Part shown: positions 1-25,992 of the stretch, one piece after another
How positions within the stretch are numbered: position 1 is the first letter of the stretch
How the letters are laid out: every line of letters starts with the position of its first letter
Notes under the pieces: generated by a model
What the model saw: only the letters and a program-made list of their open reading frames with translations
Told to the model about the DNA's origin: nothing
Databases searched by the model: none
Made by a program: the position numbers and the translations under genes
IMG/VR virus record: IMGVR_UViG_3300025736_000003
Length of the DNA: 25,992 nucleotides
Origin: a virus
Reading direction: 5' to 3' (one strand)

Positions 1-127
1 TGTGTATAACCCTATATCCTTCCTTCTCAGCATACTTTTTACAATATTCCTTCTGCTGTGCTATATTTTGTTGCTCGTCGTCTGTAGAGATTCTAGTGTA
101 TATTATTGCTTCCTTAACCATAAATTA
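1..127. repeat. Terminal overlap identical to 25866-25992 (circular-assembly signature); contains the first 121 nt of the recombinase gene
   Basis: Base-by-base comparison of the first and last 127 nt shows 100% identity. Minus-strand translation of 121..1 gives MVKEAIIYTRISTDDEQQ..., the same N-terminus as the CDS at 25489..25986. Confidence 0.9.
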
Positions 128-217
128 AATTTCCACCCTTATATTCTACAAATTCATTTCTTTGTATCCAGCTAAGGATTTTATCTTTTGTTAATCTATC
201 CATTCGTCTTAGGTTTG
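119..217. repeat. 99-bp perfect direct repeat, copy 1 (starts at the recombinase start codon and covers its upstream region)
   Basis: The string cataaattaaatttccaccc...cattcgtcttaggtttg at 119-217 is identical to 734-832 (offset 615 bp). Confidence 0.9.
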
Positions 218-683
218 TTAGGCGAATTTAGATAATCTTCCAGCTCATCCCAGAATCCTAATTGTGCTTCTATAATTTCTAATAAATCTTCTCTTGAGGT
301 TTCTTCACTAATAAAAACAAAGGTTGCATGTTTTATTATTTCTTGTATTTTTTTTATATCTTTATTGTCCATTGTTCCTATTAACTATCTATTACGTTCC
401 TCAACTTCTTTTAGATGTAATTGATAATCTTCCGTTTTCATCCATTCGGAATATTTACAATTATCAGAAAAGCAATCCATTAATGCTCCGCCACCATCTG
501 AACTAACTAGACATCCACATTTTAACTCTCTTTCAAATGTTCTACCCATTGTTCTTGTCTCCTGTAAATTGCTTTAACTGTTTGACACCTTAAACAAAGT
601 CTCTCTTTTCCAAATGAATTGTCGCCACATCTAATCGGTGTTCCGTTTTCATATGCCAGTAATACTCCACATCCCATCGTATT

Positions 684-902
684 CTAATCAGATTGCGAAT
701 ATAGTTTATTTATGAATGCTTCTAAATCATCAGCATAAATTAAATTTCCACCCTTATATTCTACAAATTCATTTCTTTGTATCCAGCTAAGGATTTTATC
801 TTTTGTTAATCTATCCATTCGTCTTAGGTTTGGACTGCAACTTCTTAAACCACCTTTAGATTTCTTCCATGGCGGATCTATCATTAAAATATCATATTTC
901 AT
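684..902 (-). CDS. Small DPPW-motif protein (72 aa), possibly a fragment or accessory subunit of an amino-methyltransferase
   Basis: IDPPW at residues 8-12 resembles motif IV of N6-adenine/N4-cytosine methyltransferases. Its start overlaps the stop of the upstream gene in an ATGA arrangement. It is too short to be a complete methyltransferase. Confidence 0.4.
   Translation of the reverse strand: MKYDILMIDPPWKKSKGGLRSCSPNLRRMDRLTKDKILSWIQRNEFVEYKGGNLIYADDLEAFINKLYSQSD
734..832. repeat. 99-bp perfect direct repeat, copy 2 (inside the 72-aa DPPW ORF)
   Basis: Identical to 119-217; encodes roughly residues 24-56 of the ORF at 684..902. Confidence 0.9.
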
Positions 903-1549
903 TCTTGCGACCCCTTCTTTAGATTAAGCGTCGAAAATATTTCATGGAATAATGCTGGAGGTATTATTGACCTTTCTTTATTTCCTTTTAACCCCTGTGT
1001 TCCTGTCTTGCTTCCTCTCGGTGCTGCTTCGTGATGGCAATGTTTAGCTCGTCCTTTTAGGAAGTTATGACATGTCTTTGGTTCCCATCCTGGTAAGTTA
1101 GTCCATATGTCTGTAGGTTTTGCTCTTGTGTCTCCGTATTGGCAATACCATGCGGTTTTTCTGCAATCAGTCGGTAAGAACCATCTAGCTCTTGCTCTTG
1201 GGTTTTCTATGAAGAATATTTTATTGTTCTTGTTGCAAAATCTCGCAATCATCAAACAAAAGTCCAATAACTCCTTACCTAGTCTTGCAGCATCCGTTTT
1301 CGGAGATCGATCTGCGTTCCAATGAGTATTCCCCGCAGCCATACTGAAAGTAGTACATGGTGGAGACATCCAAACAACATCAGCCTCTCTTATTTTATTC
1401 CAAATCTCTTCAGTTAATCCATTGTTTAAGTCTACTGTTACATCACAATTAAACTTTGGATTATTGTCTACTGTGAATGTTTCGCATCCAAGTTCCTTAG
1501 CAACCTTACTAAAACTACCTGTTCCTGCGAATAGTTCTACGGTCTTCAT
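899..1549 (-). CDS. AdoMet-dependent DNA methyltransferase-like protein (C5-cytosine type motifs), 216 aa, unusually short
   Basis: ELFAGTGSF (motif I, FxGxG) at residues 5-13, SPPCTTFSMAAG (PC catalytic motif) at 62-73, FFIENP (ENV-like motif VI) at about 111-117, and a GN....IPP motif-X-like C-terminus. AGGAGA lies 7 nt upstream of the ATG. Confidence 0.6.
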   Translation of the reverse strand: MKTVELFAGTGSFSKVAKELGCETFTVDNNPKFNCDVTVDLNNGLTEEIWNKIREADVVWMSPPCTTFSMAAGNTHWNADRSPKTDAARLGKELLDFCLMIARFCNKNNKIFFIENPRARARWFLPTDCRKTAWYCQYGDTRAKPTDIWTNLPGWEPKTCHNFLKGRAKHCHHEAAPRGSKTGTQGLKGNKERSIIPPALFHEIFSTLNLKKGSQE

Positions 1550-1682
1550 TGTGACTTCTCCTGCGACGCATTGTGGACAAATGTCGTATTCTCTTCCAAT
1601 TGTTTTTTTATCTGTTTTACCATTTTGTGTTTGCCCGAAGACTTGTGGGTAGAAAAATATCCGACTAATCTATAATATTAAT

Positions 1683-1975
1683 TTGACCTTGACCTTGACC
1701 ATGACCTTGACCATGACCCTGACCCTGACCCTGACCCTGACCCTGACCATGACCATGACCTTGACCCTGACCTTGACCCTGACCCTGACCATGACCCTGA
1801 CCCTGACCCTGACCCTGACCCTGACCCTGACCCTGACCATGACCCTGACCCTGACCCTGACCATGACCATGACCTTGACCCTGACCTTGACCCTGACCCT
1901 GACCATGACCCTGACCCTGACCCTGACCATGACCCTGACCATGACCTTGACCCTGACCTTGACCCTGACCATGAC
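1683..1975. repeat. Tandem hexanucleotide array (C/T/A)TGACC, about 49 units, with a higher-order duplication
   Basis: Direct reading shows a perfect 6-bp period with variation only at unit position 1. A block of about 65 bp recurs at roughly 1748 and 1863. All frames are open across it, which explains the four ORF-track entries here. Confidence 0.9.
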
Positions 1976-2009
1976 TTATCATAACACACACGAAGTATTA
2001 TTGCGTTAC

Positions 2010-2387
2010 TCATTTTTGCTCCGTTGGGAGTTTAAAGTCTATTTTAAATAAGTCTAACACAGCTTCTCTGTTTATTATAACTTCTGCATCTTTTGGATAT
2101 GGTTCTACTTCATCAAAACTTCCATTTTTACATGCACTTTGCCATCTACCCGTGTCTGGAATCCAACAAGCTTCAGCTAAAACTAATTCTTTATCACTTG
2201 ATTTGATTAATCTTCCTGTATAAATCATTGTTACTGTTCGGATTAAATAGGGTTCTCCTAATTGATAAAATCCTTTTGTTTCAGTCGTTGCTTTAGTTTT
2301 TTGTTTATCTAAAGTTTCTAGTTCTTTTTTAAGGTCTTCAAAGCTTAATTTGTTTAAATCTTTTTTTACTATTTTATTTACCTCCAT
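2010..2387 (-). CDS. Hypothetical protein (125 aa)
   Basis: ORF in the co-directional minus-strand block; no motif recognised. Confidence 0.45.
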   Translation of the reverse strand: MEVNKIVKKDLNKLSFEDLKKELETLDKQKTKATTETKGFYQLGEPYLIRTVTMIYTGRLIKSSDKELVLAEACWIPDTGRWQSACKNGSFDEVEPYPKDAEVIINREAVLDLFKIDFKLPTEQK

Positions 2388-2580
2388 TTAAATTTAGTTT
2401 CTGACTTTGGACATAACCCGTAAGGGTGTCAGCAGAGTGATTATCCGCATCCATAGGCATAACCGTTTTTTTGTCTTCCCCTACTTTGCTTCGTGACTCC
2501 AGTGAGTTTTGTAACGGCACTCCCTCACCTTTTTTACACTGCTGACTATTATTCGCATTATTAATACAGGGCGAATTCAT
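2374..2580 (-). CDS. Hypothetical small protein (68 aa)
   Basis: ORF overlapping the downstream gene by 14 nt; no motif recognised. Confidence 0.3.
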   Translation of the reverse strand: MNSPCINNANNSQQCKKGEGVPLQNSLESRSKVGEDKKTVMPMDADNHSADTLTGYVQSQKLNLNGGK

Positions 2581-2847
2581 CTTTCACTTCTCGGACATTC
2601 ATATTTAGTATCAAAACATGCTTCATATTTTCCTCTGTCTATACAAGCGTAACTATCACAAATTGGGCTTCTTTCTATTATCTCTTGTTGTTCCATGAGT
2701 ATAAAATGTGAGGTAGGTTACGACACGAACCCCACATCCTCTAAGAGAAAGGAAAAAGAGTTGCCGTAGTGACAAAACCTTTCTCTATGAGTATGAATCC
2801 CCTAAACCTGGGGGCGAGTTAAATAATTCTTTTTCCCTGTGGAGAGT

Positions 2848-3201
2848 TTATTCTTCTACAAGATTATACTTAGTTGTCTTAGCTGTGCCTGTTTGCATTA
2901 CCTTAAATTCTGTTTGGCCTTCTGATCCTTTTTTTATGATTTCTCCATAAATTGGATTCTTTGTATTCAACCACCAAACTAATTCAACTTCGCCAACTTT
3001 AACTGGTATAATTTTCTTAACAGCATTTGATTCTGGATCTACCCATTTTTGGAATGCTTCAGAAAAATCAATAATCATAGTAACTATTTTGTTTTCTTCT
3101 AATTTTAAAGATGGTTTTCTTTCGCCATCGAAAGCGTTTTCTTTTAGTGTTTCAGCTTCTTCTTTTAACCAGTCAGTTTTTTGTGTTTCAGTTTCTTCCA
3201 T
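2848..3201 (-). CDS. Hypothetical acidic protein (117 aa)
   Basis: ORF with a canonical AGGAGG 9 nt upstream of the ATG (minus-strand ctaaataaaggaggtaaaacaaATGG). Confidence 0.55.
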   Translation of the reverse strand: MEETETQKTDWLKEEAETLKENAFDGERKPSLKLEENKIVTMIIDFSEAFQKWVDPESNAVKKIIPVKVGEVELVWWLNTKNPIYGEIIKKGSEGQTEFKVMQTGTAKTTKYNLVEE

Positions 3202-3415
3202 TTGTTTTACCTCCTTTATTTAGATTATCAATAATCTCTTGTGCGGTTGTATAAGGTTCATAATATTCTCCAGTATCTTCCAGGGATTTCTTTAATGTGT
3301 ATTGGCATAATTCAATTACTTTCATACAACCATCTCCATCTTTGCTTCGTTATTTCTGATTGTCATTAATCCTTCTTGTCCTACAAAGATTTCGACACCT
3401 AACCCAACATCAACA

Positions 3416-3556
3416 TTACCTTCCATTTTTTTTCTCCTTATTTACAATATCAGCTATATCAACAAAATCACCAACTTCTAAACCAAAGTATTCTCTTGTC
3501 GATTTATCGAGGATGATAACTACTGACCCACCGAATTGTTTTATTTGTTTTATCAT
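3416..3556 (-). CDS. AbrB/SpoVT/MazE-like small DNA-binding protein (46 aa)
   Basis: Translation MIKQIKQFGGSVVIILDKSTREYFGLEVGDFVDIADIVNKEKKNGR has the GxxVVxIxK....GLxxGDxVxI pattern of swapped-hairpin AbrB-type domains. Below the ORF-track length cutoff; found by manual translation. Confidence 0.4.
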   Translation of the reverse strand: MIKQIKQFGGSVVIILDKSTREYFGLEVGDFVDIADIVNKEKKNGR

Positions 3557-3610
3557 ATTTTATTTAGTAATATTAACTATTTAAACCTTTCTATTTGGTG
3601 TTTGGTGTGT

Positions 3611-3787
3611 TCATTTAATAATGACACCATTCTTATTTAGCTTGATTGCTTTTCTAACTTCCTTTAATCCCTCAAACTCATACATATTGAAATGAGGAGT
3701 ACAAAAGATATATTCAATTCCTTTGTGTGCTTCTATTTTTAACTTACCACTACAAGACCCTCCGCAGATACAACATGAAGATGTCAT
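3611..3787 (-). CDS. Cys-rich small protein (58 aa), possible zinc-binding
   Basis: Manual translation MTSSCCICGGSCSGKLKIEAHKGIEYIFCTPHF... with clustered Cys/His. Confidence 0.3.
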   Translation of the reverse strand: MTSSCCICGGSCSGKLKIEAHKGIEYIFCTPHFNMYEFEGLKEVRKAIKLNKNGVIIK

Positions 3788-3864
3788 CCTACAACAAGCA
3801 CCTCAAATCACGATACAATGAAACATTGATTATCATAGGTGCCGAGGTATGAAAAAAAGACGGG

Positions 3865-4287
3865 TTAGTTGTCTTTTAAATTTCCATTGTTTAGGCGTTG
3901 CCTTAGTTTAGTTGTAGGAATAATAGTAGAGATAACTTTTGAGATACCGTTCTTAGCCGTTTTAAGTAAGGTAGAATCGACTTTCTTATCTAAAGTTGTA
4001 GTATTCCTCATATCTAACCATTCGCAGTATGCTCTACACTTGAGAGGGGTGTTATAAATACATTTAAATTTTCTCCTGGAAGTTAATGGGCTGTTGTGTT
4101 TATGAACACAATTCATTCCGTTTGATTTTAAGTATGGGCAGTTGTGTGTTGATCTCATCTTCTTTTGTTTATATGCGTGTTTTCTATTTTCCATTTTTTT
4201 ATCTATACATTCCTCACAGAACTTTGAGAATTTACCGGTTCGTCTAAATAGTTTGCCGCAGCCTAAGCAGGGTTTTTTAAATCTCAT
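3865..4287 (-). CDS. Basic Cys/His-rich protein (140 aa), putative zinc-finger nucleic-acid-binding protein
   Basis: CLGCG...CEEC at the N-terminus plus further C/H pairs (CPYLKSNGMNCVHKH); very Lys/Arg-rich. Confidence 0.5.
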   Translation of the reverse strand: MRFKKPCLGCGKLFRRTGKFSKFCEECIDKKMENRKHAYKQKKMRSTHNCPYLKSNGMNCVHKHNSPLTSRRKFKCIYNTPLKCRAYCEWLDMRNTTTLDKKVDSTLLKTAKNGISKVISTIIPTTKLRQRLNNGNLKDN

Positions 4288-4426
4288 TTGTAAGCTTCAC
4301 CAATTCATTAGTTAATATTTTTATTCTTTTAATATTTTCCTCTAAATCTGTATGAAGTACATCTAATTCCAAATTTATTGCGATTGAGATTGCTTCGATT
4401 TTTTGGTTTTTTGTTGGATTATTCAT
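4279..4426 (-). CDS. Small helical protein (49 aa), hypothetical
   Basis: Manual translation MNNPTKNQKIEAISIAINLELDVLHTDLEENIKRIKILTNELVKLTNEI, with a GAGGTG-like SD about 8 nt upstream. Confidence 0.3.
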
Positions 4427-4481
4427 TTTAACACCTCTGTTTCCTGTGGAGAAGTGGATTGTGCGAACTTTTTTAGTAATT

Positions 4482-4578
4482 TAGAACAACTAGAACAACT
4501 AGAACAGGTGATGTCCACTCAATTCTACATATGGAAAGTAAGTGGGGTTTGCCTGTTCTTCTTGTTCTACCTGTTCTA
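4482..4578. promoter_or_regulatory. Inverted arrays of AGAACA(A/G) repeats (3 + 3 copies) around a 43-bp spacer: candidate origin or operator
   Basis: Three tandem tagaacaac/tagaacagg units at 4482-4508 and, on the opposite strand, cctgttct/tcttgttcta/cctgttcta at 4552-4578. The right arm overlaps the last codons of the primase-helicase gene. Confidence 0.45.
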
Positions 4579-6189
4579 TTTGATAATTTCACCCTTAAAT
4601 TTAATTCCAACCCATGCCCTTCCCTTCTTATTTATATCCCATGGAAGATATTTTAATTTCTGTTCAATCCCTAATTGTTTCATTTTACTACCAATTACTA
4701 CATCTGAAATTTCTCTAAACCTATTTTCTTTACACCATTCGTTTAACTTTTTAGAAAAATCATTTTTCCATACTACACCATCAGAGTCTTCTTCTGTAAA
4801 TTCTTTAAGGAATTTTTCTAAAGGATTACTATGATCCTCATATTTTTTCATTCTATCTTCAATTGTACCTTCATTAGTAAATTCTCTTTTCTCTAATAAA
4901 TCTTTTAATATTAAAGAACATTTAACAGTTAGTGCTTCATATTCCTCATCTGGTATCTCAGATAATATATCTTTCTTTTCTGAAAATTGGTTTGGAAAAT
5001 CTATAATCATCCATCTTCTATAAAATCCAATAGTTTTATCATTTGTGGCTGGAAGATTATTAGTAGCAATCATTATTTTAGCATAATTAATTTCTTCAAA
5101 AGGATCTTTATTTTTATACTCAAACCCTATTAAATCTCCACCTGATAATTTCTTTAAGATAGAAGTTTTATTCATTTCTGAAAAATTAGTTTCTCCCATT
5201 TGACAAACTAATTTTTTATGTAATCGGGTAACCTCAAATCTACTTTGTAATAAAGTATCTAATTCTGTTGAACAGCAATTACTGCCCCCAATAAATTTCC
5301 TGAGTAAATTTAAGAAACAACTTTTACCATTCATACCACCACCAATAAAACAAAAGATTCTATGGATAGGATAATCTGGAATTAAACAATATGCTAATAT
5401 TTCATATAAGGTTTGAACGTGATCCTTCCCAACCCATTCCTCAAATATTTTGTCCATTATGGGAGTTTCATAAAATCCATCTTCATTTAATTTCCATGGT
5501 ATTGGATTAGTAACAAATAGATGTGGTGTTGCCCTTGATTGCTCCCCTGTCTTAATATTCATTATAGTATTTTCAAATTGAACTGTATATTTTCCTATTG
5601 GGGCCGGAATATTTAATCTACTTACTTGTTTAAGAGCTTCAATCATCTCATTTTTTTCCTTAGAATTTATTGTGTTTATTGTTGCTTGTTTATCAACTGC
5701 ATTTAATATATCAGTTTCATCTACTCTTTCCCATTTTGTTTCTGGCCAATTCCATAACCACCAACTTCTAGAATTATCATATAAACAGGGTTGTATTTCA
5801 ATAATATGTTCTGCTAATTCTTTTTTATCGAACATATTCCCAAGTTTTTCTGTTAAATTTTCGACAGGATAATTTTTCTTTTCATTTTCTTCAATAGTTC
5901 TTTTTTGTTTTTTAAAATAATTTAATTGTTCTTTAAGAAGAGTAATTTTTCTACCAGTTTTTTTAGATAAAATTTTTAACGCATCATCTATTTCTAAAGG
6001 GGACAACCCTAAGATATTTTTTAACTCTTTTATTACTTCATCTGACGATGATATTTTTATTTTTTTATCATTTATTAATTCAATAAATCCGTTATCAATA
6101 TATTCCTGTTCATCCCCTCCTGGAAAACTCGCCTCTTTTATCTCTCCAGCTTTCCCACCAGCATAATTTTTTAATATTTTAATTTTCAT
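4576..6189 (-). CDS. D5/P4-family primase-helicase (SF3 helicase domain), 537 aa
   Basis: D5_N-like segment with SRSWWLWNWPETKW. Walker A FIGGGMNGKS (the GxGxNGKS form typical of P4-type primase C-terminal domains), motif C IMIATNNLP, and YRRWMIIDF as an arginine-finger region. Confidence 0.8.
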   Translation of the reverse strand: MKIKILKNYAGGKAGEIKEASFPGGDEQEYIDNGFIELINDKKIKISSSDEVIKELKNILGLSPLEIDDALKILSKKTGRKITLLKEQLNYFKKQKRTIEENEKKNYPVENLTEKLGNMFDKKELAEHIIEIQPCLYDNSRSWWLWNWPETKWERVDETDILNAVDKQATINTINSKEKNEMIEALKQVSRLNIPAPIGKYTVQFENTIMNIKTGEQSRATPHLFVTNPIPWKLNEDGFYETPIMDKIFEEWVGKDHVQTLYEILAYCLIPDYPIHRIFCFIGGGMNGKSCFLNLLRKFIGGSNCCSTELDTLLQSRFEVTRLHKKLVCQMGETNFSEMNKTSILKKLSGGDLIGFEYKNKDPFEEINYAKIMIATNNLPATNDKTIGFYRRWMIIDFPNQFSEKKDILSEIPDEEYEALTVKCSLILKDLLEKREFTNEGTIEDRMKKYEDHSNPLEKFLKEFTEEDSDGVVWKNDFSKKLNEWCKENRFREISDVVIGSKMKQLGIEQKLKYLPWDINKKGRAWVGIKFKGEIIK

Positions 6190-7313
6190 TCTTCAACCAC
6201 ATCTTCTTTATTTTTTATTCTAACTTTACCATTACAATAAGGATAATCCTCACAATACCAAAAAACATTATAACCACCATTTGCTTTTCCTATCTTCATA
6301 CCCTTATTACAAAGAGGACATTTTTGTTTTACAAAAGAATTAACTGTAATATTTTTTAATTCTTCTTCTATTATATTTGTTACTCTCCCACGACATCTTT
6401 CAATTATTGGTGGAATAGAATTTTCAAATTCACTAAGAACATTTTGACAAGTTTCTTTTACTGAATATATATTTATATTGTCTGCTATATTTTTTAATTC
6501 CTCTAATTTTGAATTGTTTATATCTATTAAATTTATTTCATTCTCCGAATATTTCTTAATAGAATTTTTACTCTGTTTAACAACCTTATTTATATTATCC
6601 TCAAATAAATTAAGTTTAGCATCTATAACTTCACCATAATTATTAATTCTTTTTATAAAATTATTTTCCTTATATTCCTCTAACTCAGATAATAATTTTC
6701 TATGAGATTTAATTTCTATATTATCATATTTTAATTTCCAATTAGATGTGAAATCTTCTTTGGTAAACCATACCCCACTAAACCCCTCTATAACTCTACT
6801 ATAATGTCTTTCTATAGTTTCATCATCGTGCTGTTTACTTAATTGTATCTCAAAAAATAATCCTAAGCCATATTTTGGATGAAACTCCTTTAATAAAACC
6901 ATAACATCTGTAATTACATATTCTTCACCAACTGTTCTATATTCTAATAATATATCTTTAACAAGCGTCTTGTTTAATGGAACATTATCAATTTTTATTT
7001 CTCCAGAATATATCCCAGCATAAACATTTTCTTTTGCCTTTTTATGTCCATAACTTTCTCCATTCATATTACTTTTTAATTTGGGTTGGTTTGGCATAGA
7101 CCTAAAATATGCATGAACGATTTTATCATTAGCCTTAGAAAAAGATTTAACAAAAATCATCTCTACCTCTTCACCTTCATTACAGTATACTGGTGTCGCA
7201 ATCAACTTTTCTTTTTCTCTTCCTATCCATGTAGCATCGTTTTCAAATTTAAAAGCAGTAACTAGTTTTTGTGTTTCTTTATGTATAACAGAAATATATT
7301 TTGCGTCACTCAT
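6186..7313 (-). CDS. Replication-associated protein with C-terminal topoisomerase-type zinc ribbon (about 375 aa)
   Basis: C-terminal CPLCNKGMKIGKANGGYNVFWYCEDYPYCNGK matches the C4 zinc-ribbon pattern of topoisomerase I C-terminal fingers. ATGA-coupled to the helicase gene downstream. I placed the start at the ATG at 7313, which is ATGA-coupled to the upstream ORF; the track start at 7328 is TTG. Confidence 0.55.
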   Translation of the reverse strand: MSDAKYISVIHKETQKLVTAFKFENDATWIGREKEKLIATPVYCNEGEEVEMIFVKSFSKANDKIVHAYFRSMPNQPKLKSNMNGESYGHKKAKENVYAGIYSGEIKIDNVPLNKTLVKDILLEYRTVGEEYVITDVMVLLKEFHPKYGLGLFFEIQLSKQHDDETIERHYSRVIEGFSGVWFTKEDFTSNWKLKYDNIEIKSHRKLLSELEEYKENNFIKRINNYGEVIDAKLNLFEDNINKVVKQSKNSIKKYSENEINLIDINNSKLEELKNIADNINIYSVKETCQNVLSEFENSIPPIIERCRGRVTNIIEEELKNITVNSFVKQKCPLCNKGMKIGKANGGYNVFWYCEDYPYCNGKVRIKNKEDVVEE

Positions 7314-7546
7314 TTTATATTTATCCAATATAATTTATTAAGAATTTTATTTATTAAGAACTCTTTATTTGCAGGGCATATAGTTAGATCACCAACTTGT
7401 AATTTTCTACCCATATTTTTTTCTAAACACTTTATACATAATAAATCAGCATCATTATTATATTTTTCCCAAAGATTATTATTAATCATATAAAAATTAT
7501 TAGTATAGGTAATATCTAAACCACATTTATCACATTGGATATTCAT
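7310..7546 (-). CDS. Small zinc-ribbon protein (78 aa)
   Basis: CDKCG ... CIKC pairs; ATGA-type coupling with both neighbours. Confidence 0.45.
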   Translation of the reverse strand: MNIQCDKCGLDITYTNNFYMINNNLWEKYNNDADLLCIKCLEKNMGRKLQVGDLTICPANKEFLINKILNKLYWINIK

Positions 7547-7779
7547 TCTCCCACCTCTTCTTCATAATCTTTAATATCAAATATCTCGTCGAGAAATAAC
7601 CTTTCCTTTTTCCCTTGGATTCTTAAATCCTCAAACCAATAAAATGTTTCGTTCTCTAATTCAGAATGAATAATACCATTAGCAAAACCAGTAGGAACTT
7701 TTTTAACATGACATTTAAGTTTCTCTCTATAGTAGAAATTAGCTTTCTGTTTCACCGCTTTTTGTATATCTTTTTCCAT
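7543..7779 (-). CDS. Hypothetical protein (78 aa)
   Basis: ORF coupled to the downstream gene; a UUCG-tetraloop hairpin (acacc-ttcg-ggtgt on the minus strand) sits just upstream of its ATG. Confidence 0.4.
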   Translation of the reverse strand: MEKDIQKAVKQKANFYYREKLKCHVKKVPTGFANGIIHSELENETFYWFEDLRIQGKKERLFLDEIFDIKDYEEEVGE

Positions 7780-7919
7780 TGCATTCCAACACCCGAAGGT
7801 GTGATATAATCAATTAACTATCCTTTATAATATTTTACCAGAACTACATAATAGTAACACAATAAAAAAATCCAACAACAACTATATAAAGAATGAGAAC
7901 CTTTTAATTCTCTACTTCT

Positions 7920-8276
7920 TTATTTGATGGCCGCAATATATAAAGCATTCAACTTAGTCTCGTTAAAACTTCTCTTAGTCTTCCCATTAATAACTTTCTC
8001 TTTAAAATCCCTACCCGTCCAATCTCTAGCATTAGTTACTTCCTTATCACAAAGTTTAGCTACCTCATATTCAAAATCATCGTCGATATTCATATCGGGT
8101 TCATCTAAATATAATTGCATACTTTTCCCACCACAATCAAAAGTTACTACTCCTTCATGTCTTGTATTTGTATCAACTGGTTTTGGGGTAAAAGTTGCTT
8201 TATCTAAAAGGGTTACTCCAGCAACGGCTACACCAATCATCATTATTGCCATCAAAACAATTATTTGTTTTTTCAT
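7920..8276 (-). CDS. Secreted protein (118 aa)
   Basis: N-terminal MKKQIIVLMAIMMIGVAVAG signal-peptide-like segment. Confidence 0.5.
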   Translation of the reverse strand: MKKQIIVLMAIMMIGVAVAGVTLLDKATFTPKPVDTNTRHEGVVTFDCGGKSMQLYLDEPDMNIDDDFEYEVAKLCDKEVTNARDWTGRDFKEKVINGKTKRSFNETKLNALYIAAIK

Positions 8277-8277
8277 T

Positions 8278-10089
8278 TTAATTTACCTCCCTAATATATT
8301 TATAAACCCAAACTCCGTTACAAATAGAATCATCCAATCCTAATCTTGAACTCCCACTCATATATCTTACAACACCTTTAGCAGTATTATTAAATATAAA
8401 GTTTTCCATTGTCCATTCAACTCCTTCGTTTTGACAAGCCGCCTCAAAATAAACCGTTTCTGCCTGATTTGTTTCACAATAATTTCCACTCCAATTCATT
8501 TCGCTATATTGAAAATTTGGAATGGCTGAAAAACAAGTCCCACCAGTATTATTCAAATAAACATTATTGAATCTTACAATATGATTTGGGTCTGCATAGT
8601 TTCTCCAAAATTGTTTTATTCCATAGCTATTTGTATTTAGCATTGTAACATTATTACCCTCGACAATAGTGTTTTCACTTCTAGGAAATATTGCTATTCC
8701 AGTCGTTCCAGTATTAATCCCATAAATTGTATTGTTAATAACTGAGGTATCTTTATTTGAATTAGTCGAGCCTGTCCCTTGAATCTGTATCCCACTTCGT
8801 CCATTATAAGAAATGTAGATAGTATTATTTATTATATCATTTCTATTTGAAATAAGGGCGGCTCCAAAAACTATTGGATTTCTGTTTCCTGTTGTGTTAA
8901 TCCAATTATCTCTTATAATATTATCATTGTGAGTTCCAGTATTAAAATGTATAATACCATCTTGAATTTTGTTATTTTTAACTATATTATTACTTGCCCC
9001 GTTGTAGATACTTATAGAGTTAGCAATTCCGAAAAAGTTATTTTTTTCTATCAGATTATTATTATTATTTGTATGAAAACTTATTCCATTTGAAATACCC
9101 GTCAAGGTGTTATTAATATAATTATTATAAGAACAGCTTGAATAACATTCTATATTATCAGTCCCCCCCGTGAAGGTTGTTACATTATTTCCAGTAATAT
9201 TTGTATGAATTACACCAACCATATAAATTCCGTTTTGGGTAGTTCCACCGTTGGCAGAAGTAACATTATTATTATTTATGTTTTCATAATCCCCTCTTAA
9301 ATAAACGGGATAATTATTGTTTCCAGTATTTCCAGCCTTAACATTACAATTTTGCAAAGTATTTCTATCAGAACCATACGCCATATAAACTCCATATCTT
9401 GAACTTGAATAAGTTGTTCCGTAAGTTATATCATATCCATCGCAATCAAGAATTATATTGTCTCCAGTAAAAGTCATACAAGTTCCTGTCGATGAAACAC
9501 TTACGTTCAATTTATAATTTTGGTTGCTTGTTGCGAAAGTAGAACAGGCTGTCACATTTGTATAAGCTAAATTCATTCCGTCTAAAGTTTGCTTAAATTT
9601 TAGAGTTAAAGTTTTCTTATCTTTGCTCAAATCCCAAGAGCAATTTATCAAACACTCTTTATCAAAATCGAAGATTTGTCTGAATTCATTCCATTCATCC
9701 TTAGGATTCTTTTTATAAGTATATGCGGATAGCGTCTTAAAATCAGGATTAATTTCTTCAAGCAAAATTATATCCGAATCACTTTTTAAAGTATAAATGA
9801 AATCTTTTAATGAATCACTTTTTGTTGTTGGTTTAATAATATATTTTCCTTTCTCTTCTATAAAATCTAAATCATAAGATTTTGAAGATAAAAAGGTATC
9901 TTCTTTAAGTTCTATGTTCGCACTATTCCAATCGGTATCAAAAACTATTTTATTGCTATCCTTACTAATTAATGTTATACTAGAAGATATATCTTCTCCA
10001 ATATTTGAATCTAAATCACTTCCAAAGATTAAAGGTAGAATACCAATTAACAATATTAGAATAGAAAAATATATAATTTGTTTTTTCAT
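8278..10089 (-). CDS. Secreted right-handed parallel beta-helix repeat protein (603 aa), receptor-binding/adhesin- or depolymerase-like
   Basis: Signal peptide MKKQIIYFSILILLIGILPLIFG. Many about 22-aa repeats of the form NNxI.G.N.....GI (NNIVKNNKI, NIIRDNWI, NDIINNTIYIS, SVINNTIYG, NTIVEGNNVT), typical of pectate-lyase-fold beta-helices. Dense NxS/T sequons. Confidence 0.65.
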   Translation of the reverse strand: MKKQIIYFSILILLIGILPLIFGSDLDSNIGEDISSSITLISKDSNKIVFDTDWNSANIELKEDTFLSSKSYDLDFIEEKGKYIIKPTTKSDSLKDFIYTLKSDSDIILLEEINPDFKTLSAYTYKKNPKDEWNEFRQIFDFDKECLINCSWDLSKDKKTLTLKFKQTLDGMNLAYTNVTACSTFATSNQNYKLNVSVSSTGTCMTFTGDNIILDCDGYDITYGTTYSSSRYGVYMAYGSDRNTLQNCNVKAGNTGNNNYPVYLRGDYENINNNNVTSANGGTTQNGIYMVGVIHTNITGNNVTTFTGGTDNIECYSSCSYNNYINNTLTGISNGISFHTNNNNNLIEKNNFFGIANSISIYNGASNNIVKNNKIQDGIIHFNTGTHNDNIIRDNWINTTGNRNPIVFGAALISNRNDIINNTIYISYNGRSGIQIQGTGSTNSNKDTSVINNTIYGINTGTTGIAIFPRSENTIVEGNNVTMLNTNSYGIKQFWRNYADPNHIVRFNNVYLNNTGGTCFSAIPNFQYSEMNWSGNYCETNQAETVYFEAACQNEGVEWTMENFIFNNTAKGVVRYMSGSSRLGLDDSICNGVWVYKYIREVN

Positions 10090-11619
10090 CTAACAGCCTC
10101 CATAAAATATTCCAGTATCATTATATTTAGTAGTTCCAATACAAGCAAATTCTTCTACATATACAGCTTCGGTCATATTAACATTAGCTCCAATTTCAAA
10201 AATCCCATCGCCTGTCTCTGGATATAATTTTAAGTTTGGTGCATTATTCTTTAAATCAAATTCCCAATCAATAGTAGTAGTGTCATCAACAATATCATAT
10301 AAGCTAAATAGCCCAGGTTGTATTAGAGAATTATAATGAGTGCCCGTTGTCCAATCTGTGAAATCTGTTGCGTCTGTAACAAATAATATTGGAGACCCTG
10401 CAATCGCATCCATAAATCCATAAAAATAATTCCCAGAAATTCCATATCCTTCTATATCCCAATCCCCAGTAGCAGTCGAGCTACCGTCTGATTTCCAATA
10501 ATTAGAACTTCCATTCCAATTCCCATTAAAATAATCTGCTGTTATATTTGCTGTAGTTGTTATATCATTATCTTTAAAATTAACATCACCATCAGCTTCA
10601 ATAACCATTCTTTCATTCGAATATCCATTTGTATAGAATGCTAAGTCTGTTGCTACTTCTGTCCCCATTGAAAATCTCCCGTCGTTATATCCATAATAAC
10701 TAAAAATAAAATCTGTTGGAGAATAAACATCATTATAAAATAATCCTGTCCAATAACTTGCATCTGTATTTTGGTGAACTTCAAATGGTGCATAATTTAC
10801 ACTTGTTGTTTCACTACCCATTAAAAAACTTCCAGCAGTATTTGTTACACTTAATCCTGTTGATGATACACTTCCAGTTATATTAGAGTTTCCACTTACT
10901 TCTAAATCTCCTCCTATGTCTGCGTCGTCACCGACAAACAAATCATCCCAAGATATAATATCACCAATATTAGTTTCTATGTTTCCTGCTATAGCATAAA
11001 TATCTCCACCAGCAGAAGTTATTGCCCCGTTGGCACTAATAATTCCACTCGAAGTTATATTATCGAAAATTGAATTACCAATTACTTCTAATGTTCCATA
11101 GAACTTACTCGTTTGTAAATTGCCAATAGTTCCAACAAAGAAATTATTTCCGTTTAAAAAATTAATATATGTATTTCCACCGTCAAGAATCAAATCTGCT
11201 AATCCATTTGTAAAAATAGCTTCTCCAAAAATTCCATGATATAGTGAGAAGTCTGTATCAATATTATTACTTATTGTTAAATTATTTGATGTAAATGCTC
11301 CACCATTAATAATATCATTCCCACCCATATCAATATCTCCGGCCATTGTGCATCCGGTTAAAGCACACCACAAAGCATTTCCAAAAGATGTCAAATATGT
11401 TTCGCTAATAGTTAAGATTCCTCCGACGTTGTTGTGCTGGGTGGAATCAACACCTGTTAGAGCACCTATATTTGTTATCCAATTATTTGATGCATTAACA
11501 AAAGCTGTATTATTATCAAAAGGTATAGGGGGTGAATTTAAATCTATACCAATTATACCATCAACACCAGCACTAGAAAAACCAATCATTAAGATTAGCA
11601 ATAAAACCGAGTATTTCAT
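10090..11619 (-). CDS. Secreted Gly/Asn/Thr/Asp-rich repeat protein (509 aa), fibre/adhesin-like
   Basis: Signal peptide MKYSVLLLILMIGFSSAG, followed by low-complexity Gly-rich repeats (GGDLEVSGNSNITGSVSSTG...). Confidence 0.55.
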   Translation of the reverse strand: MKYSVLLLILMIGFSSAGVDGIIGIDLNSPPIPFDNNTAFVNASNNWITNIGALTGVDSTQHNNVGGILTISETYLTSFGNALWCALTGCTMAGDIDMGGNDIINGGAFTSNNLTISNNIDTDFSLYHGIFGEAIFTNGLADLILDGGNTYINFLNGNNFFVGTIGNLQTSKFYGTLEVIGNSIFDNITSSGIISANGAITSAGGDIYAIAGNIETNIGDIISWDDLFVGDDADIGGDLEVSGNSNITGSVSSTGLSVTNTAGSFLMGSETTSVNYAPFEVHQNTDASYWTGLFYNDVYSPTDFIFSYYGYNDGRFSMGTEVATDLAFYTNGYSNERMVIEADGDVNFKDNDITTTANITADYFNGNWNGSSNYWKSDGSSTATGDWDIEGYGISGNYFYGFMDAIAGSPILFVTDATDFTDWTTGTHYNSLIQPGLFSLYDIVDDTTTIDWEFDLKNNAPNLKLYPETGDGIFEIGANVNMTEAVYVEEFACIGTTKYNDTGIFYGGC

Positions 11620-11942
11620 TACTCAAACCTTCCTCTACTCATAAAAAACCATATACCAGATAAGGTTGTAACACCAGTTACAATCAATAGGATAGGGAGT
11701 GTTATTAGCCCAGCTTTAGTAGTCATTACCAAGCTTAATAAAACACAGGATAATGATGCTAGTGTAGCCCATTGTGGCATATCTGCATAACCGGATCTCT
11801 TACTTTGCATTATAGATCCTCTAAGAAAAATTAACATCCATGTAAAAAATAAAATCATAATTGGCAAAGCAGGTATTATCGTCGCAGTTCCTATTAATAC
11901 TTCATCTGGAGTCGTCCCATTTGGAAATTCAAATGTTGCCAT
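11619..11942 (-). CDS. Small polytopic membrane protein (107 aa)
   Basis: Three hydrophobic helix-length segments in the translation. Confidence 0.5.
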   Translation of the reverse strand: MATFEFPNGTTPDEVLIGTATIIPALPIMILFFTWMLIFLRGSIMQSKRSGYADMPQWATLASLSCVLLSLVMTTKAGLITLPILLIVTGVTTLSGIWFFMSRGRFE

Positions 11943-11943
11943 A

Positions 11944-12375
11944 CTATTCGGGTGATCTCCCTAACCATGCTTTAATTGTGAAATATCCAATAATAAAAGT
12001 TATCATTGTTACAAATGTTATGGCAATAAAACTAAATTCCCTACCAAATATTATAAAGAACCCAGTATTAAATGAAGAGATAGCTAAACTCATCGCAGTT
12101 AATGGGCCTATTTTAAATTGTGCACCAGTTGATGAATGTTCGTCACCACTTTCAAGTGTCGATTTAAATAATATTTCTTGTGATGTTTCAGATTCTCCTG
12201 AAAGTTTTGTGATGTTGCTTTTTATGCCGGTTTCTAAATTAGCATATCTTGAATCCTGTGCTAAACTAATATCTGAATCGTTATCTATTGCAAATTGAGT
12301 CATAAATATTATTACAGAAACAATAAAAATACCTGTTAATGCTGCTCCAATAATCATTCTTGAATATCCAGCCAT
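11944..12375 (-). CDS. Membrane protein (143 aa)
   Basis: N- and C-terminal hydrophobic helices flanking an acidic middle region. Confidence 0.5.
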   Translation of the reverse strand: MAGYSRMIIGAALTGIFIVSVIIFMTQFAIDNDSDISLAQDSRYANLETGIKSNITKLSGESETSQEILFKSTLESGDEHSSTGAQFKIGPLTAMSLAISSFNTGFFIIFGREFSFIAITFVTMITFIIGYFTIKAWLGRSPE

Positions 12376-14888
12376 TATCTTTTACCACTCCCTTTAATTA
12401 TAACAACAACAACAGCTACGACAAACCATAATATTGTTGCCCCTGCCCCTACAATAGATGTTGAGTATGCTAAGTTTAATCCTATTAACAAAAATGCTCC
12501 AAGTATTAAAAATATACCCGTAATTAATGGATTATCACTTACACCCATACCGAACATTAATAATAATAATACAATAGATGAGAAGATTAAAACTCCTCCA
12601 TATTGATCCTTAGGATTATCTTTTAATAATATATAACCTTCCCTTCTTATATCTCCATTTAAAGCAATCGTCGCATATATTGTAGAGTTGCCAAATGATT
12701 CTGGTATAGTACATAATAGAGTTCCACCTGCAGCATTTAATAAATCAGAACATACAGAGGTATTACCAAAATTATCTATGAGTGTTACGTTCAACTGTAC
12801 AATATTACTAACACCACTAATTATCCCAAAAGTAGAACTTACAACCCTTGTATCTTTATCATAAGTTAAAGATGAGAAGAAATCTGATTCTGTAATTATA
12901 TCAAATAAATCTGTTCCTGTAATTAAAGCATTCAAATTAATTTCACATGAAGTTATAAGAGGATTTTGGCAATTAGCTATTACCTCAGTAAAGCTATCTA
13001 ATAGTTCACCATCTTTAATAAAAAACAAATTATATATAACATCGTTTGGAACTAAGTGTGCTATTGTAAAACCATTAGTACCACTCATAGGTATTTCTAT
13101 AGTTTTAAAAACACCTTCTTCAATATATTTTCTCTGGACTTGAACTATTAAATCAGAAACTGGTATAAAATCTTGCCCCTTATATGTTATTTTAAATTCC
13201 TGTCCTTCAGATTCTGCTAAGTTATATAATGTTATATTTTGTGATCTAGTAGAATTATCAAAAATAAAGTTTTGAACATTATAAAATTCCACAAATTTAT
13301 CTATTGCTGTATATTCAATTACTGCATCCATCCTTAAAGTAGAATTACCAACAGAATTATTCATACAAACTCTAGCAGGATTTATTTTTGAATATTCTTT
13401 TGAAAATTGTATTATTTCCTCAGAGTTATCAGGAAAAGAAAATCTCATATCAAGTTTTATAGAAGAATTTTCTGTTACTCCATCTATTTGTAATTGTGTT
13501 GTTTCATCTACAATGGTAAAATTAAAGATTTGATTAGTAAAAACTGAGCAATCATCAATACTAATTTCAAATATAGTTTGATTTTGTGTAGTAGAATTTT
13601 GTATAAAACCGCTTTCTAAAGAAACACTCCAATAGAATGGCACAACTTCCGTACCATTAACTTGTTGTATATTTTTATTTATTGTTGCGAACCATTCGTC
13701 GTCGTCATATTCCGTAAATGTTGTAGGGTAAGACGTTCCATTATAAACGAATAAAACATTAGTTAATCTCTCAAATGTTATAACTGATATATTTATATTA
13801 AAATTAGAAGTATCACCCTCTAATACATTAGGGGAAAACTCTTCGTTTAAAACACTAAATGGAACAACATTAAAAGTAAAATTATTTTGTGCAAACGTAC
13901 AATTATTGAATGAAGAGTTCTCATAACAAATTTCTGCATTCCAAATATAATTTCCCAAAACAAATTCGTCGATAAACAATGATTCGTTAAATGTTCTATT
14001 TGGAGAAAGAGATATTGTAGTTTGGTTATGTATAGAACTATCATTATTCCATATAAAGTAAGTTACATTTGTTACATTATAATCACCAATAACATCCCCA
14101 CTAACTGTAAAATTTGCACCTATATCTGATATTGTTGAATCATTTACAGGAGAAATTAATTTTATTAATCCACCACCTGAATATGGTAATGCATCACTTG
14201 AATTATAAAGTTCTATTATTTCATCAGGTGTTAGAATTTTATTAAAAATTCCAACCTCATCAATATCTCCGTTCCAAGCATTTGTATATCCAACATTATA
14301 TCCTATCCCAGTTTTCGTACCAACAGTACCCTGCCCTGTCATATTCTCTTTCCAAATAGTATCAATATACATTTGTGTATTAGTTCCATCCCATACTAAC
14401 GTAGCCATATGCCAAGCGTTATCAAATAATCCTAAAACACCTGAGGTATCCCAAGCTATCCCTTCTTGTAATAATCTTATATCTGAACTATAACTTGCAG
14501 ATGTAGCAATACAATTCCCCTTCCCTGTATCACCATTGATACAAAGTAATCTACCTTCCGATCCAGGCTGTGTTGTAGATTTAAACCAAACATTTGCAGA
14601 ATAATCTCCTGTCTGAACACCGCTTGTTCCATAAAGTGAATTACCAGAACCATCATAATTACGTCCATCTATTAATATCCCTGAGGAATTTGTTGTTCCA
14701 GAATTTGTTAAATTATTTGAAGAAACTATATCTGTTAAAACATTGTTATCTAATTTATAATAAGAAGTTATATTATCATTCCAATCAAAACCACTAACTT
14801 GTGTTGAAAACGTAAGGATGAAACATACTACCACTATCAAAAAGATTGATGAGGATGGCTTATACGAAGAGTTTTTTTCAGTTTTCAT
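12375..14888 (-). CDS. Large surface (spike/envelope-like) protein, 837 aa, with N-terminal signal peptide and C-terminal membrane anchor
   Basis: Signal-like N-terminus (SIFLIVVVCFILTFSTQVSG) and about 70 C-terminal hydrophobic residues ending in KGSGKR. Numerous NxS/T sequons. A possible concanavalin-A/LamG-like beta-sandwich near the N-terminus is my inference only. Confidence 0.6.
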   Translation of the reverse strand: MKTEKNSSYKPSSSIFLIVVVCFILTFSTQVSGFDWNDNITSYYKLDNNVLTDIVSSNNLTNSGTTNSSGILIDGRNYDGSGNSLYGTSGVQTGDYSANVWFKSTTQPGSEGRLLCINGDTGKGNCIATSASYSSDIRLLQEGIAWDTSGVLGLFDNAWHMATLVWDGTNTQMYIDTIWKENMTGQGTVGTKTGIGYNVGYTNAWNGDIDEVGIFNKILTPDEIIELYNSSDALPYSGGGLIKLISPVNDSTISDIGANFTVSGDVIGDYNVTNVTYFIWNNDSSIHNQTTISLSPNRTFNESLFIDEFVLGNYIWNAEICYENSSFNNCTFAQNNFTFNVVPFSVLNEEFSPNVLEGDTSNFNINISVITFERLTNVLFVYNGTSYPTTFTEYDDDEWFATINKNIQQVNGTEVVPFYWSVSLESGFIQNSTTQNQTIFEISIDDCSVFTNQIFNFTIVDETTQLQIDGVTENSSIKLDMRFSFPDNSEEIIQFSKEYSKINPARVCMNNSVGNSTLRMDAVIEYTAIDKFVEFYNVQNFIFDNSTRSQNITLYNLAESEGQEFKITYKGQDFIPVSDLIVQVQRKYIEEGVFKTIEIPMSGTNGFTIAHLVPNDVIYNLFFIKDGELLDSFTEVIANCQNPLITSCEINLNALITGTDLFDIITESDFFSSLTYDKDTRVVSSTFGIISGVSNIVQLNVTLIDNFGNTSVCSDLLNAAGGTLLCTIPESFGNSTIYATIALNGDIRREGYILLKDNPKDQYGGVLIFSSIVLLLLMFGMGVSDNPLITGIFLILGAFLLIGLNLAYSTSIVGAGATILWFVVAVVVVIIKGSGKR

Positions 14889-15427
14889 ACATTAAACCTC
14901 CCTTCAGGGCTTCCGGTAAAAAATATTATACCAGCTATAAATGCAATTATTGTCATTATAACAGGGCTATAAATAATTAAATAAGATACAAGTGAAGCAT
15001 CCCTGAGGTTTATACCCAACTCATCTTGCCCAACATAAAACTCTTCATAGAATTGGCTAACCGCTATGCACGTTATTATTAATAATAATACTGAGAATAC
15101 AAATAAAGCTATAACCCAACCATTATGATTATCTCTCATCACAAAAGATAGCGATAGTAATCCAACAATACCAACAATATAAATCAAACCCATAATCAAA
15201 CCAATATTATTTATTATAGAACCAATAGGGGTTAATACTGTTTCTGTATATTCGCTTACATTTATTCCAGGTGCAACTTCTCCTATATCATTAAACGCAG
15301 GGAATATTTCATCAGTTGTGGTTTTAATAACACCCCATCCAATAGTTGCCCCAGCCACAAGTAATACTAGGAATATTAATCCACCAATCAATAATGCTAT
15401 AGCCCATATTTGTCCTTTGTTATTCAT
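14885..15427 (-). CDS. Polytopic membrane protein (180 aa, about 4 TM)
   Basis: Four hydrophobic helix-length stretches; ATGA-coupled to neighbours. Confidence 0.55.
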   Translation of the reverse strand: MNNKGQIWAIALLIGGLIFLVLLVAGATIGWGVIKTTTDEIFPAFNDIGEVAPGINVSEYTETVLTPIGSIINNIGLIMGLIYIVGIVGLLSLSFVMRDNHNGWVIALFVFSVLLLIITCIAVSQFYEEFYVGQDELGINLRDASLVSYLIIYSPVIMTIIAFIAGIIFFTGSPEGRFNV

Positions 15428-15630
15428 TTGTGTTTCTCCGGTAAGTTAGTTAATTCTTCTAGCAACTTTCTATAACTTGGACATCTAGTTGCCAAGTTTG
15501 ATATTTTAGGCATTGTCATTTCCCTGGGCGAACACCTACTCAGCTTCTTTTCCATTCTTGTAGCACCAGCTTTAAATAAGTCTGTAAACAGTGTTTCATC
15601 CATTCTAGCAGTCCTACTCTTTGATTTCAT
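15424..15630 (-). CDS. Small basic protein (68 aa)
   Basis: ORF coupled by 4-nt overlaps on both sides; Arg/Lys-rich. Confidence 0.35.
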   Translation of the reverse strand: MKSKSRTARMDETLFTDLFKAGATRMEKKLSRCSPREMTMPKISNLATRCPSYRKLLEELTNLPEKHK

Positions 15631-16349
15631 TTGAACTCAACACCCCTTTCAATTAACCCAAGCATCTCTTTGCTTAAAACAATCCTTTGAATCATTGCAA
15701 TAATACAGAGAGGGATAATTATAAGATTAGATAACATCATAATAGTAAATATTCCAAATAAGAAACTACCTAACAAACCTGTATCTAAATATGCTATTGC
15801 AATATTAGATGCTATAAAAACTATTGATGTTAATAGAATCCAGACAGACCCCTTCACAACTGGCCTGATATATGCTAATTTTGAAACTTCTAATACAAAT
15901 CCTTGATCGTCACGAGCATCAGTTGGTAAAACGTTTAGAAACATAAATAGTAATCCCATAATAAATATTAAGAAAATAATTAAACCCAAATAAAGAATCG
16001 CAGTTTGGGGCGTAAGAGTATGACCATTATAAGTAACTGGAACGGTATTACATCCGGTATCTTTTTCTACACTATTTCCACAACTATAACAATAAGTAAG
16101 GGTATCTTTTTCTGTTAAATTGCCACCTTCAATTAAGAATGAATAATGAGTCCCATCTTGAGTAGCCTCTATGTTTGAAAATAATAATTCTCCACCATAG
16201 GTAACCCTTGTAAAATTACAACCTGTACAATTATTACATTCTTGATAAATTTCATAATCATCTCCTATTTGTGTAGGTGTTAATTCGACAGCCCCTACAA
16301 AAGTAAAAGCAAACATTAAAAATAATAATAATATTACTTTTTTCCCCAT
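15627..16349 (-). CDS. Membrane protein with Cys-rich ectodomain (about 240 aa)
   Basis: I placed the start at the ATG at 16349 (MGKKVILLLFLMFAFTFVGA, signal-like) because AGGAGG lies 9 nt upstream. A CNNCTGCN...CYSCG...GCN cluster is followed by several TM helices. Confidence 0.5.
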   Translation of the reverse strand: MGKKVILLLFLMFAFTFVGAVELTPTQIGDDYEIYQECNNCTGCNFTRVTYGGELLFSNIEATQDGTHYSFLIEGGNLTEKDTLTYCYSCGNSVEKDTGCNTVPVTYNGHTLTPQTAILYLGLIIFLIFIMGLLFMFLNVLPTDARDDQGFVLEVSKLAYIRPVVKGSVWILLTSIVFIASNIAIAYLDTGLLGSFLFGIFTIMMLSNLIIIPLCIIAMIQRIVLSKEMLGLIERGVEFK

Positions 16350-17131
16350 GGCCAAATACCTCCTGTTTTTTGTTGTGTTTCCATAACTGGATTTCCCCTT
16401 GATTCGGATATGTGTGTATGTTGTCTTAATGTTCTCCTTTCCTCTCCCTTCCATGCCCTTAAATAAGTTGCATGAATAGCATCTTGGATAACCCTAACAG
16501 TTATCATATATCTTTTTAATTTACTTTTTATTATTTGTTGTTTTATTTTTTCTAATTCTTCCTCTACTCTATCTTCAATCTTTGCGAATTTTTCATTAAT
16601 AATTTCATCTCTATTATATTCAATACCAGCAACTTCTTTAGCATAGGCGGATATTTCAGTTTGCCTTTCAATTCTATCCTTAAGTACATCAATACATTGT
16701 TTAACAGTTGGAGAAATAAATACTTTATCATATTCCATAAATATAGTATCAATCAAATCATTAGTAAAATCCCACATCTTCTTTCTTATTGTAGCATCGT
16801 CAAAATTAGATAATAATAAATTTTTGTTCAAATACCAGCAGATAGTATTTCTTATTAAATGTATTCCATACTCAGTAAAAATAACCATATCATCATTAGT
16901 AGGAGCTTTCCATATTAACTTCCCATCTACCCCAGGTTCTAATGAATATCCTTTTAATAAATAATCGATCCTTGATATTTCATCACTTAAATCTAGTTGC
17001 TCTCTAGTTATTGATTTCTCTTCTGGTTGCATAAATGTTTCTTGCTGTGCTCTAACTAAGGCTTGTTGTCCAGCTTCTATCTTTGCTGCATCCAATTCTT
17101 GTTGATATTTATCTATTAAATCTTGATCCAT
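16334..17131 (-). CDS. Hypothetical soluble protein (265 aa)
   Basis: ORF in the operon; acidic and coiled-coil-like at the N-terminus; no motif recognised. Confidence 0.45.
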   Translation of the reverse strand: MDQDLIDKYQQELDAAKIEAGQQALVRAQQETFMQPEEKSITREQLDLSDEISRIDYLLKGYSLEPGVDGKLIWKAPTNDDMVIFTEYGIHLIRNTICWYLNKNLLLSNFDDATIRKKMWDFTNDLIDTIFMEYDKVFISPTVKQCIDVLKDRIERQTEISAYAKEVAGIEYNRDEIINEKFAKIEDRVEEELEKIKQQIIKSKLKRYMITVRVIQDAIHATYLRAWKGEERRTLRQHTHISESRGNPVMETQQKTGGIWPWGKK

Positions 17132-17133
17132 TG

Positions 17134-20100
17134 TTACTTCTTTTTCTTTGTCGATTTAGTTTTCTTCTTCGGTGCTTTTCTTTTTGCTGCTTGGATTTCT
17201 ATAGTTTCTGTTTTCTTACTCAATCTCTTACTTCTTCGTTCAATAAATAATTTTCCTAAAGGTGTGTCTTTCTCTCTAAACCCTTTTGGTGCTTTTGGAG
17301 TTTTGCCAGGTGAACTTAATCTAAATGTTGCAGCTAAAGTTTTTGAGGTTACTCTTTTACCAAATTCGAATGCTTGTCGCTGTGTTCTAAAACTTCCAAC
17401 ATTAAAGAACTCTCCACCTCTACGAATTTGAACACCGAAGCCAACTCTTGGTGTTTTTGTGCTTGGTGTTTTTGGAATAATTGGAGGGAATATTATGTTT
17501 ATCTTTCCTATTATTTTGGGTGGTCTTGGTTGTGGTGGTTGAGGAAATCCACCAAATCCAATTATATTAGGTTGTGCAAATTGTTGCCTTTGGAGTTGTC
17601 GCTGTAATTGTTTCTGATTTAATTTTTGATCTTGTCTCTGAATAACTCTACTTATTACTTTCTCTACAGGTTGTTGAAATTGTTTAGACACTAAACGAGA
17701 ATCAGCCCTAGAACTTATCTTCTTTAATTGAGCAACCTTTACACCAAGTATAGAATTTATATCAAGATTAAATGATTGTGATAACTTAGGCTGAATTATT
17801 TGTATAGGAACATCTGTAACTGATACTTCTTGTTTTCCATTTAATAAAGAAGCTATACCTAACCCACCCAACCCTAAACTATCACGAGTACCGCTAATTT
17901 CTAATCCAGGAATAAATGGAGCAGCCCCACCAGATACAGAAGGTACTTTTAATATTTCTTCTGTTGGTTGTACAAATGTAGTTCTTGGTAAATTCAATTC
18001 CTCTCCAAATGCAAACTTAGATGGAACAGGGATTTGTTCTTGAATTTGTTTTGTTGGTTTTGTCTTACTAAAGAAGTCTGTTATTTGTCCCTTCCTAGCT
18101 GCTATCTTTGATTCCTGTGAACTTGTCAAAGATTTAACAACGTCATCAAACTGTTCCCTTGCTAAAGCCCTATCAATAACATCTACTTTTAACTTCCTAG
18201 CTTTTACAACTTTAGAACCAGCTTTTTGTAATGCCTTTAATTCTTTAGATGCAGGATTAATAAATAGGGTTGTAGTTCTCTGACCTGAAAATGCAGTTAT
18301 ATCTCTTTGTATGTTTGGCGTTATTACTTTTGTTAATAGTTTTTGTTTACCCACTTGTCCGAAAAGTGTTTGGTCGAATGTTTTATCAACTCCAAATTCT
18401 ATTTCTTGTGCAATCCTTCTTCTTATTTGAATATTACCCTTAGATCCAACTCTCTTTATTAATCCCTTTCTTTCACTAACTTGAATAATATCCAAGAAAG
18501 ATTTCTCTTTTTGTATGGTTTGTTTTATTCCTTTAGATATATCTCTACCAACTAATGTTGTTGATTCAAATTCTCCAGTAACAAGTTTTGATCTAAGAGA
18601 TACAGGCTTATCTGATAATATTAAATCTCCAACGTCGTCTGTAAGTTTACTACTCTTCTTAACCTTATCACCACTCTTAACAATTAATTCATTAAATGTT
18701 ACACCTGGTTGTCCGAACTGTTTATCAATCTTTAATTTATCTACTTTTGATTTTAAAAATTTTAATTCTGGCAAATCTCCTTTATTCAAACTTTGCTCAA
18801 AAATAGATTTCCCCTTCTTAAATAATTTAACAGTTCCTTTACCACCTTTAGTTACTTCAGTAATTTTAGTTATATCGCCAAACTTAATTGTTTCTTTTAG
18901 AACTCCATCACCTGCGACCTCCGCAAACCCTTCAAACTTTTGTAGTTTCTTACCAATCTTTCTCAACTCAATAACCTTACCGGTTTGCCTAGCTTCAGGT
19001 ATAAATTGTGTTTCTAATATTCTACCTTTTGTTTTAGAACTAACTATGGATTTAGATAGATCATCCACTTTGGAAATCTCTAATCTTGGTTTAGTTATTT
19101 TTAATTTAGAAGTTTCTTTAGCAATCCTTGTTTCTAATATTAATGCTTTTCTTTCTGGGATAGATACAAATTCTTGTAACTTCTTTACCCTACCTGCCTT
19201 AATAGCCTTAACTATACCTCTAGAACCAACCCCTATAGCAAGTCCAACCTCTAATGGATTTTCAACTGCAAAATCAAAGAACGATTCTGGTCCACCAAAA
19301 GCACCCTTACCAACTTGTGCCTCTAATCCTTTAGCAGCAACCTCACCAACGAATGCTCCAGGCAAAGTAAAACCTAATAGTTCAGTACCAACACGAACAG
19401 CCTTACCACCAAACTCTGCCCTTTTTTCAAACCCAGCTTTCTTTTCTATCCCAGGTATATCTGATTTTAATATATCAGTAAATGATTGTTCAACCTCTCC
19501 TAAGAAAATCTCTTTACCAAATCCAATCAAACCTTCACCTTGAAATTTAGATATTGGAACATCTCTAATCTGACCTGGTAATCCTAACCTAACAGTTGGT
19601 CCACCGCCTAACTGGAATGTAGTAGTGTCTCCTTCTTTAACTTCTGTAACAGTTCCTCCACCTGCTTTAAACTGTGACAACTTTAATGAGAAATCTTCCT
19701 GACTTAATCCTTCTTGTAATACTGCTTCTGTTAATGAACTAAACTCTTTTAATTGTCTATCAATTATTCTCTTAGCTTCTGCTATTTGTCCTATTGGAGT
19801 ATCTCCTAGTGATGGTAATGTTTCTCTTAATGGTACGACAACCTTTTCTCTAAAAGCACCAACACCTGACTCAACACCACTAATGATTGGCTGAACACCA
19901 AACTCACTTATTGGAGTTATAAACTCTTTCTCAACTGCCCTAAATACTTTTGATTCACTAAGTGGTATTACAACTTCTTTTTCAAATGTCTTTGCAATAT
20001 CTTTAGATGCCAACCCAACTTCACCAGCGACAATCTTTCCACCAAAACTTAAGGGAGATAAATTTTGTAACTTACTAACTTCAACATCTCTAATCTGTCC

Positions 20101-20787
20101 AGGTAATCCAAACCTGATAGTTTCTCCTGGTTGTTTAGATTCTATGATTTCTTTTGCTTTCCTTAAATCCTGTGCAACAATACCTATTGGAGTTTCTCCA
20201 AGTGATGGGAGTTTCTCTCTTAATGGAACAACTAATTTTTCTCTGAATGTAGAGACACCCTTCTTAACTACTTGAGTAACATCTACTTGTTTTGGTTTTC
20301 CTGTTTTAATTCTAGCAACCTTACTAACAACTTTCTCAACCACACCTTTTTCCGGTGCAGCTTTTACCTCACCAGTAGTACCTGATTCTGCTCTGGCGGT
20401 TTTACCGGCCTGTGAAACCTCAGCTCTTTCTCTCGCTAAAATAATATTTCTTGAAGATGATTCTGAAGATAAAATTCCTGACTGTTTATTTTGTCTTTGT
20501 AGTTCTTCTATCCTCTGTTGTCTAACTGTAACAAGTTCAGCTCTTTTTTGGTTCTCAGCCTGTACCCTCACAGCTTCTTGTTGTTGTCGTGATGCTTGGC
20601 TTTGCCTATCTAAAGCTTCTTGGGAAATAGATTGTCTTCCCCTAGAACTCCTACCTCTACTTGAGCTACTACCACTTGAAATACCTGATTCTTTTACTGG
20701 GCCTTTATAATTTGGTGCAATTATCTTTAACTTTTTTGCAGCATCTTCTCTACTTTTTTTTAATGTTCTTTCAAACTGACTAGCCAT
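17134..20787 (-). CDS. Giant charged protein with long internal repeats (1217 aa), putative virion/structural or scaffold protein
   Basis: Internal protein repeats FREKLVVPLREKLPSLGETPIG / FREKVVVPLRETLPSLGDTPIG and RFGLPGQIRDVEVSKLQ / RLGLPGQIRDVPISKFQ, mirrored at DNA level (about 20090-20230 versus 19560-19860). Lys/Gln/Glu-rich, no TM segment. Confidence 0.6.
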   Translation of the reverse strand: MASQFERTLKKSREDAAKKLKIIAPNYKGPVKESGISSGSSSSRGRSSRGRQSISQEALDRQSQASRQQQEAVRVQAENQKRAELVTVRQQRIEELQRQNKQSGILSSESSSRNIILARERAEVSQAGKTARAESGTTGEVKAAPEKGVVEKVVSKVARIKTGKPKQVDVTQVVKKGVSTFREKLVVPLREKLPSLGETPIGIVAQDLRKAKEIIESKQPGETIRFGLPGQIRDVEVSKLQNLSPLSFGGKIVAGEVGLASKDIAKTFEKEVVIPLSESKVFRAVEKEFITPISEFGVQPIISGVESGVGAFREKVVVPLRETLPSLGDTPIGQIAEAKRIIDRQLKEFSSLTEAVLQEGLSQEDFSLKLSQFKAGGGTVTEVKEGDTTTFQLGGGPTVRLGLPGQIRDVPISKFQGEGLIGFGKEIFLGEVEQSFTDILKSDIPGIEKKAGFEKRAEFGGKAVRVGTELLGFTLPGAFVGEVAAKGLEAQVGKGAFGGPESFFDFAVENPLEVGLAIGVGSRGIVKAIKAGRVKKLQEFVSIPERKALILETRIAKETSKLKITKPRLEISKVDDLSKSIVSSKTKGRILETQFIPEARQTGKVIELRKIGKKLQKFEGFAEVAGDGVLKETIKFGDITKITEVTKGGKGTVKLFKKGKSIFEQSLNKGDLPELKFLKSKVDKLKIDKQFGQPGVTFNELIVKSGDKVKKSSKLTDDVGDLILSDKPVSLRSKLVTGEFESTTLVGRDISKGIKQTIQKEKSFLDIIQVSERKGLIKRVGSKGNIQIRRRIAQEIEFGVDKTFDQTLFGQVGKQKLLTKVITPNIQRDITAFSGQRTTTLFINPASKELKALQKAGSKVVKARKLKVDVIDRALAREQFDDVVKSLTSSQESKIAARKGQITDFFSKTKPTKQIQEQIPVPSKFAFGEELNLPRTTFVQPTEEILKVPSVSGGAAPFIPGLEISGTRDSLGLGGLGIASLLNGKQEVSVTDVPIQIIQPKLSQSFNLDINSILGVKVAQLKKISSRADSRLVSKQFQQPVEKVISRVIQRQDQKLNQKQLQRQLQRQQFAQPNIIGFGGFPQPPQPRPPKIIGKINIIFPPIIPKTPSTKTPRVGFGVQIRRGGEFFNVGSFRTQRQAFEFGKRVTSKTLAATFRLSSPGKTPKAPKGFREKDTPLGKLFIERRSKRLSKKTETIEIQAAKRKAPKKKTKSTKKKK

Positions 20788-21137
20788 CAATAAACTCTAA
20801 CTAAAAATGTTTTCCCATAATCTTTCGTAACCCACGTTCTGGATTCTATTAAAGAATAAATGTTATCACCATCTTTTAATTTAATTCCTGTATCAATATC
20901 ATTTTTTTGTGGTTGTCTTGAAAAAGTATTTGGTGCTAATCCTAACTTAATCAAACCCACATAATTATTATTATCACCAATATCAATCTTTATATTATCA
21001 AAATCAACAACATCTTTATTATGCTCAACAGCACCATAGATTCCTACAAAAGAACCAATTAATAATACAGATAAGATAGCCGCCACCGAGTATAAAACTT
21101 TAGGGTTGTTTAATAATTGTTTTACTTCTTTATCCAT
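20787..21137 (-). CDS. Small membrane-anchored protein (about 116 aa)
   Basis: I placed the start at the ATG at 21137 (MDKEVKQLLNNPKVLYSVAAILSVLLIGSFVGIYGA, with an N-terminal TM or signal anchor). The track start at 21158 is a GTG lying inside the upstream repeats. Confidence 0.45.
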   Translation of the reverse strand: MDKEVKQLLNNPKVLYSVAAILSVLLIGSFVGIYGAVEHNKDVVDFDNIKIDIGDNNNYVGLIKLGLAPNTFSRQPQKNDIDTGIKLKDGDNIYSLIESRTWVTKDYGKTFLVRVY

Positions 21138-21139
21138 TT

Positions 21140-21175
21140 GCGTTACAGCGTTACGCACTTGCGTTACAGCGTTAC
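21140..21175. promoter_or_regulatory. Four GCGTTAC heptamers (two 15-bp direct repeats) immediately upstream of the ATG at 21137: candidate operator
   Basis: gcgttacagcgttac at 21140-21154 and again at 21161-21175, lying between a TATA-like AT box and the start codon. Confidence 0.45.
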
Positions 21176-21206
21176 ACTAATTAAGAATTATTACTATTTA
21201 AATATA

Positions 21207-21350
21207 TCATTTCTTTGATTCATCTATTAGAATCCATTTTGTAAGAAACTCATTAATAATTGGTGATAACTTTTCTCCTTCCTTTAATCTTCCTAATACT
21301 GTTTCAACAATATCATCTTCTAGTGCTAATGAATATTTCTTTAATGTCAT
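21207..21350 (-). CDS. Ribbon-helix-helix (CopG/Arc-like) small regulator candidate (47 aa)
   Basis: Manual translation MTLKKYSLALEDDIVETVLGRLKEGEKLSPIINEFLTKWILIDESKK: a short N-terminal beta-strand segment followed by two helices, in the usual RHH layout. Sits directly upstream of the GCGTTAC repeats. Confidence 0.4.
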   Translation of the reverse strand: MTLKKYSLALEDDIVETVLGRLKEGEKLSPIINEFLTKWILIDESKK

Positions 21351-21406
21351 ATCTTAATTAGCAAAGCAAAGTTTAAATACTTACTTACTTACTAATTAAT
21401 GTAAAG

Positions 21407-21859
21407 ATGGCGATGGATGATAATAAAGAAACTACATTTAATGAAGCAGTTTTGAAGATGCAAAGGATTCATATTCTACAACAAGAAATTAATCTACTTA
21501 GAATTAATCTACTTGCATGGAATCTTGAATATAGTAAATATAACTATGATGTTGTAATATCTGATTTAATAAGTTTATGTTATGAGGTTAGGCCTCTTAT
21601 GAAAATAGAGGAAAGAAATGAATTTAGTTTGCTTAAGGAGTTAGTTGATGATTTAATATCATACAAACCTATATTTAAAAAAATTAATACTTCTAATTTC
21701 TCAGGTAAAAATAATAATGAAAGTATCGACACTAATAATTGGAATATGTTAAGGGGTGTTATATTTAAATTTGAGGACTTTGCTAGGGATCAAGTTGATA
21801 TACATGGGCTGTCTGCTCCAAAGAAAAAGGATGCCTCTAGGGCTGCGGTTGATCTATAA
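21407..21859 (+). CDS. Hypothetical protein (150 aa)
   Basis: First gene of the plus-strand block; its stop overlaps the next start (TAATG). Confidence 0.5.
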   Translation: MAMDDNKETTFNEAVLKMQRIHILQQEINLLRINLLAWNLEYSKYNYDVVISDLISLCYEVRPLMKIEERNEFSLLKELVDDLISYKPIFKKINTSNFSGKNNNESIDTNNWNMLRGVIFKFEDFARDQVDIHGLSAPKKKDASRAAVDL

Positions 21860-22872
21860 TGAAATTCTTAGAAAAAGAGTTCCCAAAGGGTTCGTTCCCA
21901 AAACAACAAACAGATGGTGCATATATAAATCAAACATTAGCAGATAACTTAAATGTATATGCTAAACAGATTGTAAAAGATATGCACTTCTTAATAATTA
22001 TATCAGGTAACGACGCTGTTGGAAATGGTAAATCTACTTTGGCAACACATGTTGGTGCATACTTAACTAATAAAATAAATGAATTACATGGTATAAATAA
22101 TACCTTCACTTCTAGCAATGTTGCACTAAGGGCGAAAGATTTAGTTAAGCAAAGTTTTGATAACCCACAATACTCAGTTAATGTTTTAGATGAGGGTGAC
22201 GATTTAACAACTCATGGTATGAAGCAATCTGCAGTTGAGCTTAAGAGATACTTCCGTAAATGTAGGCAACTAAATCAAATCTTAATATTAATATTACCAT
22301 CCTTCTTTGAACTCCCAAAATTCTATGCATTAGCAAGAAGCCATTCTTTAATTAATGTTAAATTTCATGGAGAGTTTGAGCGTGGTTCATTCGATTTCTA
22401 TGGACCAAAGAGTAAAAAGAAATTATATTTGAAAGGAAAAAGAGAGTGGGATTATGACGCTGCATCTCCAGACTTCTATGGATCTTTCTTCTCTACTTAT
22501 ACCTTCTTCCCTGGCTTGAATGATGAGATTGCTGCTTATAAAAAGAAGAAGTATACTGATATGATTGATGATGCTGATGAGGATCACACACAACTATCAC
22601 CTATACAAGTAGAACGAATGTTAAAGGCTAAATTGTTTAAGCAGGTGTATAATAATATCCCCAATATTACTATACCCATATTGTCTAATGCGTTTGGCGT
22701 ATCAAGTAGGACTGGTGATAGATATTTATCCAACGAATATGACGAAAAAATAAAAATCCTAAAACACGAAATCGACGCCCCGCCGACTAATACTAATAAT
22801 ACCATAAGGGATTTGGATGATGTGGTGAGTCCAGAGAAGCATCCAGGGGTTATAGTAAGGACTATTAGTTAG
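21859..22872 (+). CDS. P-loop NTPase with C-terminal HTH-like segment (337 aa), AAA+/DnaA- or IstB-like architecture
   Basis: Walker A GNDAVGNGKST around residues 51-61, Walker B VNVLDEGDD around 108-116, and a C-terminal ITIPILSNAFGVSSRTGDRYLS helix-turn-helix-like segment. Confidence 0.6.
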   Translation: MKFLEKEFPKGSFPKQQTDGAYINQTLADNLNVYAKQIVKDMHFLIIISGNDAVGNGKSTLATHVGAYLTNKINELHGINNTFTSSNVALRAKDLVKQSFDNPQYSVNVLDEGDDLTTHGMKQSAVELKRYFRKCRQLNQILILILPSFFELPKFYALARSHSLINVKFHGEFERGSFDFYGPKSKKKLYLKGKREWDYDAASPDFYGSFFSTYTFFPGLNDEIAAYKKKKYTDMIDDADEDHTQLSPIQVERMLKAKLFKQVYNNIPNITIPILSNAFGVSSRTGDRYLSNEYDEKIKILKHEIDAPPTNTNNTIRDLDDVVSPEKHPGVIVRTIS

Positions 22873-22989
22873 TAGTTAAACCCAATCAAATAAAGATAGT
22901 TACATTGTAACACAGTGAACGCACCTTTATAATAAAACTTTCTTATATAGTATTATGTTTATAACTAAATTCTCAAAGGAGGTTTTAAA

Positions 22990-23304
22990 ATGAGAAACAA
23001 TAAGAAAGGACAGAGTGCTAATATTGGTGCAATGATAGGAGGTATTATAGGTTTGATATTTCTAGTTGTTGTAGGATTTGTATCTTTAGATATTTTGACT
23101 GGTGCTGGATTGCTAACAAGTGATTCTGCATTTGATAATGCTACAGATAGATTAGTTGGTAATCTGACGGCTGGTGTAGACAAGGTATCTGTAAAGATTC
23201 CAATAATGTTTACTATCACTGTAGCTGTTCTATTACTTGGATTGATTGTATTCCTTGTCATCAGGGCAAGACAAGCACAGCAAGTTCAAGGCGGAACTAT
23301 TTAA
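22990..23304 (+). CDS. Small hydrophobic two-helix protein (104 aa), candidate major virion/membrane structural protein
   Basis: Canonical AGGAGG 8 nt upstream of the ATG, preceded by TATA-like boxes. Two hydrophobic segments (IGAMIGGIIGLIFLVVVGFV and IMFTITVAVLLLGLIVFLVI). Confidence 0.5.
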   Translation: MRNNKKGQSANIGAMIGGIIGLIFLVVVGFVSLDILTGAGLLTSDSAFDNATDRLVGNLTAGVDKVSVKIPIMFTITVAVLLLGLIVFLVIRARQAQQVQGGTI

Positions 23305-23329
23305 ATTTAGAAATAAATTTAAGCTACAT

Positions 23330-23417
23330 TTGAGATGACAGATCCTGCTGGGGTAAACTCACGAGCATCCGGCGGCATCTCAAAAAGTGCGGGGGAAACC
23401 AAACTGGCATCCGCACT
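23330..23417 (+). other. GC-rich island with two stable hairpins (possible structured RNA or terminator-like element)
   Basis: ttgagatg (23330-23337) pairs with catctcaa (23376-23383), and agtgcgg (23386-23392) pairs with ccgcact (23411-23417). Local GC is far above the surrounding sequence; no U-tract follows. Confidence 0.35.
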
Positions 23418-23462
23418 ATAATCCAATTAAAGAATTAAATTACAATGGAGGAAAAATAAAAT

Positions 23463-23693
23463 ATGGAAAAATCATTATCACAACTAAGAGCAGAGGTAGA
23501 TACTTTGCGTAGAAAGAAAGCGGAAAAAGAGTCTCTAGTTAAATTATCTAATAAGAGAGATATAGAAAAAAGAAAATTAAAGTCTGAATTATCTAATTTA
23601 AAAAGTCCTAAGAGGAAGGCAGCTTTAGGATTTACTAGAGCATTCTTTAGTGAAGCTGGGAAACTTATAGCACCTAATAAAAAAAGAAGATAA
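23463..23693 (+). CDS. Basic coiled-coil protein (76 aa)
   Basis: GGAGG about 13 nt upstream; Lys/Arg/Glu-rich heptad-like sequence. Confidence 0.45.
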   Translation: MEKSLSQLRAEVDTLRRKKAEKESLVKLSNKRDIEKRKLKSELSNLKSPKRKAALGFTRAFFSEAGKLIAPNKKRR

Positions 23694-23766
23694 AAAAATT
23701 CATTTTTAAGATATTTACTTTTTAGATTTAATAGAATCAATTAAGATTTTATTTAAATCCTCAAGC

Positions 23767-24105
23767 CTAGTATCTATGGTTGAGTTCAGTTGGGCTATTA
23801 GATTCTGTAGTGTCATTATCGACTCCACTAGCTCCGCCCTGAAGTAACTCTCGTTTTGCATTGATAACAGCGTTTTGTAAGTCTGGTTTTCTTTCAGTAT
23901 GTTTTCCACTTTCTCTGAATCCCACTCCGTTTGGTTTCCACTCACTTTGGTTAGCTGCTTCTCCTTTTCGTCCTGGATCATCTTCTTCTTTATACCTCCT
24001 TTTCATTCTTCTTATTTTTATATCTTCTATAATTTTAAGTGTGAACCAAACTAGAACACACCAGATAACAAGTCCAATAAATAATTCTATCCACATCTTA
24101 AGCAC
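23767..24105 (-). CDS. Hypothetical protein with N-terminal TM helix (112 aa)
   Basis: ORF with N-terminal hydrophobic segment WIELFIGLVIWCVLVWF. It overlaps an alternative-frame ORF (23715..23981), so the true frame is uncertain. Confidence 0.35.
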   Translation of the reverse strand: MLKMWIELFIGLVIWCVLVWFTLKIIEDIKIRRMKRRYKEEDDPGRKGEAANQSEWKPNGVGFRESGKHTERKPDLQNAVINAKRELLQGGASGVDNDTTESNSPTELNHRY

Positions 24106-24796
24106 TAACTAATCCAGTCCCTCCTGAACAAATAGAATCAACATGACCCAGTGCTCTCATAATAGGTTCTTGTGCTTCTGCAAGTGCCCTTGCAGCTTCA
24201 GATAATTCTCCTCCAATAACTCCTATTTGTTCTAACATAAACCATATACCTGCAAACAAAATTATTAAAACAAAACCTCCCATTATCCAAGAACCATACC
24301 TATCCATAAAAGTTATCTTAGGGCCATAATTTTCTGCAGCATTTTTTCTCATAGCGACGCTAACATATTTTATGTCCCTATCAACCATTTCAATATCTAA
24401 CGTACCCATTTTTGCATCTAAATCTCCCAAAACAATATTATACCACCCACCATCTTGGCCAATAGCAAACCAATATTTATTTGATCCCATCTTTTTACCG
24501 TAGGCAGTTAGTGGCATCTTCTTTTTTCTAAGCCAAAAAACCTCAGTACCATCTTTACTTAATCTTAAATATTTTGCAGTATCGTTCATGGTGTTTTGCC
24601 AACCCTGCCCAGAGATATTTTCAAACACAGCTATATTAAATTTGTATAATTTCTTATTAAAATACCACCAAATAATTGCGGCCGCTATTCCAAGCATTAC
24701 AATAACAGCGAAGCCAACCATAAGATAAATACCCCATGCCGAATTAGCCATACTCGGTAAATCTATCCCGGTTTCCATTCCTGCAACTGTCCCCAT
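24098..24796 (-). CDS. Membrane protein (232 aa, 2 TM)
   Basis: Hydrophobic helices near residues 20-45 and 175-195; GGAAGG about 12 nt upstream. Confidence 0.55.
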   Translation of the reverse strand: MGTVAGMETGIDLPSMANSAWGIYLMVGFAVIVMLGIAAAIIWWYFNKKLYKFNIAVFENISGQGWQNTMNDTAKYLRLSKDGTEVFWLRKKKMPLTAYGKKMGSNKYWFAIGQDGGWYNIVLGDLDAKMGTLDIEMVDRDIKYVSVAMRKNAAENYGPKITFMDRYGSWIMGGFVLIILFAGIWFMLEQIGVIGGELSEAARALAEAQEPIMRALGHVDSICSGGTGLVSA

Positions 24797-24936
24797 TAAT
24801 AATTATCCTTCCTTTGTTTTTCTTCTTTAATTAATCTCATAAAAAAATCTTCCCATGTTTCCCCATTCTTAACATCTATTGCTAAATTGTGTTGATCTCT
24901 CGAAAGAGGAATATGCACATATCTTACATCACCCAT
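24796..24936 (-). CDS. Small protein (46 aa), possibly RHH-like
   Basis: Manual translation MGDVRYVHIPLSRDQHNLAIDVKNGETWEDFFMRLIKEEKQRKDNY; its stop overlaps the next start (TAATG). Confidence 0.3.
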   Translation of the reverse strand: MGDVRYVHIPLSRDQHNLAIDVKNGETWEDFFMRLIKEEKQRKDNY

Positions 24937-24956
24937 AATTATTAGTAAGTTAGTTA

Positions 24957-25088
24957 CTATTTAAACTTTGTGTTATGTAGTTTTTTATCGAGTGCATTCT
25001 TTAATATTTTAGTTGATATAAAATAAATTAATATTTTTAAAGAGATAACCACTGCTGCTGCTAAAAATATTTTTATCCAAAAATTCAT
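24957..25088 (-). CDS. Tiny membrane protein (43 aa)
   Basis: Manual translation MNFWIKIFLAAAVVISLKILIYFISTKILKNALDKKLHNTKFK; ATGA overlap with the upstream ORF. Confidence 0.3.
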   Translation of the reverse strand: MNFWIKIFLAAAVVISLKILIYFISTKILKNALDKKLHNTKFK

Positions 25089-25264
25089 TGTATATATGTT
25101 TTCCTTTTCCACGACTTCCAGCAACGTCTATGAAAAATCATACCACTCTTTTTAGTTTTCTTATCTTCTTTCCTTATGGGTTTTCCACAGGCTACACATT
25201 TTCTTAAATTTGGATCATCCATCTCAATCTTTCTTTGAACAGCATCCTTAAACCATTTAAACAT
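25085..25264 (-). CDS. Small basic zinc-ribbon-like protein (59 aa)
   Basis: Manual translation ...RKCVACGKPIRKEDKKTKKSGMIFHRRCWKSWKRK; start overlaps the stop of the AbrB-like ORF. Confidence 0.35.
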   Translation of the reverse strand: MFKWFKDAVQRKIEMDDPNLRKCVACGKPIRKEDKKTKKSGMIFHRRCWKSWKRKTYIQ

Positions 25265-25430
25265 TTTGATTCTCCAATATTAATTTATTACCAGAAAAAT
25301 CAAAATTAATTATAGATCCCTTACCTGCACATAAAACTTTCTCAACCATCCACTCCGGAATAGTAAGTGTATAACGCCCAGAATGATATTGTAATTTCAT
25401 GTTTTTATATTGTTTTTTGTTTGTCGCCAT
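25257..25430 (-). CDS. AbrB/SpoVT-like small DNA-binding protein (57 aa)
   Basis: Manual translation MATNKKQYKNMKLQYHSGRYTLTIPEWMVEKVLCAGKGSIINFDFSGNKLILENQNV fits the swapped-hairpin AbrB/MazE pattern. A TTTATATATAA box lies about 28-38 nt upstream of the ATG with no SD, as in a leaderless-type promoter. Confidence 0.4.
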   Translation of the reverse strand: MATNKKQYKNMKLQYHSGRYTLTIPEWMVEKVLCAGKGSIINFDFSGNKLILENQNV

Positions 25431-25488
25431 TTTAAGTAGTATTATGTTGGCATGGTTATATATAAAGTTGTTGTATTAAGGGAGGTCG

Positions 25489-25986
25489 CTAAATCTTCTT
25501 ATTTCTTCCAACCGCACCTTTCTTCCGGCCCTTATATTTCCCTTCAGCTTTTGCCCTAGCTATACCAACTGCTCTCTTTATATTAAGATTATCAATATAA
25601 AAAGCATTCATAGCCATTTTAATTCTAAAAGTGAACTTCCCCATAGGATTAACTAAATCAACCATCTCAGATAAAGATTTAATAATAATATTATTTTTAA
25701 TAACAAAACGTTCAAACCAAACGCTATCATAAAAATCTCTGCAAATCCTATCAACATCCTGAACAATTAAATGTACTGTTGGGTTCTCCTCTAAAAACTT
25801 TAACATCCTTTTACCGCCGCTTCGTTCACAAACATTTATCTTACCACTAATCTTATCTCCAATGGTGTGTATAACCCTATATCCTTCCTTCTCAGCATAC
25901 TTTTTACAATATTCCTTCTGCTGTGCTATATTTTGTTGCTCGTCGTCTGTAGAGATTCTAGTGTATATTATTGCTTCCTTAACCAT
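25489..25986 (-). CDS. Small serine recombinase (resolvase/invertase catalytic domain), 165 aa, no obvious C-terminal HTH
   Basis: N-terminal YTRISTDDEQ motif with Arg10/Ser12 arranged as in resolvase/invertase active sites, and a DRICRD motif around residue 80. The protein stops at ...KGRKKGAVGRNKKI, where the HTH domain of typical resolvases would start. Confidence 0.75.
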   Translation of the reverse strand: MVKEAIIYTRISTDDEQQNIAQQKEYCKKYAEKEGYRVIHTIGDKISGKINVCERSGGKRMLKFLEENPTVHLIVQDVDRICRDFYDSVWFERFVIKNNIIIKSLSEMVDLVNPMGKFTFRIKMAMNAFYIDNLNIKRAVGIARAKAEGKYKGRKKGAVGRNKKI

Positions 25987-25992
25987 AAATTA
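25866..25992. repeat. Terminal overlap, second copy (identical to 1-127)
   Basis: Identical 127-mer at both window ends, implying a unit length of 25,865 bp. Confidence 0.9.

What the first reader, a model, noticed from the sequence alone, without database searches (positions are those of the whole stretch)
17134..20787. 1217-aa charged protein with long internal repeats
This is the largest gene. It contains at least two copies of a repeat of about 125 aa, visible at both protein and DNA level, with a Ser/Arg-rich N-terminus and a poly-Lys C-terminus. It could be a length-determining scaffold, a nucleoprotein or a matrix protein. I do not call it a tape measure because no tail genes accompany it.
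Basis: seen in the sequence. Interest (0 to 1): 0.45.

Follow-up and report, generated by a model that had tools for sequence, protein, structure and literature searches.

The report
Modular basic protein, putative archaeal virus
The largest gene of this 25.9-kb circular, probably archaeal, virus genome encodes a real, very basic 1217-residue protein with a true internal duplication. It belongs to a large, completely unannotated family defined by a conserved C-terminal domain. It is most likely an internal virion protein that holds the viral DNA, but that function is inferred, not shown.

Summary
The gene is 17134-20787 (-), 1217 aa, and the largest ORF. It has an S/R-rich N-terminus, a poly-Lys tail and a net charge of +87. 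Two repeat copies (aa 174-268 and 305-443) score 181 against 36±6.5 for shuffles and are also visible in the DNA. A 17-aa unit is nested inside.

The window is a complete circular genome of about 25.9 kb. It has no tailed-virus hallmark genes, carries archaeal-type promoter motifs and encodes many membrane proteins.

The gene always sits in a conserved morphogenesis module: ATPase | small membrane protein → big protein → 265-aa protein → … → adhesin.

AlphaFold2 gives a confident ~300-aa β-meander domain and a small α/β C-terminal domain, neither with a known fold relative.

Close relatives keep the N- and C-terminal "bookends" but have unrelated middles. One subfamily carries a NUDIX domain there.

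Best reading (confidence 0.35): an internal virion tether or cargo protein that binds DNA through its basic C-terminus. Ruler, pure nucleoprotein and matrix roles remain open. It is not a tape measure protein by membership.

The parts
17134..20787 (-). Whole CDS: 1217 aa, 133 kDa, pI 10.1, net charge +87. It has no Cys, His or Trp, one Met (the initiator) and one Tyr.
20251..20634 (-). Conserved N-terminal 'bookend' (aa ~52-179), a Q/R/E-rich predicted coil. It is shared at 37-58% identity with relatives whose middle parts are unrelated. aa 1-149 were not modelled.
19984..20268 (-). Long repeat, copy 1 (aa 174-268): VVxPL - PSLGETP - helix - GLPGQIRD hairpin - helix.
19876..19983 (-). Inter-copy segment (aa 269-304) with two 17-aa 'KEVVIPLSE'-type units. 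Up to 7 tandem copies occur in homologue P0006.
19459..19875 (-). Long repeat, copy 2 (aa 305-443), including an insertion of about 48 aa (aa ~349-396, window 19600-19743) that is absent from homologues.
19153..19458 (-). Gly-rich amphipathic helices (aa 444-545). Maximum 19-aa hydropathy is 1.23, below transmembrane grade. pLDDT 60-75.
18259..19152 (-). β-meander domain (aa 546-843): 18 strands of 3 or more residues by DSSP, with a first hairpin of 29 + 35 residues. pLDDT is mostly about 90 (10-residue block means 78-96, falling to 69-75 at the C-terminal end). It has no structural relative.
18076..18258 (-). Long single helix (aa 844-904).
17440..18075 (-). Low-confidence linker (aa 905-1116) with a Q-rich helix (aa 1054-1071) and a Pro-rich stretch.
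17176..17439 (-). Family-defining C-terminal α/β domain (aa 1117-1204, ββ-α-β-ββ-α, pI 11.6). Consensus: F.V.VRR.GKF..IG...A...G...TLAATFK..G....P.GF..K...G.LFIEKR..RLS..GE..EIQ.AK.
17137..17175 (-). Poly-Lys tail (aa 1205-1217, 8 Lys in 13 residues). A K/R tail follows the domain in nearly all relatives.
20787..21158 (-). Upstream partner gene, translationally coupled (TGATG). It encodes a small protein with one N-terminal membrane anchor. An equivalent 65-126 aa anchor protein precedes the big gene in all 9 loci checked.
16334..17131 (-). Downstream partner gene, starting 2 nt after the stop. It encodes a conserved soluble 265-aa protein (28-72% identity in 10 IMG/VR contigs). The big gene lies directly upstream, or with one small ORF between, in nearly all of those examined.

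Best explanation
Proposal: the protein is an internal virion 'tether/cargo' protein of an uncultivated, probably archaeal and probably spindle-shaped or otherwise membrane-rich, virus.

Proposed mechanism:
1. It is made in the cytoplasm from the morphogenesis operon, together with a small membrane-anchored protein and a soluble 265-aa protein.
2. Its conserved, very basic C-terminal α/β domain and Lys tail bind the AT-rich viral dsDNA, or the inner face of the particle.
3. Its conserved N-terminal coil docks onto another particle component.
4. The interchangeable middle is carried inside the particle as spacer or cargo and probably enters the cell with the DNA. In this protein the middle holds the duplicated helical repeats, Gly-rich helices and a β-meander domain. 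In one other subfamily it holds a NUDIX hydrolase.

Shown: gene reality, the repeat, the charge distribution, synteny, the bookend architecture, the family size and the lack of any known relative.

Inferred: virion location, DNA binding, docking and delivery.
For: Position and coupling:
- The gene lies in a conserved module, ATPase | small anchor protein → big protein → 265-aa protein → membrane proteins → ConA-like anchored adhesin. This order recurs in L001, L005, L006 and L010-L016.
- It is translationally coupled to its neighbours.
- A small N-terminally anchored protein lies upstream in 9 of 9 loci.

Internal location:
- There is no transmembrane segment or signal peptide; maximum hydropathy is 1.23.

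Charge:
- Net charge is +87. The basic parts are the N-terminus (pI 10.6), the β domain (+27), the C-terminal domain (pI 11.6) and the Lys tail. The repeat region is acidic (pI 5.5).

Family definition:
- The profile search found 956 clusters at E<1e-3. Most of the 150 listed matches cover only the extreme C-terminus of a 650-1500 aa protein.
- A domain HMM found the C-terminal domain in 123 of 161 sampled sequences, the β domain in 43 and the repeat in 22.

Module swapping:
- L005's neighbouring genes are 58-72% identical to the window's. Its big protein shares only aa 81-161 and 1092-1189 with the window's.
- P0036 and P0102 show the same pattern.
- P0068 has a NUDIX domain at aa 549-623 (35 bits; Pfam's curated gathering score for the family is 21) and sits after a small anchor protein like the others.

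Structure:
- The C-terminal domain folds confidently (pLDDT 86.5), as does the β domain (pLDDT mostly about 90).
Against: - No experimental or homology evidence places the protein in a particle.
- A basic tail could bind acidic lipids or RNA instead of DNA.
- At +87 per 133 kDa it cannot neutralise a 25.9-kb genome at a reasonable copy number (own arithmetic). Any DNA binding would therefore be local.
- The virus type is itself inferred. The candidate capsid protein and the ATPase have no detectable relatives among known viruses.
- Delivery into the cell is pure analogy.
Confidence: 0.35

Rival explanations
1. Ruler or assembly scaffold that works like a tape measure. The protein spans an internal dimension of the particle or its tail-like end with its two conserved ends fixed. 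The number of repeats sets a length.
For: - It is the largest gene in the structural module.
- Both ends are conserved and the middle varies in length.
- The 17-aa unit varies from 1 to 8 copies and the 131-aa unit from 1 to 2 copies among relatives.
- Gly-rich amphipathic segments occur here and in L005 and L006.
- Some phage tape measures also carry enzyme domains (own knowledge); compare the NUDIX domain in P0068.
Against: - No tape-measure family hit in Pfam, PHROGs or NCBIfam for this protein, or in Pfam for 53 relatives.
- No tail genes.
- About 300 aa form a compact β domain rather than an extended coiled coil.
- The middles of close relatives are unrelated in sequence, not merely longer or shorter.
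- Protein length (641-1217 aa) shows no trend with contig length (22-29 kb).
Confidence: 0.15
2. Genome-condensing nucleoprotein. Many copies coat or compact the dsDNA, and the protein has no other role.
For: - Net charge +87, a Lys tail, and S/TPK-like motifs (SPGKTPKAPKG, KTPSTKTPR) in an AT-rich genome.
- Lack of Cys and Trp with only one Tyr, as in some nucleoid proteins (own knowledge).
Against: - Neutralising 51.7 k phosphate charges would need about 600 copies, or 80 MDa of protein for 17 MDa of DNA (own arithmetic).
- Known virion DNA-binding proteins are small.
- The acidic repeat region, the large β domain and the NUDIX-bearing relatives do not fit a simple coat.
- Rapid module swapping is unusual for a nucleoprotein.
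Confidence: 0.15
3. Matrix or tegument-like linker. The basic ends bind the inner face of the lipid or capsid layer, through the small anchored protein or acidic head groups, and organise budding.
For: - Constant pairing and translational coupling with a small membrane-anchored protein.
- Many membrane proteins in the module.
- The neighbouring ATPase has no transmembrane segment, as in extrusion-type assembly of spindle viruses.
Against: - 133 kDa is far larger than known matrix proteins (own knowledge).
- No lipid-binding or amphipathic membrane segment of transmembrane grade.
- Nothing distinguishes lipid binding from DNA binding with the data available.
Confidence: 0.12
4. Non-structural protein expressed from the same operon. 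Examples would be an anti-defence or host-takeover factor, or a polyprotein precursor cut into several products.
For: - Module swapping and an embedded NUDIX domain resemble fast-evolving host-interaction proteins.
- Long low-confidence linkers separate well-folded domains.
Against: - The position inside the morphogenesis operon is fixed and translationally coupled in every related contig.
- No protease gene was recognised in the window products tested.
- The universally conserved terminal domain with its basic tail suggests a common physical anchor.
Confidence: 0.1

Closest known systems
Tail tape measure proteins of tailed phages and archaeal tailed viruses (Caudoviricetes)
   Same: Largest gene of the structural region; basic; internal repeats with variable copy number; Gly-rich amphipathic stretches; conserved ends with a variable middle; occasional embedded enzyme domain in relatives.
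   Different: No sequence match to any tape-measure family. No tail, chaperone or baseplate genes. A ~300-aa β-meander domain replaces a continuous coiled coil. The middles of close relatives are non-homologous.
Phage internal or ejection proteins and MuF-type polymorphic virion proteins (T7 gp14-16, P22 gp7/16/20, MuF-toxin fusions). Comparison from own knowledge.
   Same: Encoded in the morphogenesis region; soluble and internal; a conserved anchoring module joined to variable or enzymatic modules. This is the logic proposed for delivery with the DNA.
   Different: No sequence or fold similarity was found. Here the anchor is C-terminal and basic. Presence in the virion and ejection are untested.
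Small virion DNA-binding proteins of archaeal spindle viruses (for example SSV1 VP2). Comparison from own knowledge.
   Same: Basic protein encoded beside capsid genes of a putative spindle-type virus, with presumed DNA contact.
   Different: About 15 times larger, multidomain, and with no detectable homology (no hit in 50,697 phage and archaeal-virus records).
Conserved unknown morphogenesis proteins of metagenomic spindle-virus groups: wyrdviruses (bioRxiv 10.1101/2021.07.29.453957) and Nipumfusiviridae (PMC10866085)
   Same: Genomes with the same kind of layout: a small two-helix capsid protein with glycosylation sequons in the turn, an ATPase without a transmembrane segment, a large adhesin, a block of unknown conserved genes between them, and interchangeable replication modules. 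The Nipumfusiviridae paper reports proteins of more than 500 residues with no similarity to known tail proteins.
   Different: No shared contig identifiers and no sequence link could be established. Whether those viruses have this C-terminal domain was not tested.

Membership tests
Phage tail tape measure protein | Sequence match to a tape-measure family (Pfam, PHROGs or NCBIfam models) | tested here: not met
   No family hit at E≤0.1 for the window protein in Pfam, PHROGs or NCBIfam. Among 53 relatives only one Pfam hit, to NUDIX.
Phage tail tape measure protein | Lies within a tail module (tail tube, frameshifted chaperone, distal tail or baseplate genes) of a genome with an HK97-type capsid, a portal and a terminase | tested here: not met
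   None of these families was detected: the ten largest products of the module were tested against Pfam and PHROGs, ten further products against Pfam only. Small ORFs were not tested. Neighbours are membrane proteins, a ConA-like adhesin and a small P-loop ATPase.
Phage tail tape measure protein | Mostly extended α-helical coiled coil | tested here: not met
   AlphaFold2 puts helices only in aa 170-545 and 848-904. aa 546-843 is an all-β domain with pLDDT mostly about 90.
Phage tail tape measure protein | Protein length sets tail length | not testable with these tools
   No particles or images are available. Protein length shows no trend with contig length.
Spindle-shaped archaeal viruses (context of the gene) | Capsid protein of about 80-100 aa with two hydrophobic helices | tested here: inconclusive
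   The 104-aa product of 22990-23304 has two hydrophobic segments and NAT/NLT sequons in the turn. It has no hit in Pfam, NCBIfam, PDB sequences or phage records.
Spindle-shaped archaeal viruses (context of the gene) | Morphogenesis ATPase without a transmembrane domain, plus a large terminal adhesin | tested here: inconclusive
   A P-loop ATPase is present (GNGKST, LDEGDD) but only weak hits were found (PHROG 38691, E 6e-5). An 837-aa Laminin_G_3 protein with C-terminal membrane segments is present.
Virion DNA-binding or nucleoproteins | Recognised DNA-binding fold or family | tested here: not met
Virion DNA-binding or nucleoproteins | Strong positive charge suited to nucleic-acid contact | tested here: met
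   Net charge +87; C-terminal domain pI 11.6; Lys tail.
Phage internal / ejection / polymorphic virion proteins | Conserved incorporation module joined to variable or enzymatic modules | tested here: met
   Bookend architecture. NUDIX domain in P0068. This is a resemblance in architecture only.
Phage internal / ejection / polymorphic virion proteins | Packaged in the particle and released into the host | not testable with these tools
   Requires proteomics of particles and infection experiments.
Membrane β-barrel / pore former (considered because of Foldseek top hits) | Closed barrel with strictly alternating hydrophobic strands | tested here: not met
   Foldseek hits to porins and aerolysin have E≥0.015 and TM≤0.17. 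The long strands show no two-faced hydropathy.

The most novel reading that the evidence does not exclude
The protein may represent a previously undescribed class of 'bookend' virion proteins in uncultivated archaeal viruses. A universal basic C-terminal domain, and often a conserved N-terminal coil, would load freely exchangeable cargo modules into the particle for delivery with the genome. The cargo would include a new β-meander fold and enzymes such as NUDIX. This would be an archaeal-virus counterpart of phage ejection proteins and polymorphic toxins.
Probability: 0.2. Interest if true: 0.7.

Novelty: new variant of a known kind. Interest (0 to 1): 0.45.

Why it matters
This protein family is large (956 clusters at 50% identity) yet has no annotation, no Pfam or PHROG model and no structural relative. 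It sits at the centre of the morphogenesis module of a widespread group of uncultivated viruses about 22-29 kb in size.

A profile of the C-terminal domain would be a practical marker for finding these viruses, which current tools do not recognise. If the tether/cargo reading is right, it would show how non-tailed archaeal viruses organise their genome and carry it into cells, and that they swap cargo modules as phages do.

The near-total absence of oxidation-prone residues (Cys, His, Met, Trp, Tyr) and of Asn in a 1217-residue protein is itself unusual and unexplained.

Tried and rejected
Searches that found nothing:
- Pfam, PHROGs and NCBIfam on the protein.
- tblastn against 50,697 phage and archaeal-virus records with the big protein, the ATPase and the candidate capsid protein.
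- Profile search against PDB sequences.

Searches that were uninformative:
- Word-indexed homologue search with a C-terminal domain profile: 13 short unnamed hits.
- Broad C-terminal alignments were too divergent for back-translated locus scans.
- A 150-sequence global alignment (A5) misaligned, so it was replaced by A6.
- My guess at capsid-protein orthologues in L010-L016 was wrong.

Host:
- Species-genome scans gave no hit with the C-terminal domain.
- With the 265-aa protein they gave one 2.5-kb contig binned in a Ca. Omnitrophota MAG. That is too weak to name a host.
- NCBI labels one subfamily 'Candidatus Woesearchaeota archaeon', which is only a hint.

Other negative results:
- Link to Nipumfusiviridae: their UViG identifiers are absent from my hits.
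- Porin-like barrel reading: rejected.
- Genome-length ruler: no trend seen.
Full report
**Observation**

The ORF 17134..20790 (-) is the longest in the window. Translation from the ATG at 20787 gives 1217 aa. That ATG overlaps the stop codon of the upstream gene (TGATG), and the next gene starts 2 nt after the stop.

A local alignment of aa 150-300 against aa 300-470 pairs aa 174-268 with aa 305-443. It scores 181, against 35.8 ± 6.5 (maximum 63) for 300 shuffles. At DNA level two blocks survive: 65 nt at 81.5% identity and 40 nt at 87.5%. The second block is also family D4.

The period is 131 aa. Copy 2 holds an insertion of about 48 aa that the homologues lack. A 17-aa unit around KE[KN]VVxPLSE is nested inside. 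It occurs four times in this protein, and homologue P0006 has seven consecutive copies at 17-aa spacing (eight motif matches in all).

The long duplication is shared by homologues of 38-44% identity. In P0003 the two copies are almost identical to each other. That points to concerted evolution or strong constraint (inference).

The protein is 133 kDa, pI 10.1, net charge +87. It contains no Cys, His or Trp, one Met (the initiator) and one Tyr. Asn is 1.6%, against 7.8% in the other window proteins.

**Genomic setting**

Bases 1-127 equal 25866-25992, so the window is a circular assembly of about 25,865 bp.

Recognisable genes:
- a D5/DUF5906 primase-helicase, a C5-methyltransferase and a serine recombinase;
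- a Laminin_G_3 (ConA-like) 837-aa protein with C-terminal membrane segments, and a β-helix protein.

No capsid, portal, terminase or tail family of tailed viruses was detected among the larger products tested.

The first genes of operons have AAAGTTTAAATA 27-35 nt upstream of the ATG and no Shine-Dalgarno motif. Internal genes have GGAGGT. I read this as archaeal BRE/TATA promoters with leaderless mRNAs (inference).

A 104-aa product (22990-23304) has two hydrophobic helices and NAT/NLT sequons in the turn. This matches published descriptions of capsid proteins of metagenomic spindle-shaped viruses (PMC10866085; bioRxiv 10.1101/2021.07.29.453957). No sequence link to them could be shown. The virus type is therefore an inference.

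**Relatives and synteny**

The word-indexed search found only six relatives, none named.

An exhaustive profile search found 956 clusters at E<1e-3, 334 at E<1e-10 and 35 at E<1e-30. Most of the 150 listed matches cover only profile positions about 950-1198, at the extreme C-terminus of proteins of 650-1500 aa. This C-terminal domain is followed by a K/R tail in almost all of them.

Domain HMMs on 161 sampled sequences found the C-terminal domain in 123, the β domain in 43 and the repeat region in 22.

Contigs of relatives (L001, L005, L006, L010-L016; 22-29 kb) keep the same order: [~140-166 aa ← ATPase ←] [→ small protein → big protein (641-1217 aa) → 265-aa protein → membrane proteins → adhesin (up to 1687 aa) → ~143 aa → ~110 aa]. 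The gene just upstream encodes a 65-126 aa protein with one N-terminal membrane anchor in all nine loci checked.

**Bookend architecture**

In L005 the flanking genes are 58-72% identical to the window's. The big protein there (967 aa) shares only aa 81-161 (50%) and aa 1092-1189 (55%) with the window's, and the middle is unrelated. P0036 and P0102 behave the same way.

P0068 carries a NUDIX domain in its middle, scoring 35 bits; Pfam's curated gathering score for the family is 21. It is also preceded by a small anchor protein. NCBI copies from that cluster are labelled Candidatus Woesearchaeota archaeon.

**Structure**

AlphaFold2 on aa 150-1217 with 44 sequences gave mean pLDDT 66.5 and pTM 0.44. 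By region:

| Region (aa) | Prediction | pLDDT (10-residue block means) |
|---|---|---|
| 170-443 (repeats) | two copies of helix-helix-short hairpin (GLPGQIRD)-helix | about 45-79 |
| 444-545 | Gly-rich helices | 60-75 |
| 546-843 | all-β meander, first hairpin of 29 + 35 residues | mostly about 90 (78-96, falling to 69-75 at the end) |
| 848-904 | one long helix | not evaluated separately |
| 905-1116 | largely low confidence | below 50 over most of the segment |
| 1117-1204 | small ββ-α-β-ββ-α domain | about 80-86 |

The C-terminal domain alone, modelled with 74 sequences, reached pLDDT 86.5.

Fold comparisons found nothing significant:
- Foldseek/PDB: best E 0.015, TM ≤ 0.17.

The long strands are not two-faced in hydropathy, so a membrane barrel is unlikely. 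No 19-aa window reaches transmembrane grade.

**Interpretation**

Shown:
- a real, conserved gene with a genuine nested repeat;
- a fixed place in a morphogenesis-type operon;
- a soluble, very basic product;
- a family defined by the terminal basic domain;
- middles that are exchanged between close relatives;
- no known relative by sequence or fold.

Inferred: the protein is packaged inside the particle, where its C-terminal domain and Lys tail contact the DNA (or the inner surface) and its N-terminal coil contacts another component. The middle would act as spacer or cargo. I give this tether/cargo reading a confidence of 0.35.

Rivals:
- A tape-measure-like ruler (0.15) shares many traits, but it fails every membership test that could be run, and the middles are non-homologous rather than length variants.
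- A pure nucleoprotein (0.15) fits the charge but not the stoichiometry. About 600 copies, or 80 MDa, would be needed to neutralise the genome (own arithmetic).
- A matrix-type linker (0.12) fits the constant pairing with an anchored small protein.
- A non-structural or polyprotein role (0.10) cannot be excluded.

**Comparison and novelty**

The closest analogues in logic are phage tape measures and internal or ejection proteins. Membership in any known family is not supported. The family is unannotated and structurally unmatched, but its kind (a large modular protein of a virion module) is familiar. I therefore rate it a new variant of a known kind, with moderate interest (0.45).

Noticed in passing
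window 1-127 and 25866-25992: Identical 127-nt ends, so the window is a complete circular assembly of about 25,865 bp.
   Followed up: yes
window 119-217 and 734-832: A perfect 99-nt direct repeat with copies 615 nt apart, next to the serine recombinase gene (25489-25986, minus strand). It could be an attachment- or resolution-type site, or an assembly artefact.
   Followed up: no
window 1684-1975: Hexanucleotide array TGACCC x48.7 with a local GC spike of 45%. It is open in several frames and would encode (GQ/GH)n on the minus strand.
   Followed up: no
window 21367-21396 and 24941-24970: A 30-nt inverted pair (90% complementary) containing AAAGTTTAAATA, 27-35 nt upstream of start codons that lack a Shine-Dalgarno motif. 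It looks like a shared archaeal BRE/TATA promoter with leaderless transcripts.
   Followed up: partly
window 21130-21175: A 21-nt tandem repeat (x2.2) at the 5' end of the structural operon that contains the big gene. It may be a regulator binding site.
   Followed up: no
window 22990-23304 (+): A 104-aa protein with two hydrophobic helices, NAT and NLT sequons in the turn and an N-terminal KKGQSA motif. It is a candidate spindle-virus-type capsid protein. L005 has a 70%-identical copy, but no database hit was found.
   Followed up: partly
window 17134-20787 (-): The protein lacks Cys, His and Trp, has only the initiator Met and one Tyr, and has Asn at 1.6% against 7.8% in the other window proteins. 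P0002-P0004 share this bias; distant relatives show it less. It is unexplained.
   Followed up: partly
P0068 / L034 10001-13501: A relative with the same C-terminal domain carries a NUDIX hydrolase domain at aa 549-623. NCBI copies are labelled Candidatus Woesearchaeota archaeon. Its contig also encodes a DUF5906 helicase and a C5 methylase, like the window.
   Followed up: partly
window 16334-17131 (-) and L007: The conserved 265-aa partner protein (motifs LLSNF and RAWKGEER) has its only species-genome hit on a 2.5-kb contig binned in a Candidatus Omnitrophota (bacterial) MAG. This is probably a mis-binned viral fragment.
   Followed up: no
L004 (IMGVR_UViG_3300005935_003927): An IMG/VR contig from a sample other than those of the related contigs (L001, L002, L005, L006) is about 100% identical to the window over 13 kb. 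The same virus genotype therefore also appears as a separate IMG/VR record; the window's own sample identifier was not reported.
   Followed up: no

What the first reader, a model, noticed from the sequence alone, without database searches (positions are those of the whole stretch)
21140..21350. RHH-like ORF followed by four GCGTTAC repeats abutting a start codon
A 47-aa ORF with a ribbon-helix-helix-like layout sits directly upstream of two 15-bp direct repeats that end 2 nt before the ATG of the first gene in the long structural operon. That is the position expected for a repressor operator controlling the operon. A related near-palindrome, gttacattgtaac (22899-22911), lies upstream of the 104-aa hydrophobic protein gene.
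Basis: partly seen in the sequence, partly recalled or inferred. Interest (0 to 1): 0.55.

Follow-up and report, generated by a model that had tools for sequence, protein, structure and literature searches.

The report
Conserved operator repeats at viral promoters
Four copies of a short symmetric DNA word (GTWAC) sit at the predicted transcription start of a probably archaeal virus's long structural-gene operon and are conserved across its relatives, so they look like a genuine on/off switch, but most relatives keep the switch without the neighbouring 47-aa ribbon-helix-helix gene proposed to bind it.

Summary
Window 21140-21154 and 21161-21175 are two perfect 15-bp direct repeats, 21 bp apart. 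They end 2 nt before the ATG (21137, minus strand) of the first gene of a ~20-kb co-directional gene array.

The functional unit is GTWAC-N3-GTWAC. It occurs exactly three times in this 25.9-kb circular genome: twice here, starting 27 nt after an archaeal-type TATA box, and once 5 nt upstream of the TATA box of the capsid-like gene.

Both sites are conserved in register across the divergent relatives that keep this gene layout (ten lineages for the operon site, eight for the capsid-gene site). Repeat identity is about 0.8 against about 0.45-0.55 in the spacers. A/T flips at the centre of the pentamer mark a dyad-symmetric double-stranded DNA site.

Seven of the ten lineages keep the repeats but have no 47-aa gene at that position.

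Best reading: this is a repressor operator shared by the structural-gene promoters. The binder is unidentified, and p47 is only one candidate. It is a new member of a known kind, of moderate interest.

The parts
21161..21175 (-). TATA-proximal 15-bp repeat GTAACGCTGTAACGC. It holds two GTWAC pentamers 8 bp apart and covers the predicted transcription start (about 21173).
   Evidence: It starts 26-28 nt after the start of the TATA box in all ten lineages compared. G1, T2, A4 and C5 are nearly invariant.
21140..21154 (-). ATG-proximal 15-bp repeat, identical to the first and 21 bp (two helical turns) from it. It ends 2 nt before the ATG at 21137.
   Evidence: The 21-bp spacing is kept in 8 of 10 lineages.
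21195..21202 (-). TTTAAATA, an archaeal-type TATA box for the long minus-strand gene array.
   Evidence: It is conserved as TTTAAATA, CTTAAATA or TTTATAAA at a fixed distance in relatives. Its role as a TATA box is inferred.
21207..21350 (-). p47, a 47-aa ribbon-helix-helix protein gene (coordinates include the stop codon). It is an accessory gene, present in 3 of 10 lineages.
21372..21379 (.). Symmetric TATA element TTTAAATA/TATTTAAA. It is placed about 25 nt before the p47 ATG and about 31 nt before the p150 ATG, so both mRNAs would be leaderless or nearly so.
   Evidence: The function is inferred from position.
20787..21137 (-). First gene of the array, a 116-aa small membrane protein. Its sequence turns over between lineages (93, 82 or 113 aa).
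22899..22920 (+). Second site, GTTACattGTAACacaGTGAAC. It has two perfect units and one degenerate 8-bp-spaced unit, and it ends 5 nt upstream of the TATA box of the capsid-like gene, over the BRE position.
   Evidence: An equivalent element of 2-3 units lies in the same register in L001, L003, L004, L014 (degenerate), L015, L016 and L020.
22926..22933 (+). TTTATAAT, the TATA-like box of the 104-aa gene. GGAGGT lies about 6 nt before the ATG.
   Evidence: The role is inferred.
22990..23304 (+). 104-aa protein with two hydrophobic helices, here called the capsid-like protein. It is the second regulated target.
   Evidence: The family shows 83% mean column identity, and the gene is duplicated in tandem in three relatives. 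The capsid role is inferred by analogy with spindle-shaped archaeal viruses (PMC10866085).
24796..24936 (-). p46, a small core protein whose sequence pattern could be strand-helix-helix. It is an alternative candidate binder and is found in every lineage with enough DNA held.
   Evidence: No Pfam, PDB or profile-profile support for an RHH fold was found, so the fold rests on the sequence pattern only.

Best explanation
**What it is.** The repeats are a protein-binding operator on double-stranded DNA. It controls the promoter of the long structural-gene array, and the capsid-like gene promoter carries a second copy.

**Anatomy.** The recognition unit is the dyad-symmetric pentamer GT-W-AC. Pentamers come in pairs spaced 8 bp apart (GTWAC-N3-GTWAC). 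At the operon promoter two such pairs lie 21 bp apart, on the same face of the helix.

**Position.** The array starts 27 nt after the start of the TATA box. It therefore covers about +1 to +36, including the predicted transcription start.

**Mechanism (inferred).** A small dimeric DNA-binding protein most likely occupies each pentamer, giving cooperative pairs of dimers in the manner of RHH repressors on tandem short boxes. TBP and TFB could still bind, but RNA polymerase recruitment or promoter escape would be blocked. The structural genes would stay off until the factor is titrated or inactivated.

**Second site.** The same factor would bind next to the BRE/TATA of the capsid-like gene and co-regulate it.

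**Who binds.** The factor must be available in every lineage that keeps the site. It is therefore more likely a core viral protein or a host protein than p47. p47 is a lineage-specific RHH gene inserted between the two divergent TATA boxes, and it may bind these sites in this lineage (about 0.3).

**Shown:** the repeats, their significance, their conservation and register, the RHH fold of p47, and the patchy distribution of p47.

**Inferred:** the TATA and transcription-start assignment, an archaeal host, the direction of regulation, and the identity of the binder.
For: **The motif is rare and sits only at promoters.**
- Exact GTWACNNNGTWAC occurs 3 times in the genome, all at promoters. With one mismatch allowed there are 9 matches against 2.0 expected, and 0 of 100 shuffles reach 9.

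**Phylogenetic footprint at the operon promoter.**
- Across 8 gaplessly alignable lineages, pairwise identity is 0.85 and 0.81 in the two repeats. It is 0.45 in the TATA-to-repeat spacer and 0.57 between the repeats.
- The downstream gene and the upstream spacer turn over while the repeats persist.
- The distance from TATA box to first pentamer is fixed at 26-28 nt in ten lineages.

**The site is double-stranded DNA.**
- Pentamer position 3 flips between A and T at orthologous positions, while G1, T2, A4 and C5 stay nearly invariant. GTAAC is the reverse complement of GTTAC. This is the signature of a symmetric duplex site, not of an RNA or coding constraint.

**The second site is conserved.**
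- A matching element lies in register with the TATA box of the capsid-like gene in seven other lineages, eight with the window.

**Swapping the early module leaves the operator intact.**
- L004-L007 have swapped the p150-ATPase module (22% and 31% identity) but keep the operator. They also keep the capsid-like protein (88%), p46 (65%), p59 (76%) and p47 (79%). This argues against p150 or the ATPase as the binder.

**The promoters look archaeal.**
- TATA-like boxes lie 25-32 nt (box centre to ATG) before several start codons, as in archaeal leaderless promoters.

**Precedents.**
- Archaeal viral RHH regulators bind repeats at promoters. SvtR binds with highest affinity at a structural-gene promoter, and F55 binds tandem repeats (PMC5569661).
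Against: - There is no binding or transcript data. The transcription start is only predicted from the TATA position.
- The host domain is unproven. Two scans of species genomes found no provirus, and the sigma-70 scan gives a 10/12 bacterial-type match over the capsid-gene site.
- The 36-nt leader would lack a Shine-Dalgarno sequence, whereas the capsid-like gene has a strong one.
- The site upstream of the capsid-gene TATA box could equally mean activation.
- No candidate binder could be tied to the motif by covariation. The core of the motif hardly varies, and the predicted DNA-facing strand residues of p47 (positions 5, 7, 9) and of p46 are not invariant.
Confidence: 0.62

Rival explanations
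1. The adjacent 47-aa RHH protein is itself the repressor that binds the four GTWAC sites, and the capsid-gene site, and so controls the structural operon.
For: - p47 has an RHH fold and is under purifying selection.
- It is encoded 31 nt upstream of the array.
- RHH dimers typically bind short tandem or symmetric boxes cooperatively (PMC5569661; MetJ 8-bp boxes and omega heptads from general knowledge).
- In the mosaic L004 lineage p47 stays with the operator side while the early module is replaced.
Against: - Seven of ten lineages keep the operator without p47 at this locus, including L019, whose ATPase is 84% identical to the window's.
- No p47 homologue is found in the 10-14 kb held for those lineages.
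- Other p47-family genes are not associated with the motif.
- There is no GTWAC pair in p47's own promoter, whereas the characterised archaeal viral RHH regulators repress their own promoters.
- The putative DNA-facing strand residues differ (K/E at position 5, S/P at position 7) among three lineages that share the same operator core.
Confidence: 0.3
2. The GTWAC pairs are late-promoter elements bound by an activator, which switches on the structural genes, rather than by a repressor.
For: At the capsid-like gene the site lies just upstream of BRE/TATA. From general knowledge, that is where archaeal activators act. Both targets are structural or late genes.
Against: At the operon promoter the whole array lies downstream of the TATA box and over the predicted start in all ten lineages. 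That position is typical of repression.
Confidence: 0.15
3. The repeats are replication-origin iterons, or binding sites for the P-loop ATPase encoded next door, in the divergent intergenic region.
For: - Direct repeats lie in an AT-rich divergent intergenic region beside a P-loop ATPase (337 aa).
- By eye, the ATPase C-terminus could hold a helix-turn-helix; no search supports this.
Against: - The motif keeps a fixed register to TATA boxes at two separate promoters.
- L004-type genomes replace the ATPase (31% identity) but keep identical repeats.
- A better origin candidate exists. Three 9-bp TAGAACA repeats and three inverted copies flank a 45-bp spacer at 4482-4578, beside the primase-helicase gene.
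Confidence: 0.06
4. The repeats act in the mRNA leader, as a translational operator or stability element, rather than on DNA.
For: If the start is at about 21173, the whole 36-nt leader is made of the repeats. It abuts the ATG and has no Shine-Dalgarno sequence.
Against: - The A/T flips convert GUAAC to GUUAC, which are different RNA words but the same duplex site.
- The second site lies upstream of its TATA box and would not be in that gene's mRNA.
- By inspection, the repeats have no self-complementarity that could form a stem.
Confidence: 0.05

Closest known systems
[quoted passage not shown]
   Different: - The SvtR site is an imperfect inverted repeat about 80 nt upstream of TATA/BRE, and SvtR also represses its own promoter.
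- Here the site is a set of direct 8-bp-spaced pentamer pairs at the transcription start.
- No site is seen at the p47 promoter, there is no sequence similarity, and binding is untested.
F55 of Sulfolobus spindle-shaped virus 1
   Same: It is an RHH regulator of a spindle-shaped archaeal virus that binds tandem direct repeats at several viral promoters (PMC5569661).
   Different: The F55 repeat is an 11-bp unit (ATAGATAGAGT), a different motif in a different genome context. p47 is not detectably homologous.
MetJ met-boxes and omega (pSM19035) heptad operators, the bacterial RHH paradigms
   Same: - Short boxes repeat every 7-8 bp, with one RHH dimer per box and cooperative contacts between neighbours (general knowledge; Schreiter and Drennan 2007, cited in PMC5569661).
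- The 8-bp spacing of a symmetric core here matches the MetJ geometry.
   Different: These are bacterial systems with a different sequence. Here only two adjacent boxes form a block, with two blocks 21 bp apart. Protein-DNA stoichiometry is unknown.
Putative Nitrosopumilaceae spindle-shaped viruses (NYMAG-47 group, PMC10866085)
   Same: They have a comparable gene kit and size: 27-38 kb, a two-helix hairpin capsid protein with a long turn, an ATPase, a Zn-binding protein, a methyltransferase and an RHH gene. They come from marine and saline metagenomes.
   Different: - The UViG identifiers differ from the relatives found here.
- The four exact motif variants searched (each with its reverse complement) are absent from the published genomes.
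- Relatedness was not tested at the protein level.

Membership tests
Ribbon-helix-helix (RHH / MetJ-Arc-CopG) superfamily, for p47 | [quoted passage not shown] | tested here: met
   - AF2 with a 16-sequence alignment gives pLDDT 80, residues 1-11 extended, and helices at 12-21 and 28-46.
- Foldseek found nothing, and a 2-sequence AF2 model was poor.
Ribbon-helix-helix superfamily, for p47 | A significant sequence match to a curated RHH family | tested here: not met
   - p47 has no Pfam, PHROG or NCBIfam hit.
- Among 16 family members there are only sub-threshold hits: CcdA at E 0.0018 in one member and DUF6364 at E 0.008 in four.
- PDB sequence searches were empty of RHH hits.
Ribbon-helix-helix superfamily, for p47 | A G-x-S/T/N turn that N-caps helix 2, and alternating hydrophobic residues in the strand | tested here: inconclusive
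   The family consensus is ...NYSVTLE...G.KLSPIIN.LL..W, with S29, P30 and N33 invariant. The Gly-to-Ser spacing is longer than the canonical motif. The strand alternation (Y6, L/V8, L10) fits.
Ribbon-helix-helix superfamily, for p47 | Dimerisation and sequence-specific DNA binding through the paired strands | not testable with these tools
   This needs EMSA, footprinting or a complex model.
Repressor operator at an archaeal promoter | A conserved site overlapping TATA/BRE or the transcription start | tested here: met
   The array starts 26-28 nt after the TATA start in ten lineages. The second site ends 4-5 nt before the TATA box in eight lineages. The footprint is 0.8 against 0.45-0.57. The TATA and transcription-start assignments are inferred.
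Repressor operator at an archaeal promoter | Co-occurrence of the operator with its cognate regulator gene | tested here: not met
   This was tested for p47. The operator is present without p47 in 7 of 10 lineages. p46 co-occurs wherever enough DNA is held, but its fold and function are unsupported.
Replication-origin iterons | Repeats unique to one locus, linked to the initiator gene and independent of promoter register | tested here: not met
   There are two loci, each in register with a TATA box. The repeats persist when the neighbouring ATPase is replaced.

The most novel reading that the evidence does not exclude
GTWAC-N3-GTWAC marks a structural-gene regulon shared by a whole uncultured family of circular dsDNA viruses of about 26 kb, probably archaeal and possibly spindle-shaped. 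An unrecognised core factor, for example the 46-aa protein encoded ahead of the conserved 232-aa membrane protein, would read it. The 47-aa RHH would be a movable add-on, inserted between the two divergent TATA boxes, that plugs into the pre-existing operator. It might act as an extra immunity or carrier-state repressor, or as an anti-repressor competing for the same sites.
Probability: 0.2. Interest if true: 0.55.

Novelty: new member of a known kind. Interest (0 to 1): 0.4.

Why it matters
Regulation in viruses of mesophilic archaea is almost unknown. The few characterised archaeal viral regulators come from hyperthermophile viruses. This finding gives:
- a precisely defined, phylogenetically footprinted cis element at two promoters of a dark viral genome;
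- a short list of small candidate binders;
- clear point mutations to test.

It would allow a direct experimental entry into early/late or carrier-state control in this virus group. It also shows a regulator gene being gained or lost next to a stable operator. It does not reveal a new principle, because RHH-type control of structural genes through promoter repeats is established.

Tried and rejected
**Database searches that gave nothing useful**
- Pfam, PHROGs and NCBIfam on p47, p46, p57, p150, the ATPase and the capsid-like protein gave no informative hits.
- INPHARED searches by DNA and by protein gave no match.
- Rfam and tRNA scans gave nothing near the site.
- PDB sequence searches for p47, p46 and the capsid-like protein found no meaningful hits.
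- Foldseek on the p47 model found no hits.
- Cluster look-ups returned no names or organisms.
- A literature search for the motif string found nothing.

**Host identification**
- Two scans of 185,579 species genomes, one with the ATPase and one with the capsid-like protein, found no provirus. The host remains unidentified.

**Ideas tested and rejected**
- p46 as a paralogue of p47: BLASTP and hhalign show no similarity.
- The fifth GCGTTAC at 2003-2009 as a related site: it lies in a coding region.
- GTWAC avoidance or restriction-site logic: the pentamer is not depleted (51 against 38 expected).
- The GTG at 21158 as the true start, which would put the repeats inside the gene: the extension is not conserved in frame or sequence among relatives.
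- One-mismatch motif hits inside coding regions (5220, 8645, 17348, 19176, 20067): treated as chance.
- The hit at 24945-24957, downstream of the p46 TATA box: it matches a general promoter class, not the operator.
- Autoregulatory sites in the p47 promoter: no conserved site found.

Full report
**1. Observation**

The + strand carries GCGTTACAGCGTTAC at 21140-21154 and again at 21161-21175.
- The heptamer GCGTTAC occurs 5 times in the window against 0.53 expected.
- Four copies are here. The fifth (2003-2009) lies in codons 2-4 of an ORF and is unrelated.
- TRF reports a period-21 array at 21130-21175.

Read on the minus strand the order is:
- the stop codon of a 47-aa ORF (21350..21207);
- 4 nt;
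- TTTAAATA (21202..21195);
- 19 nt;
- GTAACGCtGTAACGC aagtgc GTAACGCtGTAACGC aa ATG (21137).

That ATG opens a 116-aa membrane protein, the first of about 20 kb of co-directional genes. GTTACATTGTAAC is at 22899-22911, upstream of the 104-aa hydrophobic protein gene.

**2. Genome context**

The first 127 nt of the window equal the last 127 nt, so this is a circular genome of 25,865 bp. GC content is about 31%.

Recognisable genes:
- a P4-type primase-helicase (DUF5906/D5_N);
- a serine recombinase;
- a C5 cytosine methylase;
- Laminin_G_3 and beta-helix proteins in the long array.

Nothing matches known phages or archaeal viruses in INPHARED.

A divergent unit (p150 at 21407-21859, then a P-loop ATPase at 21859-22872) is followed by the 104-aa two-helix protein. 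That gene has a strong GGAGGT and is duplicated in tandem in three relatives. This fits an abundant capsid protein of the kind seen in spindle-shaped archaeal viruses (PMC10866085). That role is an inference.

Several start codons lie 25-32 nt downstream of the centre of a TTTAAATA-type box (p150, p47, p46). This is the pattern of archaeal leaderless promoters. I therefore treat the host as probably archaeal. Two scans of species genomes found no provirus, so the host is unproven.

**3. The 47-aa ORF**

- It has full-length homologues at 79% (P0002, loci L004-L007) and 72% (L014) identity in the same position. pN/pS is 0.30-0.48.
- A profile search of 1.8 billion representatives found a family of 47-70 aa proteins with the consensus MVKKNYSVTLE..VV..A...L..G.KLSPIIN.LL..W.
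- With that alignment AlphaFold gives pLDDT 80, an extended N-terminus (1-11) and helices at 12-21 and 28-46.
- Sequence-level membership is not met: there is no Pfam hit for p47, and only sub-threshold CcdA and DUF6364 hits in relatives.

The RHH reading of the ORF is supported by fold, not by sequence.

**4. What the repeats are**

Scans with the ATPase as bait retrieved relatives from IMG/VR and JGI metagenomes, and look-ups of exact proteins added contigs from ENA, Logan and NCBI assemblies.

*The operon promoter.* Ten distinct lineages share the layout of a divergent p150 gene and a minus-strand array. In all ten the intergenic region contains a TATA-like box. 26-28 nt after its start come pairs of GTWAC pentamers 8 bp apart (9 bp apart in L026). 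In eight lineages there are two such pairs, 21 bp apart. The start codon follows 1-12 nt later.
- Pairwise identity is 0.85 and 0.81 in the two repeats. It is 0.45 in the TATA-to-repeat spacer and 0.57 between the repeats.
- The encoded first protein changes between lineages (116, 93, 82 or 113 aa).
- Within the pentamer G1, T2, A4 and C5 are nearly invariant. Position 3 flips between A and T at orthologous sites.
- GTAAC is the reverse complement of GTTAC. This flipping marks a dyad-symmetric site read on duplex DNA. It argues against an RNA or coding explanation.

*Genome-wide count.* Exact GTWACNNNGTWAC occurs only three times in the genome: 21142, 21163 and 22899.

*The capsid-gene promoter.* The third copy continues as a degenerate third unit (GTGAAC) and ends 5 nt before TTTATAAT. 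Seven other lineages have the same arrangement of 2-3 units in the same register to their TATA box.

**5. Mechanism**

With the TATA box centred at about 21198.5, initiation is expected near A21173 (a T-A step), inside the first pentamer. The array then spans about +1 to +36. A protein array there would leave TBP and TFB free to bind. It would block RNA polymerase recruitment or escape, which from general knowledge is the common archaeal mode of repression.

The geometry suggests one dimer per pentamer, paired cooperatively, with two pairs on one face of the helix:
- the core is symmetric;
- units are spaced 8 bp apart;
- blocks are 21 bp apart.

This resembles MetJ on 8-bp met boxes or omega on heptads (general knowledge; omega is a top structural hit). 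Archaeal viral RHH proteins SvtR, AvtR and F55 also act on promoter repeats (PMC5569661).

At the capsid-like gene the site abuts the BRE. That position is compatible with occlusion of TFB or with recruitment. I favour co-repression of both structural units.

**6. Who binds?**

*Against p47:*
- It is present only in the window lineage, L004-L007 and L014.
- L001/L017/L018, L015, L016, L019, L020, L021 and L026 keep the TATA box and repeats in a divergent intergenic region of 106-127 bp (p150 ATG to operon ATG) with no ORF. L019's ATPase is 84% identical to the window's.
- A p47-family HMM finds no copy in the 10-14 kb held for the p47-less lineages (L015, L020, L032-L035). Those genomes are not complete, however.
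- p47-family genes in unrelated elements (next to recombinases, L027-L031) lack the motif.
- p47's own promoter has no GTWAC pair.
- Its putative DNA-facing strand positions vary (K/E, S/P) between lineages with the same operator.

*Against p150 and the ATPase:*
- The L004 lineage has swapped p150 and the ATPase (22% and 31% identity). It keeps the operator, the capsid-like protein (88%), p46 (65%), p59 (76%) and p47 (79%).

*The p46 candidate:*
- The only small protein found in every lineage with enough DNA is p46 (24936..24796).
- Its pattern (VRYVHIPLS - helix - G.(S/T)W - helix) could be RHH-like.
- No search supports that.

The binder is therefore unidentified. I put p47 at about 0.3.

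**7. Rivals**

- *Origin iterons.* This is unlikely. The motif sits at two promoter-registered loci. It also persists when the ATPase is replaced. A better origin candidate exists at 4482-4578, next to the primase-helicase.
- *RNA leader element.* The A/T flips and the untranscribed second site argue against it.
- *Activator site.* This is possible for the capsid-gene promoter but not for a site over the transcription start.

**8. Novelty**

No paper contains the motif. The virus group is undescribed or at best loosely similar to the NYMAG-47 group, whose published genomes lack the motif variants searched. The regulatory logic is a known kind, namely viral RHH-type control through promoter repeats. 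This is a new member of a known kind, with a well-defined and testable cis element and an instructive gain or loss of a regulator gene beside a stable operator. Interest is moderate (0.4).

Noticed in passing
window 1-127 and 25866-25992: The first 127 nt are identical to the last 127 nt. The window is therefore a circularly assembled complete genome of 25,865 bp.
   Followed up: yes
window 4482-4506 and 4552-4578: Three direct 9-bp repeats (TAGAACAAC/TAGAACAGG) are followed, 45 bp later, by three copies in inverted orientation. They lie in the 155-nt gap just downstream of the primase-helicase gene. TAGAACA occurs 13 times against 5.5 expected. This is a candidate replication origin or another operator.
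   Followed up: partly
window 1684-1975: A hexanucleotide tandem repeat of about 49 copies (GGTCAG/GGTCAT/GGTCAA on the minus strand) raises local GC to 45%. In the frame coupled to the upstream gene (ATG 2013) it encodes a 111-aa (SG/SW/SR)n low-complexity protein. The other two minus-strand frames would encode (GQ/GH)n and (VR/VK/VM)n repeats.
   Followed up: partly
window 23329-23417: A GC-rich island with two stable hairpins lies just downstream of the capsid-like gene (MFE -33.1 kcal/mol, z = -2.5). It has no Rfam or tRNA match and is absent at the same place in L001. It may be a terminator or a small RNA.
   Followed up: partly
window 21372-21406 and 24937-24965; L015, L016, L020 equivalents: The promoters of p150 and p46 share nearly the same TATA-to-ATG sequence within each genome (window: TTTAAATA + sTwACTwACTTACTAAT). 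That sequence differs between genomes, so the two promoters co-vary. This suggests a second, co-regulated class of leaderless 'early' promoters.
   Followed up: partly
window 24796-25430: A run of small genes precedes the conserved 232-aa membrane protein.
- p46 has a possible strand-helix-helix pattern.
- A 55-aa protein is a membrane protein.
- p59 is a Cys/His zinc-ribbon protein, conserved in L003, L004 and L015.
- p57 has an AbrB/SpoVT-like look (RYTLTIPEWMVEKV) by eye only. No Pfam hit supports it, and no homologue was found in other lineages.
   Followed up: partly
window 25489-25986; L001 6004-6648; L015 8217-8918: The serine recombinase here is only 165 aa: a catalytic domain plus a short basic tail, with no recognisable C-terminal DNA-binding domain. 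Relatives encode versions of 214-233 aa.
   Followed up: no
L004-L007 versus the window: The relatives are mosaic. The p150-ATPase module is only 22% and 31% identical, while the flanking p47, operator, capsid-like gene, p232 and p46 are 65-88% identical. This implies replacement of the early module by recombination at or near the divergent promoter region.
   Followed up: partly
L004 5797-6421; L016 2354-2982; L020 6075-6703: The capsid-like 104-aa gene is duplicated in tandem in three lineages.
   Followed up: no
L027 44-765; L031 415-1417: Distant members of the p47 family lie immediately downstream of a resolvase or a tyrosine integrase in other AT-rich elements. This hints at a wider role for the family as a regulator or directionality factor of mobile elements.
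   Followed up: no
L015 about 6005-6070 (upstream of its capsid-like gene), also L034: Repeated inverted TATATAGTGTACTATATA words lie just upstream of the GTTACgttGTGAAC element. They are not seen in the window.
   Followed up: no

What the first reader, a model, noticed from the sequence alone, without database searches (positions are those of the whole stretch)
21859..23304. Walker ATPase plus strongly expressed two-helix hydrophobic protein as a possible virion core
The only plus-strand block pairs an ATPase (Walker A/B plus a C-terminal HTH-like segment) with a 104-aa protein that has two hydrophobic helices and the best RBS and promoter context in the window. Small two-helix major capsid proteins and an AAA+/DnaA-like ATPase are core genes of spindle-shaped archaeal viruses; membrane proteins plus a conserved NTPase also characterise pleomorphic viruses.
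Basis: inference. Interest (0 to 1): 0.6.

Follow-up and report, generated by a model that had tools for sequence, protein, structure and literature searches.

The report
Spindle-virus-type ATPase plus putative capsid protein
The window is a complete 25.9-kb circular genome, probably of a virus of tiny DPANN archaea, and its plus-strand block pairs an ATPase clearly related to those of spindle-shaped archaeal viruses with a small, unannotated two-helix membrane protein that is probably the capsid protein.

Summary
Genes 21407-23693 form the only plus-strand block. It holds a 150-aa protein, a 337-aa P-loop ATPase with a C-terminal HTH, a 104-aa two-helix protein and a 76-aa protein.

The ATPase is a distant but clear relative of the spindle-shaped-virus ATPase family (His1 ORF16 and SSV1 B251, phrog_5484). 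hhalign against His1 ORF16 gives 97% probability, E 2.5e-11, over 237 columns including the HTH. It shows no similarity to pleolipovirus VP8, and no IstB family was among its Pfam matches.

The 104-aa protein belongs to a large unannotated family. Shared features are a [KR]G motif before helix 1, a loop enriched in N-glycosylation sequons, a Gly-rich C-terminus and tandem paralogues next to the ATPase in relatives. It has no detectable sequence or fold match to known capsid proteins. In one distant relative (a DPANN provirus), a true SSV1 VP1 homologue lies beside the same ATPase cassette.

The closest genome matches are Woesearchaeota MAGs, one carrying an integrated copy. Promoters look archaeal.

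Verdict: a spindle-virus-type morphogenetic module with a new capsid-like protein family. The capsid role is inferred, not shown.

The parts
21372..21379 (+). TATA-like box TTTAAATA, 35 nt upstream of the 150-aa gene, which has no SD. This is the pattern of an archaeal promoter for a leaderless or short-leader transcript.
   Evidence: The same TTTAAATA/TTTATATA at -29 to -36 precedes other SD-less candidate ORFs (p46, p46b, p57). Sequence read.
21407..21859 (+). 150-aa partner protein of the ATPase. Its stop overlaps the ATPase start (ATGA). Function unknown.
   Evidence: A 120-152-aa homologue directly precedes the ATPase in 17 related loci. Shared motifs are FNxA..R[LI]H at the N-terminus and DPRxAxL at the C-terminus. 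No Pfam family, and not similar to His1 ORF18.
21859..22872 (+). 337-aa ASCE/AAA+-like P-loop ATPase with a C-terminal HTH. Member of the spindle-shaped-virus ATPase superfamily (His1 ORF16 / SSV1 B251, phrog_5484).
22006..22038 (+). Walker A (aa 50-60, GNDAVGNGKST).
   Evidence: G57 and K58 are invariant across the wide family.
22177..22203 (+). Walker B (aa 107-115, VNVLDEGDD).
   Evidence: D111 and E112 are invariant.
22672..22767 (+). C-terminal helix-turn-helix region (aa about 272-303).
   Evidence: AlphaFold2 helices H272-278, H283-290 and H294-303. The region aligns with the annotated HTH of His1 ORF16.
22926..22933 (+). TATA-like TTTATAAT, 64 nt upstream of the 104-aa gene. Possibly the gene's own promoter.
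   Evidence: sequence. It coincides with the single 10-of-12 sigma-70-like match, which is not above chance for the region.
22975..22983 (+). Shine-Dalgarno AAAGGAGGT of the 104-aa gene.
   Evidence: Duplex energy -11.2 kcal/mol with the anti-SD, tied among the top five of 44 genes.
22990..23304 (+). 104-aa two-helix membrane protein, the putative major capsid protein. Features: KKG motif (aa 5-7), TM1 about 8-44, loop with sequons N50-A-T and N58-L-T, TM2 about 65-97, then RAR and a Gly-rich end.
   Evidence: Tandem paralogues lie next to the ATPase in L032; L031 has three tandem copies on a short contig with no ATPase. No match to known families.
23330..23416 (+). Two GC-rich hairpins directly downstream of the 104-aa gene: 23330-23383 and 23387-23416.
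   Evidence: RNA fold z = -3.1. Hairpin 1 is conserved in L006 and L008 with compensatory stem changes. No Rfam hit. Found only in these relatives in IMG/VR.
23463..23693 (+). 76-aa basic coiled-coil protein, last gene of the plus-strand block.
   Evidence: By tblastn it was found only in the near-identical contigs L003-L005.
24098..24796 (-). 232-aa protein with N- and C-terminal hydrophobic segments. A conserved convergent neighbour of the block.
   Evidence: 68-71% identical in L006-L008 and detectable in L001, L002 and L009.

Best explanation
The block is the morphogenetic module of a circular 25.9-kb dsDNA virus of the spindle-shaped-virus type. The host is most likely a DPANN archaeon of the Woesearchaeota/Pacearchaeota group.

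The 104-aa protein is proposed to be the major capsid protein. In this model it inserts into the host membrane as an alpha-helical hairpin. Its N-terminus is trimmed at the conserved [KR]G site. Its exposed loop is N-glycosylated at the conserved sequons. It then polymerises into the capsid lattice.

The ATPase is a relative of His1 ORF16 and SSV1 B251. It is proposed to bind viral DNA through its C-terminal HTH and to use ATP hydrolysis in replication initiation and/or in delivering the genome to the assembling particle. The always-adjacent 150-aa protein would act as its cofactor.

Shown: homology of the ATPase, the architecture and conservation of both proteins, and the gene linkage. Inferred: presence in virions, processing, glycosylation, particle shape and the ATPase's actual step.
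For: ATPase family membership.
- hhalign against His1 ORF16: 97.3% probability, E 2.5e-11, collinear from Walker A to the HTH.
- Eight of 18 family members hit phrog_5484, which contains SSV1 B251 and His1 ORF16.
- The literature defines the spindle-virus signature module as a hydrophobic alpha-helical MCP plus an AAA+ ATPase. It includes 21-22-kb DPANN (Nanohaloarchaeota) viruses with two paralogous MCPs (bioRxiv 10.1101/2025.02.15.638363).

Linkage.
- The order p150, ATPase, 104-aa is kept in L007 and L008, and ATPase then 104-aa in L006, whose contig begins inside the ATPase gene.
- L032 has p150, ATPase, then two tandem 104-aa paralogues. L031 has three tandem paralogues.
- In the DPANN chromosome CP070794.1 (L025), a 30%-identical ATPase cassette sits beside a true SSV1 VP1 homologue. 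That match is 47% identity over 53 aa, E 4e-12. It fixes the expected position of the MCP gene.

Protein features.
- Two long helices, mean pLDDT 82.
- 284 representative relatives.
- The near-invariant positions in the broad alignment are K5, G7, N58 and G62.
- Loop sequons number 1223 observed against 457 expected. A [KR]G precedes TM1 in 229 of 268 sequences.
- The KKGQSANIG stretch aligns with the SSV1 VP1 maturation site TKG|EATNIG (my recollection of the mature N-terminus).
- The SD is strong.

No alternative capsid.
- No Pfam capsid, portal or terminase family among the 28 ORFs scanned, and no significant PHROG match in the ten large or membrane proteins scanned.

Host.
- The closest GTDB hits are Woesearchaeota MAGs.
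- L013 is an integrated copy beside host genes on a 150-kb contig.
- TATA boxes are of the archaeal type.
Against: No sequence or structure link was found between the 104-aa family and any known capsid protein.
- hhalign against SSV1 VP1/VP3, His1 VP21, the NYMAG-47 MCP, the L025 MCP and a four-sequence MCP profile gave probabilities of 0.4-45%.
- The AlphaFold2 pTM is 0.35, so the packing of the two helices into a hairpin is not established.
- The loop and the C-terminal tail are longer than in known MCPs.

No virion, expression or host-infection data exist. Host assignment rests on MAG binning and one integrated copy. The function of this ATPase family has not been established experimentally, as far as I know.
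Confidence: 0.6

Rival explanations
1. The element is a virus or MGE with the spindle-type ATPase, but the 104-aa protein is not the capsid protein. It would be another membrane protein. Candidates are a pilin-like surface protein made through a class III signal peptide, a virion envelope or minor protein, or a protein that remodels the host surface or excludes superinfection.
For: A [KR]G motif directly before a hydrophobic helix is also the hallmark of archaeal prepilin (class III) signal peptides (my knowledge). The motif is present in 229 of 268 sequences. The long paralogues carry an insert of roughly 80-100 aa that is rich in glycosylation sequons, as surface proteins do. There is no homology to known MCPs. 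The window also encodes other small multi-TM proteins, p107 and p143.
Against: The second, C-terminal TM helix followed by a basic cluster is not pilin-like. The gene holds the MCP position next to the ATPase cassette. Tandem paralogy resembles VP1/VP3 and the DNSV and wyrdvirus MCP pairs. No other capsid candidate was found.
Confidence: 0.25
2. The element is an integrative plasmid that makes no virions. The ATPase and its 150-aa partner would serve only as replication initiator or partition system, and the 104-aa protein would be cargo.
For: phrog_5484 is annotated 'DnaA-like replication initiation protein'. In L013 the cassette follows the integrase and the D5-like helicase. Related ATPases occur on haloarchaeal plasmids and satellites. 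The element encodes a recombinase and a primase-helicase.
Against: About 13 kb of the genome encodes large secreted or adhesin-like proteins. These are a 1218-aa protein, an 837-aa protein with a ConA-like lectin domain, a 603-aa protein with a weak, sub-threshold beta-helix match, and a 509-aa protein. That is typical of virion or receptor-binding modules. Relatives are present in IMG/VR. Linkage of the 2-TM family with the ATPase is conserved.
Confidence: 0.1
3. The block belongs to a pleomorphic (pleolipovirus-like) or filamentous (inovirus-like) virus. The 104-aa protein would be a membrane or coat protein and the ATPase an NTPase of the VP8 or pI/Zot type.
Against: hhalign against HRPV-1 VP8 and VP3 gives probabilities of 0.2% and 0.1%. 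The p8 hit is not significant. Zot scores no better than dozens of generic ASCE ATPases. My KD scan reported no full-frame ORF with two hydrophobic segments at the ATPase locus, but the ATPase itself was not scanned (the scan was limited to shorter ORFs). The genome is 25.9 kb and carries a D5/SF3 primase-helicase.
Confidence: 0.04
4. One reading: the ATPase is an IS21 IstB-type transposition helper, or the 104-aa protein is a holin.
For: None specific. Both are generic possibilities for a P-loop ATPase and a small 2-TM protein.
Against: No IstB family is among the ATPase's Pfam matches, and the only PHROG hits are phrog_38691 and, weakly, a thymidylate kinase family and phrog_5484. No transposase was found among the ORFs scanned. 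No holin family was hit at E<=0.1 by any of the 44 family members. The conserved N-glycosylation sequons and tandem paralogues are not holin features, and no endolysin was found.
Confidence: 0.01

Closest known systems
His1 virus (Halspiviridae): ORF16 ATPase and VP21 capsid protein
   Same: The ATPase is homologous over its full length, from P-loop to C-terminal HTH, and is of similar size (308 against 337 aa). Both genomes carry a small protein with two hydrophobic helices whose loop holds an N-x-S/T sequon.
   Different: ATPase identity is only about 18-22%. VP21 (73 aa) has no significant similarity to the 104-aa family. His1 is linear, 14.5 kb, has a protein-primed PolB and infects a halophile. 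Here the genome is circular, 25.9 kb, with a D5-like primase-helicase and a serine recombinase.
SSV1 (Fuselloviridae): B251 ATPase and VP1/VP3
   Same: The ATPases share a PHROG family. Capsid genes can be paralogous, as in the tandem copies of L032 and L031. The window's KKGQSANIG resembles the VP1 maturation site TKG|EATNIG. Both have glycosylation sequons in the loop.
   Different: The direct profile match to B251 is weak (44%, P-loop only). The match to VP1 is not significant (31% and 3%). B251 aligned only over the P-loop region, with no counterpart of the HTH in the 251-aa protein.
DNSV-1 and DNSV-2, putative spindle-shaped viruses of Nanohaloarchaeota (bioRxiv 10.1101/2025.02.15.638363; later Nat Microbiol 2025)
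   Same: DPANN hosts, 21-22-kb genomes, a module of AAA+ ATPase plus two paralogous hairpin MCPs, a recombinase, and one giant gene.
   Different: Those come from hypersaline environments and carry a tyrosine integrase.
'Nipumfusiviridae' (NYMAG-47 and 10 UViGs; PMC10866085)
   Same: Marine origin, 27-38 kb. The proposed core includes an 89-aa two-helix MCP with an unusually long glycosylation-prone loop, plus an ATPase.
   Different: hhalign of both proteins against the NYMAG-47 proteins (translated from the paper's supplement) is not significant. The gene order differs. Their proposed host is Nitrosopumilaceae. None of the three UViG ids I could read from the paper's supplement appeared among my IMG/VR hits.
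A 6.5-kb provirus in DPANN chromosome CP070794.1 (L025)
   Same: It has the same p150-like plus ATPase cassette (30% identity), and its host is a DPANN archaeon.
   Different: It carries a classical VP1-type MCP of 73 aa instead of the 104-aa family, a tyrosine integrase, and a far smaller genome.

Membership tests
Spindle-shaped-virus AAA+ ATPase (SSV1 B251 / His1 ORF16; phrog_5484) | P-loop NTPase with Walker A and Walker B | tested here: met
   GNGKST and LDEGDD are present. G57, K58, D111 and E112 are invariant.
Spindle-shaped-virus AAA+ ATPase (SSV1 B251 / His1 ORF16; phrog_5484) | Significant profile similarity to family members | tested here: met
   hhalign of A3 against His1 ORF16: 97.3%, E 2.5e-11, 237 columns. 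Eight of 18 members hit phrog_5484, best E 1.4e-5. The window protein on its own reaches only E 0.075.
Spindle-shaped-virus AAA+ ATPase (SSV1 B251 / His1 ORF16; phrog_5484) | C-terminal HTH, as annotated in His1 ORF16 | tested here: met
   The alignment runs through the annotated HTH. AlphaFold2 places helices at 272-303.
Spindle-shaped-virus AAA+ ATPase (SSV1 B251 / His1 ORF16; phrog_5484) | Genomic linkage with a hydrophobic hairpin MCP gene | tested here: met
   In L025 the cassette is next to a true VP1 homologue. In the window, L006-L008 and L032 it is next to the 104-aa family.
Spindle-shaped-virus AAA+ ATPase (SSV1 B251 / His1 ORF16; phrog_5484) | ATPase activity and a role in replication or morphogenesis | not testable with these tools
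   Needs biochemistry and genetics.
Hairpin major capsid protein of spindle-shaped viruses (SSV1 VP1/VP3, His1 VP21; phrog_11172/5402) | Small protein made of two hydrophobic alpha-helices | tested here: met
   Hydrophobic segments at 8-44 and 65-97. AlphaFold2 helices at 5-38 and 47-101.
Hairpin major capsid protein of spindle-shaped viruses (SSV1 VP1/VP3, His1 VP21; phrog_11172/5402) | Detectable sequence or profile homology to VP1/VP21 | tested here: not met
   Profile against profile, A4 against A7: 3.5%. Single comparisons give 0.4-45%. No member hit phrog_11172 among the families listed, and only 1 of 44 hit phrog_5402, at E 0.03.
Hairpin major capsid protein of spindle-shaped viruses (SSV1 VP1/VP3, His1 VP21; phrog_11172/5402) | Fold match to solved MCP structures (SSV19, SMV1, APBV1) | tested here: inconclusive
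Hairpin major capsid protein of spindle-shaped viruses (SSV1 VP1/VP3, His1 VP21; phrog_11172/5402) | Glycosylated exposed loop between the helices | tested here: inconclusive
   Sequons are enriched 2.7-fold in the loops (1223 against 457), and N58-x-T is near-invariant. Actual glycosylation was not tested.
Hairpin major capsid protein of spindle-shaped viruses (SSV1 VP1/VP3, His1 VP21; phrog_11172/5402) | Major component of virions | not testable with these tools
   Needs particle purification and mass spectrometry.
Pleolipovirus core (VP3, VP4, VP8) | VP8-like NTPase and VP3-like membrane protein | tested here: not met
   hhalign against HRPV-1 VP8 gives 0.2% and against VP3 0.1%. A VP4-like spike was not searched for.
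IS21 IstB transposition helper | IstB ATPase domain next to an IstA transposase | tested here: not met
   No IstB family is among the ATPase's Pfam matches. No transposase family matched any of the 28 window ORFs scanned.
Holin | Match to a holin family, paired with an endolysin | tested here: not met
   No holin hit in Pfam or PHROGs for the protein or for 44 relatives. No lysin was found among the ORFs scanned.
Inovirus pI (Zot) and p8 coat module | Zot-family ATPase with a TM domain, plus a signal-peptide-bearing coat protein | tested here: not met
Archaeal type IV pilin (class III signal peptide) | [KR]G cleavage motif followed by one hydrophobic helix and a globular domain | tested here: inconclusive
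   The motif is present in 229 of 268 sequences. However, there is a second, C-terminal TM helix, and the short forms have no globular domain.

The most novel reading that the evidence does not exclude
This would be a widespread, so far unannotated lineage of non-icosahedral (probably spindle-shaped) viruses of aquatic Woesearchaeota/Pacearchaeota DPANN archaea. Its capsid would be built from a new two-helix protein family with no detectable relation to VP1/VP21. That family would be matured at a prepilin-like [KR]G site and N-glycosylated, and it would have long-loop paralogues that decorate the particle.
Probability: 0.35. Interest if true: 0.65.

Novelty: new variant of a known kind. Interest (0 to 1): 0.5.

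Why it matters
Viruses of non-halophilic DPANN archaea are barely characterised, and spindle-shaped viruses are hard to find in metagenomes because their capsid proteins escape sequence searches.

This block gives a usable handle. The handle is a conserved three-gene signature: a p150-like protein, a His1-ORF16-type ATPase, and a [KR]G/sequon-rich two-helix protein. It recovers hundreds of metagenomic homologues, on contigs up to about 25 kb, that public sources leave unnamed or misname as MnhC, ClcA or CadD.

If the 104-aa family is the capsid protein, it adds a new sequence family to the hairpin-MCP class. It also extends the spindle-virus ATPase module to another DPANN lineage.

Tried and rejected
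Searches and comparisons that gave nothing
- megablast of the window, and tblastn of the ATPase and the 104-aa protein, against the INPHARED phage collection: no match.
- Pfam for both proteins: nothing significant.
- PDB sequence search with profiles A1, A2 and A3: nothing significant. The best was inovirus p8 at E 0.37.
- tRNA and Rfam scans: none, or only chance hits.

Comparisons with named families
- 'Nipumfusiviridae': I took the NYMAG-47 genome from the paper's supplement and translated its MCP and ATPase. hhalign was not significant.
- Pleolipovirus VP8 and VP3: rejected.
- His1 ORF18 as a counterpart of the 150-aa partner: rejected.

Left unresolved
- phrog_16261 ('virion structural protein') is hit by 8 of 44 family members, best E 0.0011. 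I could not identify which viruses it comes from, so I give it no weight.
- I guessed an NSV1 accession (MK570053); it is not in the collection.
- Wu, Liu & Ni 2024 (Nat Microbiol, DPANN viruses and MGEs) is not held in the library. Overlap with their seven proposed families could not be checked.
Full report
**What is in the window**

The contig has a 127-bp terminal direct repeat: positions 1-127 equal 25866-25992. It is therefore a complete circular genome of 25,865 bp. GC content is about 31%.

Almost all genes lie on the minus strand. GC skew turns positive only between 21 and 24 kb. The sole plus-strand block lies there:
- a 150-aa ORF, 21407-21859;
- the 337-aa ATPase, 21859-22872, whose start overlaps the preceding stop (ATGA);
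- the 104-aa ORF, 22990-23304;
- a 76-aa basic coiled-coil ORF, 23463-23693.

The rest of the genome encodes:
- a D5-N/DUF5906 (SF3) primase-helicase;
- a 380-aa protein with a weak, sub-threshold zinc-ribbon match;
- a 165-aa serine recombinase;
- a short protein with a borderline, sub-threshold C5 methyltransferase match;
- several small multi-TM proteins;
- about 13 kb of large proteins without PHROG matches: 1218 aa, 837 aa with a ConA-like lectin domain, 603 aa with a weak, sub-threshold beta-helix match, and 509 aa.

No Pfam capsid, portal or terminase family was found among the 28 ORFs scanned. The ten large or membrane proteins scanned against PHROGs gave no significant match.

**Checking the observation**

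Walker A is GNDAVGNGKST and Walker B is VNVLDEGDD. G57, K58, D111 and E112 are invariant in a family alignment reaching down to 25% identity. The AlphaFold2 model (pLDDT 77.5) has C-terminal helices at 272-303.

The 104-aa protein has two hydrophobic segments, 8-44 and 65-97. It is modelled as two long helices with pLDDT 82.

'Best RBS' is an overstatement. AAAGGAGGT scores -11.2 kcal/mol and ties in the top five of 44 genes. Bacterial-type promoters are not above chance, with 12 found against 14.5 expected.

What stands out instead is an archaeal pattern. TTTAAATA or TTTATATA lies 29-36 nt upstream of SD-less ORFs, including the 150-aa gene. The 104-aa gene has a TTTATAAT at -64 plus an SD.

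**The ATPase**

On its own it matches no Pfam family. It weakly hits phrog_38691 (E 5.9e-5) and phrog_5484 (E 0.075). It has 188 metagenomic homologues.

A profile of 18 diverse members (A3) aligns with His1 ORF16 at 97.3% probability, E 2.5e-11, over 237 columns. The alignment runs from before Walker A to the annotated C-terminal HTH. Eight of the 18 members hit phrog_5484 directly. That PHROG contains both SSV1 B251 (E 5e-101) and His1 ORF16 (E 3e-62).

So the ATPase is a divergent member of the ATPase family that, with the hairpin MCP, is the recognised signature module of spindle-shaped archaeal viruses.

A 120-152-aa protein directly precedes the ATPase in 17 related loci. Its N-terminus carries FNxA..R[LI]H and its C-terminus carries DPRxAxL. 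It has no known family.

**The 104-aa protein**

It has 55 close homologues of 60-88% identity. A profile search of 1.84 billion representatives finds 284 relatives at E<=1e-3. These fall into two size classes. One is about 100-115 aa. The other is about 175-215 aa, with a sequon-rich insert in the loop.

In a 44-sequence alignment reaching down to 21% identity, the only near-invariant positions are K5, G7, N58 and G62. These correspond to a [KR]G motif just before helix 1 and an N-x-[ST] sequon in the loop.

Counts across 268 family members:
- the [KR]G motif is present in 229;
- a Gly-rich C-terminus ending in a hydrophobic residue is present in 237;
- loop sequons number 1223, against 457 expected from shuffles.

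Public sources give no name or wrong ones (MnhC, ClcA, CadD).

Tests against known capsid proteins were negative or uninformative:
- hhalign against SSV1 VP1: 31% with the narrow profile. That alignment places KKGQSANIG on the VP1 maturation site TKG|EATNIG. With the broad profile the figure is 3%.
- hhalign against His1 VP21: 2% and 45%, the latter covering TM2 only.
- hhalign against VP3: 0.4%.
- hhalign against the NYMAG-47 MCP: about 3%.
- hhalign against a four-sequence MCP profile: 3.5%.
- Foldseek against BFVD: nothing.

Membership in the VP1/VP21 family is therefore not demonstrated.

**Context that bears on function**

The order p150, ATPase, 104-aa, then the convergent p88/p112 and the 232-aa gene, is kept in L007 and L008. 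L006 begins inside the ATPase gene and keeps the rest of the order. In L008 the ATPase has been replaced by a 29%-identical version while the 104-aa protein stays at 70% identity.

L032 has p150, ATPase, then two tandem 104-aa paralogues. L031 has three tandem paralogues, two short and one long. More distant ATPase-bearing contigs (L009, L015, L023) carry divergent members of the same 2-TM family elsewhere on the contig. In L015 and L023 these come with further partial copies nearby.

The most telling case is L025, from the complete DPANN chromosome CP070794.1. A roughly 6.5-kb element there interrupts a RuBisCO large-subunit gene. It sits about 50 bp downstream of a tRNA-Thr/Ser/Pro cluster, and an archaeal EF-1alpha gene follows the downstream RuBisCO half. 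It holds a tyrosine integrase, a p150-like gene, an ATPase 30% identical to the window's, and a 73-aa protein divergently adjacent to that cassette. The 73-aa protein is a true SSV1 VP1 homologue. It shows 47% identity over 53 aa, E 4e-12, and also hits His1 VP21 at 3.7e-4.

So the place next to this ATPase cassette is where a hairpin MCP gene sits. In the window's lineage, the 104-aa family fills that place.

**Host**

A scan of GTDB species genomes with the ATPase profile gave 14 loci. Most are in DPANN MAGs (Woesearchaeota, Pacearchaeota). The two closest, at 54% and 68% identity, are both Woesearchaeota.

L013 is the end of a 150-kb Woesearchaeota contig. There, host genes (DapB, MscS, a methyltransferase) are followed by a tyrosine integrase, a D5-like helicase, a p150-like gene and the ATPase. 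That layout indicates an integrated relative.

A few hits lie in other bins (Thermoplasmatales, Methanosarcinales, Saccharibacteria, Dehalococcoidales). These are short contigs and may be mis-binned.

**Interpretation**

The best-supported reading is a spindle-virus-type morphogenetic module in a virus of Woesearchaeota-like DPANN archaea. The ATPase part is shown by homology. The capsid role of the 104-aa protein is inferred from six lines:
- its position next to the ATPase cassette;
- its two-helix architecture;
- selection for loop sequons;
- the conserved N-terminal motif;
- tandem paralogy;
- a strong SD and the absence of any other capsid candidate.

How the ATPase acts is not known for any member of this family, as far as I know. 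Candidates are replication initiation, as the 'DnaA-like' label suggests, or genome delivery during assembly. I favour a DNA-bound, HTH-mediated role coupled to assembly, with low confidence in the specific step.

Rivals, in decreasing order of likelihood:
- a non-capsid surface or pilin-like protein;
- a non-encapsidated integrative plasmid;
- pleolipovirus-like or inovirus-like modules, tested and not supported;
- IstB or holin, tested and not met.

**Novelty and score**

The kind is known: a hairpin MCP plus an AAA+ ATPase, including DPANN examples from Nanohaloarchaeota and marine 'Nipumfusiviridae'. The ATPase here is a new distant branch. The 2-TM family is unannotated and not detectably related to known MCPs. 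I therefore rate it a new variant of a known kind, with interest about 0.5.

Caveat: Wu et al. 2024 (DPANN viruses and MGEs) could not be read. It may already include this lineage.

Noticed in passing
window 1-127 and 25866-25992: An exact 127-bp terminal direct repeat. The contig is a complete circular genome of 25,865 bp, and the serine recombinase gene spans the junction region.
   Followed up: yes
window 23330-23416: Two GC-rich hairpins lie right after the 104-aa gene (fold z = -3.1). Hairpin 1 is conserved in L006 and L008, with compensatory stem changes and a nearly identical loop core GGGGKAAACTYRCGAGCATCC. It is absent from L007, has no Rfam match, and occurs in only those two IMG/VR contigs. 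It could be a 3'-UTR or terminator element, a small RNA, or a DNA site.
   Followed up: partly
window 21140-21154 and 21161-21175: Two exact copies of GCGTTACAGCGTTAC, 21 nt apart (0 expected by chance). They overlap the start of the minus-strand 123-aa gene, in the region between the divergent gene blocks. They may be a regulator or origin site, and a possible target of the ATPase HTH.
   Followed up: partly
window 23715-24105 (minus strand): Two overlapping ORFs in different frames, p88 and p112, both show amino-acid conservation in relatives. p88 reaches 66% identity in L008 and p112 reaches 37%. p112 has an N-terminal TM helix. This could be overlapping genes or a frameshift.
   Followed up: no
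L025 7919-15817 (CP070794.1, DPANN chromosome): A roughly 6.5-kb fusellovirus-like provirus splits a RuBisCO large-subunit gene into an N-terminal part (7919-8596) and a C-terminal part (15137-15817). It carries a VP1-type MCP, the p150-like plus ATPase cassette, a tyrosine integrase and a 290-aa secreted protein. It lies just downstream of a tRNA-Thr/Ser/Pro cluster.
   Followed up: partly
L013 5391-10654 (CAZLHJ010000001.1, Woesearchaeota, 150-kb contig): An integrated relative sits at the contig end. Host DapB, MscS and methyltransferase genes are followed by a tyrosine integrase, a D5-like helicase, a p150-like gene and an ATPase 68% identical to the window's.
   Followed up: partly
L008 5380-6252 compared with window 21859-22872: Module swapping. 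The ATPase is only 29% identical to the window's, while the flanking 104-aa (70%), 232-aa (68%) and 265-aa (72%) genes are close homologues.
   Followed up: no
L031 612-1806; proteins P0190, P0196, P0201, P0209, P0241: Long paralogues of the 104-aa family (about 175-215 aa) carry an insert of roughly 80-100 aa in the loop, full of N-x-S/T sequons. In L031 two short copies and one long copy are tandem.
   Followed up: partly
window 17134-20790 (minus strand): The 1218-aa protein has internal repeats (two copies of a GLPGQIRDV-containing segment), a Ser/Arg- and Gln-rich N-terminal region and a very basic C-terminus ending KKKTKSTKKKK. It has no Pfam or PHROG match.
   Followed up: no
window 25489-25986 and 899-1549 (minus strand): The serine recombinase is only 165 aa, a catalytic domain with no recognisable DNA-binding domain. 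The C5 cytosine methyltransferase match is short (216 aa, below the Pfam cut-off). Relatives use either a serine or a tyrosine recombinase.
   Followed up: no

What the first reader, a model, noticed from the sequence alone, without database searches (positions are those of the whole stretch)
23330..23417. Nested GC-rich hairpins downstream of the hydrophobic-protein gene
Two stems (8 bp and 7 bp) form an 88-nt GC-rich island between two plus-strand genes, without the U-tract expected of a canonical terminator. It may be a structured regulatory RNA, an attenuator, or a DNA site such as an attachment or packaging site.
Basis: seen in the sequence. Interest (0 to 1): 0.45.

Follow-up and report, generated by a model that had tools for sequence, protein, structure and literature searches.

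The report
Conserved RNA hairpins after capsid gene
The two GC-rich hairpins just after the small hydrophobic (probable coat-protein) gene of this circular, probably archaeal, virus genome form a strand-specific RNA structure that recurs at the same spot in related viruses, matches no catalogued RNA family, and most likely marks and protects the end of the coat-protein message.

Summary
Window 23329-23417 holds two adjacent (not nested) hairpins in a 55-58% GC island, in a genome that averages 32% GC.

**Hairpin 1** (23329-23384) is a conserved RNA motif.
- Eleven distinct versions were found in related metagenomic virus contigs.
- Each lies on the coding strand, 20-26 nt after the stop codon of the same 104-aa two-helix protein gene.
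- 98% of base-pair cells pair, and 11 of 18 pairs show compensatory changes.
- There are 26 G·U pairs against 1 A·C, so the plus-strand RNA is the functional form.
- Unpaired bulges are the most conserved part: a 7-nt bulge AUAGAUC, G-UAAA-C, and an invariant G·U.

**Hairpin 2** (23386-23417) repeats the upper module of hairpin 1. In relatives with a convergent downstream gene it carries a U-run; in the window it does not.

A third, AT-rich hairpin (23301-23322) encloses the stop codon.

There is no tRNA, Rfam, phage or plasmid match. A small ORF, attP/ori/pac sites, K-turn sRNAs and antitermination were rejected.

Best reading, at about 0.5: a cis-acting 3'-end/intercistronic element of the coat-protein mRNA that blocks 3'-to-5' decay or acts as a partial stop. 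Its conserved bulges imply a specific fold or partner that remains unknown. It is a new RNA motif of moderate interest.

The parts
22899..22933 (+). Promoter of the coat-protein-like gene: GTTACA/GTAACA/GTGAAC repeats (22899-22920) directly upstream of a TATA box, TTTATAAT (22926-22933)
   Evidence: Read from the sequence. The same layout appears about 55-65 nt upstream of the homologous ATG in 13 of 14 related loci: GTAACA-type repeats, then TTTATAWA, then a GGAGG Shine-Dalgarno. Promoter function is inferred.
22990..23304 (+). Gene for a 104-aa protein with two hydrophobic segments, the putative major virion/capsid protein. This is the upstream 'hydrophobic-protein gene' of the finding.
   Evidence: ORF. 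85 homologues in metagenomes, none with a Pfam domain and nearly all without an informative name. No Pfam or PHROG family. The profile comparison with His1 VP21 is weak (probability 2%, E 0.024). The capsid role is therefore inferred from size, topology and gene neighbourhood.
23301..23322 (+). P0: AT-rich 9-bp hairpin with a GAAA loop, which encloses the stop codon TAA (23302-23304)
   Evidence: MFE folds. In 16 of 17 distinct related loci a local hairpin holds the stop codon in its stem or loop. Mean z = -2.2. There is a compensatory U-A to C-G change between the window and L017.
23329..23384 (+). Hairpin 1, the conserved motif. Its parts are: P1 (23329-37 with 23376-84); a 5'-side 7-nt bulge ACAGAUC (23338-44); P2 (23345-52 with 23368-75, ending in the invariant G23352·U23368); G23353-C23366; a UAAA bulge (23354-57); P3 (23358-59 with 23364-65) with loop CACG; and bulged A23367.
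   Evidence: Fold. Alignment A4 of 11 distinct versions: 98% paired, 11 of 18 pairs compensatory, 0 of 500 shuffles reach this, slid controls 37-47% paired. RNAalifold finds P1 and P2. Covariance model R1 gives 73.5 bits, E 5.5e-17, on the plus strand only. Hits occur in all 11 loci, 20-26 nt after the stop codon.
23386..23417 (+). Hairpin 2: 8-bp stem (23386-93 with 23410-17). It is a partial copy of the upper module of hairpin 1 (GGGG-GAAAC ... GCAUCC). It is preceded by A5 (which reads U5 after the hairpin on the minus strand) and has no U-run on the plus strand.
   Evidence: R1 matches model positions 17-43 at 19.8 bits, E 0.007. L008 carries the compensatory change GUGCGG/CCGCAC to GUGGGG/CCCCAC. 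Alignment A5: 95.7% paired, 2 compensatory pairs, 46 of 500 shuffles as good. In L031, L005, L036 and L054 the homologous hairpin is followed by U6-U9 and a convergent gene.
23417..23422 (+). TATAAT, directly after hairpin 2. It recurs at this position in most relatives and coincides with the point where otherwise identical contigs diverge.
   Evidence: Sequences (window, L008, L001, L033, L036, L054, L017, L052/53, L038). Window vs L015, and L052 vs L053, diverge right after it. Its role is unknown: a weak TATA box for the next gene, or part of the stop signal.
23463..23693 (+). Downstream 76-aa basic coiled-coil gene with a GGAGG Shine-Dalgarno at 23447-23451. It is an optional cassette, absent from many relatives that keep hairpin 1.
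   Evidence: ORF. Present or absent across loci. Homologous start in L053.
23692..23707 (.). Convergent-gene junction with A7 (which reads T7 on the minus strand) and T5 (23703-23707, plus strand). This is the first oligo-T stop signal downstream of the hairpins.
   Evidence: Sequence. Archaeal termination relies on U-tracts with aCPSF1 (PMC8716108, title and abstract). Use of this signal here is inferred.

Best explanation
**What it is.** Hairpins 1 and 2, together with the stop-codon hairpin P0, are RNA structures in the 3' untranslated/intercistronic part of the transcript of the small two-helix (putative major capsid) protein gene. The genome is a 25.9-kb circular, probably archaeal, spindle-virus-like genome.

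**Proposed mechanism.**
- The gene has its own TATA-box promoter and a strong Shine-Dalgarno.
- As RNA polymerase leaves the gene, the plus-strand RNA folds into P0, hairpin 1 and hairpin 2.
- Hairpin 1 starts 20-26 nt after the stop codon, just outside the footprint of a terminating ribosome, so it should stay folded on translated mRNA.
- The folded block would define and protect the 3' end of the coat-protein message. It would act as a barrier to 3'-to-5' exonucleases and/or as a pause or processing point.
- The result would be that the coat-protein segment accumulates far above whatever lies downstream.
- Hairpin 2 is the terminator-like half. In relatives with a convergent downstream gene it is flanked by an A-run and a U-run, reading as hairpin plus U-run on both strands. 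In the window the plus-strand U-run is missing, which would allow some read-through into the 76-aa gene up to the T5 at 23703.

**What remains unidentified.** The conserved unpaired nucleotides are the AUAGAUC bulge, the G-UAAA-C GNRA-like bulge and the invariant G·U. The upper module also occurs twice. These features imply a defined tertiary fold or a specific protein partner, which I could not identify.

**Shown.** The structure, its strand, its conservation and covariation, its fixed position after this gene, and the absence of a known family.

**Inferred.** That it is part of the coat-protein mRNA, the stabilising/partial-stop function, the existence of a partner, and the archaeal host.
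For: 1. Structure and strand:
   - Fold z = -3.0 on the plus strand against -1.7 on the minus strand.
   - 11 distinct homologues with 98% of cells paired, 11 of 18 pairs compensatory, 0 of 500 shuffles as good.
   - 26 G·U against 1 A·C.
   - R1 scores 73.5 bits on the plus strand and 8.4 on the minus.
2. Tied to the upstream gene:
   - One copy per locus, always 20-26 nt after the stop of the 104-aa gene.
   - It follows only the last copy where the gene is duplicated (L029).
   - It is kept when neighbours are rearranged (L038), and whether the next gene is co-directional or convergent.
3. P0 around the stop codon is also conserved as a structure. The region between the gene and hairpin 1 is therefore under RNA-level selection and is likely transcribed with the gene.
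4. Relatives that lack hairpin 1 mostly carry other stable plus-strand hairpins at the same place. z is -2.4 to -3.3 in L031, L005, L036 and L054, which suggests a general need for 3' structure there.
5. Hairpin 2 homologues carry U6-U9 where the downstream gene converges. The window has the first plus-strand T5 only after the 76-aa gene.
6. It is the only non-coding GC island in the genome, and R1 finds no other copy. It is therefore specific to this gene and not a general terminator type.
7. Unpaired bulge columns are more conserved (83% pairwise identity) than paired columns (68%), the spacer (57%) or the apical loop (30%).
8. From my own knowledge: strong hairpins or partial terminators directly after the major coat gene are classic in T7 (T-phi after gene 10) and Ff phages (after gene VIII).
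Against: - No transcript data exist. 3' ends, read-through and half-lives are all unobserved.
- A plain exonuclease barrier needs only a stable stem. It does not explain 20 invariant positions, the invariant G·U or the conserved bulges.
- L001/L007 have almost no structure beyond P0 (z = +0.9), so the element is dispensable in some relatives.
- In archaea, hairpins are not known to be required for termination, which depends on U-tracts (PMC8716108). The window has none here.
- A TATA-like sequence overlapping the stop codon sits about 23 nt upstream of the base of hairpin 1, so an independent small RNA cannot be excluded.
- The host is not identified.
Confidence: 0.5

Rival explanations
1. Independent small RNA. 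The TATA-like sequence that overlaps the stop codon (TTTAAATT, 23300-23307) would drive a roughly 60-90-nt virus-encoded sRNA. It would start at the base of hairpin 1 and end at or after hairpin 2, and would act in trans or as the leader of the 76-aa gene.
For: - The spacing from stop codon to hairpin 1 is held at 20-26 nt, which is the usual archaeal TATA-to-start distance (own knowledge).
- The sequence matches 7 of 8 bases of the genome's own repeated TATA box, TTTAAATA.
- Conserved unpaired nucleotides and a duplicated module fit a trans-acting or protein-binding RNA.
Against: - The TATA-likeness follows from the AT-rich last codons (ATT TAA). It is also present in relatives without hairpin 1, and is poor in L055 (TTGTAATT).
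- The same spacing is explained by P0 filling the gap.
- P0 itself shows RNA-level conservation, so the region is transcribed from upstream.
- No BRE-like AAAG precedes it.
Confidence: 0.17
2. A new functional RNA class whose job is more than being a stable stem. Examples would be an exonuclease-resistant fold, a self-cleaving or processing element that creates the mRNA 3' end, or a specific aptamer or protein-recruiting site (retroregulation in the manner of lambda sib).
For: - 20 invariant positions in 52, an invariant G·U, a GNRA-like G-UAAA-C bulge and a conserved A-rich 7-nt bulge.
- The same upper module occurs twice in tandem.
- No Rfam family matches even at E up to 10.
Against: - No three-way junction or pseudoknot typical of known small ribozymes was seen.
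- No candidate cleavage site or ligand is apparent.
- Several relatives replace hairpin 1 by simple hairpins, so any special activity is dispensable.
- Only 11 sequences from one virus group are available.
Confidence: 0.12
3. Attenuator or processive antitermination element (nut/put-like). Hairpin 1 would modify RNA polymerase or switch structure to control read-through of hairpin 2 into the downstream 76-aa gene.
For: - The order is conserved element, then terminator-like hairpin, then small gene in the window and in L008.
- The bulge G-UAAA/GGAAA/GAAAA has the GNRA-like pentaloop pattern of lambda boxB (own knowledge; sequences).
Against: - In most relatives hairpin 1 is followed by a convergent gene or by no co-directional gene (L003, L017, L024, L052, L012).
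- Five loci have hairpin 1 without hairpin 2.
- I found no mutually exclusive pairing between the two hairpins.
- No such mechanism is known in archaea (own knowledge).
Confidence: 0.05
4. Decoy or mimic of a host RNA. An example would be a CRISPR-repeat-like hairpin (stem, tetraloop, then GGGG-UAAAC resembling repeat 3' handles that end in AAAC) that sequesters host proteins.
For: - Two tandem copies of a roughly 30-nt module.
- There is a superficial resemblance of YCC-NNNN-GGG-GUAAAC to hairpin-plus-handle CRISPR repeats (own knowledge only).
Against: - The NNNN that would be the 'tetraloop' covaries with the 3' strand of P2, which contradicts that fold.
- No host array is available for comparison.
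- A pattern scan of IMG/VR found the motif only in this virus group.
Confidence: 0.04
5. A DNA-level site: an attachment site for the serine recombinase, a replication origin, or a packaging site.
For: - The genome is circular and encodes a resolvase-type serine recombinase.
- At the DNA level the region is an imperfect palindrome.
Against: - Arms change sequence freely between relatives while pairing is kept, and pairing relies on G·U, which is A·C on the other strand: 26 against 1.
- No tRNA or tRNA-like match.
- The position is tied to the stop codon of one gene. It is not near the recombinase (25489-25986) or the primase-helicase (4576-6189).
- No match in 185,579 species genomes to the neighbouring proteins, so no provirus was seen.
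Confidence: 0.03
6. A small protein-coding gene. ATG 23336 opens a 27-codon frame that runs through both hairpins.
For: The frame is open in the window, L008, L017 and L012.
Against: - 7 of 11 relatives lack an in-frame ATG; five of them have no ATG, GTG or TTG at all.
- L024 and L029 have a stop right after the GVN/GGN codons.
- Loop-length changes shift the frame.
- Substitutions are compensatory for pairing, not synonymous.
- No Shine-Dalgarno is present.
Confidence: 0.01

Closest known systems
Hairpins or partial terminators placed directly after the major coat-protein gene of phages (T7 T-phi after gene 10; Ff terminator after gene VIII), and intercistronic mRNA-stabilising hairpins (e.g. 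malE-malF REP, puf operon)
   Same: A stable GC-rich stem-loop sits immediately 3' of the most highly expressed structural gene, on the coding strand. It lies between that gene and a less needed downstream gene. It is expected to raise the upstream segment above the downstream one.
   Different: - No U-tract follows it on the coding strand in the window.
- The host is probably archaeal, where hairpins are not the known stop signal.
- Conservation is strong in bulges and in a G·U pair.
- There is a single copy per genome, unlike REP.
- Function is untested.
Bacterial intrinsic (Rho-independent) terminator, including bidirectional ones
   Same: Hairpin 2 is a GC-rich 8-bp stem. In relatives it is flanked by an A-run and a U-run, like a bidirectional terminator. 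In the window the minus strand reads hairpin followed by U5.
   Different: - On the plus strand in the window it is followed by UAUAAUCC, not a U-run.
- Hairpin 1 is never followed by a U-run.
- Promoters in this genome are of the TATA-box type.
Lambda sib retroregulator and lambda nut (boxB) / HK022 put RNAs
   Same: These are cis-acting structured RNAs located 3' of a gene that control the fate of the transcript. The bulge has a GNRA-like five-base pattern, as in boxB.
   Different: - No RNase III-type long duplex is present.
- No boxA and no N-like protein were found.
- Downstream co-directional genes are absent in most relatives.
- These are bacterial mechanisms.
Exonuclease-resistant or 3'-end-protecting viral RNA folds (flavivirus xrRNA, ENE triple helix)
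   Same: A compact conserved viral RNA fold in a 3' UTR, with conserved unpaired nucleotides that could make tertiary contacts.
   Different: - No pseudoknot, ring or U-rich clamp is evident.
- The resemblance is in concept only.
- Nothing was tested.
Spindle-shaped archaeal viruses (Halspiviridae His1; wyrdviruses of Asgard archaea), as the genomic setting
   Same: - A small coat-like protein with two hydrophobic segments, in one or two tandem paralogues.
- A soluble P-loop ATPase next to it.
- Large adhesin-like proteins.
- A roughly 15-26-kb genome.
- No tailed-phage genes.
   Different: - Profile similarity to His1 VP21 is not significant.
- There is no DNA or protein match in the phage collection.
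- Wyrdvirus sequences could not be compared directly.

Membership tests
Bacterial intrinsic terminator | GC-rich stem-loop | tested here: met
   Hairpin 1 has P1 of 9 bp plus P2 of 8 bp. Hairpin 2 has an 8-bp stem.
Bacterial intrinsic terminator | A run of U directly after the stem, on the transcribed strand | tested here: not met
   On the plus strand, hairpin 1 is followed by AAAAA and hairpin 2 by UAUAAUCC. The scan reports no terminator-like site here. The feature is met only on the minus strand for hairpin 2 (U5), and on the plus strand in relatives L031, L005, L036 and L054.
Archaeal U-tract terminator | Oligo-T (at least about 5 T) at the transcript end | tested here: not met
   There is no T5 in 23305-23462 on the plus strand. 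The first is at 23703-23707. The criterion is taken from PMC8716108 and my own knowledge.
tRNA or tRNA-like attP core | Cloverleaf or tRNA 3'-half detectable | tested here: not met
   ARAGORN finds 0 genes in the window. No Rfam tRNA or tmRNA hit.
Any Rfam 15 family (riboswitches, ribozymes, sRNAs, leaders) | Covariance-model score at or above gathering threshold | tested here: not met
   0 hits at gathering thresholds over the window. At E up to 10 there were only three noise hits of 7-16 bits, against thresholds of 42-70.
Archaeal box C/D or H/ACA sRNA, or K-turn element | Box C (RUGAUGA) and box D (CUGA); or an ACA box with a two-sided pocket; and a 3-nt bulge followed by tandem G·A pairs | tested here: not met
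   Inspection of alignment A4 shows three failures. GAGAUGA is present only in some sequences and is not conserved (L003, L024, L029). There is no CUGA or ACA at the 3' side. The 7-nt bulge has no opposing unpaired strand and no GA/AG pairs.
Lambda-type nut/boxB antitermination site | Short stem closed directly around a GNRA-like pentaloop, with boxA, an N-type protein, and downstream terminators and genes on the same strand | tested here: not met
   The G-UAAA-C sits in an internal bulge of a longer helix supported by covariation. Most relatives have no co-directional downstream gene. No N-like protein was recognised.
Conserved structured RNA motif (generic criteria for a new family) | Several distinct sequences, pairing kept through compensatory changes, better than shuffled and slid controls, and strand-specific | tested here: met
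   There are 11 distinct sequences with 98% of cells paired. 11 of 18 pairs have changes on both sides. 0 of 500 shuffles reach this, and slid controls pair at 37-47%. G·U 26 against A·C 1. The caveat is that all sequences come from one virus group, so they are related.
mRNA 3'-end stabiliser or intercistronic hairpin | Located in the 3' UTR of the protected gene on the coding strand, outside the terminating ribosome's footprint | tested here: met
   The motif starts 20-26 nt after the stop codon in all 11 loci, on the same strand as the gene.
mRNA 3'-end stabiliser or intercistronic hairpin | Upstream RNA segment accumulates or outlives the downstream segment, with 3' ends at the hairpin | not testable with these tools
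   This needs RNA-seq or Term-seq, or decay assays.
Spindle-shaped-virus major capsid protein (His1 VP21 / SSV1 VP1 type), for the upstream gene | About 70-100 aa with two hydrophobic helices, and detectable profile homology to known members | tested here: inconclusive
   Size and two hydrophobic segments are present. hhalign against His1 VP21 gives probability 2%, E 0.024, over equivalent regions. No PHROG, Pfam or PDB match.

The most novel reading that the evidence does not exclude
Hairpin 1 is the founding example of a new class of virus-encoded structured RNA in uncultivated, probably archaeal (possibly Asgard-infecting, wyrdvirus-like) spindle-type viruses. Its invariant G·U, GNRA-like bulge and A-rich 7-nt bulge would build a specific tertiary fold or protein- or ligand-binding site with an active role. 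That role could be an archaeal counterpart of exonuclease-resistant RNAs, a 3'-end-processing element, or a factor-recruiting or decoy RNA, as opposed to a passive stem.
Probability: 0.25. Interest if true: 0.75.

Novelty: new variant of a known kind. Interest (0 to 1): 0.55.

Why it matters
To my knowledge and in the papers searched, almost nothing is described about cis-acting or non-coding RNAs of archaeal viruses. No conserved RNA structure is described for the spindle-virus-like groups found in sediments and stratified lakes.

This element is short (52-56 nt) and well defined, and it is supported by covariation. It sits at a fixed place after the probable coat gene. That makes it a tractable handle on three questions:
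- How such viruses set the level of their most abundant protein.
- How archaeal mRNA 3' ends are formed or protected when no U-tract is present.
- Which host or viral factor reads the conserved bulges.

It also gives a nucleotide marker, covariance model R1, for finding members of this virus group in metagenomes. If it proves to be only a stabilising stem, it is an ordinary device in an unusual host range.

Tried and rejected
**Database and similarity searches**
- tRNA/tmRNA scan: nothing.
- Rfam at gathering and at E up to 10: nothing meaningful.
- Megablast of the whole window, tblastn of the ATPase, and blastn of the element against phage and plasmid collections: no relevant match. The only hit was a 22-nt chance match in a Bacillus plasmid.
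- Exact 24-mer of hairpin 1 in IMG/VR: none.
- Degenerate motif pattern in IMG/VR: 9 hits. Only one was real, the same contig as L012. The rest lack the 3' half.

**Provirus and host search**
- Searches of species genomes with the coat-like protein and with the 232-aa neighbour found nothing.
- The host is therefore unassigned, and an attB or host-copy test could not be done.

**Alternative readings of the element**
- Small ORF through the hairpins: rejected.
- K-turn, C/D, H/ACA, bulge-helix-bulge, hammerhead-type cores and an anti-Shine-Dalgarno mimic were considered by inspection of A4 and rejected. CCUCC is present only in L038 and L003.
- Alternative pairing between hairpins 1 and 2 (a switch): none convincing.

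**Promoter and terminator context**
- Sigma-70 promoter and intrinsic-terminator scans show no enrichment over shuffles.
- The TTGTAA-17-TATAAT match upstream of the coat gene is better read as a TATA box, because the spacing to the GTAACA repeats is not conserved in relatives.

**Checks on the neighbouring gene and the setting**
- Pfam, PHROG and PDB searches of the neighbouring proteins gave little.
- The His1 coat-gene 3' region has an unrelated hairpin plus U6 and no overall excess structure.
Full report
**1. The observation**

The window averages 32% GC. In 60-nt windows only a few places exceed 55% GC. Two of these lie in coding sequence, one is a hexanucleotide repeat, and the last is 23332-23425, between two plus-strand genes.

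On the plus strand the region folds into two adjacent hairpins at -33.1 kcal/mol. This gives z = -3.0 against dinucleotide shuffles, against z = -1.7 for the minus strand.

- Hairpin 1 (H1) is two-tiered. P1 pairs 23329-37 with 23376-84. A 7-nt bulge follows on the 5' side only (23338-44). P2 pairs 23345-52 with 23368-75 and ends in G23352·U23368. Then come G23353-C23366, a UAAA bulge, a 2-bp cap with a CACG loop, and a bulged A23367.
- Hairpin 2 (H2) pairs 23386-93 with 23410-17.
- Neither hairpin is followed by a U-run on the plus strand.

**2. The setting**

Bases 1-127 equal 25866-25992, so the window is a circularly assembled genome of 25,865 bp.

*Genes recognised.*
- A resolvase-type serine recombinase.
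- A D5/DUF5906 primase-helicase.
- A DNA methyltransferase.
- Large proteins with lectin-like and beta-helix domains.
- A P-loop ATPase.
- Many ORFs with no family.
- No tailed-phage genes were recognised.

*The gene upstream of the hairpins.* It encodes a 104-aa protein with two hydrophobic segments. It has 85 metagenomic homologues, none with a Pfam domain and nearly all without an informative name. Some relatives carry two tandem copies.

*Resemblance to spindle-shaped archaeal viruses.* This gene content matches published descriptions of such viruses, including wyrdviruses (bioRxiv 10.1101/2021.07.29.453957). However, a profile comparison with His1 VP21 is not significant. I therefore call the protein a putative coat protein.

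*Evidence for an archaeal host.*
- An identical AAAGTTTAAATA box lies 21-27 nt upstream of Shine-Dalgarno-less start codons of two convergent operons.
- The coat-like gene has a conserved TTTATAWA box preceded by GTAACA repeats in 13 of 14 loci.
- Sigma-70 and intrinsic-terminator patterns are not enriched.
- The host itself was not found.

**3. Relatives**

I collected related loci using the ATPase, the coat-like protein and look-ups of its homologues. Directly after the homologous stop codon, 11 distinct versions of H1 were found: window, L008, L017, L012, L024, L003, L029, L032, L038, L052 and L055.

*Pairing in alignment A4.*
- 98% of 198 pair cells are standard pairs.
- 11 of 18 pairs change on both sides.
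- No shuffle out of 500 reaches this, and slid controls pair at 37-47%.
- RNAalifold independently recovers P1 and P2.
- The cap pair covaries, U-A or C-G (Fisher p = 0.024).

*Strand.* G·U pairs outnumber A·C by 26 to 1, so the plus-strand RNA is the selected form.

*Covariance model R1.*
- It scores 59-75 bits in every locus, always on the gene's strand.
- Each hit starts 20-26 nt after the stop codon.
- It finds no other full copy in the window.

*Invariant and conserved positions.*
- Twenty positions are invariant. They include the G·U pair, GGGG, AAAC, AUCC and parts of the AUAGAUC bulge.
- Mean pairwise identity by column class is shown below.

| Column class | Mean pairwise identity |
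|---|---|
| Unpaired bulge columns | 83% |
| Paired columns | 68% |
| Spacer between stop codon and motif | 57% |
| Apical loop | 30% |

**4. Hairpin 2 and the stop-codon hairpin**

*H2 as a partial copy of H1.* R1 matches H2 as a partial copy of the upper module: model positions 17-43, 19.8 bits, E 0.007.

*H2 in relatives.*
- L008 carries a compensatory change in the H2 stem.
- A wider H2 alignment is 95.7% paired with two compensatory pairs, which is moderate support (46 of 500 shuffles as good).
- In L031, L005, L036 and L054, H2 is preceded by an A-rich stretch (an A4-A5 run in L031 and L005), followed by U6-U9, and faces a convergent gene. In L031 and L005 it therefore looks like a bidirectional stop signal.
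- In the window and L008 a small co-directional gene follows and the plus-strand U-run is absent.
- Five loci have H1 without H2.

*P0.* A further AT-rich hairpin, P0, encloses the stop codon (23301-23322, GAAA loop). It is present in 16 of 17 loci with mean z = -2.2.

*Loci without H1.* Most still carry other stable plus-strand hairpins at the same place. L001/L007 do not.

**5. What it is not**

- There is no tRNA and no Rfam family.
- There is no similar DNA in the phage or plasmid collections.
- The 27-codon ORF through the hairpins is not conserved.
- DNA-site readings (attP, ori, pac) conflict with the G·U asymmetry, with free change of arm sequence, and with the fixed link to one gene's stop codon.
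- K-turn, C/D, H/ACA and known small-ribozyme cores do not fit the alignment.
- An attenuator or antitermination role conflicts with the variable or convergent downstream genes.

**6. Most likely function**

The element belongs to a self-contained expression cassette: promoter, Shine-Dalgarno, coat gene, then P0-H1(-H2). This cassette stays intact when neighbours are rearranged (L038).

I consider it a 3'-end/intercistronic RNA element of the coat-protein mRNA. It would block 3'-to-5' decay and/or act as a pause or partial stop, keeping the coat message abundant relative to downstream RNA. In the window, transcription probably continues in part to the T5 at 23703-23707.

This reading rests on position, strand, conservation and analogy. 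The analogies are phage coat-gene terminators and intercistronic stabilisers, from my own knowledge. It does not explain the sequence-specific bulges, which point to a defined fold or a binding partner. Confidence in the function is about 0.5. Confidence that it is a genuine conserved plus-strand RNA structure is about 0.9.

The main rival is an independent small RNA driven by the TATA-like sequence overlapping the stop codon.

**7. Novelty**

No catalogued family matches, and no paper found describes it. It is a new RNA motif of a familiar general kind, namely a viral 3'-UTR structure, in a poorly known and probably archaeal virus group.

Noticed in passing
window 1-127 and 25866-25992: A perfect 127-nt terminal direct repeat. 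The window is a circularly closed assembly of a 25,865-bp genome.
   Followed up: partly
window 23301-23322: AT-rich 9-bp hairpin with a GAAA loop that encloses the stop codon of the coat-like gene. A stop-codon hairpin recurs in 16 of 17 related loci with different sequences (mean z = -2.2). Its function is unknown.
   Followed up: partly
window 21367-21396 and 24941-24970: A 30-nt inverted repeat (90% match) containing AAAGTTTAAATA. It lies 21-27 nt upstream of Shine-Dalgarno-less start codons of two convergent operons. These look like twin archaeal BRE/TATA promoters of leaderless transcripts.
   Followed up: partly
window 22899-22933 (also 21150-21180); upstream of the homologous gene in L001, L003, L024, L029, L032, L033, L036, L038, L052, L055: Two to four GTTACA/GTAACA repeats directly upstream of the TATA box of the coat-like gene, conserved across relatives. 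This is probably the operator of an unknown transcription regulator. Similar repeats lie near the start of the long minus-strand structural operon.
   Followed up: no
window 1682-1979: About 50 tandem copies of the hexamer TGACCY (GC up to 0.65). On the minus strand one frame would read Gly-Gln/Gly-His repeats. Several overlapping ORFs are listed there.
   Followed up: no
window 119-217 and 734-832: A perfect 99-nt direct repeat 615 nt apart, near the recombinase gene end of the genome. It could be a recombination or duplication product or an assembly artefact.
   Followed up: no
window 23417-23424 vs L015 1129-1136; L052 vs L053 just after the motif: Contigs that are otherwise identical diverge exactly after the TATAAT(CC) that follows the hairpins. 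One version carries the small basic-protein gene and the other does not. The downstream gene is therefore a swappable cassette with a breakpoint at the end of the structured block.
   Followed up: no
L029 1184-1815; L009 1291-1760: Some relatives carry two tandem paralogues of the coat-like gene. Hairpin 1 follows only the second copy.
   Followed up: partly
L038 1-3294: The gene order is rearranged. The ATPase operon is divergent from the coat-like gene, and the 232-aa protein gene is co-directional with it. Hairpin 1 still follows the coat-like gene.
   Followed up: partly
window 23386-23417, minus strand: Read on the minus strand, hairpin 2 is followed by U5 (U7 in L017). It could stop antisense transcription coming from the convergent 232-aa operon before it enters the coat gene.
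   Followed up: no

What the first reader, a model, noticed from the sequence alone, without database searches (positions are those of the whole stretch)
25257..25986. Serine recombinase lacking an HTH, next to an AbrB-like gene with a leaderless-type promoter
The recombinase has the catalytic domain and E-helix but stops where the DNA-binding HTH normally starts. Immediately downstream is an AbrB-like ORF whose ATG lies about 30 nt after a TTTATATATAA box with no SD, the geometry of an archaeal leaderless promoter. DNA targeting might be supplied in trans, or the recombinase may be a regulated or defective enzyme.
Basis: partly seen in the sequence, partly recalled or inferred. Interest (0 to 1): 0.55.

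Follow-up and report, generated by a model that had tools for sequence, protein, structure and literature searches.

The report
Minimal serine recombinase with AbrB-like partner
A small circular virus- or plasmid-like genome carries a DNA-rearranging enzyme that naturally lacks its usual DNA-recognition domain and almost always sits beside a gene for a tiny DNA-binding protein, which suggests, without proving, a two-piece recombinase.

Summary
On the minus strand, 25489-25986 encodes a 165-aa serine recombinase with a complete catalytic domain, E-helix and a basic GRKKG arm. It ends about 10 residues before the point where the HTH of Hin-type invertases begins. This is not an error. Four other assemblies hold the identical gene. 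About 85 protein clusters and 61 locus clusters (34-100% identity) share the same 154-180 aa architecture, with invariant catalytic residues and dN/dS of 0.03-0.18.

The 57-aa downstream ORF (25257-25430) has an AbrB/MazE-like fold. A TATA box starts 36 nt before its ATG, and there is no SD.

The main new result is linkage. In 37 dereplicated loci the AbrB-like gene accompanies the recombinase in 36; the next most shared neighbour occurs in 6. The pairing survives three arrangements: tandem, reversed order and convergent. A conserved dyad-flanked motif (TTTAG-N8-CTAAA, core CACCTCC) travels with the AbrB promoter.

The genes are therefore a conserved two-gene module. DNA targeting in trans by the AbrB-like protein is plausible but unproven: I found no fusion proteins and no tight co-evolution. 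The "defective enzyme" reading is rejected. The 99-bp repeats are a strain-specific duplication, not a family feature. The host is probably archaeal but unresolved.

The parts
25489..25986 (-). HTH-less serine recombinase gene (165 aa). It has the catalytic domain with Y8, R10, S12, D79, R80 and R83, an E-helix at residues 114-147, and a basic GRKKG...KKI tail.
   Evidence: purifying selection.
25475..25491 (-). Conserved cis motif TAG-CG-ACCTCCCTTAAT. The family consensus is (A/T)TTAG-N8-CTAAA(T) with a CACCTCC core. It includes the recombinase stop codon here and lies 8 nt upstream of the TATA box.
   Evidence: This is the only exact copy in the window. The motif is conserved at the DNA level even where the recombinase ORF reads through it in another frame. 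It travels with the AbrB promoter in the convergent and reversed arrangements. It is present in 26 of 44 loci by a strict pattern, against 2.4% of background windows.
25456..25466 (-). TATA-like box TTTATATATAA. The AbrB-like ATG lies 25 nt downstream of its end.
   Evidence: A TATA-like box in the same position occurs in 41 of 44 related loci.
25442..25453 (-). Conserved element ATGCCAACATAA (family pattern ATG[ACT]CTACATAA) between the TATA box and the predicted transcription start. It is a candidate operator and is seen with type-A AbrB-like genes.
   Evidence: That it co-varies with AbrB type comes from inspecting the sequences.
25257..25430 (-). AbrB/MazE-like (swapped-hairpin) gene, 57 aa. 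It has no SD and a leaderless-type geometry.
   Evidence: dN/dS 0.05-0.29.
1..127 (.). Terminal overlap identical to 25866-25992. It marks circular closure and holds the first 121 nt of the recombinase gene.
   Evidence: An independent contig, L089, spans the junction.
119..217 (-). Copy 1 of the 99-bp exact direct repeat. It directly abuts the recombinase ATG (CAT at 119-121). It is adjacent to the module but is strain-specific and not a conserved part of it.
734..832 (-). Copy 2 of the 99-bp repeat, inside the 72-aa ORF 684..902.

Best explanation
The two genes form a conserved two-gene site-specific recombination module on a 25.9-kb circular, probably archaeal, virus- or plasmid-like replicon.

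Shown:
- The recombinase is a natural minimal serine recombinase. It has the catalytic domain, the E-helix and a minor-groove GR arm, and it ends where the HTH would begin.
- It is intact, conserved and under purifying selection.
- It is almost always linked to a roughly 55-aa AbrB-fold gene that has its own TATA box with leaderless-type spacing.
- A conserved dyad-flanked motif (TTTAG-N8-CTAAA) lies just upstream of that promoter.

Inferred:
- The AbrB-like dimer or tetramer binds this motif and the element between the TATA box and the transcription start. This would autoregulate its own gene.
- The same binding would mark or shape the single DNA site per genome where the DBD-less recombinase assembles.
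- The AbrB-like protein would thus replace the missing HTH, or an accessory protein such as Fis or HU, in trans.
- The reaction is most likely resolution of replicon multimers, or recombination between co-resident genomes, rather than chromosomal integration.
For: Architecture and integrity.

Not an error: four further contigs hold the identical protein. All four are 100% identical to the window across the gene and downstream.

Family: about 85 protein clusters and 87 loci forming 61 clusters, all 154-180 aa without an HTH.

Linkage:
- In the clade with at least 50% identity, the AbrB-like ORF lies directly downstream (gap 4-87 nt) in about 40 of 42 informative clusters.
- It is present in 36 of 37 dereplicated loci, whereas the next most shared neighbour family occurs in 6 of 37.
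- The pairing is kept with reversed order in L100/L102.
- It is kept with one ORF inserted in L118/L146.
- It is kept in convergent orientation in the 36%-identity clade L159 and L165-168.
- Reciprocally, three AbrB homologs picked independently each sit next to a Resolvase-only gene.

AbrB fold.

Cis elements. The motif occurs once per genome.

Against integration as the role:
- No relative above 35% identity was found in 185,579 species-representative genomes.
- None of 28 loci holds a tRNA gene.
- The related element L177 carries a separate tyrosine integrase as well as an HTH-less serine recombinase.

Plausibility of a separable DBD: engineered zinc-finger, TALE and dCas9 recombinases use serine-recombinase catalytic domains detached from their native DBD (PMC3510496, PMC5175349, abstracts listed).
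Against: - No natural recombinase-AbrB fusion appears among 29 profile hits in 1.84 billion representatives.
- Two AbrB types only about 20% identical to each other are scattered over the recombinase tree. Mantel r is only 0.14, and the recombinase tail does not track the partner type. This argues against a tight, specific protein-protein interface.
- The conserved motif travels with the AbrB promoter, so it could be a plain autoregulatory operator.
- A few family members (L008, L163) have no detectable AbrB-like neighbour.
- A different HTH-less recombinase in L177 has no AbrB-like neighbour either.
- No recombination product with a junction at the motif was found.
- No complex model could be computed with the tools available.
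Confidence: 0.4

Rival explanations
1. The linkage is regulatory only. The AbrB-like protein is an autoregulated transcription factor, for example an early/late or immunity-type switch for the next transcription unit. It is placed next to the recombinase as repressor genes sit next to int genes in temperate phages. The recombinase finds DNA by itself through the E-helix and GR arm, or with a host factor.
For: - The AbrB-like gene has its own TATA box, and the conserved motifs sit in its promoter.
- The element between the TATA box and the start appears to differ between AbrB types (inspection).
- AbrB types swap freely relative to the recombinase, as immunity modules do.
- No fusions were found.
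- A distinct HTH-less recombinase in L177 has no AbrB neighbour.
Against: - The pair stays together in three different gene orders and orientations, while every other neighbour varies. A regulator serving only the genes downstream of it would not be expected to do this.
- By established knowledge of Hin and gamma-delta resolvase, a catalytic domain without a DBD binds DNA weakly and with little specificity.
Confidence: 0.3
2. The recombinase is an integrase, and the conserved single-copy motif (core CACCTCC, identical to the anti-Shine-Dalgarno end of 16S rRNA) is an attP-like site. The AbrB-like protein would be a directionality or targeting factor.
For: - A single conserved site lies adjacent to the recombinase gene, as attP usually does.
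- The core resembles a universally conserved host sequence. This comparison rests on my own knowledge and was not tested.
Against: - No integrated relative was found in 185,579 species genomes; the best hit is 35% identical and is an HTH-bearing bacterial invertase.
- All related loci sit on virus-sized contigs without tRNA genes.
- The related element L177 has a dedicated tyrosine integrase.
- The match to 16S rRNA is only 7-8 nt.
- The motif orientation flips relative to its flanks.
Confidence: 0.1
3. The recombinase drives cassette exchange in the hypervariable small-ORF region next to it, in an integron- or shufflon-like way, acting at short conserved gene-junction sequences.
For: - Contigs that are otherwise identical over the compared stretches differ by replaced cassettes directly upstream of the recombinase start in two lineages: window versus L090/L091, and L127/128/131 versus L129, L130 and L138.
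- In the distant clade the replaced cassettes lie directly downstream of the stop codon.
- The junctions carry short repeated sequences.
Against: - Breakpoints also occur at other gene junctions further from the recombinase.
- The junction repeats encode C-terminal peptides plus an SD, so they could support ordinary homologous or microhomology-based exchange.
- No dyad-symmetric core is shared by the junctions.
Confidence: 0.08
4. The gene is a truncated, decaying or mis-assembled copy of an ordinary HTH-bearing invertase.
For: None beyond the short length.
Against: - Identical sequence appears in five assemblies.
- The end point is conserved in 61 locus clusters.
- Catalytic residues are invariant.
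- dN/dS is 0.03-0.18.
- There is no room for an HTH downstream.
Confidence: 0.01
5. The pair is a toxin-antitoxin-like or defence pair: a DBD-less nuclease-like recombinase domain as toxin and an AbrB-fold antitoxin of the MazE/VapB type.
For: The best fold matches of the small protein are the MazE and VapB antitoxins.
Against: - The small protein is only about 55 aa and has no C-terminal toxin-binding extension.
- The genes have separate promoters and variable order and orientation, unlike TA operons.
- The full recombinase catalytic set and E-helix are conserved.
Confidence: 0.04

Closest known systems
Small serine recombinases of the resolvase/invertase group (gamma-delta/Tn3 resolvase, Hin, Gin, Sin)
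   Same: Both have the catalytic domain with the Ser nucleophile and the Arg/Asp set, a long E-helix and a GR minor-groove arm (KGRKKG here). Sequence matches to Gin give E 9e-8, and fold matches include gamma-delta resolvase, Sin and Gin.
   Different: There is no C-terminal HTH; the protein ends about 10 residues after the GR arm. No three-subsite res region or inverted-repeat-flanked invertible segment was found. The gene has a conserved AbrB-like neighbour instead.
IS607-family TnpA serine recombinases (ISC1926, IS1535)
   Same: [quoted passage not shown] ISC1926 TnpA is among the best sequence and fold matches.
   Different: IS607 TnpA carries an N-terminal MerR/HTH_17-type DBD. Here the protein starts directly with beta-strand 1. 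No TnpB-like neighbour appears in the context genes scanned.
Engineered chimeric recombinases (zinc-finger, TALE and dCas9 fusions to Gin/Tn3 catalytic domains)
   Same: They show that a serine-recombinase catalytic domain cut near the end of the E-helix/arm works when a separate DNA-binding module brings it to DNA (PMC3510496, PMC5175349). The natural end point here lies in the same region.
   Different: The engineered DBDs are covalently fused, and the enzymes carry activating mutations. Here the candidate DBD is a separate gene product, and its role is untested.
AbrB/SpoVT/MazE swapped-hairpin DNA-binding proteins, including archaeal Sso7c4-type AbrB-family proteins (PDB 2l66, 5itm)
   Same: They match in size (about 50 aa), in the pattern ...xxTIPxx...GDxxxF..., and in predicted beta-rich fold. 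They are the best PDB sequence-profile and fold matches.
   Different: The matches are marginal (E 0.07-0.13). The window protein itself does not reach any Pfam threshold. To my knowledge and in the searched literature, no AbrB-family member is known as a recombinase partner.
Large serine integrases with recombination directionality factors
   Same: Both are serine recombinases whose activity depends on a small, separately encoded partner protein.
   Different: Large serine integrases have extensive DNA-binding domains of their own. RDFs control direction, not DNA recognition, and none described is AbrB-like (my own knowledge; PMC12286644 listed).

Membership tests
Serine recombinase superfamily (Pfam Resolvase PF00239) | Catalytic domain with the conserved Ser nucleophile and Arg/Asp residues | tested here: met
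   PF00239 matches the full-length profile with E 2e-26. Y8, R10, S12, T13, R80 and R83 are invariant in 27 family members, and D79 is conserved in at least 90% of them.
Serine recombinase superfamily (Pfam Resolvase PF00239) | Long E-helix following the catalytic core | tested here: met
   The AF2 model has a helix at residues 114-147 with pLDDT above 90. It superposes on gamma-delta resolvase and Sin tetramer chains.
Resolvase/invertase group of small serine recombinases | C-terminal helix-turn-helix DNA-binding domain (HTH_7 or similar) | tested here: not met
   No HTH family was hit. In the alignment the protein ends before helix 1 of the HTH of P0086, P0098 and P0117. Only 58 nt follow before the next gene.
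Resolvase/invertase group of small serine recombinases | Adjacent res site (three dyad subsites), or a pair of inverted crossover sites flanking an invertible segment | tested here: not met
   The only long inverted repeat (I2, 21367-21396 / 24941-24970) is a duplicated promoter. The conserved motif occurs once per genome.
IS607-family TnpA | N-terminal MerR/HTH_17-type DNA-binding domain fused to the catalytic domain | tested here: not met
   The protein begins at beta-strand 1. All family members are 154-187 aa with PF00239 only. A 29-aa ORF in the window that includes the stretch with a weak HTH_17 match in the 72-aa ORF abuts the start out of frame, but it is strain-specific.
Large serine integrases | Large C-terminal recombinase and zinc-ribbon DNA-binding domains (over 400 aa in total) | tested here: not met
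   The protein is 165 aa long.
AbrB/SpoVT/MazE (PF04014) swapped-hairpin family | Significant match to the family profile | tested here: inconclusive
   The window protein has no hit at E up to 1. Five of 15 homologs hit PF04014, best E 4.9e-4. The profile against the PDB puts AbrB-family chains first at E 0.07.
AbrB/SpoVT/MazE (PF04014) swapped-hairpin family | Swapped-hairpin beta-barrel formed by a homodimer | tested here: inconclusive
   The monomer AF2 model (pLDDT 81; two beta-hairpins with a helix between them) matches MazE, AbrB, SpoVT and VapB best (probability 0.99, TM 0.60, E 0.13). The dimer could not be modelled. Tandem 2x and 4x repeat relatives exist.
Type II toxin-antitoxin pair with AbrB-fold antitoxin | Antitoxin with a C-terminal toxin-binding extension, co-transcribed with a PIN/MazF-type toxin | tested here: not met
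   The small protein is 54-68 aa with no extension. The partner is a serine recombinase. The genes have separate promoters and variable orientation.
Archaeal leaderless promoter | TATA box about 24-30 nt upstream of the transcription start, with the start at or within a few nt of the ATG, and no SD | tested here: inconclusive
   The geometry is met: the TATA start lies 36 nt before the ATG, and 29-37 nt in most related loci; there is no SD. The same geometry occurs at 21407(+), 24936(-) and 3556(-). The transcription start was not mapped and the host domain is unproven.

The most novel reading that the evidence does not exclude
This is a natural split serine recombinase. A catalytic-domain-only enzyme would have its DNA-site recognition supplied in trans by an exchangeable AbrB-fold protein that binds a dyad motif next to its own promoter. 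Swapping the small partner (types A and B are already exchanged in nature) would then re-target the enzyme. No serine recombinase with a separately encoded DNA-binding subunit has been described in the literature I could search.
Probability: 0.3. Interest if true: 0.8.

Novelty: new variant of a known kind. Interest (0 to 1): 0.55.

Why it matters
Serine recombinases are thought to need a covalently attached DNA-binding domain. Engineering work had to fuse artificial DBDs to isolated catalytic domains. A widespread, selected, natural catalytic-domain-only family with a constant small DNA-binding neighbour would be a natural test of whether targeting can be delegated to a separate protein, and it might yield compact, re-targetable recombinases. 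It also defines a conserved accessory module, with its cis elements, in a large and almost unstudied group of 20-45 kb circular elements from anoxic saline waters and sediments. Even if the AbrB-like protein proves to be only a regulator, how a 160-aa recombinase without a DBD finds its site would remain an open question.

Tried and rejected
1. Frameshift or read-through restoring an HTH. Rejected: the gap is 58 nt, reading past the TAG gives RPPLIQQLYI*, and the sequence is identical in five assemblies.

2. The 99-bp repeats as recombination sites. Rejected as a family feature. They duplicate part of the 72-aa ORF and are absent in L091, which is identical over the compared 1.5 kb; L090 also has a different upstream sequence. 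L091 is not the deletion product expected from recombination between the repeats.

3. A conserved DNA site at the recombinase start codon. No shared motif was found across lineages. Breakpoints there are matched by breakpoints at other gene junctions.

4. An invertible segment. The only long inverted repeat is a duplicated promoter.

5. A second copy of the conserved motif. None was convincing in the window or in any locus.

6. An RNA hairpin formed by the anti-SD-like motif and the upstream coding sequence. Pairing is not conserved (inspection). Rfam gave no hits.

7. Rosetta-stone fusion search. No recombinase-AbrB fusion was found.

8. Co-evolution test. The correlation was weak.

9. Relatives in cultured phages and archaeal viruses, and in GTDB genomes. 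Only distant HTH-bearing invertases were found.

10. Host assignment. No tRNA genes are present. NCBI bin labels of primase homologs are inconsistent (Spirochaetia, Elusimicrobiota).

11. Capsid identification from the two-TM 104-aa protein. No hits.

12. Literature. No paper describes HTH-less serine recombinases paired with AbrB-like proteins.
Full report
**What is at the coordinates**

The finding spans two minus-strand genes. ORF 25489..25986 encodes 165 aa and ORF 25257..25430 encodes 57 aa.

The window is a circular assembly. Bases 1-127 repeat 25866-25992 exactly. An independent contig from another sample (L089) runs straight through the junction. The replicon is therefore 25,865 bp, and the DNA upstream of the recombinase start continues at window position 122.

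GC content is about 31%. The other recognisable genes are:
- a D5/P4-type primase-helicase;
- a C5-methylase-like gene;
- large Laminin_G/beta-helix proteins that look like adhesins;
- many small ORFs.

**The recombinase**

Pfam Resolvase (PF00239) covers residues 5-151 and the whole profile with E 2e-26. No DNA-binding family is hit. The best solved relatives by sequence are the catalytic domains of TP901-1 integrase, Gin and ISC1926 TnpA.

I aligned the protein with homologs and with three HTH-bearing invertases. It shares the conserved ...GIARAKAEGKYKGRKKG... end of the E-helix and the GR arm, then stops after a short basic tail. This is exactly where the HTH of the invertases begins.

The AF2 model (pLDDT 88) has the catalytic core, an E-helix at residues 114-147 and a disordered tail at 148-165. 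Its fold matches are all serine-recombinase catalytic domains.

**Is the truncation real?**

Yes, for five reasons.
- The identical protein occurs on further contigs from other samples. The four fetched are 100% identical to the window over the gene and about 1 kb beyond it.
- A protein search found about 85 cluster representatives of 155-187 aa at 34-100% identity, all with PF00239 only. HTH-bearing invertases appear only at E above 1e-7.
- A metagenome scan added 80 loci. In all, 87 loci form 61 recombinase clusters at 95% identity, and every complete recombinase is 154-180 aa.
- Y8, R10, S12, T13, R80 and R83 are invariant, and D79 is conserved in at least 90% of the members.
- Pairwise dN/dS is 0.03-0.18, although dS is often saturated.

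Only 58 nt separate the stop codon from the next ATG, and reading past the TAG gives ten codons and a stop. The "sequencing error" and "defective enzyme" readings are rejected.

**The downstream gene**

The 57-aa protein has no Pfam hit itself. Three lines of evidence still point to an AbrB-like fold:
- 5 of 15 family members hit PF04014 (AbrB/MazE), best E 4.9e-4;
- a family profile puts Sulfolobus AbrB-family chains first in the PDB at E 0.07;
- the AF2 model (pLDDT 81) matches MazE, AbrB, SpoVT and VapB best, with probability 0.99, TM 0.60 and E 0.13.

Relatives exist that hold two or four tandem copies of the domain. This fits a fold that works as a dimer. I consider "AbrB-like" well supported, but only at the level of fold. 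dN/dS is 0.05-0.29.

**Promoter geometry**

TTTATATATAA lies at 25456-25466 on the minus strand. The ATG is 25 nt after its end and 36 nt after its start. No SD-like run lies between them.

TTTAAATA boxes start 29-35 nt before the ATGs at 21407(+), 24936(-) and 3556(-), which appear to open transcription units. Genes inside operons carry GGAGGT.

In related loci a TATA-like box sits upstream of the AbrB-like gene in 41 of 44 cases, mostly 29-37 nt from the ATG. Some members of the distant clade have a longer leader with an SD.

The geometry therefore fits archaeal leaderless promoters. No transcription start is mapped, and the host is not established. There are no tRNA genes. I found no close relatives in cultured viruses or in GTDB genomes. 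The only organism labels on primase homologs are two mutually inconsistent bacterial MAG bins.

**The main new result: a two-gene module**

In the clade at least 50% identical to the window's recombinase, the AbrB-like ORF lies directly downstream (gap 4-87 nt) in about 40 of 42 clusters with enough flanking sequence.

I clustered all same-strand neighbours within 2.5 kb in 37 dereplicated loci. The AbrB-like family occurs in 36 of them. The next most common neighbour family occurs in only 6.

The pair survives rearrangement:
- L100/L102 have the order AbrB then recombinase;
- L118/L146 have one ORF inserted between the two genes;
- in the 36%-identity clade (L159, L165-168) a 48-aa AbrB-like gene is convergent with the recombinase, and in L165-167 cassettes such as an HNH endonuclease lie between them.

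Starting instead from three AbrB homologs, each sits next to a Resolvase-only gene. This is more than conserved gene order within one virus family. It indicates a functional pair.

**Cis elements**

The short spacer has a conserved layout, in this order:
1. (A/T)TTAG-N8-CTAAA(T), with an N8 core close to CACCTCC, at window 25475-25491;
2. 12 or about 20 nt of spacer;
3. the TATA box;
4. in type-A loci, ATG[ACT]CTACATAA, at window 25442-25453;
5. the ATG.

The first motif is conserved at the DNA level even where the recombinase ORF reads through it in another frame, so it is not coding.

In the convergent, reversed and spaced arrangements it stays upstream of the AbrB TATA box rather than at the recombinase 3' end, sometimes in the opposite orientation.

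A strict pattern finds it in 26 of 44 loci, against 2.4% of background windows. It occurs once per genome.

It is a good candidate binding site for a dimeric protein. Whether it is only an operator or also the recombination site cannot be decided from sequence.

**Tests of the trans-DBD idea that came out negative or weak**

- A profile search of 1.84 billion representatives gave 29 hits and no recombinase fusion.
- Two AbrB types about 20% identical to each other are scattered across the recombinase tree. The Mantel correlation of pairwise identities is 0.14.
- L008 and L163 lack a detectable AbrB-like neighbour.
- A relative of the window element (L177, primase 76% identical) carries a tyrosine integrase plus a different HTH-less serine recombinase, ending ...GRPRLKRSRKTGGVL*, without an AbrB neighbour.

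That last locus suggests HTH-less serine recombinases recur in this group of elements. It also suggests their role is not integration.

**The 99-bp repeats and the variable region**

Copy 1 (119-217) abuts the recombinase ATG. Copy 2 (734-832) lies inside the 72-aa ORF 684..902.

L089 reproduces both copies. L090 and L091 are identical to the window from 6 nt upstream of the ATG onward, but upstream they carry a truncated C5-methylase N-terminus instead. L091 lacks copy 1 and the three small ORFs.

The same kind of cassette replacement directly upstream of the recombinase occurs in an unrelated lineage (L127-L131, L138). There, breakpoints also fall at other gene junctions, and these junctions share short sequences that encode C-terminal peptides plus an SD.

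I read this as a hyperplastic early-gene region. A role for the recombinase in the turnover is possible but unsupported. The repeats are not a conserved substrate.

**Conclusion**

The most likely explanation is a conserved recombinase/AbrB-like module in which the small protein binds the dyad motif, autoregulates its own gene and helps place the DBD-less recombinase. The probable function is multimer resolution of the circular replicon.

My confidence breaks down as follows:
- the enzyme is genuine and functional: about 0.95;
- the two genes are a functional pair: about 0.75;
- DNA targeting is supplied in trans: about 0.35-0.4;
- the reaction is multimer resolution: about 0.3.

I file the finding as a new variant of a known kind. 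I found no description of such a pair in the literature.

Noticed in passing
window 1-127 and 25866-25992: An exact 127-nt terminal overlap shows the window is a complete circular 25,865-bp replicon. An independent contig (L089, another JGI sample) spans the junction.
   Followed up: yes
window 119-217 and 734-832; L090 1-253; L091 1-239: Copy 1 of the 99-bp exact direct repeat creates a 29-aa ORF (MDRLTKDKILSWIQRNEFVEYKGGNLIYG*). This ORF overlaps the recombinase ATG out of frame. The parent 72-aa ORF has a DPPW motif and a weak HTH_17 hit (E 0.017). In two contigs identical to the window over the compared 1.5 kb (L090, L091), a truncated C5-methylase N-terminus (MKILELFSGYGTASFALKQLGIIYG*) occupies that position, joined at a shared TAATTTATG.
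   Followed up: partly
L127-L131, L138, L123 upstream of the recombinase; window about 128-4600: The early small-ORF region upstream of the recombinase is hyperplastic. Cassettes are replaced between otherwise 99-100% identical genomes. Many ORFs end in similar peptides (..HEN.GVK.GD*, ..ILGDKE*) that overlap the SD and start of the next gene. These could act as shuffling junctions.
   Followed up: partly
window 25475-25491 (-) and the equivalent position in about 35 related loci: The core of the conserved motif (CACCTCC[CT]T) is identical to the anti-Shine-Dalgarno 3' end of 16S rRNA on the sense strand. I have no explanation for this. In the distant clade the core appears as its approximate reverse complement (GGCGTGGT) between the same TTAG/CTAAA flanks.
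   Followed up: partly
window 21367-21396 (+) and 24941-24970 (-): A 30-nt inverted repeat, 90% identical, is two copies of one promoter (AAAGTTTAAATA...). The copies drive two convergent transcription units whose ATGs are at 21407 and 24936. These units include a 104-aa two-TM protein and a 232-aa membrane protein.
   Followed up: partly
window 1684-1975: There are 48.7 tandem copies of the hexamer TGACCC (90% matches; seen as a 12-nt period by the repeat finder). All frames are open on both strands (GQ/GH, SG/SW, VR/VK repeats). The function is unknown.
   Followed up: no
window 3416-3556 (-): A second small ORF (46 aa, MIKQIKQFGGSVVIILDK...GDFVDI...) looks AbrB-like by eye. A TTTAAATA box starts 29 nt before its ATG. 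Pfam gives no support.
   Followed up: partly
L177 7027-7854 and 18583-19074; L178: A 32.8-kb relative (primase 76% identical) has a tyrosine integrase (PF00589) and a different HTH-less serine recombinase of 163 aa, ending just after a GRPR arm. A 138-aa coiled-coil-like ORF follows it instead of an AbrB-like gene.
   Followed up: partly
L165 502-1062 (-); L166 and L167, equivalent position: Variable cassettes are inserted exactly between the recombinase stop codon and the convergent AbrB-like gene in the distant clade. They include a 186-aa HNH-endonuclease-like ORF. L159 has no insert, and there the two stop codons overlap.
   Followed up: partly
P0144, P0157, P0158: Relatives of the AbrB-like protein hold two or four tandem copies of the domain in one chain (RRLQRTNKDQYTLTIPKALV... 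repeats).
   Followed up: no
window 4576-6189 (-); The primase-helicase is very conserved (60-80% identity) across at least 1,889 proteins, in the listed hits on contigs of at most about 45 kb. The element therefore belongs to a large, undescribed group. Going by the much smaller number of recombinase hits, the recombinase/AbrB module seems to occur in only a minority of it. The two NCBI MAG labels (Spirochaetia, Elusimicrobiota) disagree with each other.
   Followed up: partly
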